Of a DNA stretch of 64,000 bases, positions 1-64,000 are shown in pieces. Each line of letters begins with the position of its first letter. Within the stretch, counting starts at the first letter, position 1. The DNA lies in NCBI GenBank assembly GCA_028826165.1, contig JAPDFW010000145.1, positions 43,931-107,930 of the forward strand, in the 5' to 3' direction. The translations under genes and the position numbers were made by a program. Source of the DNA: Anaeramoeba ignava BMAN. Lineage: Eukaryota; Protista; Anaeramoebae. The notes under the pieces were generated by a model. The model worked only from the letters and a program-made list of their open reading frames with translations. It made no database searches and had not been told where the DNA came from.

Positions 1-1800
1 TTAATTAAATTAATAAATAATTCAATTTTACAATTAAATTAAATAAATAATTCAATTTACAATTAAATTAATAAATAATTCAATTTACAATTAAATTAAA
101 TAAATAATTCAATTTTACAATTAAATTAAAATTAAAAAAATAAATTCAATTTACAATTAAATTAAATAAATAATTCAATTTACAATTAAATTAAATAAAT
201 AATTCAATTTACAATTAAATTAATAAATTAATTCAATTTACAATTAAATTAAAATAAAAAATAATAATTCAAATTTACAATTAAAATTAATAAATATAAT
301 TAAATTTTATAAATTAAATTAAATTAAAATAATTCAATTTACAATTAAATTCAATTTAAATAAATTCAATTTACTACAATTAAATTAAATAAATAAATTC
401 AATTTACAATTAAATTAAATAAATTCAATTTACAATTAAATTAAATAAATAAATTCAATTTACAATTAAATTAAATAAATAATTCAATTTACAATTAAAT
501 TAAATAAATAAATTCAATTTACAATTAAATTAAATATAATTCAATTTACAATTAAATTAAATAAATAATTCAATTTACAATTAAATTAAATAAAAATAAA
601 TTCAATTTACAATTAAATAAATTAAAAATTTCAATTTAAATTAATAAATTCAATTTACAATTAAATTAAATAAATAAATTCAATTTACAATTAAATTAAA
701 TAATTCAATTTACAATTAAATTAAATAAATTCAATTTACAATTAAATTAAATTAAATTCAATTTACAATTAAATTAAATTAAATTCAATTTACAATTAAA
801 TTAAATAATTCAATTTACAATTAAATTAAATAAATTCAATTTACAATTAAATTAAATTACAATTCAATTTACAATTAAATTAAATTACAATTCAATTTAC
901 AATTAAATTAAATTACAATTCAATTTACAATTAAATTAAATAAATAATTCAATTTACAATTAAATTAAATAAATAAATTCAATTTACAATTAAATTAAAT
1001 AAATAAATTCAATTTACAATTAAATTAAATAAATAAATTCAATTTACAATTAAATTAAATAAATAATTCAATTTACAATTAAATTAATAAATAAATATAA
1101 TTCAATTTACAATTAAATTAAAATAAATTCAATTTACAATTAAATTAAATAAATTCAATTTACAATTAAATTAAATAAATTCAATTTACAATTAAATTAA
1201 ATAAAAATTCAATTTACAATTAAATTAAATATAATTCAATTTACAATTAAATTAAATAAATTCAATTTACAATTAAATTAAATATAATTCAATTTACAAT
1301 TAAATTAAAATAAATTCAATTTACAATTAAATTAAAAATTAATTCAATTTTTAAATTAAATTAAATAAATTCAATTTACAATTAAATTAAAATTCAATTT
1401 ACAATTAAATTAAATATAATTCAATTTTACAATTTAAATTAAATTAAATTCAATTTCAAATTAAATTAAATTATAATTCAATTTTACAATTAAATTAAAT
1501 TAAATTCAATTTACAATTAAATTAAATTAATTCAATTTACAATTAAATTAAATAAATTCAATTTACAATTAAATTAAAATAATTCAATTTACAATTAAAT
1601 TAAAATTATTAAATTAATTCAATTTACAATTAAATTAAATTAAATTCAATTTACAATTAAATTAAATTAATTCAATTTACAATTAAATTAAATACATTCA
1701 ATTTACAATTAAATTAAATTAAATTCAATTTACAATTAAATTAATAAATTAAATTCAATTTACAATTAAATAAATAATTAATTCAATTTACAATTAAATT
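1..1800 (+). repeat. Minisatellite A: TTCAATTTACAATTAAAT core plus variable AT-rich linker, ~18-33 bp units
   Basis: Directly visible tandem array, truncated by the window start. Confidence 0.92.
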
Positions 1801-2620
1801 ACATTTTGTTTTCATTTTATTTATTTATCAATAAAACGAATTTATGTTCAAACACTTATTTTTCAATTTTATTTGATTTTTATTTGATTTTCATTGATTT
1901 ATTTTGATTTTCAATTATTTTGAATTAAAACAGAACAAAAAGTAAATCAATATTGAATTAAGTTATTTTATTATATTTTTTATTTGATTTAATATAAAAC
2001 AATTATTTCACTTCAATTGTAAAACAAAATTGAAGTATGTTTTGAATTAATTTACAACATAATTCCATTTAATTCACATTTATTTCAATTCAAATTTATA
2101 TTCAATTTCATTTATAGTTAATTTATAAAGGAAATAAAAAGTAAATTAAAAATGGGTTTGGGTTGAAGGGGCATAAGGGGATTAATAATAATTTATTCAT
2201 AATTTATTCATAATTTAATTTATTTTTTATTTTTATTTTTAATTTATGTTTTTAATTTTGAAATTTATTTTTATATTTGATATATATATTTTTAGTATTT
2301 TGTAAATTAAAATATTTATAAATAAATATTTATTTTAATTTTAATTTAATTTAATTTAATTTAATTTAATTTTGTTTTTTATTAATTTAGAATTAATAAT
2401 CAATTTTTAAAATATAATATATATTTTATCTTCTTTTTCTTCTTCTTCTATTTATTTATTTATTTATTTATTTGCAATTTCATTTTCAATTTAATTTAAT
2501 TTAATTTTCAATTTCAATTTCATTTTACAATTTAATTTCTATTTTCATTTTAATTTCAATTTAATTTAATTTAATTTTAATTCAATTTAATTCATATTTT
2601 ATATTTTATAAATTAAATAA
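1801..2620 (+). repeat. Module B (~800 bp, representative; 9 copies starting near 1801, 5308, 17917, 22138, 27808, 35060, 45881, 55073, 59960)
   Basis: Conserved ACATTTTGTTTTCATTTT...AAAACGAATTT...ACAGAACAAAAAGT...GGGGCATAAGGGG..., always between an A array and a core. Confidence 0.9.
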
Positions 2621-2625
2621 ATAAA

Positions 2626-3400
2626 ATATTTTTAATTGTAATTTATTTTATTTTCATTTTATTTTGTGTGTAAATGAATTTTGAAAAATCAAAAATAAAA
2701 TTAATAAAATAAAAATAAATTTTGAAAATAATAATTGAATTATTAATAAAATAAAAATATTAGAATTAATTAATTAATTAATTATAAATGAAAATTTATT
2801 ATTATTAATTATTAAAATAAATAAATTTGAAATGAAAAATAATAAATAAAAATGAATATTAATTATATTATATAAATATAATGAATGAATATATAATTAA
2901 TAAATATATAATAATAAATATCAATTCAAAAATATATCTAATATAAAATGTTTAAAAATAAAAATAAATTTTTAAAAGTATAAATCAAAATAAATAATAT
3001 TTTTTTTATCAACTTAATTTCAATTTATATAAATATAAATCAAAAATAAAAAAAATCAAATTTTATTCTAATTTATATATTTTAAACATTTTTCAATAAT
3101 AAATATTAAATCAAAATATATATTCAAAATTAATATAATAATGAAATCAAATTTATTATCAATATTATATTAATAAATAATATAATAAATATAATATAAG
3201 AATTAATAAATATATTAATAAAAATATATTTTATTAAATATTCTTTTTGGATTTGATTTTTATTTTGTAATTCTTTTTATATTTTTAGAATAATTATTTA
3301 TTTATTTTCATTTATTATTTTATTCAAAATTTCATTTTAATTTCATTTACAATTTAATTTTATTTTTAAATATAATTTAATTTCATTTTCATTTTCAATT
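2626..3400 (+). repeat. Core module C (representative copy, ~780 bp)
   Basis: AATATTTTTAATTGTAATT...GTGTGTAAATG...AAAAGTATAAATC...TTTGGATTTG... is near-identical across the window. Confidence 0.9.
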
Positions 3401-4365
3401 TGATTTTAATTTGAATTTAATTTGGATTTGATTTGATTTAAATTTGAATTTAATTTGAATTTAATTTGATTTGAATTTGAATTTAATTTAATTTGAATTT
3501 GATTTTGATTTGAATTTAATTTGAATTTAATTTGAATTTAATTTGAATTTTGAATTTGATTTGAATTTAAATTTGAATTTGAATTTTTGAATTTGATTTG
3601 AATTTGAATTTGAATTTGAATTTGAATTTGAATTTGATTTGGAATTTAATTTGAATTTGATTGGAATTAAATTTGAATTTAATTTTGATTTTTAATTTTG
3701 AATTTGATTTTGAATTTGATTTGAATTTGATTTGAAATTTAATTTGAATTTGAATTTAATTTAAATTTTAAATTTAAAATTTAATTAATTAAATTAATTT
3801 TAATTTAAAATTTCAATTTAAAATTAATTTTGATTTTGAATTTTCAATTTAATTTAAATTTTAATTTTTGAATTCAATTTACAATTTATTAATTTAATTA
3901 ATTTCAATTTACAATTAAATTTTAAATTAAAATTTCAATTTACAATTAAATTTTAAAAATTTAATTTTGATTTAAATTTACAATTTCAATTTACAATTTA
4001 AATTAAATTTAAATTTGAATTTGATTTGAATTAAAATTTAAATTTAAATTAAATTTAATTTTAATTTTTACAATTAATTTAAATTTAAATTTTAAATTAA
4101 TTTAATTAATTAATTTGAATTAAATTTAATTCAATTTAAATTTAAATTTTAATTTAAATTAAATTTGAATTTAATTTTAATTTGAATTAAATTAAATTAA
4201 ATCAAATAATTCAATTTTAATTAAATTTATTTAAATTTGATTTGAATTAAATTTAAATTTTCAATTTAGATTAAAATCAACTTTTACATAAAAATAAATA
4301 AACACAAAAATCAATCAATATTCATTTCTGATTTTTATTTTAAATTTTCAATTATTTTTATTTTG

Positions 4366-5305
4366 AATTCAATTTACAATTAAATTAAATTCAATTTAAT
4401 TAAATTACATTCAATTTACAATTAAATTACATTCAATTTACAATTAAATTCATTCAATTTACAATTAAATTACATTCAATTTACAATTAAATTAAATAAA
4501 TAATTCAATTTTTAAATTAAATTACATTCAATTACAATTAAATTAAATTTACAATTAAAAATTCATTCAATTTACAATTAAATTAAATAAATAAATTCAA
4601 TTTTACAATTAAATTAAATAAATTAAAATTCAATTTACAATTAAATTAAATTAATAAATTCAATTTACAATTAAATTTAATTTTAATAAATAATTCAATT
4701 TACAATTAAATTTACAATTAAATTTACAATTAAATTAAATTTACTGATTAAATTAAATTCAATTTACAATTAAATTACATTCAATTTACAATTAAATTAA
4801 ATTCAATTTACAATTAAATTAAATTAAATTCAATTTAATTAAATTAAATTACATTCAATTTACAATTAAATTACATTCAATTTACAATTAAATAAATTCA
4901 ATTTACAATTAAATAAATTCAATTTACAATTAAATAAATTCAATTTACAATTAAATAAATTCAATTTACAATTAAATTAAATAAATTCAATTTACAATTA
5001 AATTAAATAAATTCAATTTACAATTAAATTAAATAAATTCAATTTACAATTAAATTAAAATAATTCAATTTACAATTAAATCAATAATTAATTAATTCAA
5101 TTTACAATTAAATTAAATAAATTCAATTTACAATTAAATTCAATTTACAATTAAATTAAATAATTCAATTTACAATTAAATTAAATAAATATAATTCAAT
5201 TTACAATTAAATTAAATAAATAAATTCAATTTACAATTAAATTAAATAAATAAATTCAATTTACAATTAAATTAAATATATTCAATTTACAATTAAATTA
5301 ATAAT
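4366..5305 (+). repeat. Minisatellite A array
   Basis: TTCAATTTACAATTAAAT tandem units between linker H and module B. Confidence 0.9.
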
Positions 5306-6615
5306 TTTACATTTTGTTTTCATTTTATTTATTTATCAATAAAACGAATTTATGTTCAAACACTTATTTTTCAATTTTATTTGATTTTTATTTGATTTTC
5401 ATTGATTTATTTTGATTTTCAATTATTTTAAATTAAAACAGAACAAAAAGTAAATCAATATTGAATTAAGTTATTTTATTATATTTTTTATTCGATTTAA
5501 TATAAAACAATTATTTCATTCCAATTGTAAAACAAAATTGAAGTATGTTTTGAATTAATTTACAATATAATTCCATTTAATTTATATTTATTTCAATTCA
5601 AATTTATGTTCAATTTTAATTATAGTTAATTTATAAAGGAAATAAAAAGTAAATTAAAATTGGGTTGGGTTGAAGGGGCATAAGGGGATTAATAATAATT
5701 TATTCATAATTTATTCATAATTTAATTTATTTTTTATTTTTATTTTTAATTTATGTTCTTAATTTTGAAATTTATTTTTATATTTGATATATATATTTTT
5801 AGTATTTTGTAAATTAAAATATTTATAAATAAATATTTATTTTAATTTATTTTAATTTTAATTTAATTTAATTTTGTTTTTTATTAATTTAGAATTAATA
5901 ATCAATTTTTAAAATATAATATATATTTTATCTTCTTTTTTTTCTTCTTCTATTTATTTATTTATTTATTTATTTATTTGCAATTTCATTTTCAATTTCA
6001 ATTTAATTTTCATTTTCATTTTACAATTTAATTTCTATTTTCATTTTAATTTTCAATTTAGTTTAATTTTAATTCAATTTAATTCATATTTTTATATTTT
6101 ATAAATTAAATAAAATATTTTTAATTGTAATTTATTTTATTTTCATTTTATTTTATGTGTAAATGAATTTTGAAAAATCAAAAATAAAATTAATAAAATA
6201 AATAAAAATAAATTTTGAAAATAATAATTGAATTATTAATAAAATAAAAATATTAAAATTAATTAATTAATTAATTATAAATCAAAATTTATTATTATTA
6301 ATTATTAAAATAAATAAATTTGAAATGAAAAATAATAAATAAAAATGAATATTAATTATATTATATAAATATAATAAATGAATATATAATTAATAAATAT
6401 ATAATAATAAATATCAATTCAAAATATATGTAGTATAAAATGTTTAAAAAATAAAAATAAATTTTTAAAAGTATAAATCAAAATAAATAATATTTTTTTT
6501 ATCAACTTAATTTCAATTTATATAAATATAAATCAAAAAAAAAAAATAAAAAAAAAATCAAATTTTATCCTCGAAAAATTGAAACAATAAAATTTTATTT
6601 TTCAAAAATTTAATT

Positions 6616-6710
6616 AAAGACCCGGAAAAATAAAATTTCATTTTTATTGACGGGGGCGAATTTATTTTCTGCCATTTGGGGAAAATAAAATTTTATTTTT
6701 CCAGGTCTTT
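6616..6710. repeat. Left subterminal inverted repeat of the YR element (29-bp arms, 27/29)
   Basis: AAAGACCCGGAAAAATAAAATTTCATTTT (6616-6644) versus AAAATAAAATTTTATTTTTCCAGGTCTTT (6682-6710). Confidence 0.85.
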
Positions 6711-6823
6711 TTCCCCTTTTTAAAATTGAAATTTCTCCTTTTTATTTCAAAATAAAATGATATTTGAGAAATTTGGTTTTTTATTGAAAAGTGAGTAAAT
6801 TCCAAAAAATCCTAAAAAAAACC

Positions 6824-6939
6824 ATGAAGAAAATGAAAATGAAGAAAATGAAAATGAAGAAAATGAAAATGAAGAAAATGAAAATGAAGAAAATGAAAAT
6901 GAAGAAAATGAAAATGAAGAAAATGAAGAAAATGAAAAT
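6824..6939. repeat. 15-bp minisatellite (ATGAAGAAAATGAAA)n inside the YR element, downstream of the stop codon
   Basis: Directly visible, about 7-8 units. Confidence 0.9.
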
Positions 6940-6982
6940 CAGTAAAAATCCAAGAATGAGATCCCAAGCATTCAACCTACTG

Positions 6983-8173
6983 TTACTTCTTTTCATCAGG
7001 GTTCAAGAATGTTGATTTCCAAGTTGTTGCCATGTCTTTCAATGATCTCTTTCGGTCGTGTACTCCAATGTTGATTGATATAATCGAGTTTGAGGGATTT
7101 CCAATTGAGATCCCATTGGGAAATAAAAGTGGAAGGTTTTGGTTTGAGTTGTTCTCTTTTTGATCTAATTTAAGCTGCAATGCATTATCAATTGCTTTTT
7201 CTTTCTCTAAACAAACTCTTTTATATAATTGGAGAGATGATTCTGATTTATGCCCACTTTTTAATTTCATAATTTCTTGATCTTGGATCCCTTGGTTGTA
7301 TAGCCTCGATACACAAGTTACACGAAAGGAATGTAGACCAATTTTCTTATTAATATTAACTTTTTTGCATAGCTCTTGTAAATGTCTTCTCAATGTAGGT
7401 GCTTTAATTGCTTGGTTTGTAAGGGGATTTCCTGTAAAGTTTTTCTTTTTGAATGATCTAAAAAGCCGATTGTCTGGATTCGTGGGTAACTCTGATCGAA
7501 ATTTCCAATACTTGCTCAAAATTAAATATGGATCTTTCGGTGAATCTGAAAAAGGAAATAGTTTGACTGTTTTTGGTTCAAAGTTAGTCACTCCAATTGT
7601 TGCCTTATTGTTTTTGCATTCACCTTGTACATACTCTATAAAATCTTGACCATCAATGTGCCCAAAATGAATTTGTGTCAATGTCAGATCTGCGATCTCT
7701 TGTCCTCTCAAACAAAAATGGATTCCAACTACCATCACCGTTGCAATTGTCAAATGTTTTGGATTTTCTAACCTTAGATATTCCATCAATTTAGTTTGTT
7801 CAGCTTCTTTCAAATCTTGATAATGCGAAGTAAAACAGTTTCCAGCTGCAATAATTTCTTTTAACCGGTTTTCTACGGTGTTCTTGATGTCCTCAAATTC
7901 AGAATTTTTTAAATCTACGCTAATTAATTTCTTTTGATTCAAATACGATAAAAGGTTTGAGCAATAGGACCGATAAGTTTTAAGTTTGTATTCCTTTCCG
8001 TTACTCCTTTTTAATTGAATAAAAAATCGACAGATGGTGTCTTTGAGATCTATTTCTTCGAAAGTAACATTCTCAGCTTTCAAAAATCTTTCCCATTTCT
8101 TTCCCATAACAGAAATCGATTTTTGTGTATTTAAAGGGATTTTTTTTTTTTTGTACTCCTCAACAGATGTCAT
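6983..8173 (-). CDS. Tyrosine recombinase, Crypton-like (phage-integrase fold), 396 aa, intronless
   Basis: Catalytic residues are in canonical order: R (FCLRGQEI), K (CKNN), HxxR (GLHSFRVT), H (SGHKS), Y (LQLYKR). The N-terminal region (CRFFIQLKRSNGKEYKLKTYRSY) resembles Crypton-type YRs. It is the only long complex ORF in the window. Confidence 0.93.
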   Translation of the reverse strand: MTSVEEYKKKKIPLNTQKSISVMGKKWERFLKAENVTFEEIDLKDTICRFFIQLKRSNGKEYKLKTYRSYCSNLLSYLNQKKLISVDLKNSEFEDIKNTVENRLKEIIAAGNCFTSHYQDLKEAEQTKLMEYLRLENPKHLTIATVMVVGIHFCLRGQEIADLTLTQIHFGHIDGQDFIEYVQGECKNNKATIGVTNFEPKTVKLFPFSDSPKDPYLILSKYWKFRSELPTNPDNRLFRSFKKKNFTGNPLTNQAIKAPTLRRHLQELCKKVNINKKIGLHSFRVTCVSRLYNQGIQDQEIMKLKSGHKSESSLQLYKRVCLEKEKAIDNALQLKLDQKENNSNQNLPLLFPNGISIGNPSNSIISINIGVHDRKRSLKDMATTWKSTFLNPDEKK

Positions 8174-8342
8174 AAGAGACGAATGAAAATCAAAAAAAAA
8201 TTTTTTTTTTCTTTTGAATCCCGAATTAGAAAAATTTTTTCTTAAATAGTTTTCTCTTAAATTTTTTTTTCTCCTTTTTTCGATTTTTTTCTCCTTTTAT
8301 TTTTTTTTTATTTTTTTTTTATTTTTTATTTTTTGGATCAGA

Positions 8343-8542
8343 TCAATTTTTTGAGGATAAAAATACTATTTGCCCTCATTCGGAAAAATAAAATCATTTT
8401 TGAATCTCGATTTTTAGCTAAACCATCCGCTCGCCAGGGCTCGCTAAGATAATTTTGGCTCGTAAACGAGCCACCGCTAAAAATCTCGATTGCAAAAATA
8501 AAATTTTATTTTTCCAAATTTGAGCAAATAGTTTATCTTTAT
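8343..8542. other. Right-end fold-back of the YR element with an internal region complementary to both element ends
   Basis: 8343-8356 is the reverse complement of 6569-6582 (13/14). 8357-8361 ATAAA complements the TTTAT core. Further pairings: 8365-8373/8524-8532 (9/9), 8382-8394/8503-8515 (13/13), 8396-8402/8493-8499 (7/7), 8403-8418/8476-8491 (14/16). Confidence 0.85.
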
Positions 8543-8899
8543 TCTAATTTATATATTTTAAACATTTTTCAATAATAAATATTAAATCAAAATATATATT
8601 CAAAATTAATATAATAATGGAATCAAATTTATTATCAATATTATATTAATAAATAATATAATAAATATAATATCAGAATAATAAATATATTAATAAAAAT
8701 ATATTTTATTAAATATTCTTTTTTTTGGATTTGATTTTTATTTTGTAATTCTTTTTATATTTTTTAGAATAATTATTTATTTCTTTTCATTTATTATTTT
8801 ATTCAAAATTTCATTTTTAATTTCATTTACAATTTAATTTATTTTAAATATAATTTAATTTCATTTCCATTTTCATTTTCAATTTCATTTTTTCATATT

Positions 8900-10018
8900 T
8901 ATATATATAATTAATCAATTTAATTTCCAATTTATTTATAATTTATATTCAAAAATAAAAATCAATTTCTCTCTATATATAAAATATATAAATTTAATTT
9001 TTCAATTTATTTATAATTTAAATTCAAAATAAAAATCAATTTATTTATATATATTATAAACAAATTTATAATAAAATACTTAATTAATTTAATTCCCAAT
9101 TTATTTATAATTTATATTCAAAAATAAAAATCAATTTCTCTCTATATATAAAATATATAAATTTATTTTTCAATTTATTTATAATTTAAATTAAAAATAA
9201 AAATCAATTTATTTATATATATTATAAACAAATTTATAATAAAATAATTAATTAATTTAATTCCCAATTTATTTATAATTTATATTCAAAATAAAAAATC
9301 AATTTCTCTCTATATATAAAATATATAAATTTATTTTTCAATTTATTTATAATTTATATTCAAAATAAAAATCAATTTATTTATATATATTATAAAACAA
9401 ATTTATAACAAAATACTTAATTAATTTAATTTCCAATTTATTTATAATTTATATTCAAAAATAAAAATCAATTTCTCTCTATATATAAAAAGTATATAAA
9501 TTTATTTTTAATTTATTTCAATTCAAATTAAAAATAAAAATCAATTTATTTATATATATTATAAACAAATTTATAACAAAATAATTTATTAATTTAATTT
9601 TCAATTTATTTATAATTTATATTCAAAAATAAAAATCAATTTCTCTCTATATATAAAATATATAAATTTATTTTTCAATTTATTTATAATTTAAATTAAA
9701 AATAAAAATCAATTTATTTATATATATTATAAACAAATTTATAACAAAATAATTAATTAATTTAATTTCCAATTTATTTATAATTTATATTCAAAAAATA
9801 AAAAATCAATTTCTCTCTATATATAAAATATATAAATTTATTTTTCAATTTATTTATAATTTAAATTAAAAATAAAAAAAATCAATTTATTTATATATAT
9901 TATAAACAAATTTATAATAAAATAATTAATCAATTTAATTTCCAATTTATTTATAATTTATATTCAAAAAATAAAAAATCAATTTCTCTCTATATATAAA
10001 ATATATAAATTTATTTTT
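8900..10018 (+). repeat. Satellite F: ~169-bp tandem unit, 7 anchors
   Basis: CTCTCTATATATA anchor at about 8969, 9138, 9306, 9475, 9643, 9813 and 9986. Confidence 0.9.
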
Positions 10019-10377
10019 GAATTTGATTTGAATTTGATTTGAATTTGATTTGAATTAAATTTGAATTTGATTTGAATTTAATTTGAATTTGATTTGAATT
10101 TAATTTTAATTTAATTTGAATTTGAATTTAATTTGAATTTAATTTGAATTTGATTTTGAATTTGAATTTGAATTTGATTTGAATTTGATTTGAATTTGAT
10201 TTGAATTTGAATTTAATTTGAATTTAATTTTAATTTAATTTGAATTTGAATTTAATTTTAATTTAATTTGAATTTGAATTTAATTTGAATTTAATTTAAT
10301 TTGAATTTAATTTGATTTGAATTTAAAACAAATAAATAAATATTTATTTCTTTTGGTTATTTTTCTTTTTTCTTTTT

Positions 10378-11905
10378 TCATTTTCAATTACATTTTCAAT
10401 TACATTTTCAATTACATTTTCAATTACATTTTCAATTACATTTTCAATTACATTTTCAATTTCATTTTCAATTACATTTTCAATTTCAATTTCAATTACA
10501 TTTTCAATTACATTTTCAATTACATTTTCAATTACATTAAAAAATTTTCAATTACATTTTCAATTACATTTTCAATTACATTTTCAATTTCATTTTCAAT
10601 TACATTTTCAATTAATTCATTTCCATTTTCAATTACAATTTTTTACATTTTCAATTACATTTTCAATTACATTTTCAATTACATTTTCAATTACATTTTC
10701 AATTTCATTTTCAATTACATTTTCATTTCATTTCATTTTCAATTACATTTTCAATTACATTTTCATTTCATTTTCAATTACATTTTCAATTACATTTTCA
10801 ATTACATTTTCAATTACATTTTCAATTACATTTTCAATTACATTTTCAATTACATTTTCATTTCATTTCATTTTAATTTTAATTTTCAATTTATTTTTTG
10901 AATTTAATTTTCAATTACATTTTCAATTACATTTTCAATTACATTTTCAATTATTTTCAATTTATTTTCAATTTCATTTTCAATTCATTTTCAATTACAT
11001 TTTCAATTACATTTTCAATTACATTTTCAATTACATTTTCAATTACATTTTCAATTACATTTTCAATTACATTTTCAATTACATTTTCAATTACATTTTC
11101 AATTACATTTTCAATTACATTTTCAATTTTGAATTTTCAATTTAATTTTTCATTTAATTTGAATTTTCAATTACATTTTCAATTTCATTTTCAATTACAT
11201 TTTCAATTTACATTTTCAATTACATTTTCAATTACATTTTCAATTACATTTTTCAATTTTCATTTTTCATTTTCAATTACATTTTCAATTACATTTTCAA
11301 TTACATTTTCAATTACATTTTCAATTTCATTTTCAATTACATTTTCAATTACATTTTCAATTACATTTTCAATTACATTTTCAATTACATTTTCAATTAC
11401 ATTTTCAATTACATTTTCAATTACATTTTCAATTACATTTTCAATTACATTTTCAATTACATTTTCAATTACATTTTCAATTACATTTTCAATTACATTT
11501 TCAATTACATTTTCAATTTCATTTCATTTCATTTCATTTTCAATTTCATTTTCATTTCATTTTCAATTACATTTTCAATTTCATTTTCAATTACATTTTC
11601 ATTTCATTTTCATTACATTTTCAATTACATTTTCAATTACATTTTCAATTTCATTTTCAATTACATTTTCAATTACATTTTCAATTTCATTTTCAATTAC
11701 ATTTTCAATTACATTTTCAATTACATTTTCAATTACATTTTCAATTACATTTTCAATTACATTTTCAATTACATTTTCAATTACATTTTCAATTTCATTT
11801 TCAATTACATTTTCAATTACATTTTCAATTACATTTTCAATTACATTTTCAATTTAATTTTCAATTACATTTTCAATTACATTTTCAATTTCATTTTCAA
11901 TTTCA
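10378..11905 (+). repeat. 12-bp satellite E (TTTTCAATTACA)n
   Basis: Directly visible; preceded by a fixed leader AAAACAAATAAATATTTATTTCTTTTGGTTATTTTTC. Confidence 0.93.
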
Positions 11906-13079
11906 ATTTATATTTTATAAACAAATAAATAAAATATTTTTAATTGTAATTTATTTTATTTTCATTTTATTTTGTGTGTAAATGAATTTTGAAAAAAATC
12001 AAAAAAAATAAAATTAATAAAATAAAAAATAAATTTTGAAAATAATAATTGAATTATTAATAAAATAAAAAATATTAAAATTAATTAATTAATTAATTAT
12101 AAATGAAAATTTATTATTATTAATTATTAAAATAAATAAATTTGAAATGAAAAATAATAAATAAAAATGAATATTAATTATATTATATAAATATAAATGA
12201 ATGAATATATAATTAATAAATATATAATAATAAATATCAATTCAAAATATATGTAATATAAAATGTTTAAAAATAAAAATAAATTTTTAAAAGTATAAAT
12301 CAAAATAAATAATATTTTTATCAACTTTATTTCAATTTATATAAATATAAATCAAAAAAAATAAAAAAAAATCAAATTTTATTCTAACTTATATATTTTA
12401 AACATTTTTCAATAATAAATATTAAATCAAAATATATATTCAAAATTAATATAATAATGAAATCAAATTTATTATCAATATTATATTAATAAATAATATA
12501 ATATCAAATAATAAATATATTAATAAAAAATATATTAATAAAAATATATTTTATTAAATATTCTTTTTGGATTTGATTTTTATTTTGTAATTCTTTTTAT
12601 ATTTTTTTAGAATAATTATTTATTTATTTTCATTTATTATTTTATTTAAAATTTCATTTTAATTTCATTTACAATTTAATTTATTTTAAATATAATTTAA
12701 TTTCATTTTCAATTCATTTTCAATTTCATTTTAATTTAGATTTGAATTTAATTTAGATTTGAATTTGATTTGATTTGATTTGATTTGAATTTGATTTGAT
12801 TTTGATTTTTATTTTGAATTTAATTTGAATTTAATTTGAATTTAATTTGAATTTGAATTTGAAATTGATTTGAATTTAATTTGAATTTAAATTTGAATTT
12901 AATTTGAATTTGATTTGAATTTAATTTGAATTTGAATTTTAATTTTAATTTTAATTTTAATTTGAATTTGATTTGAATTTGAATTTTAATTTTAATTTGA
13001 ATTTGATTTGAATTTGAATTTAAATATAATTTAATTTCATTTTCAATTTCATTTTTATTTTCATTTTCATTTAGATTTG

Positions 13080-13770
13080 AATTATAAAATAAATGAAATT
13101 AAATAAAATTAATAATTAATTAATATTAAATAAATATTCTATTTATATTCATTATTATTAATAACTATTTATATATCTATTCATTTTATTTGATTTATTT
13201 ATTTGATTTATTCTTTATTCATTAATCTCATTTTAAATTAATTTATTGAAAATTTTGTAACAAAAATTAATAAATAAATAAATAAAAGATATTTTGAATT
13301 GAAATTAATCAAAAATATAATTAAAAGTTGTTTAATTTAATTTAATTTAAATTTAATTTAATTTAATTTAATTTAATAAAAAGATAAAAAGTATTTTTGA
13401 AATGGAGAAAATAAAATTATAAATTAAAAGGAGAAAAATAGAAAAGATAAAAAGTATTTTTTTGAAAAGATAAAAAGTATTTTTTTGAAAAGATAAAAAG
13501 TATTTTTTTGAAATGGAGAAAATATATAAAAATAAAAGGAGAAAAAAATAAATATAAAATTGATAATTGTTTTAATTATTTTTTTTCATTTTATTTTATT
13601 ATTTTATTATTCTTTTATCAAAAATATAAATAATATTTATAAATAATAATTTAATTTTCATTTCAAAAATAATTAATCTATAAAATATTAAATAATAATT
13701 AATATTAATATTAATTTCAATTATATTCAATTTTCAACTTAAATTTTAATTTAATTTTATTTTCATTTTC
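13080..13770 (+). repeat. Module G (~700 bp) with purine-rich AAAGATAAAAAGTATTTTTGAAATGGAGAAAA subrepeats
   Basis: Recurs near 29425, 41125 and 47520. Confidence 0.88.
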
Positions 13771-14748
13771 AATTTAATTTATATTTTGTAAACAATTTAA
13801 TAAAATATTTTTAATTGTAATTTATTTTATTTTCATTTTATTTTTTGTGTAAATAAATTTTGAAAAATCAAAAATAAAAATAATAAATAAAAATAAATTT
13901 TGAAAATAATAATTGAATTATTAATAAAATAAAAATATTAGAATTAATTAATTAATTAATTATAAATGGAAATTTATTATTAATTATTAAAATAAATAAA
14001 TTTGAAATGAAAAATAATAAATAAAAATGAATATTAATTATATTATATAAATAAAAGAATGAATATATAATTAATAAATATATAATAATAAATATCAATC
14101 CAAAATATATATAATGTAAAATGTTTAAAAATAAAAATAAATTTTTAAAAGTATAAATCAAAATAAATAATATTTTTTTATCAACTTTATTTCAATTTAT
14201 ATAAATATAAATCAAAAAAAAATAAAAAAAATCAAATTTTATTCTAATCTATATATTTTAAACATTTTCAATAATAAATATTAAATCAAAAATATATATT
14301 CAAAATTAATATAATAATGTAATCAAATTTATTATCAATATTATATTAATAAATAATATAATAAATATAATATCAGAATAATAAATATATTAATAAAAAT
14401 ATATTTTATTAAATATTCTTTTTTTGGATTTGATTTTTATTTTGTAATTCTTTTTATATTTTTTAGAATAATTATTTATTTATTTTCATTTATTATTTTA
14501 TTCAAAATTTCATTTTAATTTCATTTACAATTTAATTTATTTTAAATATAATTTAATTTCATTTTCATTTTCATTTTCATTTTCAATTTATTTTGAATTT
14601 AATTTGAATTTAATTTGAATTTATTTTAATTTGAATTTGATTTGAATTTGAATTTGATTTGAATTTAATTTTAATTTAATTTGAATTTGAATTTAATTTG
14701 AATTTGAATTTGATTTGATTTTAATTTGATTTTAATTTGATTTGAATT

Positions 14749-14863
14749 CATTTAAATTTTCAATTTAGATTACAATCAACTTTACATAATAAATAAACAC
14801 AAAAAAAAGTCAATCAATATTAATTTCTGATTTTTATTTTGATTTTTCTTATTATTTATTTTG
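14749..14863 (+). repeat. Linker H (~115 bp) between D and A (representative; 9 copies)
   Basis: CATTTAAATTTTCAATTTAGATTACAATCAACTTTACATAATAAATAAACAC...TTTCTGATTTTT; also near 4255, 19804, 27482, 31085, 44260, 53750, 57058 and 62002. Confidence 0.88.
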
Positions 14864-17800
14864 AATTCAATTTACAATTAAATTAAATAAATAAATTCAA
14901 TTTACAATTAAATTAAATAAATTAAATTCAATTTACAATTAAATTAAATAAATAATTAATTCAATTTACAATTAAATAAATAATTCAATTTACAATTAAA
15001 TATAATTCAATTTACAATTAAATTAAATAAATAATTCAATTTACAATTAAATTAAATAAATAATTCAATTTACAATTAAATATAATTCAATTTACAATTA
15101 AATTAAATAAATAATTAATTCAATTTACAATTAAATTTAATAATTCAATTTACAATTAAATCAATAAATAATTCAATTTACAATTAAATTAAATAAATAA
15201 TTAATTCAATTTACAATTAAATTAAATAAATAATTAATTCAATTTACAATTAAATTAAATAAATTCAATTTACAATTAAATTAAATAACAATTTAATTCA
15301 ATTTACAATTAAATTAAATAAATAAATTCAATTTACAATTAAATTAAATAAATTCAATTCACAATTAAATTAAATTAAATAAATATAATTCAATTTACAA
15401 TTAAATAAATTCAATTCACAATTAAATTAAATATAATTCAATTTACAATTAAATTAAATAAATTCAATTTACAATTAAATTAAATTAATTAATTCAATTT
15501 ACAATTAAATTAAATTAATTAATTCAATTTATAATTAAATTAAATTAATTAATTCAATTTATAATTAAATTAAATAAATAAATTCAATTCACAATTAAAT
15601 TAATAAATAAATTCAATTTACAATTAAATTAAATAAATTAATTCAATTTACAATTAAATTAAATAAATTAATTCAATTTACAATTAAAATTAATAAATAA
15701 ATTCAATTTATAATTAAATTAAATAAATAAATTCAATTTACAATTAAATTAATAAATAAATTCAATTTACAATTAAATCAATAAATAATTCAATTTATAA
15801 TTAAATTAATAAATAAATTCAATTTATAATTAAATCTATAAATAATTCAATTTACAATTAAATAAATTCAATTCAATTTACAATTAAATTAAATATAATT
15901 CAATTTACAATTAAATTAAATAAGTAATTCAATTTACAATTAAAATTAAATAAATAAATTCAATTTACAATTAAATTAAATAAATAAATTCAATTTACAA
16001 TTAAATTAAATAAATAATTCAATTTACAATTAAATTAATAAATAAAATTCAATTTACAATTAAATTAAATAAATAAATTCAATTTACAATTAAATTAAAA
16101 ATAAATTCAATTTACAATTAAATTAATAAATAAATTCAATTTACAATTAAATTAAAAATAATTCAATTTACAATTAAATTAAATATAATTCAATTTACAA
16201 TTAAATTAAATAAATTCAATTAAATTTACAATTAAATTAAATAAATAATTCAATTTACAATTAAATTAAATAAATATAATTCAATTTACAATTAAATCAA
16301 AATAAATTCAATTCAATTTACAATTAAATTAATAAATAAATTCAATTTACAATTAAATTAAATAAATATAATTCAATTCAATTTTACAATTAAATAAATT
16401 CAATTTACAATTAAATTAAATTACAAATAAATTCAATTTACAATTAAATTAATAAATAATAAATTCAATTTACAATTAAATTAAATAAATAATTCAATTT
16501 ACAATTAAATTAAATAAATAATTCAATTTACAATTAAATTAAATAAATAATTCAATTTACAATTAAATTAAAATAAATTCAATTTACAATTAAATTAAAA
16601 ATAAATTCAATTTACAATTAAATTAAAAATAAATTCAATTTACAATTAAATTAAAAATAAATTCAATTTACAATTAAATTAAAATAAATTCAATTTACAA
16701 TTAAATTAAAAATAAATTCAATTTACAATTAAATTAAATAAATTAAATTCAATTTACAATTAAATTAAATTATAAAATAAATTCAATTTACAATTAAATT
16801 AATAATAAATAAATTCAATTTACAATTAAATTAAATAAATAATTCAATTTACAATTAAATTAAATAAATAAATTCAATTTACAATTAAATTAAATAAATA
16901 ATTCAATTTACAATTAAATTAAATAAATAATTCAATTTACAATTAAATTAATAAATAATTCAATTTACAATTAAATTAAAAATAAATTCAATTCAATTTA
17001 CAATTAAATCAATAATTAATTCAATTTACAATTAAATCAATAAATAATTCAATTTACAATTAAATTAAAAATAAATTCAATTCAATTTACAATTAAATCA
17101 ATAATTAATTCAATTTACAATTAAATCAATAATTAATTCAATTTACAATTAAATCAATAATTAATTCAATTTACAATTAAATCAATAATTAATTCAATTT
17201 ACAATTAAATTAAATCAATAATTAATTCAATTTACAATTAAATCAATAATTAATTCAATTTACAATTAAATCAATAAATTAATTCAATTTACAATTAAAT
17301 CAATAATTAATTCAATTTTACAATTAAATTAAATAAATAAAATTCAATTTACAATTAAATCAATAAATTAATTCAATTTACAATTAAATCAATAAATAAT
17401 TCAATTTACAATTAAAATCAATAATTAATTCAATTTACAATTAAATCAATAATTCAATTTACAATTAAATCAATAAATTAATTCAATTTACAATTAAATC
17501 AATTAATTCAATTTCAAATTAAATTAATAAATTAATTCAATTTACAATTAAATCAATAAATTAATTCAATTTACAATTAAATCAATAATTAATTCAATTT
17601 ACAATTAAATCAATAATTAATTCAATTTACAATTAAATCAATAATTAATTCAATTTACAATTAAATCAATAAATTAATTCAATTTACAATTAAATCAATA
17701 ATTAATTCAATTTACAATTAAATTAATAAATAATTAATTCAATTTACAATTAAATCAAAATTAATTAAAAAATAATTCAATTTACAATTAAATATAATTA

Positions 17801-17918
17801 ATTCAATTTACAATTAAATCAATAATTAAATTCAATTTACAATTAAATCAATAATTAATTCAATTTACAATTAAATCAATAATTAATTCAATTTACAATT
17901 AAATCAAATTAAATTACA
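14864..17918 (+). repeat. Minisatellite A array
   Basis: Same unit; the AAATCAAT variant is enriched at the 3' end. Confidence 0.9.
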
Positions 17919-19920
17919 TTTTATTTTCATTTTATTTATTTATTAACAAAACGAATTTATGTTCAAACACTTATTTTTCAATTTTATTTCAATTTTATTT
18001 GATTTTCATTGATTTATTTTGATTTTCAATTATTTTGAATTAAAACAGAACAAAAAGTAAATCAATATTGAATTAAGTTATTTTATTATATTTTTTATTT
18101 GATTTAATATAAAACAATTATTTCACTTCAATTGTAAAACAAAATTGAAGTATGTTTTGAATTAATTCACAAGATAATTTTATTTCATTCACATTTATTT
18201 CAATTCAAATTTATATTCAATTTCAATTATAGTTAATTTATAAAGGAAATAAAAAGGAAATTAAAATGGGGTTGAGTTGAAGGGGCATAAGGGGATTAAT
18301 AATAATTTATTCATAATTTATTCATAATTTAATTTATTTTTTATTTTTATTTTTAATTTATGTTTTTAATTTTGAAATTTATTTTTATATTTGATATATA
18401 TATTTTTAGTATTTTGTAAATTAAAATATTTATAAATAAATATTTATTTTAATTTAATTTAATTTAATTTAATTTTGTTTTAATTTTGTTTTTTATTAAT
18501 TTAGAATTAATAATCAATTTTTAAAATATAATATATATTTTATCTTCTTTTTCTTCTTCTTCAATTTATTTATTTATTTATTTATTTGCAATTTCATTTT
18601 CAATTTAATTTAATTTAATTTTCAATTTCATTTTACAATTTAATTTCTATTTTTAAAATTTAAATTTAATTTAATTTAATTTTAATTCAATTTAATTCAT
18701 ATTTTATATTTTATAAATTAAATAAATAAAATATTTTTAATTGTAATTTATTTTATTTTCATTTTATTTTGTGTGTAAATGAATTTTGAAAAATCAAAAA
18801 TAAAATTAATAAAATAAATAAAAATAAATTTTGAAAATAATAATTGAATTATTAATAAAATAAAAATATTAGAATTAATTAATTAATTATAAATGGAAAT
18901 TTATTATTATTAATTATTAAAATAAATAAATTTGAAATGAAAAATAATAAATAAAAATGAATATTAATTATATTATATAAATATAATGAATGAATATATA
19001 ATTAATAAATATATAATAATAAATATCAATTCAAAAATATATATAATGTAAAATGTTTAAAAATAAAAATAAATTTTAAAAGTATAAATCAAAATAAATA
19101 ATATTTTTTTATCAACTTTATTTCAATTTATATAAATATAAATCAAAAAAAATAAAAAAATCAAATTTTATTCTAATTTATATATTTTAAACATTTTTCA
19201 ATAATAAATATTAAATCAAAATATATATTCAAAATTAATATAATAATGTAATCAAATTTATTATCAATATTATATTAATAAATAATATAACAAATATAAT
19301 ATAAGAATAATAAATATATTAATAAAAATATATTTTATTAAATATTCTTTTTTTTGGATTTGATTTTTATTTTGTAATTCTTTTTATATTTTTTAGAATA
19401 ATTATTTATTTATTTTCATTTATTATTTTATTCAAAATTTCATTTTAACTTCATTTACAATTTAATTTATTTTAAATATAATTTAATTTCCATTTCCATT
19501 TTCAATTTAATTTAGATTTGAATTTGATTTGATTTGGATTTGATTTTAATTTGATTTGAATTTGAATTTAATTTGATTTGAATTTGAATTTGAATTTAAT
19601 TTGAATTTAATTTGAATTTGATTTAATTTAATTTAATTTGAATTTAAATTTAATTTGAATTTAATTTGATTTGAATTTGAATTTAATTTGAATTTGATTT
19701 TAATTTGAATTTAATTTGAATTTGAATTTGAATTTGAATTTGAATTTGATTTGAATTTAATTTGAATTTGAATTTGATTTGAATTTGATTTGAATTTGAT
19801 TTTCATTTAAATTTTCAATTTAGATTACAATCAACTTTACATAATAAATAAACACAAAAAAAAATCAATCAATATTCATTTCTGATTTTTATTTTGATTT
19901 TTCTTATTATTTTGATTTTG

Positions 19921-22140
19921 AATTAAATTTACAATTAAATTAAATAAATTAATTCAATTTACAATTAATTTACAATTTAATTCAATTCAATTTACAATTA
20001 AATTAAATAAATTCAATTCACAATTAAATTAAATAAATTCAATTTACAATTAAATTAAATAAATTCAATTTACAATTAAATTAAATAAATTCAATTTACA
20101 ATTAAATTAAATAAATTCAATTTACAATTAAATTAATAAATATAATTCAATTTACAATTAAATTAATAAATATAATTCAATTTACAATTAAATTAATAAA
20201 TATATTCAATTTACAATTAAATTAAATAAATATAATTCAATTTACAATTAAATTAAATAAATTAATTCAATTTACAATTAAATTAAAAATATATTCAATT
20301 TACAATTAAATCAATAAATTCAAATTCAATTTTTAATTAAATAAAATTAAAAATAATTCAATTTTAAATTTAAATTAATTAAATAAAATTCAATTCAATT
20401 TACAATTAAATTAAATAAATAATTCAATTTACAATTAAATTAAATAAATAATTCAATTTTACAATTAAATTAAATAAATAATTCAATTTACAATTAAATT
20501 AAATAAATAAATAATTCAATTTACAATTAAATTAATAAATAATTTCAATTTACAATTAAATTAAAAATATATAATTCAATTTACAATTAAATTAAATAAA
20601 TAAATAATTCAATTTAATTAATTAAATTAAATAAATAAATAATTCAATTTACAATTAAATTAAATAAATAAATAATTCAATTTACAATTAAATTAAATAA
20701 ATAATTCAATTTACTTTTACAATTAAATTAAATTAAAAAATATATTCAATTTACAATTAAATTAAATAAATTCAATTTACAATTAAATTAAATAAATTCA
20801 ATTCAATTTACAATTAAATCAAATAAATATAATTCAATTTACAATTAAATTAAATAAATATAATTCAATTTACAATTAAATTAAATAATAAAAATAATTC
20901 AATTTACAATTTAAATTAAATTAAATTGAATTCAATTTACAATTAAATTAAAATAAAAAATTAAATTCAATTTTAAATTAAATTAATAAAATAAATTCAA
21001 ATTTACAATTAAATTAAATATAATAAATTCAATTTACAATTAAATTAAATATAATAAATTCAATTTACAATTAAATTAAATAAATATAATTCAATTTACA
21101 ATTAAATTAAATATAATTCAATTTACAATTAAATTAAATATAATTCAATTTACAATTAAATTAAATAAATTCAATTTACAATTAAATTAAATATAATTCA
21201 ATTTACAATTAAATTAAATATAATTCAATTTACAATTAAATTAAATATAATTCAATTTACAATTAAATTAAATATAATTCAATTTACAATTAAATTAAAT
21301 ATAATAAATTCAATTTAATTAAATTAAATATAAATTCAATTTACAATTAAATTAAATAAATATAATTCAATTTACAATTATTAAATTAAATAATAAATTC
21401 AATTTACAATTAAATTAAATAATAAATTCAATTTACAATTAAATTAAATAAATATAATTCAATTTACAATTAAATTAAATAAATAAATAATTCAATTTTA
21501 CAATTAAATTAATAAATATAATTCAATTTACAATTAAATTAATAAATATAATTCAATTTACAATTAAATTAATAAATATAATTCAATTTACAATTAAATT
21601 AAATAAATAATTCAATTTACAATTAAATTAAATAAATAAATTCAATTTACAATTAAATTAAATATAAATTCAATTTACAATTAAATTAAATTAAATAAAT
21701 TCAATTTAAATTAAATAATAAATTCAATTCAATTTACAAATTAAATTAAATATAATAAATTCAATTTACAATTAAATTAAATATAATAAATTCAATTTAC
21801 AATTAAATTAATAAATAAATTCAATTCAATTTACAATTAAATCAATAAATAAATTCAATTCAATTTACAATTAAATTAAATAAATAATTAATTCAATTTA
21901 CAATTAAATTAAATAAATAATTAATTCAATTTACAATTAAATTAAATAAATAATTAATTCAATTTACAATTAAATTAAATAAATTAAATTCAATTTACAA
22001 TTAAATTAATAAATAAATTCAATTTACAATTAAATTAAATAAATTAAATTCAATTTACAATTAAATTAAATAAATTAATTCAATTTACAATTAAATTAAT
22101 AAATTAAATTCAATTTACAATTAAATCAAATTAAATTACA
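19921..22140 (+). repeat. Minisatellite A array
   Basis: Same unit. Confidence 0.9.
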
Positions 22141-22488
22141 TTTTGTTTTCATTTTATTTATTTATCAATAAAACGAATTTATGTTTAAAAAGTTATTTTT
22201 CAATTTAATTTCAATTTTATTTGATTTTCATCGATTTATTTTGATTTTCAATTATTTGAATTAAAACAGAACAAAAAGTAAATCTATTTTGAATTGAGTT
22301 ATTTTATTATATTTTTTATTCAATTTAATATAAAATAATTATTTCACTTCAATTGTAAAACAAAATTGAAGTATGTTTTGAATTAATTTACAACATAATT
22401 CTATTTAATCCACATTTATTTTAATTCAAATTTATATTCAATTTCATTTATAGTTAATTTATAAAGGAAATAAAAAGTAAATTAAAAT

Positions 22489-22515
22489 GGGGTTGGGTTG
22501 AAGGGGCATAAGGGG
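22489..22515 (+). other. Putative G-quadruplex motif GGGGTTGGGTTGAAGGGGCATAAGGGG (representative of 9 copies)
   Basis: Four G-tracts of at least 3 G with loops of 2, 5 and 5 nt; matches the canonical G3+N1-7 pattern. Confidence 0.6.
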
Positions 22516-23729
22516 ATTAATAATAATTTATTCATAATTTATTCATAATTTAATTTATTTTTTATTTTTATTTTTAATTTATGTTTTTAATTTTGAAATT
22601 TATTTTTATATTTGATATATATATTTTTAGTATTTTGTAAATTAAAATATTTATAAATAAATAAATATTTATTTTAATTTAATTTAATTTAATTTAATTT
22701 AATTTTGTTTTTTATTAATTTAGAATTAATAATCAATTTTTAAAATATAATATATATTTTATCTTCTTTTTCTTCTTCTTCTTCTATTTATTTATTTATT
22801 TATTTTATTTGCAATTTAATTTTCAATTTAATTTAATTTAATTTAATTTTCAATTTCATTTTACAATTTAATTTCTATTTTCATTTTAATTTTCAATTTA
22901 ATTTAATTTTAATTCAATTTAATTCATATTTTATATTTTATAAATTAAATAAATAAAATATTTTTAATTGTAATTTATTTTATTTTCATTTTATTTTGTG
23001 TGTAAATGAATTTTGAAAAATCAAAAATAAAATTAATAAAAATAAAAATAAATTTTGAAAATAATAATTGAATTATTAATAAAATAAAAATATTAGAATT
23101 AATTAATTAATTATAAATCAAAATTTATTATTATTAATTATTAAAATAAATAAATTTGAAATGAAAAATAATAAATAAAAATGAATATTAATTTATATTA
23201 TATAAATATAATGAATGAATATATAATTAATAAATATATAATAATAAATATCAATTCAAAATATATATAATGTAAAATGTTTAAAAATAAAAATAAATTT
23301 TTAAAAGTATAAATCAAAATAAATAATATTTTTTTATCAACTTTATTTCAATTTATATAAATATAAATCAAAAAAAATAAAAAATCAAATTTCAATTTAT
23401 ATATTTTAAACATTTTTCAATAATAAATATTAAATCAAAATATATATTCAAAATTAATATAATAATGAAATCAAATTTATTATCAATATTATATTAATAA
23501 ATAATATAATAAATATAATATCAGAATAATAAATATATTAATAAAAATATATTTTATTAAATATTCTTTTTGGATTTGATTTTTATTTTGTAATTCTTTT
23601 TATATTTTTAGAATAATTATTTATTTATTTTCATTTATTATTTTATTCAAAATTTCATTTTAATTTCATTTACAATTTAATTTATTTTTAAATATAATTT
23701 AATTTCATTTTCATTTCATTTTCATTTCA

Positions 23730-24856
23730 TATTTATATATATAATTAATCAATTTAATTTTCAATTTATTTATAATTTATATTCAAAAATAAAAATCAAT
23801 TTCTCTCTATATATAAAATATATAAATTTATTTTTCAATTTATTTATAATTTAAATTAAAAATAAAAAAATCAATTTATTTATATATATAATAAACAAAT
23901 TTATAACAAAATAATTAATTAATTAAATTTTCAATTTATTTATAATTTTAATTCAAAAATAAAAATCAATTTCTCTCTATATATAAAATATATAAATTAA
24001 TTTTTAATTTATTTATAATTTAAATTAAAAATAAAAATCAATTTATTTATATATATTATAAACAAATTTATAACAATATAATTAATCAATTTAATTCCCA
24101 ATTTATTTATAATTTATATTCAAAAAATAAAAAATCAATTTCTCTCTATATATAAAATATATAAATTTATTTTTCAATTTATTTATAATTTAAATTAAAA
24201 ATAAAAATCAATTTATTTATATATATAATAAACATATTTATAACAAAATAATTAATTAATTTAATTTTCAATTTATTTATAATTTTTAATTCAAAAATAA
24301 AAATCAATTTCTCTCTATATATAAAATATATAAATTTATTTTTCAATTTATTTATAATTTAAATTAAAAAATAAAAAAAATCAATTTATTTATATATATT
24401 ATAAACAAACTTATAACAAAATAATTAATAAATTTAATTTTCAATTTATTTATAATTTATATTCAAAAATAAAAATCAATTTCTCTCTATATATAAAATA
24501 TATAAATTTAATTTTCAATTTATTTATAATTTAAATTAAAAATAAAAATTAATTTATTTATATATATTATAAACAAATTTATAACAAAATAATTTATAAA
24601 TTTAAATTCCAATTTATTTATAATTTTAAATCAAAAAATAAAAAATCAATTTCTCTCTATATATAAAATATATAAATTTAATTTATAATTAAAATTCAAA
24701 ATAAAAAAAACCAATTTATTTATATATATTATAAACAAATTTATAACAAAATAATTAATTAATTTAATTTTCAATTTATTTATAATTTATATTCAAAAAA
24801 TAAAAAATCAATTTCTCTCTATATATAAAATATATAAATTTAATTTTCAATTTATT
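23730..24856 (+). repeat. Satellite F: ~170-bp tandem unit, 7 anchors
   Basis: Anchor at about 23793, 23973, 24142, 24311, 24483, 24653 and 24815. Confidence 0.9.
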
Positions 24857-25978
24857 TTGAATTTGATTTGAATTTGATTTGAATTTGATTTGAATTTGAA
24901 TTTGATTGAATTTAGATTTAATTTAGATTTAATTTGAATTTAATTTGAATTTGAATTGAATTTGAATTTAATTTGATTTGATTTGAATTTGAATTTAATT
25001 TGATTTGATTTAATTCATATTTTGTAAACAATTTAATAAATATTTTTAATTGTAATTTATTTTATTTTCATTTTATTTTGTGTGTAAATGAATTTTGAAA
25101 AAAATCAAAAAAAAATAAAATTAATAAAATAAATAAAAAATAAATTTTGAAAATAATAATTGAATTATTAATAAAATAAAAATATTAGAATTAATTAATT
25201 AATTAATTATAAATGAAAATTTATTATTATTAATTATTAAAATAAATAAATTTGAAATGAAAAATAATAAATAAAAAATGAATATTAATTATATTATATA
25301 AATATAAAGAACGAATATATAATTAATAAATATATAATAATAAATATCAATTCAAAATATATATAATATAAAATGTTTAAAAAATAAAAATAAATTTTTA
25401 AAAGTATAAATCAAAATAAATAATATTTTTTTTATCAACTTTATTTCAATTTATATAAATATAAATCAAAAAAAAAATAAAAAAAAATCAAATTTTATTC
25501 TAATTTATATATTTTAAACATTTTTCAATAATAAATATTAAATCAAAATAAATATTCAAAATTAATATAATAATGTAATCAAATTTATTATCAATATTAT
25601 ATTAATAAATAATATAATAAATATAATATAAGAATAATAAATATATTAATAAAAATATATTTTATTAAATATTCTTTTTTTTTGGATTTGATTTTTATTT
25701 TGATTTGAATTTAATTTGAATTTAATTGAATTTGAATTTGATTTGAATTTGATTTTGAATTTGATTTGATTTTAATTTGAATTTAATTTGATTTGAATTT
25801 GAATTTGAATTTGAATTTGAATTTGATTTTGAATTTAATTTGAATTTAATTTGAATTTAATTTAAATTTGAATTTAAATTTAATTTTAATTTGAATTTGA
25901 TTTGAATTTAATTTAATTTGAATTTAAAACAAATAAATATTTATTTCTTTTGGTTATTTTTCTTTTTTCTTTTTTTTT

Positions 25979-26392
25979 TCATTTTCAATTACATTTTCAA
26001 TTACATTTTCATTTCAAAAATTAAATAAATAAATTACATTTTCAATTACATTTTCAATTACATTTTCAATTACATTTTCAATTTTACATTTTCAATTACA
26101 TTTTCAATTACATTTTCAATTACATTTTTAAATTACATTTTCAATTACATTTTCAATTACATTTTCAATTACATTTTCAATTACATTTTCAATTACATTT
26201 TCAATTACATTTTCAATTTAATTTTCAATTACATTTTCAATTACATTTTCAATTACATTTTCAATTTAATTTTCAATTACATTTTCAATTACATTTTCAA
26301 TTACATTTTCAATTTAATTTTCAATTTAATTTTCAATTACATTTTCATTTCATTTTCAATTACATTTTCAATTACATTTTCAATTACATTTT
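25979..26392 (+). repeat. 12-bp satellite E
   Basis: (TTTTCAATTACA)n with the same leader. Confidence 0.9.
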
Positions 26393-27598
26393 ATATTTTG
26401 TAAACAATTTAATAAAATATTTTTAATTGTAATTTATTTTATTTTCATTTTATTTTGTGTGTAAATGAATTTTGAAAAATCAAAAAATAAAATTAATAAA
26501 ATAAAAATAAATTTTGAAAATAATAATTGAATTATTAATAAAATAAAAATATTAAAATTAATTAATTAATTAATTATAAAATCAAAATTTATTATTATTA
26601 ATTATTAAAATAAATAAATTTGAAATGAAAAATAATAAATAAAAATGAATATTAATTATATTATATAAATATAATTAATAAATATATAATTAATAAATAT
26701 ATAATAATAAATATCAATTCAAAATATATATAATGTAAAATGTTTAAAAATAAAAATAAATTTTTAAAAGTATAAATCAAAATAAATAATATTTTTTTAT
26801 CAACTTTATTTCAATTTATATAAATATAAATCAAAAAAATCAAATTTCAATTTATATTATTTTAAACATTTTCAATAATAAATATTAAATCAAAATATAT
26901 ATTCAAAAATTAATATAATAATGGAATCAAATTTATTATCAATATTATATTAATAAATAATATAATAAATATAATATCAGAATAATAAATATATTAATAA
27001 AAATATATTTTATTAAATATTCTTTTTTTTTATTTGATTTTTATTTTGTAATTCTTTTTATTTTTTAGAATAATTATTTATTTATTTTTATTTATTATTT
27101 TATTCAAAATTTCATTTTAACTTCATTTACAATTTAATTTATTTTAAATATAATTTAATTTCATTTTCATTTTCATTTTCAATTTAATTTAGATTTGAAT
27201 TTGAATTTAATTTGAATTTAATTTGGATTTAATTTGAATTTAATTTGAATTGAATTTGAATTGAATTTGATTTGAATTTGATTTAATTTGAATTTAATTT
27301 TAATTTAATTTGAATTGGATTTGAATTGAATTTGATTTGAATTTAATTTGAATTTAATTTGAATTTAATTTAATAAATATTTTTAATTGTAATTTATTTT
27401 AATTTGAATTTGAATTTGAATTTGATTTAATTTGAATTTAATTTGAATTTAATTTAATTTGAAATTAATTTGATTTGAATTCATTTAAATTTTCAATTTA
27501 GATTACAATCAACTTTACATAATAAATAAACACAAAAAAAAATCAATCAATATTCATTTCTGATTTTTATTTTGATTTTTCTTATTATTTTTATTTTG

Positions 27599-27810
27599 AA
27601 TTCAATTTACAATTAAATTAATAAATAAATTAATTCAATTTACAATTAAATAAAATAATTTACAATTAAAATTAAATTCAATTTACAATTAAATAAAATA
27701 AATAAATTCAATTTACAATTAAATTAAATTCAATTTACAATTAAAATAAATTCAATTTACAATTAAATTCAATAAATAAATTCAATTTACAATTAAATTA
27801 ATAATTTTAC
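27599..27810 (+). repeat. Minisatellite A array (short)
   Basis: Same unit, about 8 copies. Confidence 0.85.
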
Positions 27811-29424
27811 ATTTTGTTTTCATTTTATTTATTTATCAATAAAACGGATTTATATTCAAACAGTTATTTTTCAATTTTATTTCAATTTTATTTGATTTTC
27901 ATTGATTTATTTTGGTTTTCAATTATTTTGAATTAAAATAGAACAAAAAGTAAATCTATTTTGAATTAAGTTATTTTATTATATTTTTTATTCGATTTAA
28001 TATAAAACAATTATTTCACTTCAATTGTAAAACAAAATTGAAGTATATTTTGAATTAATTTACAACATAATTCTATTTAATTTACATTTATTTCAATTCA
28101 AATTTATATTCAATTTTATTTATAGTTAATTTATAAAGGAAATAAAAAGGAAATTAAAATGGGGTTGGGTTGAAGGGGCATAAGGGGATTAATAATAATT
28201 TATTCATAATTTATTCATAATTTAATTTATTTTTTATTTTTATTTTTAATTTATGTTTTTAATTTTGAAATTTATTTTTATATTTGATATATATATTTTT
28301 AGTATTTTGTAAATTAAAATATTTATAAATAAATATTTATTTTAATTTAATTTAATTTAATTTAATTTAATTTAATTTTGTTTTTTATTAATTTAGAATT
28401 AATAATCAATTTTTAAAATATAATATATATTTTATCTTCTTTTTCTTCTTCTTCTTCTATTTATTTATTTATTTATTTGCAATTTCATTTTCAATTTGAT
28501 TTAATTTAATTTTCAATTTCATTTTCAATTTACAATTTAATTTTATTTTCATTTTAATTTTCAATTTTAATTTAATTTTAATTCAATTTAATTCATATTT
28601 TATATTTTATAAATTAAATAAATAAAATATTTTTAATTGTAATTTATTTTATTTTCATTTTATTTTGTGTGTAAATAAATTTTGAAAAATCAAAAATAAA
28701 ATTAATAAAATAAATAAAAATAAATTTTGAAAATAATAATTGAATTATTAATAAAATAAAAATATTAGAATTAATTAATTAATTAATTATAAATCAAAAT
28801 TTATTATTATTAATTATTAAAATAAATAAATTTGAAATGAAAAATAATAAATAAAAATGAATATTAATTATATTATATAAATATAATAAATGAATATATA
28901 ATTAATAAATATATAATAATAAATATCAATTCAAAAATATATATAATATAAAATGTTTAAAAATAAAAATAAATTTTTAAAAGTATAAATCAAAATAAAT
29001 AATATTTTTATCAACTTTATTTCAATTTATATAAATATAAATCAAAAATAAAAATCAAATTTTATTCTAATTTATATATTTTAAACATTTTTCAATAATA
29101 AATATTAAATCAAAAATATATATTCAAAATTAATATAATAATGAAATCAAATTTATTATCAATATTATATTAATAAATAATATAATAAATATAATATCAG
29201 AATAATAAATATATTAATAAAAAATATATTTTATTAAATATTCTTTTTGGATTTGATTTTTATTTTGTAATTCTTTATATTTTTAGAATAATTATTTATT
29301 TATTTTCATTTATTATTTTATTCAAAATTTCATTTTTAATTTCATTTACAATTTAATTTATTTTAAATATAATTTATTTTCATTTTTTCATTTTCATTTT
29401 CATTTTCATTTTAATTTAAATTTG

Positions 29425-29657
29425 AAATAAAATAAATTAAATTAAATTAAATTAATAATTAATTAATATTAAATAAATATTCTATTTATATTCATTATTA
29501 TTATTAATAACTATTTATATATCTATTCATTTTATTTGATTTATTTATTTGATTTTTAAAATTAATTTATTGAAAATTTTGTAACAAAATTAAATAAATA
29601 AATAAAAAATAAATAAATAAATAAATAAAAAAATTTAAAATTTAAATTAAATCAAAA

Positions 29658-29692
<35 letters not shown>

Positions 29693-30140
29693 AATAAAAA
29701 TTAAATAAAAATAAATAAAAAATATTTAAATAAATTTTTTAAATAAATAAATAAAAAAATATTTTTGAATTTAAATAAAAAAAAAAATTAAAAGTTGTTT
29801 AATTTAATTTAATTTAATTTAATAAAAAGATAAAAAGTATTTTTGAAATGGAGAAAATAAAATTATAAATTAAAAGGAGAAAAAATAGAAAAGATAAAAG
29901 TATTTTGAAAAGATAAAAAGTATTTTTGAAATGGAGAAAATATAAAAATAAAAGGAGAAAAATAAATATAAAAATTGATAATTGTTTTAATTATTTTTAT
30001 TTCTATTATTTTATTATTTTATTATTTTATTATTCTTTTATCAAAAATATAATTAATCTATAAAATATTAAATAATAATTAATATTAATATTAATTCAAT
30101 TATATTCAATTTCAACTTAAATTTAATTTAATTTTATTTT
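29425..30140 (+). repeat. Module G copy (partly degenerate or noisy)
   Basis: Shares the GAAATGGAGAAAA / AAAGGAGAAAA block. Confidence 0.8.
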
Positions 30141-31216
30141 CATTTTCAATTTATATTTTGTAAACAATTTAATAAATATTTTTAATTGTAATTTATTTTA
30201 TTTTCATTTTATTTTGTGTGTAAATGAATTTTGAAAAATCAAAAATAAAATTAATAAAATAAAAATAAATTTTGAAAATAATAATTGAATTATTAATAAA
30301 ATAAAAATATTAGAATTAATTAATTAATTAATTATAAATCAAAATTTATTATTATTAATTATTAAAATAAATAAATTTGAAATGAAAAATAATAAATAAA
30401 AATGAATATTAATTATATTATATAAATATAAAGAATGAATATATAATTAATAAATATATAATAATAAATATCAATTCAAAAAATATACTAATATAAAATG
30501 TTTAAAAATAAAAATAAATTTTTAAAAGTATAAATCAAAATAAATAATATTTTTATCAACTTTATTTCAATTTATATAAATATAAATCAAAAATAAAAAT
30601 CAAATTTTATTCTAATTTATATATTTTAAACATTTTCAATAATAAATATTAAATCAAAAATATATATTCAAAATTAATATAATAATGGAATCAAATTTAT
30701 TATCAATATTATATTAATAAATAATATAATAAATATAATATCAGAATAATAAATATATTAATAAAAATATATTTTATTAAATATTCTTTTTGGATTTGAT
30801 TTTTATTTTGAATTTAATTTTTGAAATTTTGAATTTGAATTTGATTTTATTCAAAATTTAATTTTGAATTTACAATTAAATTTAATTTGAATTTAATTTG
30901 AATTTCAATTTTGAATTTTTAAATTTGAATTTGATTTTAATTTAATTTGATTTTAAATTTAATTTGATTTTAATTTTAATTTGAATTTAATTTAATTTAA
31001 ATTTAATTTAATTTGAATTTTTGATTTGAATTTACAAGATTTGAATTTGAATTTAATTTGAATTTGATTTGAATTTGAATTAATTTAAATTTTCAATTTA
31101 GATTACAATCAACTTTACATAATAAATAAACACAAAAAAAAATCAATCAATATTCATTTCTGATTTTTATTTTTGATTTTTTTTTTATTTTTTCAATTTT
31201 AAATTTTCAATTTTTG

Positions 31217-34200
31217 AATTCAATTTACAATTAAATTAAATAAATTAATTCAATTTACAATTAAATTAAATAAATTCATTCAATTCAATTTTACAATTAA
31301 ATTAAATAAATTAATAAATTCAATTTACAATTAAATTAAATTCAATTTACAATTAAATTAAAAAAATAAATTTAAAAATTAAATTTAAATAAATTCAATT
31401 TACAATTAAATTAAATAAATTCAATTCAATTTACAATTAAATTAAAATAAATTAATTCAATTTACAATTAAATTAAATAAAAATTAAATAAATTCAATTT
31501 AATTAAATTAAATAAATTAATTCAATTTTACAATTAAATTAAATAAATTTCAAAAATTAATTAAATAATTTCAATTTACAATTAAATTAAATAAATATAA
31601 TTCAATTTACAATTAAATTAAATAAATATAATTCAATTTACAATTAAATTAAATAAATTCAATTTACAATTAAATTAAATTTCAATTCAAATTAAATTCA
31701 ATAAAATTTTCAATTAAATTAAATATAATTCAATTTACAATTAAATAAAAATTAAATTCAATTTACAATTAAATTAAATAATTCAATTTACAATTAAATT
31801 AAATAATTAATTCAATTTACAATTAAATTAAATAATTAATTCAAATTCAATTTTACAATTAAATTAAATTAAATAATAATTCAATTTTACAATTAAAAAT
31901 TAATTCAATTTACAATTAAATTAAATAAATAAATTCAATTTACAATTAAATTAAATAAATTCAATTTACAATTAAATTAAATAAATTCAATTTTACAATT
32001 AAATTAAATAAATAATTCAATTTACAATTAAATTAAATAAATAATTCAATTTACAATTAAATAAATAATTCAATTTACAATTAAATTAAATAAATAATTC
32101 AATTTACAATTAAATTAAATAAATAAATTCAATTTTACAATTAAATTAAATAAATTCAATTAAATTTAAATAAATAATTCAATTTACAATTAAATTAAAT
32201 AAATTCAAATTCAATTAAATTAAAAAATTAAATAAATTAAATTCAATTTACAATTAAATTAAATAAATTAATTCAATTTACAATTAAATTAAATAAATAA
32301 TTCAATTTACAATTAATTAAATTAAATTAATAAATTCAATTTACAATTAAATTAAAAAAATTTCAATTAAATTTACAATTAAATTAAATAAAATAATTCA
32401 ATTTACAATTAAATTAAATAAATAAATTCAATTTACAATTAAATTAATAAATAAATTCAATTTACAATTAAATTAAATAAATAATTCAATTTACAATTAA
32501 ATAAATAAATAATTCAATTTACAATTAAATTAAATTAAATAAATAAATTCAATTTACAATTAAATTAAATAAATAATTCAATTTACAATTAAATTAAATA
32601 AATAATTCAATTTACAATTAAATTAAATAAATTCAATTCAATTTAAATTAAATTAATTCAATTACAATTAAATTAAATTAAATTCAATTTACAATTAAAT
32701 TAAATAAATAATTCAATTTACAATTAAATTAAATAAATAATTCAATTTACAATTAAATTAAATAAATAAATAATTCAATTTACAATTAAATTAAATAAAT
32801 AATTCAATTTACAATTAAATTAAATAAATAATTCAATTTACAATTAAATTAAATAAATAATTCAATTTACAATTAAATTAAATAAATAATTCAATTTACA
32901 ATTAAATTAAATAATAATTCAATTTACAATTAAATTAAATAAATAATTCAATTTACAATTAAATTAAATAAATAAATTCAATTTACAATTAAATTAATAA
33001 ATAATTCAATTTACAATTAAATTAATAAATAATTCAATTTACAATTAAATTCAATAAATTAATTCAATTTACAATTAAATTAAATAAATAATTCAATTTA
33101 CAATTAAATTAATAAATAATTCAATTTACAATTAAATTAATAAATAAATTCAATTTACAATTAAATTAATAAATAATTCAATTTACAATTAAAAATTAAA
33201 TAAATAAATAATTCAATTTACAATTAAATTAAATAAATAATTCAATTTACAATTAAATAAATTAATTCAATTTACAATTAAATTAAATAAATAATTCAAT
33301 TTACAATTAAATTGAAATAAATTAATTCAATTTACAATTAAATAAATAATTTACAATTAAATTCAATTTACAATTACATTAAATTAATAAATAATTCAAT
33401 TTACAATTAAATTAAATTACATTCAATTTACAATTAAATTTACAATTAAATAAATTCAATTTACAATTAAATTAAATTTAAAAATAAATTTTATTAAATT
33501 AAAAATTTAAATAAATTCAATTTACAATTAAATTAAATAAATTTACAATTAAATTTAATTCAATTTACAATTAAATTACATTCAATTTACAATTAAAATT
33601 ACAATTAATTCAATTTACAATTAAATTAAATAAATAATTCAATTTACAATTAAATTAATAAATAATTCAATTTACAATTAAATTAAATAATTCAATTTAC
33701 AATTAAATTAAATAATTCAATTTACAATTAAATTTTCAATTTAAATTAAATAAATTAATTCAATTTACAATTAAATTAAATCAATTTAAATTCAATTTAC
33801 AATTAAATTAAATAAATTCAATTTACAATTAAATTAAATTAAATTTAAATAAATTACATTCAATTTACAATTAAATTAAATCAAAAATTCAAATTACAAT
33901 TAAATTTTACAATTAAATTCAATTAAATTAAATTAAATTAAATTCAATTTTACAATTAAATTAAATAAATAATTCAATTTACAATTAAAATAAATTAATT
34001 CAATTTACAATTAAATTAAATAAATAAATTCAATTTTACAATTAAAAATTAATTAATTCAATTTAAAATTAAATTAAATTAAATAAATTAAAATAAATAA
34101 TTCAATTTACAATTAAATTAAATAAATAATTCAATTTACAATTAAATTAAATAAATAATTCAATTTACAATTAAATTAAATAAATAATTCAATTTACAAT

Positions 34201-35062
34201 TAAATTAAATAAATAATTCAATTTACAATTAAATTAAATAAATAATTCAATTTACAATTAAATTAAATAAATAATTCAATTTACAATTAAATTAAATAAA
34301 TAAATTCAATTTACAATTAAATTAAATAAATAATTCAATTTACAATTAAATTAAATAATTAATTCAATTTACAATTAAATTAATAAATAATTCAATTTAC
34401 AATTAAATTAAATAAATAATTCAATTTACAATTAAATTAAATAATTAATTCAATTTACAATTAAATTAAATAATTCAATTTACAATTAAATTAAATAAAT
34501 TCAATTTACAATTAAATTAAAAAATAAATTCAATTTACAATTAAATTAAATAATTAATTCAATTTACAATTAAATTAAATAAATTAATTCAATTTACAAT
34601 TAAATTAAATAAATTAATTCAATTTACAATTAAATTAAATAATTAATTCAATTTACAATTAAATTAAATAAATTAATATAATTCAATTTACAAATTAAAT
34701 TAAAAATTAAATAAATATAATTCAATTTACAATTAAATTAAATAAATTAATTCAATTTACAATTAAATTAAATAATTAATTCAATTTACAATTAAATCAA
34801 TAAATAATTCAATTTACAATTAAATCAATAAATAATTCAATTTACAATTAAATCAATAAATAATTCAATTTACAATTAAATCAATAAATAATTCAATTTA
34901 CAATTAAATCAATAAATAATTCAATTTACAATTAAATCAATAAATAATTCAATTTACAATTAAATCAATAAATAATTCAATTTACAATTAAATCAATAAA
35001 TAATTCAATTTACAATTAAATCAATAAATAATTCAATTTACAATTAAATCAAATTAAATTAC
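31217..35062 (+). repeat. Minisatellite A array (longest, ~3.8 kb)
   Basis: Same unit. Confidence 0.9.
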
Positions 35063-36981
35063 ATTTTGTTTTCATTTTATTTATTTATTAACAAAACTGA
35101 TTTATGTTCAAACACTTATTTTTCAATTTAATTTGATTTTTATTTGATTTTCATTGATTTATTTTGATTTTCAATTATTTTGAATTAAAACAGAACAAAA
35201 AGTAAATCAATATTGAATAAAGTTATTTTATTATATTTTTTATTTGATTTAATATAAAACAATTATTTTATTTCAATTGTAAAACAAAATTGAAGTATAT
35301 TTTGAATTAAGTTACAACATAATTACATTTAATTCACATTTATTTTAATTCAGATTTATGTTCAATTTCATTTATAGTTAATTTATAAAGGAAATAAAAA
35401 GGAAATTAAAATGGGGTTGGGTTTGAAGGAGCATAAGGGGATTAATAATAATTTATTCATAATTTATTCATAATTTAATTTATTTTTTATTTTTATTTTT
35501 AATTTATGTTTTTAATTTTGAAATTTATTTTTATATTTGATATATATATTTTTAGTATTTTGTAAATTAAAATATTTATAAATAAATATTTATTTTAATT
35601 TTAATTTAATTTAATTTAATTTAATTTTGTTTTTTATTAATTTAGAATTAATAATCAATTTTTAAAATATAATATATATTTTATCTTCTTTTTCTTCTTC
35701 TTCTATTTATTTATTTATTTATTTGCAATTTCATTTTCAATTTAATTTAATTTAATTTCAATTTCATTTTCATTTTACAATTTAATTTCTATTTTCATTT
35801 TAATTTTCAATTTAATTTAATTTTAATTCAATTTAATTCATATTTTATATTTTATAAATTAAATAAATAAAATATTTTTAATTGTAATTTATTTTTATTT
35901 TCATTTTATTTTGTGTGTAAATAAATTTTGAAAAAATCAAAAAAATAAAATTAATAAAATAAATAAAAATAAATTTTGAAAATAATAATTGAATTATTAA
36001 TAAAATAAAAAATATTAGAATTAATTAATTAATTAATTATAAATCAAAATATATTATTATTAATTATTAAAATAAATAAATTTGAAATGAAAAATAATAA
36101 ATAAAAAATGAATATTAATTATATTATATAAATATAATGAATGAATATATAATTAATAAATATATAATAATAAATATCAATTCAAAATATATCTAATGTA
36201 AAATGTTTAAAAAATAAAAATAAATTTTTAAAAGTATAAATCAAAATAAATAATATTTTTTTTATCAACTTTATTTCAATTTATATAAATATAAATCAAA
36301 AAAAAAAATAAAAAAAAATCAATTTTTATTCTAATTTATATATTTTAAACATTTTTCAATAATAAATATTAAATCAAAATATATATTCAAAATTAATATA
36401 ATAATGTAATCAAATTTATTATCAATATTATATTAATAAATAATATAATAAATATAATATCAGAATAATAAATATATTAATAAAAATATATTTTATTAAA
36501 TATTCTTTTTTTTGGATTTGATTTTTATTTTGTAATTCTTTTTATATTTTTTAGAATAATTATTTATTTATTTTCATTTATTATTTTATTCAAAATTTCA
36601 TTTTAATTTCATTTACAATTTAATTTATTTTAAATCTAATTTAATTTCATTTTCATTTCCATTTTCAATTTAATTTAGATTTGAATTTGATTTCAATTTG
36701 ATTTGAATTTGATTTGAATTTGAATTTGATTTGATTTGAATTTAATTTGATTTGAATTTAATTTGAATTTAATTTGAATTTAATTTGAATTTGATTTGAA
36801 TTTAATTTGAATTTGAATTTAATTTGATTTGAATTTAATTTGAATTTCAATTTAATTTGATTTGAATTTGATTTGAATTTGATTTGATTTGATTTGATTT
36901 GAATTTGAATTTAATTTGATTTGAATTTAAAACAAATAAATATTTATTTCTTTTGGTTATTTTTCTTTTTTCTTTTTTTTT

Positions 36982-37155
36982 CATTTTCAATTACATTTTC
37001 AATTACATTTTCAATTACATTTTCAATTACATTTTCAATTTCATTTTCAATTACATTTTCAATTACATTTTCAATTACATTTTCAATTACATTTTCAATT
37101 ACATTTTCAATTACATTTTCAATTACATTTTCAATTACATTTTCAATTATTTCAA
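36982..37155 (+). repeat. 12-bp satellite E
   Basis: (TTTTCAATTACA)n with the same leader. Confidence 0.9.
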
Positions 37156-38217
37156 TTTATATTTTGTAAACAATTTAATAAAATATTTTTAATTGTAATT
37201 TATTTTATTTTCATTTTATTTTGTGTGTAAATAAATTTTGAAAAAATCAAAAAAAATAAAATTAATAAAATAAATAAAAATAAATTTTGAAAATAATAAT
37301 TGAATTATTAATAAAATAAAAAATATTAGAATTAATTAATTAATTAATTATAAATGAAAATTTATTATTATTAATTATTAAAATAAATAAATTTGAAATG
37401 AAAAATAATAAATCAAAAATGAATATTAATTATATTATATAAATATAATGAATGAATATATAATTAATAAATATATAATAATAAATATCAATTCAAAATA
37501 TATGTAGTGTAAAATGTTTAAAAATAAAAATAAAATTTTTAAAAGTATAAATCAAAATAAATAATATTTTTTTTATCAACTTTATTTCAATTTATATAAA
37601 TATAAATCAAAAAAAATAAAAAAAATCAAATTTTATTCTAATTTATATATTTTAAACATTTTCAATAATAAATATTAAATCAAAATATATATTCAAAATT
37701 AATATAATAATGGAATTAAATTTATTATTAATATTATATTAATAAATAATATAATAAATATAATATAAGAATAATAAATATATTAATAAAAATATATTTT
37801 ATTAAATATTCTTTTTTTGGATTTGATTTTTATTTTGTAATTCTTTTTATATTTTTTAGAATAATTATTTATTTATTTTCATTTATTATTTTATTCAAAA
37901 TTTCATTTTAATTTCATTTACAATTTAATTTATTTTAAATCTAATTTAATTTCATTTTCATTTCCATTTTCAATTTAATTTAGATTTGAATTTGATTTCA
38001 ATTTGATTTGAATTTAATTTGAATTTAATTTGAATTTGATTTGAATTTAATTTGAATTTGAATTTAATTTGATTTGAATTTAATTTGAATTTAATTTGAA
38101 TTTGATTTGATTTTGAATTTAATTTGAATTTAATTTGATTTGAATTTGAATTTAATTTGATTTGAATTTAAAACAAATATTTATTTCTTTTGGTTATTTT
38201 TCTTTTTTCTTTTTTTT

Positions 38218-38410
38218 TCATTTTCAATTACATTTTCAATTACATTTTCAATTACATTTTCAATTACATTTTCAATTACATTTTCAATTACATTTTCAAT
38301 TATATTTTCAATTACATTTTCAATTTCATTTTCAATTACATTTTCAATTACATTTTCAATTACATTTTCAATTTCATTTTCAATTACATTTTCAATTACA
38401 TTTTCAATTT
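38218..38410 (+). repeat. 12-bp satellite E
   Basis: (TTTTCAATTACA)n with the same leader. Confidence 0.9.
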
Positions 38411-39091
38411 TAATTTATATTTTGTAAACAATTTAATAAATATTTTTAATTGTAATTTATTTTATTTTCATTTTATTTTGTGTGTAAATGAATTTTGAAA
38501 AAAATCAAAAAAAATAAAATTAATAAAATAAATAAAAAATAAATTTTGAAAATAATAATTGAATTATTAATAAAATAAAAAATATTAGAATTAATTAATT
38601 AATTAATTATAAATCAAAATTTATTATTATTAATAATTAAAATAAATAAATTTGAAATGAAAAATAATAAATAAAAAATGAATATTAATTATATTATATA
38701 AATATAATGAATGAATATATAATTAATAAAATATATAATAATAAATATCAATCCAAAATATATATAATATAAAATGTTTAAAAATAAAAATAAATTTTTA
38801 AAAGTATAAATCAAAATAAATAATATTTTTTTATCAACTTTATTTCAATTTATATAAATATAAATCAAAAAAATAAAAAAATCAAATTTTATTCTAATTT
38901 ATATATTTTAAACATTTTTCAATAATAAATATTAAATCAAAATATATATTCAAAATTAATATAATAATGGAATCAAATTTATTATCAATATTATATTAAT
39001 AAATAATATAATAAATATAATATAAGAATAATAAATATATTAATAAAAATATATTTTATTAAATATTCTTTTTTTGGATTTGATTTTTATT

Positions 39092-39878
39092 TTGAATTTA
39101 ATTTGAATTTGATTTGAATTTAATTTGAATTTTAATTTGAATTTAATTTATTTTAAATATAATTTATTTTAATTTCATTTACAATTTAATTTATTTTAAA
39201 TATAATTTAATTTCATTTTCAATTCATTTTCATTTTAATTTAGATTTGAATTTGATTTGGATTTAATTTGAATTTAATTTAATTTGAATTTAATTTGATT
39301 TTGAATTTAATTTGAATTTAATTTGATTTGAATTTAATTTGAATTTAATTTGATTTGAATTTAATTTGATTTGAATTTAATTTGAATTTAATTTGAATTT
39401 GATTTGATTTTGAATTTAATTTGAATTTAATTTGATTTGAATTTAATTTGAATTTGAATTTGAATTTGATTTGAATTTAATTTGAATTTGATTTGAATTT
39501 AATTTGAATTTAATTTGAATTTGATTTGAATTTAATTTGAATTTGAATTTAATTTAATTTAATTTGAATTTAAATTTAATTTAATTTGAATTTGAATTTG
39601 AATTTGAATTTGAGTTTAATTTGAATTTAATTTGAATTTAATTTAATTTAATTTAAATTTTCAATTTAATTTGAATTTAATTTGAATTTGATTTGATTTT
39701 GATTTGAATTTAATTTGAATTTGATTTGATTTTGATTTGAATTTAATTTGAATTTAATTTGAATTTGATTTGATTTTGATTTGAATTTAATTTGAATTTG
39801 AATTTAATTTGATTTGAATTTAATTTGAATTTGAATTTTTATTTGAATTTAATTTGAATTTGAATTTGATTTGAATTT
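39092..39878 (+). repeat. Microsatellite D, mixed TTTGAA/TTTGA/TTTAA (representative; ~19 tracts, mostly just after cores)
   Basis: Also near 3400, 10019, 12735, 14590, 19510, 24856, 25700, 27185, 30808, 36670, 37978, 44150, 49080, 49950, 51655, 53200, 56685 and 61565. Confidence 0.88.
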
Positions 39879-39931
39879 AAAACAAATAAATATTTATTTC
39901 TTTTGTTTATTTTTCTTTTTTCTTTTTTTTT

Positions 39932-40295
39932 CATTTTCAATTACATTTTCAATTATATTTTCAATTACATTTTCAATTACATTTTCAATTACATTTTCAA
40001 TTACATTTTCAATTACATTTTCAATTACATTTTCAATTACATTTTCAATTACATTTTCAATTACATTTTCAATTACATTTTCAATTACATTTTCAATTAC
40101 ATTTTCAATTACATTTTCAATTACATTTTCAATTACATTTTCAATTACATTTTCAATTACATTTTCAATTACATTTTCAATTTCATTTTCATTTCATTTT
40201 CAATTACATTTTCAATTACATTTTCAATTACATTTTCAATTACATTTTCAATTACATTTTCAATTACATTTTCAATTACATTTTCAATTTCAATT
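39932..40295 (+). repeat. 12-bp satellite E
   Basis: (TTTTCAATTACA)n with the same leader. Confidence 0.9.
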
Positions 40296-41124
40296 TATAT
40301 TTTGTAAACAATTTAATAAATATTTTTAATTGTAATTTATTTTATTTTCATTTTATTTTGTGTGTAAATGAATTTTGAAAAAATCAAAAAAAATAAAATT
40401 AATAAAATAAAAAATAAATTTTGAAAATAATAATTGAATTATTAATAAAATAAAAAATATTAGAATTAATTAATTAATTAATTATAAATGAAAATTTATT
40501 ATTATTAATTATTAAAATAAATAAATTTGAAATGAAAAATAATAAATAAAAAATGAATATTAATTATATTATATAAATATAATGAATGAATATATAATTA
40601 ATAAATATATAATAATAAATATCAATTCAAAATATATATAATGTAAAATGTTTAAAAAATAAAAATAAATTTTTAAAAGTATAAATCAAAATAAATAATA
40701 TTTTTTTTATCAACTTTATTTCAATTTATATAAATATAAATCAAAAAAAAATAAAAAAAATCAAATTTTATTCTAATCTATATATTTTAAACATTTTCAA
40801 TAATAAATATTAAATCAAAATATATATTCAAAATTAATATAATAATGGAATCAAATTTATTATCAATATTATATTAATAAATAATATAATAAATATAATA
40901 TCAGAATAATAAATATATTAATAAAAATATATTTTATTAAATAGTCTTTTTGGATTTGATTTTTATTTTGTAATTCTTTTTATATTTTTAGAATAATTAT
41001 TTATTTATTTTCATTTATTATTTTATTCAAAATTTCATTTTAATTTCATTTACAATTTAATTTATTTTAAATATAATTTAATTTCATTTTCATTTTCATT
41101 TTCATTTTGAATTTAATTTAGATT

Positions 41125-41835
41125 TGAATTATAAAATAAATGAAATTAAATTGAATTAATAATTAATTAATATTAAATAAATATTCTATTTATATTCATT
41201 ATTATTAATAATAACTATTTATATATCTATTCATTTTATTTGATTTATTTATTTGATTTATTTGATTTATTCTTTATTCATTAATCTCATTTTAAATTAA
41301 TTTATTGAAAATTTTGTAACAAAAATAAATAAATAAATAAAAGATATTTTGAATTGAAATTAATCAAAAATATAATTAAAAGTTGTTTAATTTAATTTAA
41401 TTTAATTTAATTTAATTTAATTTAATTTAATAAAAAAGATAAAAAGTATTTTTTTTGAAATGGAGAAAATAAAATTATAAATTAAAAAGGAGAAAAAAAA
41501 TAGAAAAGATAAAAAGTATTTTTTTGAAAAGATAAAAAGTATTTTTTTGAAAAGATAAAAAGTATTTTTTTGAAATGGAGAAAATATAAAAAAATAAAAG
41601 GAGAAAAAAAATAAATATAAAATTGATAATTGTTTTAATTATTTTTATTTCTTTATTATTTTATTATTTTATTATTTTATTATTCTTTTATCAAAAATAT
41701 AAATAATATTTATAAATAATAATTTAATTTTAATTTCAAAAAAATAATTAATCTATAAAATATTAAATAATAATTAATATTAATATTAATTCAATTATAT
41801 TCAATTTTCAACTTAAAATTTAATTTAATTTAATT
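41125..41835 (+). repeat. Module G copy
   Basis: Near-identical to 13080-13770. Confidence 0.88.
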
Positions 41836-42340
41836 TTCAATTTCAATTTATATTTTGTAAACAATTTAATAAATATTTTTAATTGTAATTTATTTTATTT
41901 TCATTTTATTTTGTGTGTAAATAAATTTTGAAAAAATCAAAAAAAATAAAATTAATAAAATAAATAAAAAATAAATTTTGAAAATAATAATTGAATTATT
42001 AATAAAATAAAAAATATTAGAATTAATTAATTAATTAATTATAAATGAAAATTTATTATTATTAATTATTAAAATAAATAAATTTGAAATGGAAAATAAT
42101 AAATAAAAAATGAATATTAATTATATTATATAAATATAATAAATGAATATATAATTAATAAATATATAATAATAAATATCAATTCAAAATATATATAATG
42201 TAAAATGTTTAAAAAATAAAAATAAATTTTTAAAAGTATAAATCAAAATAAATAATATTTTTTTTATCAACTTTATTTCAATTTATATAAATATAAATCA
42301 AAAAAAAAATAAAAAAAAATCAAATTTTATTCTAATTTAT

Positions 42341-42720
42341 AAAAGAAAAAAAAAGAAAAAAATAAAAATAAAAAAAATAAATAAATAAAAGTGAATAGTG
42401 CCCGCCTCCCTCCCCGTTAACACCGACTTACAGCCGTTGTTACCAACCCTCAGGGTTGTCAAACCTCGATATTCGAAATGTCTTGTATGTTGTTTTGGAA
42501 TTACAAACTGAGATTTGTCAAACAAGTCTTTCATATGGATTTATTTATTTGTTTATTCGAAAGGAATCCTTTCTCATTAAATAAATCCTATTCGGATTTG
42601 TTTGACAAATCTCAGTTTGTCAAAACACATACTCGCTTTCGCTCGGTTGCTCCTCTTACCCCCCTTTCACTAGTTCTCCCCCCGTTCCCCTCACTAATAT
42701 GTGTTTGTAAGTGATATACT
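42341..42720. other. GC-rich structured non-coding island of unknown class (candidate ncRNA or non-autonomous mobile element)
   Basis: The core module breaks after TTCTAATTTAT (42340). An A-rich tract follows, then unique GC-rich sequence with a perfect 23-bp inverted repeat (42503-42525 / 42598-42620) and smaller hairpins. The right boundary is not sharp. Confidence 0.6.
42485..42632. repeat. Long imperfect hairpin (~148 nt) with a perfect 23-bp stem
   Basis: ACAAACTGAGATTTGTCAAACAA / TTGTTTGACAAATCTCAGTTTGT; outer GTATGTTGTTTTG / CAAAACACATAC; inner GGATTTATTTA / TAAATAAATCC; apical GAAAGG-AAT-CCTTTC. Confidence 0.9.
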
Positions 42721-44373
42721 TACCTCTTTATATCTTGAAAAATGGGTTGAAAATGGAGAATATTTATTTTCAATTTTTTGTAAAAGTATTATCAATTATG
42801 GAAAAAAAATTTATTAAAAAAAAACAAAAAGAATTGTTTTTATTTATTTATTTACAACAGAATGTAATTTAGATTTATTTTTCAATGAATTTATTTTATT
42901 AAATATCTTTTTTTTTCATTTATAAATCATTAAGAAAAGAAATGAAAATATTTTATTTTATTTTCCAACATTAAAATATTATAAATTAATGAATAAATAA
43001 TCAAATTATTATTATTATTACTTCTAATATATAATTAATAAATATAAATCAAAAAGAAAAATGAAAAAATAAAATCAAAATATATATTACAAACATTTTT
43101 CAAAAATAAATATCAATTTAAATATATTCAAAATTAATATAATAATATAATCAAATTTATTATTAATATTATATTAATAAATAATATAATAAATATAATA
43201 TAAGAATAATAAATATATTAATAAAAATATATTTTATTAAATATTCTTTTAAATATTCTTTTGGAATAATTAATATTTATTTTGATTTCATTTCTTTTTG
43301 AAATTTCATTTTCATTTTCAATTTCAATTTTGATTTACAATTAAATTTATTTTTAATCAATTTTGAATTTTGAATTTTAAAATTTAAATTAAATATTTAC
43401 ATCTATTTATTATACTTAATTTATTTATTCATTTTATTTTAAATTAAATAAAATAAAAAATATTAGAATTAATTAATTAATTAATTAATTATAAATCAAA
43501 ATTTATTATTATTAATTATTAAAATAAATAAATTTGAAATGAAAAAAATAATAAAATAAAAATGAATATTAATTATATTATATAAATATAATGAATGAAT
43601 ATATAATTAATAAATATGTAATAATAGATATCAATTCAAAATATATATAATGTAAAATGTTTAAAAATAAAAATAAATTTTTAAAAGTATAAATCAAAAT
43701 AAATAATATTTTTTTATCAACTTTATTTCAATTTATATAAATATAAATCAAAAAAAAAAAAATCAAATTTTATTCCAATTTATATATTTTAAACATTTTC
43801 AATAATAAATATTAAATCAAAATATATATTCAAAATTAATATAATAATGTAATCAAATTTATTATCAATATTATATTAATAAATAATATAATAAATATAA
43901 TATAAGAATAATAAATATATTAATAAAAATATATTTTATTAAATATTCTTTTTTTTGGATTTGATTTTTATTTTGTAATTCTTTTTATATTTTTTAGAAT
44001 AATTATTTATTTATTTTCATTTATTATTTTATTCAAAATTTAATTTTAACTTCATTTACAATTTAATTTATTTTAAATATAATTTAATTTCATTTTCAAT
44101 TCATTTTCAATTTCATTTTCAATTTCATTTTATTTTCAATTTCAATTTATTTTGATTTTAATTTGGATTTAATTTCAATTTGAATTTGAATTTAATTTGA
44201 TTTGAATTTGATTTGAATTTGATTTGAATTTGAATTTAATTTGATTTTGAATTTGAATTCATTTAAATTTTCAATTTAGATTACAATCAACTTTACATAA
44301 TAAATAAACACAAAAAAAAATCAATCAATATTCATTTCTGATTTTTATTTTGATTTTTCTTATTATTATTTTG

Positions 44374-45884
44374 AATTAAATTTACAATTAAATTACATTC
44401 AATTTACAATTAAATTACATTCAATTTACAATTAAATTACATTCAATTTACAATTAAATTACATTCAATTTACAATTAAATTACATTCAATTTACAATTA
44501 AATTACATTCAATTTACAATTAAATTACATTCAATTTACAATTAAATTACATTCAATTTACAATTAAATTAAATCAATTTACAATTAAATTAAATAAATA
44601 TAATTCAATTTACAATTAAATTAAATAAATTAATTCAATTTACAATTAAATTAAATAAATAAATTCAATTTACAATTAAATCAAATAAATAAATTCAATT
44701 TACAATTAAATTAAATAAATTCAATTCAATTTACAATTAAATTAAATAAATTCAATTCAATTTACAATTAAATTAATAATTAATTCAATTTACAATTAAA
44801 TTAAATTAAATTCAATTCAATTTACAATTAAATTAAATTAAATTCAATTCAATTTACAATTAAATTAAATTAAATTCAATTCAATTTACAATTAAATTAA
44901 ATTAAATTAAATTCAATTCAATTTACAATTAAATTAAATTAAATTCAATTCAATTTACAATTAAATTAAATTAAATTCAATTCAATTTACAATTAAATTA
45001 AATTAAATTCAATTCAATTTACAATTAAATTAAATTAAATTCAATTCAATTTACAATTAAATTAAATTAAATTCAATTCAATTCAATTTACAATTAAATT
45101 AAATTAAATTAAATTCAATTCAATTTACAATTAAATTAAATAAATTCAATTCAATTTACAATTAAATTAAATAAATTCAATTCAATTTACAATTAAATTA
45201 AATAAATTCAATTCAATTTACAATTAAATCAATAATTAATTCAATTTACAATTAAATCAAATAACAATTTAATTCAATTTACAATTAAATTAAATAAATA
45301 ATTCAATTTACAATTAAATTAAATAAATTCAATTCAATTTACAATTAAATTAATAAATAATTCAATTTACAATTAAATTAAATAAATAAATAATTCAATT
45401 TACAATTAAATTAAATAACAATTTAATTCAATTTACAATTAAATTAAATAAATTCAATTCAATTTACAATTAAATTAAATAAATAAATAATTCAATTTAC
45501 AATTAAATTAAATCAAATAAATATAATTCAATTTACAATTAAATTAAATAAATTCAATTCAATTTACAATTAAATTAAATAAATTCAATTCAATTTACAA
45601 TTAAATTAAATAAATTCAATTCAATTTACAATTAAATTAAATAAATTCAATTCAATTTACAATTAAATTAAATAAATTCAATTCAATTTACAATTAAATT
45701 AAATAAATTCAATTCAATTTACAATTAAATTAAATAAATTCAATTCAATTTACAATTAAATTAAATAAATTCAATTCAATTTACAATTAAATTAAATAAA
45801 TTCAATTTACAATTAAATTAAATAAATTCAATTTACAATTAAATTAAATAAATTCAATTTACAATTAAATTAAATAAAATTACA
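44374..45884 (+). repeat. Minisatellite A array
   Basis: Same unit; starts with a (TTCAATTTACAATTAAATTACA)n block. Confidence 0.9.
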
Positions 45885-47519
45885 TTTTGTTTTCATTTTA
45901 TTTATTTATTAATAAAACGAATTTATATTCAAACACTTATTTTTCAATTTAATTTGATTTTTATTTGATTTTCTTTTTTTATTTTGATTTTCAATTATTT
46001 TGAATTAAAACAGAACAAAAAGTAAATATATTTTGAATTAAGTTATTTTATTATATTTTTTGTTTGATTTAATATAAAACAATTATTTCACTTTAATTGT
46101 AAAACAAAATTGAAGTATGTTTTGAATTAATTTACAACATAATTCTATTTAATTCACATTTATTTCAATTCAAATTTATATTCAATTTCAATTATAGTTA
46201 ATTTATAAAGGAAATAAAAAGGAAATTAAAATGGGGTTGGGTTGAAGGAGCATAAGGGGATTAATAATAATTTATTCATAATTTATTCATAATTTAATTT
46301 ATTTTTTATTTTTATTTTTAATTTATGTTTTTAATTTTGAAATTTATTTTTATATTTGATATATATATTTTTAGTATTTTGTAAATTAAAATATTTATAA
46401 ATAAATATTTATTTTAATTTTTAATTTTAATTTAATTTAATTTAATTTAATTTAATTTTGTTTTTTATTAATTTAGAATTAATAATCAATTTTTAAAATA
46501 TAATATATATTTTATCTTCTTTTTCTTCTTCTTCTATTTATTTATTTATTTATTTATTTGCAATTTCATTTTCAATTTAATTTAATTTAATTTTCAATTT
46601 CATTTTCATTTTACAATTTAATTTCTATTTTCATTTTAATTTTCAATTTAATTTAATTTTAATTCAATTTAATTCATATTTTATATTTTATAAACAATTA
46701 AATAAATATTTTTAATTGTAATTTATTTTATTTTCATTTTATTTTGTGTGTAAATGAATTTTGAAAAAAATCAAAAAAAATAAAATTAATAAAATAAATA
46801 AAAATAAATTTTGAAAATAATAATTGAATTATTAATAAAATAAAAAATATTAGAATTAATTAATTAATTAATTATAAATGAAAATTTATTATTATTAATT
46901 ATTAAAATAAATAAATTTGAAATGAAAAATAATAAATAAAAATGAATATTAATTATATTATATAAATATAAATAATGAATATGTAATTAATAAATATATA
47001 ATAATAAATATCAATTCAAAATATATATAATATAAAATGTTTAAAAATAAAAATAAATTTTTAAAAGTATAAATCAAAATAAATAATATTTTTTTATCAA
47101 CTTTATTTCAATTTATATAAATATAAATCAAAAATAAAAATCTAATTTTATTCCAATTTATAAATTTTAAACATTTTTCAATAATAAATATTAAATCAAA
47201 ATATATATTCAAAATTAATATAATAATGGAATCAAATTTATTATTAATATTATATTAATAAATAATATAATAAATATAATATCAGAATAATAAATATATT
47301 AATAAAAATATATTTTATTAAATATTCTTTTTTTGGATTTGATTTTTATTTTGTAATTCTTTTTATATTTTTAGAATAATTATTTATTTATTTTCATTTA
47401 TTATTTTATTCAAAATTTCATTTTAATTTCATTTACAATTTAATTTATTTTAAATATAATTTAATTTCATTTTCATTTTCATTTTCATTTTCATTTTTCA
47501 TTTGAATTTAATTTTCATT

Positions 47520-48245
47520 TTTATTATAAAATAAATGAAATTAAATAAAATTAATAATTAATTAATATTAAATAAATATTCTATTTATATTCATTATTAT
47601 TATTAATAACTATTTATATATCTATTCATTTTATTTGATTTATTTATTTGATTTATTTATTCTTTATTTATTCATTCATTCATCTCATTTTAAATTAATT
47701 TATTGAAAATTTTGTAACAAAAATAAATAAATAAATAAATAAAAGATATTTTGAATTGAAATTAATCAAAAATACAATTAAAAGTTGTTTAATTTAATTT
47801 AATTTAATTTAATTTAATTTAATTTAATTTAATTTAATTTAATTTAATTTAATTTAATAAAAAAGATAAAAAGTATTTTTTTTGAAATGGAGAAAATAAA
47901 ATTATAAATTAAAAAGGAGAAAAAAATAGAAAAGATAAAAAGTATTTTTTTAAAAAGATAAAAAGTATTTTTTTGAAATGGAGAAAATATAAAAAAATAA
48001 AAGGAGAAAAAAAATAAATATAAAATTGATAATTGTTTTAATTATTTTTATTTCTTTATTATTTTATTATTTTATTATTTTATTATTCTTTTATCAAAAA
48101 TATAAATAATATTTATAAATAATAATTTAATTTTAATTTCAAAAAAAATAATTAATCTATAAAATATTAAATAATAATTAATATTAATATTAATTCAATT
48201 ATATTCAATTTTCAACTTAAAATTTAATTTAATTTTAATTTTCAT
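47520..48245 (+). repeat. Module G copy
   Basis: Near-identical to 13080-13770. Confidence 0.88.
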
Positions 48246-50408
48246 TTCAATTTCATTTATATTTTGTAAACAATTTAATAAATATTTTTAATTGTAATTT
48301 ATTTTATTTTCATTTTATTTTGTGTATAAATGAATTTTGAAAAATCAAAAAAATAAAATTAATAAAATAAATAAAAATAAATTTTGAAAATAATAATTGA
48401 ATTATTAATAAAATAAAAATATTAAAATTAATTAATTAATTAATTATAAATGGAAATTTATTATTATTAATTATTAAAATAAATAAATTTGAAATGAAAA
48501 ATAATAAAATAAAAAATGAATATTAATTATATTATGTAAATATAACAAATGAATATATAATTAATAAATATATAATAATAAATATTAATTCAAAATATAT
48601 ATAATATAAAATGTTTAAAAATAAAAATAAATTTTTAAAAGTATAAATCAAAATAAACAATATTTTTTTATCAACTTAATTTCAATTTATATAAATATAA
48701 ATCAAAAAAAAATAAAAAAAATCAAATTTTATTCTAATTTATATATTTTAAACATTTTTCAATAATAAATATTAAATCAAAATATATATTCAAAATTAAT
48801 ATAATAATGGAATAAAATTTATTATCAATATTATATTAATAAATAATATAATAAATATAATATAAGAATAATAAATATATTAATAAAAATATATTTTATT
48901 AAATATTCTTTTTGAATTTGATTTTTATTTTGTAATTCTTTTTATATTTTTAGAATAATTATTTATTTATTTTCATTTATTATTTTATTCAAAATTTCAT
49001 TTTAATTTCATTTACAATTTAATTTATTTTAAATATAATTTAATTTCATTTTCATTTACATTTTCATTTTCATTTTCAATTTAAATTTGAATTTAATTTG
49101 AATTTAATTTAATTTCATTTTCAATTTCAATTTATATTTTATAAATTAAATAAATAAAATATTTTTAATTGTAATTTATTTTATTTTCATTTTATTTTGT
49201 GTGTAAATAAATTTTGAAAAATCAAAAAAAATAAAATTAATAAAATAAAAAATAAATTTTGAAAATAATAATTGAATTATTAATAAAATAAAAATATTAG
49301 AATTAATTAATTATTTAATTATGAATGAAAATTTATTATTATTAATTATTAAAATAAATAAATTTGAAATGAAAAATAATAAAATAAAAATGAATATTAA
49401 TTATATTATATAAATATAATTAATGAATATATAATTAATAAATATATAATAATAAATATCAATCCAAAATATATACATAATGTAAAATGTTTAAAAATAA
49501 AAATAAATTTTTAAAAGTATAAATCAAAATAAATAAAATATTTTTATCAACTTTATTTCAATTTATATAAATATAAATCAAAAAAAAATAAAAATCAAAT
49601 TTTATTCTAATTTATATATTTTAAACATTTTCCATAATAAATATTAAATCAAAATATATATTCAAAATTAATATAATAATGGAATCAAATTTATTATCAA
49701 TATTATATTAATAAATAATATAATAAATATAATATCAGAATAATAAATATATTAATAAAAATATATTTTATTAATTATTCTTTTTTTTGGATTTGATTTT
49801 TATTTTGTAATTCTTTTTATATTTTTTAGAATAATTATTTATTTATTTTCATTTATTATTTTATTCAAAATTTCATTTTAATTTCATTTACAATTTAATT
49901 TATTTTAAATATAATTTAATTTCATTTTCATTTTCAATTTCATTTTAATTTAGATTTGAATTTGAATTTAATTTGAATTTAATTTGAATTTGAATTTAAT
50001 TTGATTTGAATTTAATTTGAATTTAATTTGAATTTGATTTGAATTTGAATTTAATTTGATTTGATTTTGAATTTGAATTTGAATTTGAATTTGAATTTAA
50101 TTTGAATTTGAATTTGAATTTGAATTTAATTTGAATTTAATTTAATTTAATTTGATTTGAATTTAATTTGAATTTGATTTGAATTTGAATTTAAATTTGA
50201 TTTGAATTTGAATTTAATTTGAATTTGATTTAATTTGAATTTGATTTGAATTTAATTTAAATTTAATTTGAATTTGATTTGAATTTGAATTTGAATTTAA
50301 ATATAATTTAATTTCATTTTCAATTTCATTTAAATTTGAATTTAATTTGAATTGAATTTAAAACAAATATTTATTTCTTTTGGTTATTTTTCTTTTTTCT
50401 TTTTTTTT

Positions 50409-50835
50409 TCATTTTCAATTACATTTTCAATTACATTTTCAATTACATTTTCAATTACATTTTCAATTACATTTTCAATTACATTTTCAATTACATTTTC
50501 AATTACATTTTCAATTACATTTTCAATTACATTTTCAATTACATTTTCAATTACATTTTCAATTACATTTTCAATTACATTTTCAATTACATTTTCAATT
50601 ACATTTTCAATTACATTTTCAATTACATTTTCAATTACATTTTCAATTACATTTTCAATTACATTTTCAATTACATTTTCAATTACATTTTCAATTACAT
50701 TTTCAATTACATTTTCAATTACATTTTCATTTACATTTTCAATTACATTTTCATTTACATTTTCATTTACATTTTCAATTACATTTTCAATTACATTTTC
50801 AATTACATTTTCATTTACATTTTCAATTTCAATTT
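50409..50835 (+). repeat. 12-bp satellite E
   Basis: (TTTTCAATTACA)n with the same leader. Confidence 0.9.
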
Positions 50836-52053
50836 ATATTTTGTAAACAATTTAATAAATATTTTTAATTGTAATTTATTTTATTTTCATTTTATTTTGT
50901 GTGTAAATGAATTTTGAAAAAATCAAAAAAAATAAAATTAATAAAATAAATAAAAAATAAATTTTGAAAATAATAATTGAATTATTAATAAAATAAAAAA
51001 TATTAGAATTAATTAATTAATTAATTATAAATCAAAATTTATTATTATTAATTATTAAAATAAATAAATTTGAAATGAAAAATAATAAATAAAAAATGAA
51101 TATTAATTATATTATATAAATATAATGAATGAATATATAATTAATAAATATATAATAATAAATATCAATTCAAAATATATATAATGTAAAATGTTTAAAA
51201 AATAAAAATAAATTTTTAAAAGTATAAATCAAAATAAATAATATTTTTTTATCAACTTTATTTCAATTTATATAAATATAAATCAAAAAAAAATAAAAAA
51301 AATCAAATTTTATTCTAACTTATATATTTAAACATTTTTCAATAATAAATATTAAATCAAAATATATATTCAAAATCAATATAATAATGGAATCAAATTT
51401 ATTATCAATATTATATTAATAAATAATATAATAAATATAATATAAGAATAATAAATATATTAATAAAAATATATTTTATTAAATATTCTTTTTTTGGATT
51501 TGATTTTTTATTTTGTAATTCTTTTTATATTTTTTAGAATAATTATTTATTTATTTTCATTTATTATTTTATTCAAAATTTAATTTTAATTTCATTTACA
51601 ATTTAATTTATTTTAAATCTAATTTAATTTCATTTTCAATTTCATTTTCATTTTAGATTTGAATTTAAATTGAATTTAATTTACAATTTAATTTGAATTT
51701 AATTTGAATTTGAATTTAATTTGAATTTAATTTGAATTTGATTTGATTTGATTTTGATTTGAATTTGATTTGATTTTGATTTGGATTTGATTTGAATTTA
51801 ATTTGAATTTAAATTTAATTTAATTTGAATTTAATTTGAATTTGAATTTAATTTGAATTTAATTTGAATTTGATTTGAATTTGATTTGATTTTGATTTGA
51901 ATTTAATTTGAATTTGAATTTGAATTTGATTTGAATTTGATTTGAATTTGAATTTAATTTCAATTTGATTTGAATTTGATTTGAATTTAATTTGAATTTA
52001 AAACAAATAAATATTTATTTCTTTTGGTTATTTTTCTTTTTTCTTTTTTTTTT

Positions 52054-52368
52054 CATTTTCAATTACATTTTCAATTACATTTTCAATTACATTTTCAATT
52101 ACATTTTCAATTACATTTTCAATTACATTTTCAATTACATTTTCAATTACATTTTCAATTACATTTTCAATTACATTTTCAATTACATTTTCAATTACAT
52201 TTTCAATTACATTTTCAATTACATTTTCAATTACATTTTCAATTACATTTTCAATTACATTTTCAATTACATTTTCAATTACATTTTCAATTACATTTTC
52301 AATTACATTTTCAATTACATTTTCAATTACATTTTCAATTACATTTTCAATTACATTTTCAATTTCAA
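52054..52368 (+). repeat. 12-bp satellite E
   Basis: (TTTTCAATTACA)n with the same leader. Confidence 0.9.
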
Positions 52369-53861
52369 TTTATATTTTGTAAACAATTTAATAAATATTT
52401 TTAATTGTAATTTATTTTATTTTCATTTTATTTTGTGTGTAAATGAATTTTGAAAAAAATCAAAAAAAAATAAAATTAATAAAATAAAAAATAAATTTTG
52501 AAAATAATAATTGAATTATTAATAAAATAAAAAATATTAGAATTAATTAATTAATTAATTATAAATCAAAATTTATTATTATTAATTATTAAAATAAATA
52601 AATTTGAAATGAAAAATAATAAATAAAAAATGAATATTAATTATATTATATAAATATAAATAATGAATATATAATTAATAAATATATAATAATAAATATC
52701 AATTCAAAATATATATAATGTAAAATGTTTAAAAAATAAAAATAAATTTTTAAAAGTATAAATCAAAAATAAATAATATTTTTTTTATCAACTTAATTTC
52801 AATTTATATAAATATAAATCAAAAAAAAATAAAAAAAAATCAAATTTTATTCTAATTTATATATTTTAAACATTTTTAATAATAAATATTAAATCAAAAA
52901 TATATTCAAAATTAATAATAATAATGAAATCAAATTAATTATAAATATTATATTAATAAATAATATAATAAATATAATATCAGAATAATAAATATATTAA
53001 TAAAAATATATTTTATTAAATATTCTTTTTTTTGGATTTGATTTTTATTTTGTAATTCTTTTTATATTTTTTAGAATAATTATTTATTTATTTTTATTTA
53101 TTATTTTATTCAAAATTTCATTTTAATTTCATTTACAATTTAATTTATTTTAAATATAATTTAATTTCATTTTCATTTTGAATTTCATTTTCAATTTAAT
53201 TTAGATTTGAATTTAATTTTGATTTGATTTAAATTTGAATTTGAATTTGATTTGAATTTAATTTGAATTTGATTTGAATTTAATTTGATTTGATTTGATT
53301 TGATTTTAATTTGATTTGATTTGATTTAATTTGAATTTAATTTGAATTTGAATTTAATTTGATTTGAATTTAATTTAATTTGAATTGAATTTAATTTGAA
53401 TTTGATTTGATTTGATTTGATTTTAATTTTAATTTGATTTGAATTTAATTTGATTTGAATTTGAATTTGAATTCAATTTGATTTTAATTTAATTTGAATT
53501 TGATTTGATTTGAATTTAATTTGAATTTGATTTGAATTTGATTTGATTTTAATTTTAATTTGATTTTAATTTGATTTGAATTTAATTTGATTTGAATTTG
53601 AATTTGAATTCAATTTGATTTTAATTTAATTTCAATTTAATTTGATTTGATTTGATTTGATTTGATTTGATTTGATTTAATTTGGATTTAATTTGAATTT
53701 GATTTGAATTTAATTTGAATTTGAATTTGAATTTAATTTGAATTTTAATTAAATTTTCAATTTAGATTACAATCAACTTTACATAATAAATAAACACAAA
53801 AAAAATCAATCAATATTCATTTCTGATTTTTATTTTGATTTTTCTTATTATTTTTATTTTG

Positions 53862-55076
53862 AATTAAATTTACAATTAAATAAAATAAATAAATTCAATT
53901 TACAATTAAATTAAATAAATAATTCAATTTACAATTAAATTAAATAAATAATTCAATTTACAATTAAATTAAATAAATAATTCAATTTACAATTAAATTA
54001 ATAATTAATTCAATTTACAATTTAATTAATAAATAAATTCAATTTACAATTAAATTAAATAAATTCAATTTACAATTAAATTAAATAAATTCAATTTACA
54101 ATTAAATTAAATTAATAAATAATTTCAATTTACAATTAAATTAAATAAATAATTAATTCAATTTACAATTAAATTAAATAAATAATTCAATTTACAATTA
54201 AATTAAATAAATAATTCAATTTACAATTAAATTAAATAAATATAATTCAATTTACAATTAAATCAAATAAATATAATTCAATTTACAATTAAATTAATAA
54301 ATAATTAATTCAATTTACAATTAAATTAATAAATAATTAATTCAATTTACAATTAAATTAAATAAATATAATTCAATTTACAATTAAATTAAATAAATAT
54401 AATTCAATTTACAATTAAATTAATAAATAATTCAATTTACAATTAAATAAATAAATTAAATTCAATTTACAATTAAATTAAATAATTCAATTTACAATTA
54501 AATTAAATAATTCAATTTACAATTAAATTAAATAATTCAATTTACAATTAAATTAAATAATTAATTCAATTTACAATTAAATAAATAAATAATTCAATTT
54601 ACAATTAAATTAAATAAATAATTAATTCAATTTACAATTAAATTAAATAAATAAATAATTCAATTTACAATTAAATTAAATAAATATAATTCAATTTACA
54701 ATTAAATTAAATAAATAAATAATTCAATTTACAATTAAATTAAATAAATATAATTCAATTTACAATTAAATTAAAAATAAATATAATTTACAATTAAATC
54801 AAATATAATTCAATTTACAATTAAATTAAAAAATAAATATAATTTACAATTAAATCAAATATAATTCAATTTACAATTAAATTAATAAATAATTCAATTT
54901 ACAATTAAATTAAATAAATATAATTCAATTTACAATTAAATTAAATAAATATAATTCAATTTACAATTAAATTAAATAAATAATTAATTCAATTTACAAT
55001 TAAATTAAATAAATAATTCAATTTACAATTAAATCAATAATTAATTCAATTTACAATTAAATCAAATTAAATTACA
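53862..55076 (+). repeat. Minisatellite A array
   Basis: Same unit. Confidence 0.9.
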
Positions 55077-57848
55077 TTTTATTTTCATTTTATTTATTTA
55101 TTAACAAAACGAATTTATGTTCAAACAGTTATTTTTCAATTTTATTTGATTTTTATTTGATTTTCATTTTTTATTTTGATTTTCAATTATTTTGAATTAA
55201 AACAGAACAAAAAGTAAATCAATATTGAATAAAGTTATTTTATTATATTTTTTATTTGATTTAATATAAAACAATTATTTCACTTCAATTATACAACAAA
55301 ATTGAAGTATATTTTGAATTAATTTACAATATCATTTCATTTAATTCACATTTATTTCAATTCAGATTTATATTCAATTTCATTTATAGTTAATTTATAA
55401 AGGAAATAAAAAGTAAATTAAAATGGGGTTGGGTTGAAGGGGCATAAGGGGATTAATAATAATTTATTCATAATTTATTCATAATTTAATTTATTTTTTA
55501 TTTTTATTTTTAATTTATGTTTTTAATTTTGAAATTTATTTTTATATTTGATATATATATTTTTAGTATTTTGTAAATTAAAATATTTATAAATAAATAT
55601 TTATTTTAATTTTAATTTAATTTAATTTAATTTAATTTTGTTTTTTATTAATTTAGAATTAATAATCAATTTTTAAAATATAATATATATTTTATCTTCT
55701 TTTTCTTCTTCTATTTATTTATTTATTTATTTGCAATTTCATTTTCAATTTAATTTAATTTAATTTTTCAATTTCAATTTCATTTTACAATTTAATTTCT
55801 ATTTTCATTTTAATTTTCAATTTAATTTAATTTTAATTCAATTTAATTCATATTTTATATTTTTATAAATTAAATAAATAAAATATTTTTAATTGTAATT
55901 TATTTTATTTTCATTTTATTTTTGTGTGTAAATAAATTTTGAAAAAATCAAAAAAAAATAAAATTAATAAAATAAATAAAAATAAATTTTGAAAATAATA
56001 ATTGAATTATTAATAAAATAAAAAATATTAGAATTAATTAATTAATTAATTATAAATCAAAATTTATTATTATTAATTATTAAAATAAATAAATTTGAAA
56101 TGAAAAATAATAAATAAAAATGAATATTAATTATATTATATAAATATAATTAATGAATATATAATTAATAAATATATAATAATAAATATTAATTCAAAAA
56201 TATATATGATATAAAATGTTTAAAAATAAAAATAAATTTTTAAAAGTATAAATCAAAATAAATAATATTTTTTTTATCAACTTAATTTCAATTTATATAA
56301 ATATAAATCAAAAAAAAATAAAAAAAATCAAATTTTATTCTAATTTATATATTTTAAACATTTTCAATAATAAATATTAAATCAAAATATATATTCAAAA
56401 TTAATATAATAATGGAATAAAATTTATTATCAATATTATATTAATAAATAATATAATAAATATAATATCAGAATAATAAATATATTAATAAAAATATATT
56501 TTATTAAATATTCTTTTTGGATTTGATTTTTATTTTTGTAATTCTTTTTATATTTTTAGAATAATTATTTATTTATTTTCATTTATTATTTTATTCAAAA
56601 TTTCATTTTAATTTCATTTACAATTTAATTTATTTTAAATATAATTTAATTTCATTTTCATTTTCATTTTCTTTTTCAATTTAATTTAGATTTGAATTTA
56701 ATTTAATTTAGATTTGAATTTTCATTTGAATTTGAATTTGATTTGATTTGAATTTAATTTAATTTTAATTTAATTTGAATTTATTTTGAATTTAATTTGA
56801 TTTGAATTTGAATTTGAATTTGATTTGATTTGATTTGATTTGAATTGAATTTGATTTGAATTTGAATTTAATTTTATTTTCAATTTCAATTTCATTTTCA
56901 ATTTAATTTAGATTTGAATTTCAATTTAATTTAGATTTGAATTTAATTTGAATTTAATTTGAATTTGATTTAATTTGAATTTGAATTTGATTTGATTTGA
57001 ATTTAATTTGAATTGATTTGAATTTGATTTGAATTTGATTTGAATTTAATTTGAATTCATTTAAATTTTCAATTTAGATTACAATCAACTTTACATAATA
57101 AATAAACACAAAAAAAATTAGTCAATATTCATTTCTGATTTTTATTTTGATTTTTCTTATTATTTTTATTTTGAATTAAATTTACAATTAAATTAAATAA
57201 ATAAATTCAATTTACAATTAAATTACATTCAATTTACAATTAAATTACATTCAATTTACAATTAAATTACATTCAATTTACAATTAAATTACATTCAATT
57301 TACAATTAAATTACATTCAATTTACAATTAAATTAATTTTACATTCAATTTAAATTAAATAAATAAAATTTACAATTAAAATTAAATTACATTCAATTTA
57401 CAATTAAATTACATTCAATTTACAATTAAATTACATTTAAATTTAATTAAATTACATTCAATTTACAATTAAATTAATAAATATAATTCAATTTACAATT
57501 AAATTAATAAATAATTCAATTTACAATTAAATTACATTCAATTTACAATTAAATTAAATAAATAATTAATTCAATTTACAATTAAATTAAATAAATAATT
57601 AATTCAAATTTACAATTAAATTAAATAAATTAATTCAATTTTACAATTAAATTAAATAAATTAATTCAATTTACAATTAAATTAAATAAATAATTAATTC
57701 AATTTACAATTAAATATAATTCAATTTACAATTAAATTAAATAAATAATTAATTCAATTTACAATTAAATTAAATAATTCAATTTACAATTAAATTAAAT
57801 AATTCAATTTACAATTAAATTAAATAAATTCAATTTACAATTAAATTA

Positions 57849-58828
57849 CACCTTTTCAACTTTGGTTTAAACCTTTTGCAAAAATATTTAAACCTTTTGC
57901 AAAAATATTTAAACTTTTTGCAAAAATATTTAAACTTTTTGCAAAAATATTTAAACCTTTTGCAAAAATATTTAAACCTTTTACAAAAATATTTAAACCT
58001 TTTGCAAAAATTTTAAACCTTTTTTTTTAATTTAAACCCTTGTCAATTTCAGTATTTGGTTTCAACTTTTTTGACTCTCAATAAATAACAGGTTGAATTT
58101 TTTTTTGAAGATATCTAATTTTTATTTTTTCTTCCAAATAATGATACAATCTCAAAGAGATGAAAGTGAACCAAATTTTGGATTAATTCAATCCAAGATT
58201 CAAATTGGTGCATTTAATTCTATTGACTTTATTGACTTTTTACCATATTGTTTTCATGTATTACTTAAAGATGAAGGCTTTAAATTTATCTCTTATAATT
58301 TTATATTTTCATCACTCTAATATGACCACAGAAATATTGGGACATCTTCTCCCTTCTATAAATTTTCTTTCATCTTATTCTCCTTTTCTTAATCGTGGTG
58401 AAAATGTTTATTTAACAGTGAAAAATTGTGTTGCTTTTCAACAATTCACAAATCAATAATCTCTGCTTGATTTGATCAAAGAAAGTTAACAAGAACTCTG
58501 GAGAAATCCCCAAATTGATTATCATATATCAGTAGAAATATTATTCCCAAAACTTTGAACAAAGAATATATTCTTGATTTTTGAAAATCAAAATGAATTG
58601 AGATTTTATATTCTCATTTTCAATTCACAATCTTTTTCATCATCTTCCAAATTTTTTTCAAAAAAGAAAAATAAAAGTTTAGATGAAACTTTCAAAAGTC
58701 AAGGGTTTAAATAAAAAAAAGGTTTAAAATTTTTGCAAAAGGTTTAAATATTTTTGCAAAAAGTTTAAATATTTTTGCAAAAGGTTTAAATATTTTTGCA
58801 AAAGGTTTAAACCAAAGTTGAAAAGGTG
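57849..58828 (+). mobile_element. Non-autonomous IS630/Tc1/mariner-superfamily transposon, 980 bp, TA target duplication, long tandem-repeat TIRs
   Basis: TA|CACCTTTTCAACTTTGGTTTAAACC ... GGTTTAAACCAAAGTTGAAAAGGTG|TA. Removing the element and one TA restores the minisatellite unit CAATTAAAT-TA-AATAAATTCAAT. TIRs are ~57849-58042 and ~58700-58828. Confidence 0.93.
58141..58520 (+). pseudogene. Decayed IS630/Tc1-type (DDE_3) transposase fragment
   Basis: FLSSYSPFLNRGENVYLTVKN resembles the family motif FLPPYSP-LNPIE..W..K. Upstream GAFNSIDFIDFL, in another frame, resembles the helix before the second Asp. There are frameshifts and stops, and no N-terminal HTH. Confidence 0.7.
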
Positions 58829-61800
58829 TAAATAAATTCAATTTACAATTAAATTAAATAAATTAATTCAATTTACAATTAAATTAAATAAATTAATTCA
58901 ATTTACAATTAAATTAAATAAATTAATTCAATTTACAATTAAATCAATAAATAATTCAATTTACAATTAAATTAATAATAAATTCAATTTACAATTAAAT
59001 TAAATAAATAAAATTTACAATTAAATTAAATAAATTAATTCAATTTACAATTAAATTAAATAAATAAATTCAATTTACAATTAAATTAAATAAATAAATT
59101 CAATTTACAATTAAATTAAATAAATTAAATTCAATTTACAATTAAATTAATAAATAATTCAATTTTACAATTAAATTAAATAAATTCAATTTTACAATTA
59201 AATTAAATTAAATAAATTCAATTTACAATTAAATTAAATTAAATAAATTCAATTTACAATTAAATTAAATAAATTCAATTTACAATTAAATTAAATAAAT
59301 TCAATTTACAATTAAATTAAATAAATAATTCAATTTACAATTAAATTAAATTAAATATAATTCAATTTACAATTAAATTAAATAAATAAATTCAATTTAC
59401 AATTAAATTAAATAAATTCAATTTACAATTAAATTAAATAAATTCAATTTACAATTAAATTAAATAAATTCAATTTACAATTAAATTAAATAACAATATA
59501 ATTCAATTTACAATTAAATTAAATAACAATATAATTCAATTTACAATTAAATTAAATAACAATATAATTCAATTTACAATTAAATTAAATAACAATATAA
59601 TTCAATTTACAATTAAATTAAATAACAATTTAATTCAATTTACAATTAAATTAAATAACAATTTAATTCAATTTACAATTAAATTAAATAACAATTTAAT
59701 TCAATTTACAATTAAATTAAATAACAATTTAATTCAATTTACAATTAAATCAAATAACAATTTAATTCAATTTACAATTAAATCAAATAACAATTTAATT
59801 CAATTTACAATTAAATCAAATAACAATTTAATTCAATTTACAATTAAATCAAATAACAATTTAATTCAATTTACAATTAAATCAAATAACAATTTAATTC
59901 AATTTACAATTAAATCAAATAACAATTTAATTCAATTTACAATTAAATCAAATAATTCTATATTTTGTTTTCATTTTATTTATTTATTAATAAAATGGAT
60001 TTATGTTCAAACACTTACTTTTCAATTTTATTTCAATTTTATTTGATTTTCATTGATTTATTTTAATTTTCAATTATTTTGAATTAAAACAGAACAAAAA
60101 GTAAATCAATATTGAATAAAGTTATTTTATTATATTTTTTATTCAATTTAATATAAAACAATTATTTCACTTCAATTGTAAAACAAAATTGAAGTATGTT
60201 TTGAATTAATTTACAACAGAATTCCATTTAATTCACATTTATTTCAATTCAAATTTATGTTTAATTTTATTTATAGTTAATTTATAAAGGAAATAAAAGT
60301 AAATTAAAATGGGGTTGGGTTGAAGGAGCATAAGGGGATTAATAATAATTTATTCATAATTTATTCATAATTTAATTTATTTTTTATTTTTATTTTTAAT
60401 TTATGTTTTTAATTTTGAAATTTATTTTTATATTTGATATATATATTTTTAGTATTTTGTAAATTAAAATATTTATAAATAAATATTTATTTTAATTTAA
60501 TTTAATTTTAATTTAATTTAATTTTGTTTTTTATTAATTTAGAATTAATAATCAATTTTTAAAATATAATATATATTTTATCTTCTTTTTCTTCTTCTAT
60601 TTATTTATTTATTTATTTGCAATTTCATTTTCAATTTAATTTAATTTTCAATTTCATTTTCATTTTACAATTTAATTTCTATTTTCATTTTAATTTTCAA
60701 TTTAATTTAATTTTAATTCAATTTAATTCATATTTTATATTTTATAAATTAAATAAATAAAATATTTTTAATTGTAATTTATTTTATTTTCATTTTATTT
60801 TGTGTGTAAATAAATTTTGAAAAAATCAAAAAAAATAAAATTAATTTAATAAATAAAAATAAATTTTGAAAATAATAATTGAATTATTAATAAAATAAAA
60901 ATATTAAAATTAATTAATTAATTAATTAATTATAAATCAAAATTTATTATTATTAATTATTAAAATAAATAAATTTGAAATGAAAAATAATAAATAAAAA
61001 TGAATATTAATTATATTATATAAATATAATGAATGAATATATAATTAATAAATATATAATAATAAATATCAATTCAAAATATATATAATGTAAAATGTTT
61101 AAAAATAAAAATAAATTTTTAAAAGTATAAATCAAAATAAATAATATTTTTATCAATTTTATTTCAATTTATATAAATATAAATCAAAAAAAAATAAAAA
61201 AAATCAAATTTTATTCTAATTTATATATTTTTAAACATTTTCAATAATAAATATTAAATCAAAATATATATTCAAAATTAATATAATAATGGAATCAAAT
61301 TTATTATCAATATTATATTAATAAATAATATAATAAATATAATATAAGAATAATAAATATATTAATAAAAATATATTTTATTAAATATTCTTTTTTTTGA
61401 ATTGATTTTTATTTTGTAATTCTTTTTATATTTTTTAGAATAATTATTTATTTATTTTCATTTATTATTTTATTCAAAATTTCATTTTAATTTCATTTAC
61501 AATTTAATTTATTTTAAATATAATTTAATTTTATTTTCATTTTCATTTTCATTTTCAATTTAATTTAATTTAGATTTGAATTTAATTTGAATTTGATTTG
61601 AATTTAATTTGAATTTAATTTGAATTTGAATTTGAATTTTGAATTTGAATTTTATTTTGAATTTGAATTTAATTTGATTTGAATTTAATTTGAATTTGAA
61701 TTTAATTTGAATTTGAATTGAATTTGAATTTGATTTGAATTTGATTTAAATTTGATTTGAATTTAATTTGAATTTGAATTTAATTTGAATTTAATTTGAA

Positions 61801-62119
61801 TTTGATTTGAATTTGATTTGAATTTGAATTTGATTTGAATTTATTTTGATTTGAATTTGATTTGAATTTGATTTGAATTTAATTTGAATTTAATTTGAAT
61901 TTAATTTGAATTTAATTTGATTTGAATTTGAATTTGAATTCATTTAAATTTTCAATTTAATTTGAATTGAATTTGAATTTAATTTGAATTTAATTTGAAT
62001 TCATTTAAATTTTCAATTTATATTACAATCAACTTTACATAATAAATAAACACAAAAAAAAAATCAATCAATATTCATTTCTGATCTTTATTTTGATTTT
62101 TCTTATTATTTTTATTTTG

Positions 62120-63977
62120 AATTCAATTTACAATTAAATTAAATAAATAAATTCAATTTACAATTAAATTAAATAAATATAATTCAATTTACAATTAAAT
62201 TAAATAAATTAATTCAATTTACAATTAAATTAAATAAATAATTCAATTTACAATTAAATTAAATAAATAAATTCAATTTACAATTAAATTAAATTAATAA
62301 TTCAATTTACAATTAAATTAAATTAATAATTCAATTTACAATTAAATTAAATAAATTAATTCAATTTACAATTAAATTAAATAAATTAATTCAATTTACA
62401 ATTAAATTAAATTACATTCAATTCAATTTACAATTAAATTAATAATAAATTCAATTTACAATTAAATTAATAATAAATTCAATTTACAATTAAATTAAAT
62501 AAATTAATTCAATTTACAATTAAATTAAATTACATTCAATTCAATTTACAATTAAATTAAATTACATTCAATTCAATTTACAATTAAATTAAATTACATT
62601 CAATTCAATTTACAATTAAATTAAATTACATTCAATTCAATTTACAATTAAATTAAATTACATTCAATTCAATTTACAATTAAATTAAATTACATTCAAT
62701 TCAATTTACAATTAAATTAAATTACATTCAATTCAATTTACAATTAAATTAAATTAAATAAATTCAATTCAATTTACAATTAAATTAAATAAATTCAATT
62801 CAATTTACAATTAAATTAAATAAATTCAATTTACAATTAAATCAAAAATTAATTCAATTTACAATTAAATTAAATATAATTCAATTTACAATTAAATTAA
62901 AAATAAATTAAATTTACAATTAAATTAAATAAATAAATTCAATTTACAATTAAATTAAATTACATTCAATTCAATTTACAATTAAATTAAATTAAATTAA
63001 ATTCAATTTACAATTAAATTAAATTAAATTAAATTAAATTTACAATTAAATTAAATAAATTCAATTCAATTTACAATTAAATTAAATAAATAATTCAATT
63101 TACAATTAAATTAAATAAATTCAATTCAATTTACAATTAAATTAAATAAATTAAATTCAATTTACAATTAAATTAAATAAATATAATTCAATTTACAATT
63201 AAATCAAATAACAATTTAATTCAATTTACAATTAAATCAAATAACAATTTAATTCAATTTACAATTAAATTAATAAATAATTCAATTTACAATTAAATTA
63301 AATAATTCAATTTACAATTAAATAAATAATTAATTCAATTTACAATTAAATCAAATAACAATTTAATTCAATTTACAATTAAATTAATAAATAATTCAAT
63401 TTACAATTAAATTAATAAATAAATTCAATTTACAATTAAATTAAATAAATTCAATTCAATTTACAATTAAATTAAATAAATTCAATTCAATTTACAATTA
63501 AATTAAATTCAATTTACAATTAAATTAAATTCAATTTACAATTAAATTAAATTCAATTTACAATTAAATTAAATTCAATTTACAATTAAATTAAATTCAA
63601 TTTACAATTAAATTAAATTACATTCAATTTACAATTAAATTAAATTACATTCAATTTACAATTAAATTAAATTACATTCAATTTACAATTAAATTAAATT
63701 ACATTCAATTTACAATTAAATTAAATTACATTCAATTTACAATTAAATTAAATTACATTCAATTTACAATTAAATTAAATTACATTCAATTTACAATTAA
63801 ATTAAATTACATTCAATTTACAATTAAATTAAATTACATTCAATTTACAATTAAATTAAATTACATTCAATTTACAATTAAATTAAATTACATTCAATTT
63901 ACAATTAAATTAAATTCAATTTACAATTAAATTACATTCAATTTACAATTAAATTAAATTACATTCAATTTACAATT
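62120..63977 (+). repeat. Minisatellite A array
   Basis: Same unit; the pattern breaks in the last ~23 bp of the window. Confidence 0.9.
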
Positions 63978-64000
63978 GAGTAAGTACATTCAATTAGAAT

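Follow-up and report, generated by a model that had tools for sequence, protein, structure and literature searches.

The locus analysed here raises the question of why a transposon whose only gene codes for a recombinase carries, close to one of its ends, an inverted copy of the junction formed when its two ends are joined. It was found in the window, i.e. the whole 64,000-nucleotide stretch of Anaeramoeba ignava DNA that was analysed. The preliminary description of this stretch had proposed a tyrosine-recombinase transposon without reverse transcriptase (RT), and this identification held. Positions 6569-8537 of the window are an intact, recently mobile Crypton-type transposon of A. ignava, complete at 1,969 bp (named F1 below), with one open reading frame (ORF) bearing the catalytic set R..K..HxxR..H..Y. 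The element is apparently active.

Both ends of F1 were fixed, independently of the fold-back claim discussed below, by two empty target sites within the window. In the filled site the left junction reads ..CAAAT-TTTAT-CCTCG.., where the 5-bp crossover core TTTAT has its left copy at 6564-6568 (plus strand) and CCTCG starts at 6569. The right junction reads ..GTTTATC-TTTAT-TCTAATT.., where the final C of GTTTATC is position 8537 and the right core copy occupies 8538-8542 on the same strand. Both empty paralogous repeat units, with their targets at 3062-3066 and 12378-12382 (plus strand), read CAAATTTTATTCTAA with a single TTTAT. A second copy of F1 with the same ends (G000:C107:133560-135537, the C107 copy below) is 97% identical and lies inside a perfect (AATTTT)n satellite. 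The two copies differ little, namely by one substitution, homopolymer lengths and a 21-nt step in a 15-nt microsatellite, (GAAGAAAATGAAAAT)n, which occupies 6821-6940 in the 3' non-coding part and is the longer one in the C107 copy. The left junction of the C107 insertion has TTTAT, but the right junction has TTAAT, which is the satellite's own sequence. These unlike cores indicate that the F1 crossover spans the 5-bp core and that a mismatch is tolerated; integration of F1 is a crossover within the TTTAT core.

The DNA surrounding F1 (window 3000-13000) is an A/T-rich satellite mosaic with units such as ttcaattaca and aatttgaatttgattt and a ~170-bp repeat at 8900-10000. These satellites form larger repeat units, which recur at ~3060, 6560, 12385 and 42325. 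At 42325-42720 a ~330-bp GC-rich island comes after a further unit of this local repeat (tcaaattttattctaattta); the island contains a long palindrome, tttgtcaaac...gtttgacaaa, and CTCGCTTTCGCTCG, and its sequence is unrelated to the Crypton. Many GAAAATGAA repeats similar to the microsatellite at 6821-6940 are spread over the whole genome, and they dominate the results when the element is used for DNA searches.

The gene of F1 lies on the minus strand. Its ORF of 396 aa (8173 to 6983) is, over the 1,969 bp, the one coding-strand ORF that reaches 80 aa, and is 94-99% identical to the A. ignava hypothetical protein M0811_11767. Phage_integrase (PF00589, 5e-11) was the only Pfam match of the F1 protein, and alignments and translation showed that the catalytic set is complete (CLRGQE..K..HSFR..GHKS..LQLY). 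The Pfam domain DUF3504 was not detected in it, though it is present in metagenomic relatives of F1. No RT or other transposase was found within the defined ends. There are no long or ordinary terminal inverted repeats either, and the ends share just a ~30-bp A/T-rich palindromic motif. A search of the A. ignava assembly for the circle junction, allowing up to 3 mismatches, gave no match.

Cryptons were reportedly described as tyrosine-recombinase DNA transposons by Goodwin et al. in 2003. They are so described by Kojima & Jurka 2011 (PMC3212892), and only short (4-6 bp) terminal direct repeats have been described for them (PMC3212892, PMC13465315). F1 agrees with Cryptons in its single recombinase gene with a complete catalytic set, in lacking RT and terminal inverted repeats, and in a 5-bp direct end repeat that serves as the crossover core. 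Both also accept a near-identical target (TTTAT/TTAAT here, CACCG/CAYCG in Chlamydomonas; PMC9977147), and the protein clusters nearest to F1 are Crypton-type. F1 differs from them in having an internal inverted junction copy inside a conserved polar palindrome. By the preliminary description such a layout is not known from Cryptons, and no description of an internal inverted junction copy in a Crypton was found in the literature searched.

The inverted junction copy (J' below, the junction itself being J) lies at 8343-8373 on the plus strand, exactly where it had been claimed. It consists of the left-end complement, ATAAA and the right-end complement. When aligned to the reverse complement of the joined F1 ends, it matched at 29 of 31 positions with one 2-nt gap, J' being the shorter of the two. 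The local alignment score was 45, against 32 for the best of 500 element shuffles and at most 22 for the rest of the window. The C107 copy has the same sequence throughout 8343-8373. Taken by itself, the match to the far left end pairs 8343-8356 with the left terminal 14 nt, CCTCGAAAAATTGA (6569-6582, plus strand). It has 13 of 14 matches and was equalled by 1 of 500 shuffles, and it is convincing because it directly adjoins the copied core.

J' is at the base of an imperfect palindrome with ~80 bp per arm. Arm A (8343-8418, plus strand; alignment and fold) is complementary to arm B (8476-8537, plus strand; alignment), which ends as the right terminus of the element, ..GCAAATAGTTTATC. The complementarity extends inward to 8418/8476, as described before, with 67 matches and 5 indel columns among 81 aligned columns. 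Two finer points of the earlier account were likewise confirmed: a 2-nt bulge is found a few bases from the core in the F1 fold, and the last 14 bp of the stem are present only once the ends are joined. The stem base of the module is therefore complete only with both element ends together.

Between the arms is an apex or spacer (8419-8475, plus strand). It contains the motif TCCGCTCG-N6-CTCGCTAAGATAA (8426-8452), which has only 5 sites in the 42.8-Mb genome, all of them in such elements. It also contains an inner CTCG pair (8430-8443; the expectation for CTCG-N5-8-CTCG is 0.00 per window) and a mini-hairpin, GGCTCG-TAAA-CGAGCC (8457-8472), all on the plus strand. Further out, a CTCG in arm A (8406-8409) mirrors a CTCG in arm B (8484-8487) in the same orientation. 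The fold has GA internal loops at this outer pair, which forms a CGAG-over-CGAG block on the minus strand. Taken together, the F1 recombination region is a polar fold-back module of ~200 bp, in the order J', arm A, apex, arm B, J on the CTCG strand. Circle-permuted modules gave fold z-scores of -9 to -18. At the other end of F1 there is a left subterminal hairpin at 6616-6710 (arms 6616-6644 and 6682-6710, 93% complementary). As read from the sequence, both of its mismatches are C·A on the plus strand and hence G·T on the minus strand.

The reading favoured here, with a probability of roughly 0.5, is that the fold-back module may be a site that works as folded single-stranded DNA, in the form of the CGAG strand (the minus strand of the window). 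When the CGAG strand is single-stranded the module would fold, and the resulting hairpin would be a duplex site for the recombinase. J' would be a splint for the two ends, pairing with the right end beside it and the left end far away and thereby defining and aligning both. The outer 14-24 nt of J' would pair with the far left end and so bring the two copies of the core close to each other. Site polarity would come from the bulge next to the core and from the CGAG-over-CGAG blocks.

The layout of F1 (junction copy, arm, apex, arm, junction) was also found in four further recombinase-only families of A. ignava, named F3, F2, F2b and F4. The recombinases of the five families are 26-43% identical. 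F1, F3 and F4 share ancestry and the families represent fewer than five independent lineages, each with very few copies. Junction copies were identified by locus reading and local alignment, as an exact-seed finder was too noisy in A/T-rich DNA. F3 (C61) is 1,926 bp long and its recombinase is 38% identical to that of F1. Its left end reads ..AAGAT-TTTAT followed by TGTCAAAAAA.. and its right end ..GCCCTAC followed by TTTAT-TATCT.., with five empty sites in a dispersed satellite. The F3 J' (L033 2680-2722) is the reverse complement of the F3 junction (score 60, shuffle maximum 32) and matches the far end at 22 of 23 bases. F2 (C104/C78) is ~2.0 kb long, with a recombinase 26-27% identical and ends taken from two copies, and its J' spans the junction (score 48, shuffle maximum 32). 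F2b (C82) is 2,228 bp long and ends in a satellite with a TTA repeat. Its J' scored 39 (shuffle maximum 27); the GC-rich left terminus TTGGACCCTGAAG finds its complement there in CTTCA-GGTCCAA. The ends of F4 (C60/C76/C80; 2,354 bp) were fixed through second copies; the left end was taken from the C76 copy, the C60 copy being truncated by ~30 bp there. The F4 J' match is A/T-rich and weak, and stands weakly above the cross-family background. A ~410-bp (AAT)n run is found inside F4, between the recombinase start and the module (L034:2747-3160, G000:C60).

In F2, F2b and F3, as in F1, the crossover lies in one arm of the palindrome and the stem is closed by circularisation. F1, F3 and F4 have the apex TCCRCTCG-N6-7-CTCGYTARGATAA in common, and its five occurrences in 42.8 Mb all belong to these elements. 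The apex of F2 and F2b is CTCG-N7-CTCG, with an expectation of 0.00 per 64 kb. Further CTCG-N-CTCG matches in L056, L058, L075 and L076 were dropped, as they are not within palindromes, and a match at window 42632 is part of the unrelated GC-rich island. No apex/spacer motif was found in JGI metagenome contigs. Metagenomic relatives with recombinases 27-29% identical to that of F1 come from sample ERZ25039471 and have three modules in contig L064 and one in L065. Their GGATAAC..CGAG arms are reminiscent of the GGATAA/CTCG apex motif of A. ignava; homology is not claimed, as the order of the parts differs.

The preliminary description had called the layout similar to DIRS-1's internal complementary region (ICR) and had suggested looking for covariation of the internal region with both termini. 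Such covariation was found across the families. When the internal region of each family was scored against the junctions of all families, the diagonal of the matrix was 45, 56, 28, 27 and 35, and off-diagonal scores were at most 25. The own-family scores are the highest, which shows that J' covaries with both termini of its own family. The copies are not exact. In 4 of 5 families J' is 2-5 nt shorter than the junction right beside the core. TAAAG (CGAG-strand reading) is at the core of all clear junctions, and J' is without its G.

Two inverted protein-binding sites, with no base pairing, would show the same covariation with the ends. This is the starting point of the main rival explanation, a duplex accessory site. 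Here J' and the CTCG repeats would be extra recombinase or host-factor sites in double-stranded DNA, like the arm-type sites of lambda attP, which help the complex to assemble and take its orientation on a circle that finds no more than TTTAT in its target, and no strand would fold. Shared binding specificity explains the covariation of J' with both ends equally well. The 13-mer GGAAAAATAAAAT is found seven times in the two ends of F1 and once in the other 62 kb of the window. The CTCG pairs are about one helical turn apart, and the four direct CTCG repeats could be merely duplex binding sites. The altered core spacing of J' and its missing conserved G are as expected of a site that is bound but uncut. 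However, the continuous complementarity of ~80 bp per arm exceeds the needs of binding sites.

The distribution of features between the strands bears on this point. Over 8 modules CTCG outnumbers CGAG by 31:1, and each module has its CTCG copies directly oriented at mirrored places. In F1 (8406, 8484), F3, L064 and L065, CTCG is found in both arms in direct orientation and at mirrored positions, at the expense of complementarity, so that the hairpin of the opposite strand sets CGAG against CGAG. The CGAG block (C:G, sheared G:A, A:G, G:C) is known from DNA hairpins solved by NMR (PMC10085684). A d(GNA) triloop is present at the CGAG-strand apex of F4 (TC-GCA-GA), F2b (TC-GGA-GA, twice) and F2 (CT-GTA-AG), and also in L064 (GCC-GCA-GGC) and L065. 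Most of these apices have a C:G closing pair, and a d(GNA) triloop closed in this way is a very stable DNA motif (PMC3201870, PMC13037366). F1 and F3 have six-base apices without d(GNA).

The folds themselves point in the same direction. With DNA parameters the CGAG strand had the more stable fold in 7 of 8 modules, the exception being a degenerate F4 copy, which folds better on the other strand. With RNA parameters it is favoured in all 8, by 1-23 kcal/mol. Transition mismatches in the stems, counted on the CTCG strand, are 14 A·C and 2 G·T (binomial p ~0.004), a small (16), alignment-dependent count that takes in both mismatches of the left hairpin at 6616-6710. These strand-confined features are new but indirect support for a folded single-stranded substrate, which was among the alternatives first put forward for this locus. 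A duplex accessory site does not predict that the tetranucleotide has the exact pyrimidine-GA-purine context for sheared G:A pairs. Nor does it predict the d(GNA) apex on that same CGAG strand or the excess of A·C-type over G·T-type mismatches on one strand. On balance it is a serious rival, though rather unlikely as an explanation of the module.

The strand preference could also reflect a structure at the RNA level. In that case the module would fold in the transcript, either as part of the 5' UTR (F1, F3, F4) or in antisense or read-through RNA (F2, F2b), and would regulate recombinase expression or guide the reaction. The result with RNA parameters (8/8 modules) fits such a structure, and RNA often contains G·U and tandem G·A pairs. 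The CGAG strand, i.e. the favourable one, is also the mRNA sense strand in F1, F3 and F4, and in F1 it lies upstream of the ATG. The position and strand of the module relative to the gene are nevertheless opposite in F2 and F2b, while its polarity does not vary with respect to the crossover site. J is located 3' of the CTCG-oriented apex in 5 of 5 families, whereas the gene is antisense and beside J' in F1, F3 and F4, but sense and beside J in F2 and F2b. The constant order of the module against the variable orientation of the gene shows that polarity goes with the crossover site rather than with transcription. In addition, the far-end match has no role in RNA from an integrated copy, and the d(GNA) triloop is a stability motif of DNA (PMC3201870). 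Rfam and tRNA scans of window 6500-8700 found nothing meaningful, without any Rfam match. An RNA-level structure is therefore improbable. The specific suggestion of a 5' non-coding RNA is disfavoured, with the module 5' and sense in three families and 3' with its favourable strand antisense in the other two.

If the module does act as a folded single strand, the reaction can be outlined further. Cleavage and rejoining between ATAAA and G would give a single-stranded circle with a completed hairpin, and the donor strand would be resealed. The hairpin would then recombine with a TTTAT-like target by exchange of one strand, followed by completion through replication. Copying out of one strand would also make replicative spread possible. 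One-strand exchange at this position implies that, where the cores are unlike, the element-type core should be on the left and the target-type core on the right. Unlike cores are found in the C107 insertion (TTTAT/TTAAT) and in the C76 copy of F4 (TTTAT/TTTAA). In both the element-type core is at the left end, but these cases are alignment-dependent and too few for proof (n=2).

J' could instead be a second crossover site. Two inverted copies of core and half-site are a classic inversion substrate, and recombination of J with J' would reverse the apex, or the gene body with respect to the apex, as a switch or for Flp/FRT-like amplification of a replicating circle. F1/F3/F4 and F2/F2b do have the module in opposite orientations with respect to the gene, as such an inversion would produce, and so do the two units of the metagenomic contig L064. 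A single J x J' inversion in evolution would convert the F1-type into the F2-type arrangement. A rare inversion would thus explain the flip between the family groups. Inversion or circle amplification had been one of the alternatives in the preliminary description; as a frequent event it gained no support from the genome. A single isomer was found per family (F1 2/2, F4 2/2, F2 2/2), and 7 of 7 copies in 4 families have one apex orientation within the family. The 2-5 nt indel of J' at the core and the missing conserved G should both block J x J' exchange, and the element has no replication origin or replication gene. As the function of J', a second crossover site is very improbable.

The DIRS-1 ICR was reportedly described by Cappello et al. 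in 1985. It consists of 33 + 55 nt and is essential for retrotransposition (Malicki et al. 2020, PMC7192593). As in F1, a left-end complement is followed by a right-end complement near one terminus, which amounts to an inverted circle junction, and single-stranded intermediates are documented for DIRS-1. The shared layout would fit a DIRS relic, i.e. deletion derivatives that are moved by RT acting in trans and whose internal copy rebuilds the ends from a shorter cDNA. However, F1 lacks long inverted terminal repeats, and it does not encode RT, RNase H, methyltransferase or gag. Its internal copy is imperfect (core indel), whereas the DIRS-1 ICR is reported to be exactly complementary, and the F1 copy cannot serve to rebuild cDNA. 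The relatives were checked for RT and RNase H, and in all five families (1.9-2.4 kb) the recombinase is the sole coding content. The A. ignava genome has ~20 recombinase matches (protein search) and 17 RVT_1 matches, and none of these 17 lies beside a recombinase gene and in its orientation. The nearest ESM Atlas clusters and the metagenomic relatives carry the Crypton signature (Phage_integrase/DUF3504/QRICH1), and none has RT. The insertions took place by clean, site-specific crossover, and the empty sites are precise. It is most improbable that these families are DIRS relics. The ICR has been explained only via reverse transcription, yet the same layout is present here without RT, which bears on the origin of DIRS.

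Sites that function as folded single strands are well known from bacteria. The integron recombinase IntI recombines the folded bottom strand of attC, an imperfect palindrome with its crossover near the outer edge of one arm. The last stem bases of attC are present only in the circular cassette, its strand and polarity are set by unpaired bases, and its apex is variable. In CTX-phi attP(+), two inverted sites ~100-150 nt apart fold on one strand with a mismatched centre and are recombined by XerCD; one strand is exchanged and the intermediate is resolved by replication. To our knowledge, recombination as folded single-stranded DNA is so far confined to bacteria. F1 has in common with attC the palindrome, the crossover at its edge and the stem completed by circularisation. 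It differs from attC in its eukaryotic host, in carrying the recombinase on the mobile unit itself and in having no attI platform. The arms are also far longer, and the polarity mark consists of CGAG blocks in place of single extrahelical bases. With attP(+), F1 shares two inverted recombination-site copies and, as proposed here, the folded-strand logic. CTX-phi, however, is packaged as single-stranded DNA, so that its strand source is known, and it uses host recombinases, while F1 encodes no source of single-stranded DNA.

A wider interpretation is possible but tentative. The five families may belong to a eukaryotic Crypton clade with an attC-like folded single-stranded DNA site (CGAG blocks, GNA apex, J' splint) and copy-out transposition, and the DIRS ICR may derive from a Crypton ancestor. 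If so, the ICR would have been inherited from an element in which it served the recombinase rather than reverse transcription. F1 and its relatives would also be the first eukaryotic case of the integron and CTX-phi principle. Copy gain of Cryptons despite clean excision would be accounted for as well. Movement of Cryptons has been directly observed only in Chlamydomonas mutation-accumulation lines, where active elements excise cleanly yet gain copies (PMC9977147). This combination is not explained by a simple cut-and-paste circle. A fold-back site whose stem is closed by end joining is a concrete, testable mechanism, and the strand features predict which strand is used. The module, with its mirrored CTCG, apex and junction copy, also defines the ends of Cryptons, which are hard to locate otherwise.

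Several minor observations were made at the related loci. An RT fragment with a 191-aa ORF (L033:3548-3871, G000:C61:374834-375157) is found ~700 bp outside F3, on the opposite strand and not in the element. At the same F3 locus, the gene model KAJ5076628 is 744 aa long and apparently an extended form of the 460-aa recombinase ORF. A cluster at G000:C35:483000-514000 (L036, L039, L040, L044, L057, L058), near an RT fragment and copies of the target satellite of F3, consists of degenerate recombinase fragments that have many stops and 45-76% identity to F1. This cluster is probably a transposon graveyard.

In the metagenomic contig L064 (1374-5937; ena:ERZ25039471:contig_38348) the three fold-back modules are in direct orientation, at 1374, 3652 and 5555, and are 88-100% alike. 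They alternate with two divergent recombinase genes (mutual identity 39%), of which one is sense to the modules and the other antisense. The genes resemble each other less than the modules do, and the arrangement looks like a cassette array or a series of tandem site-specific insertions.
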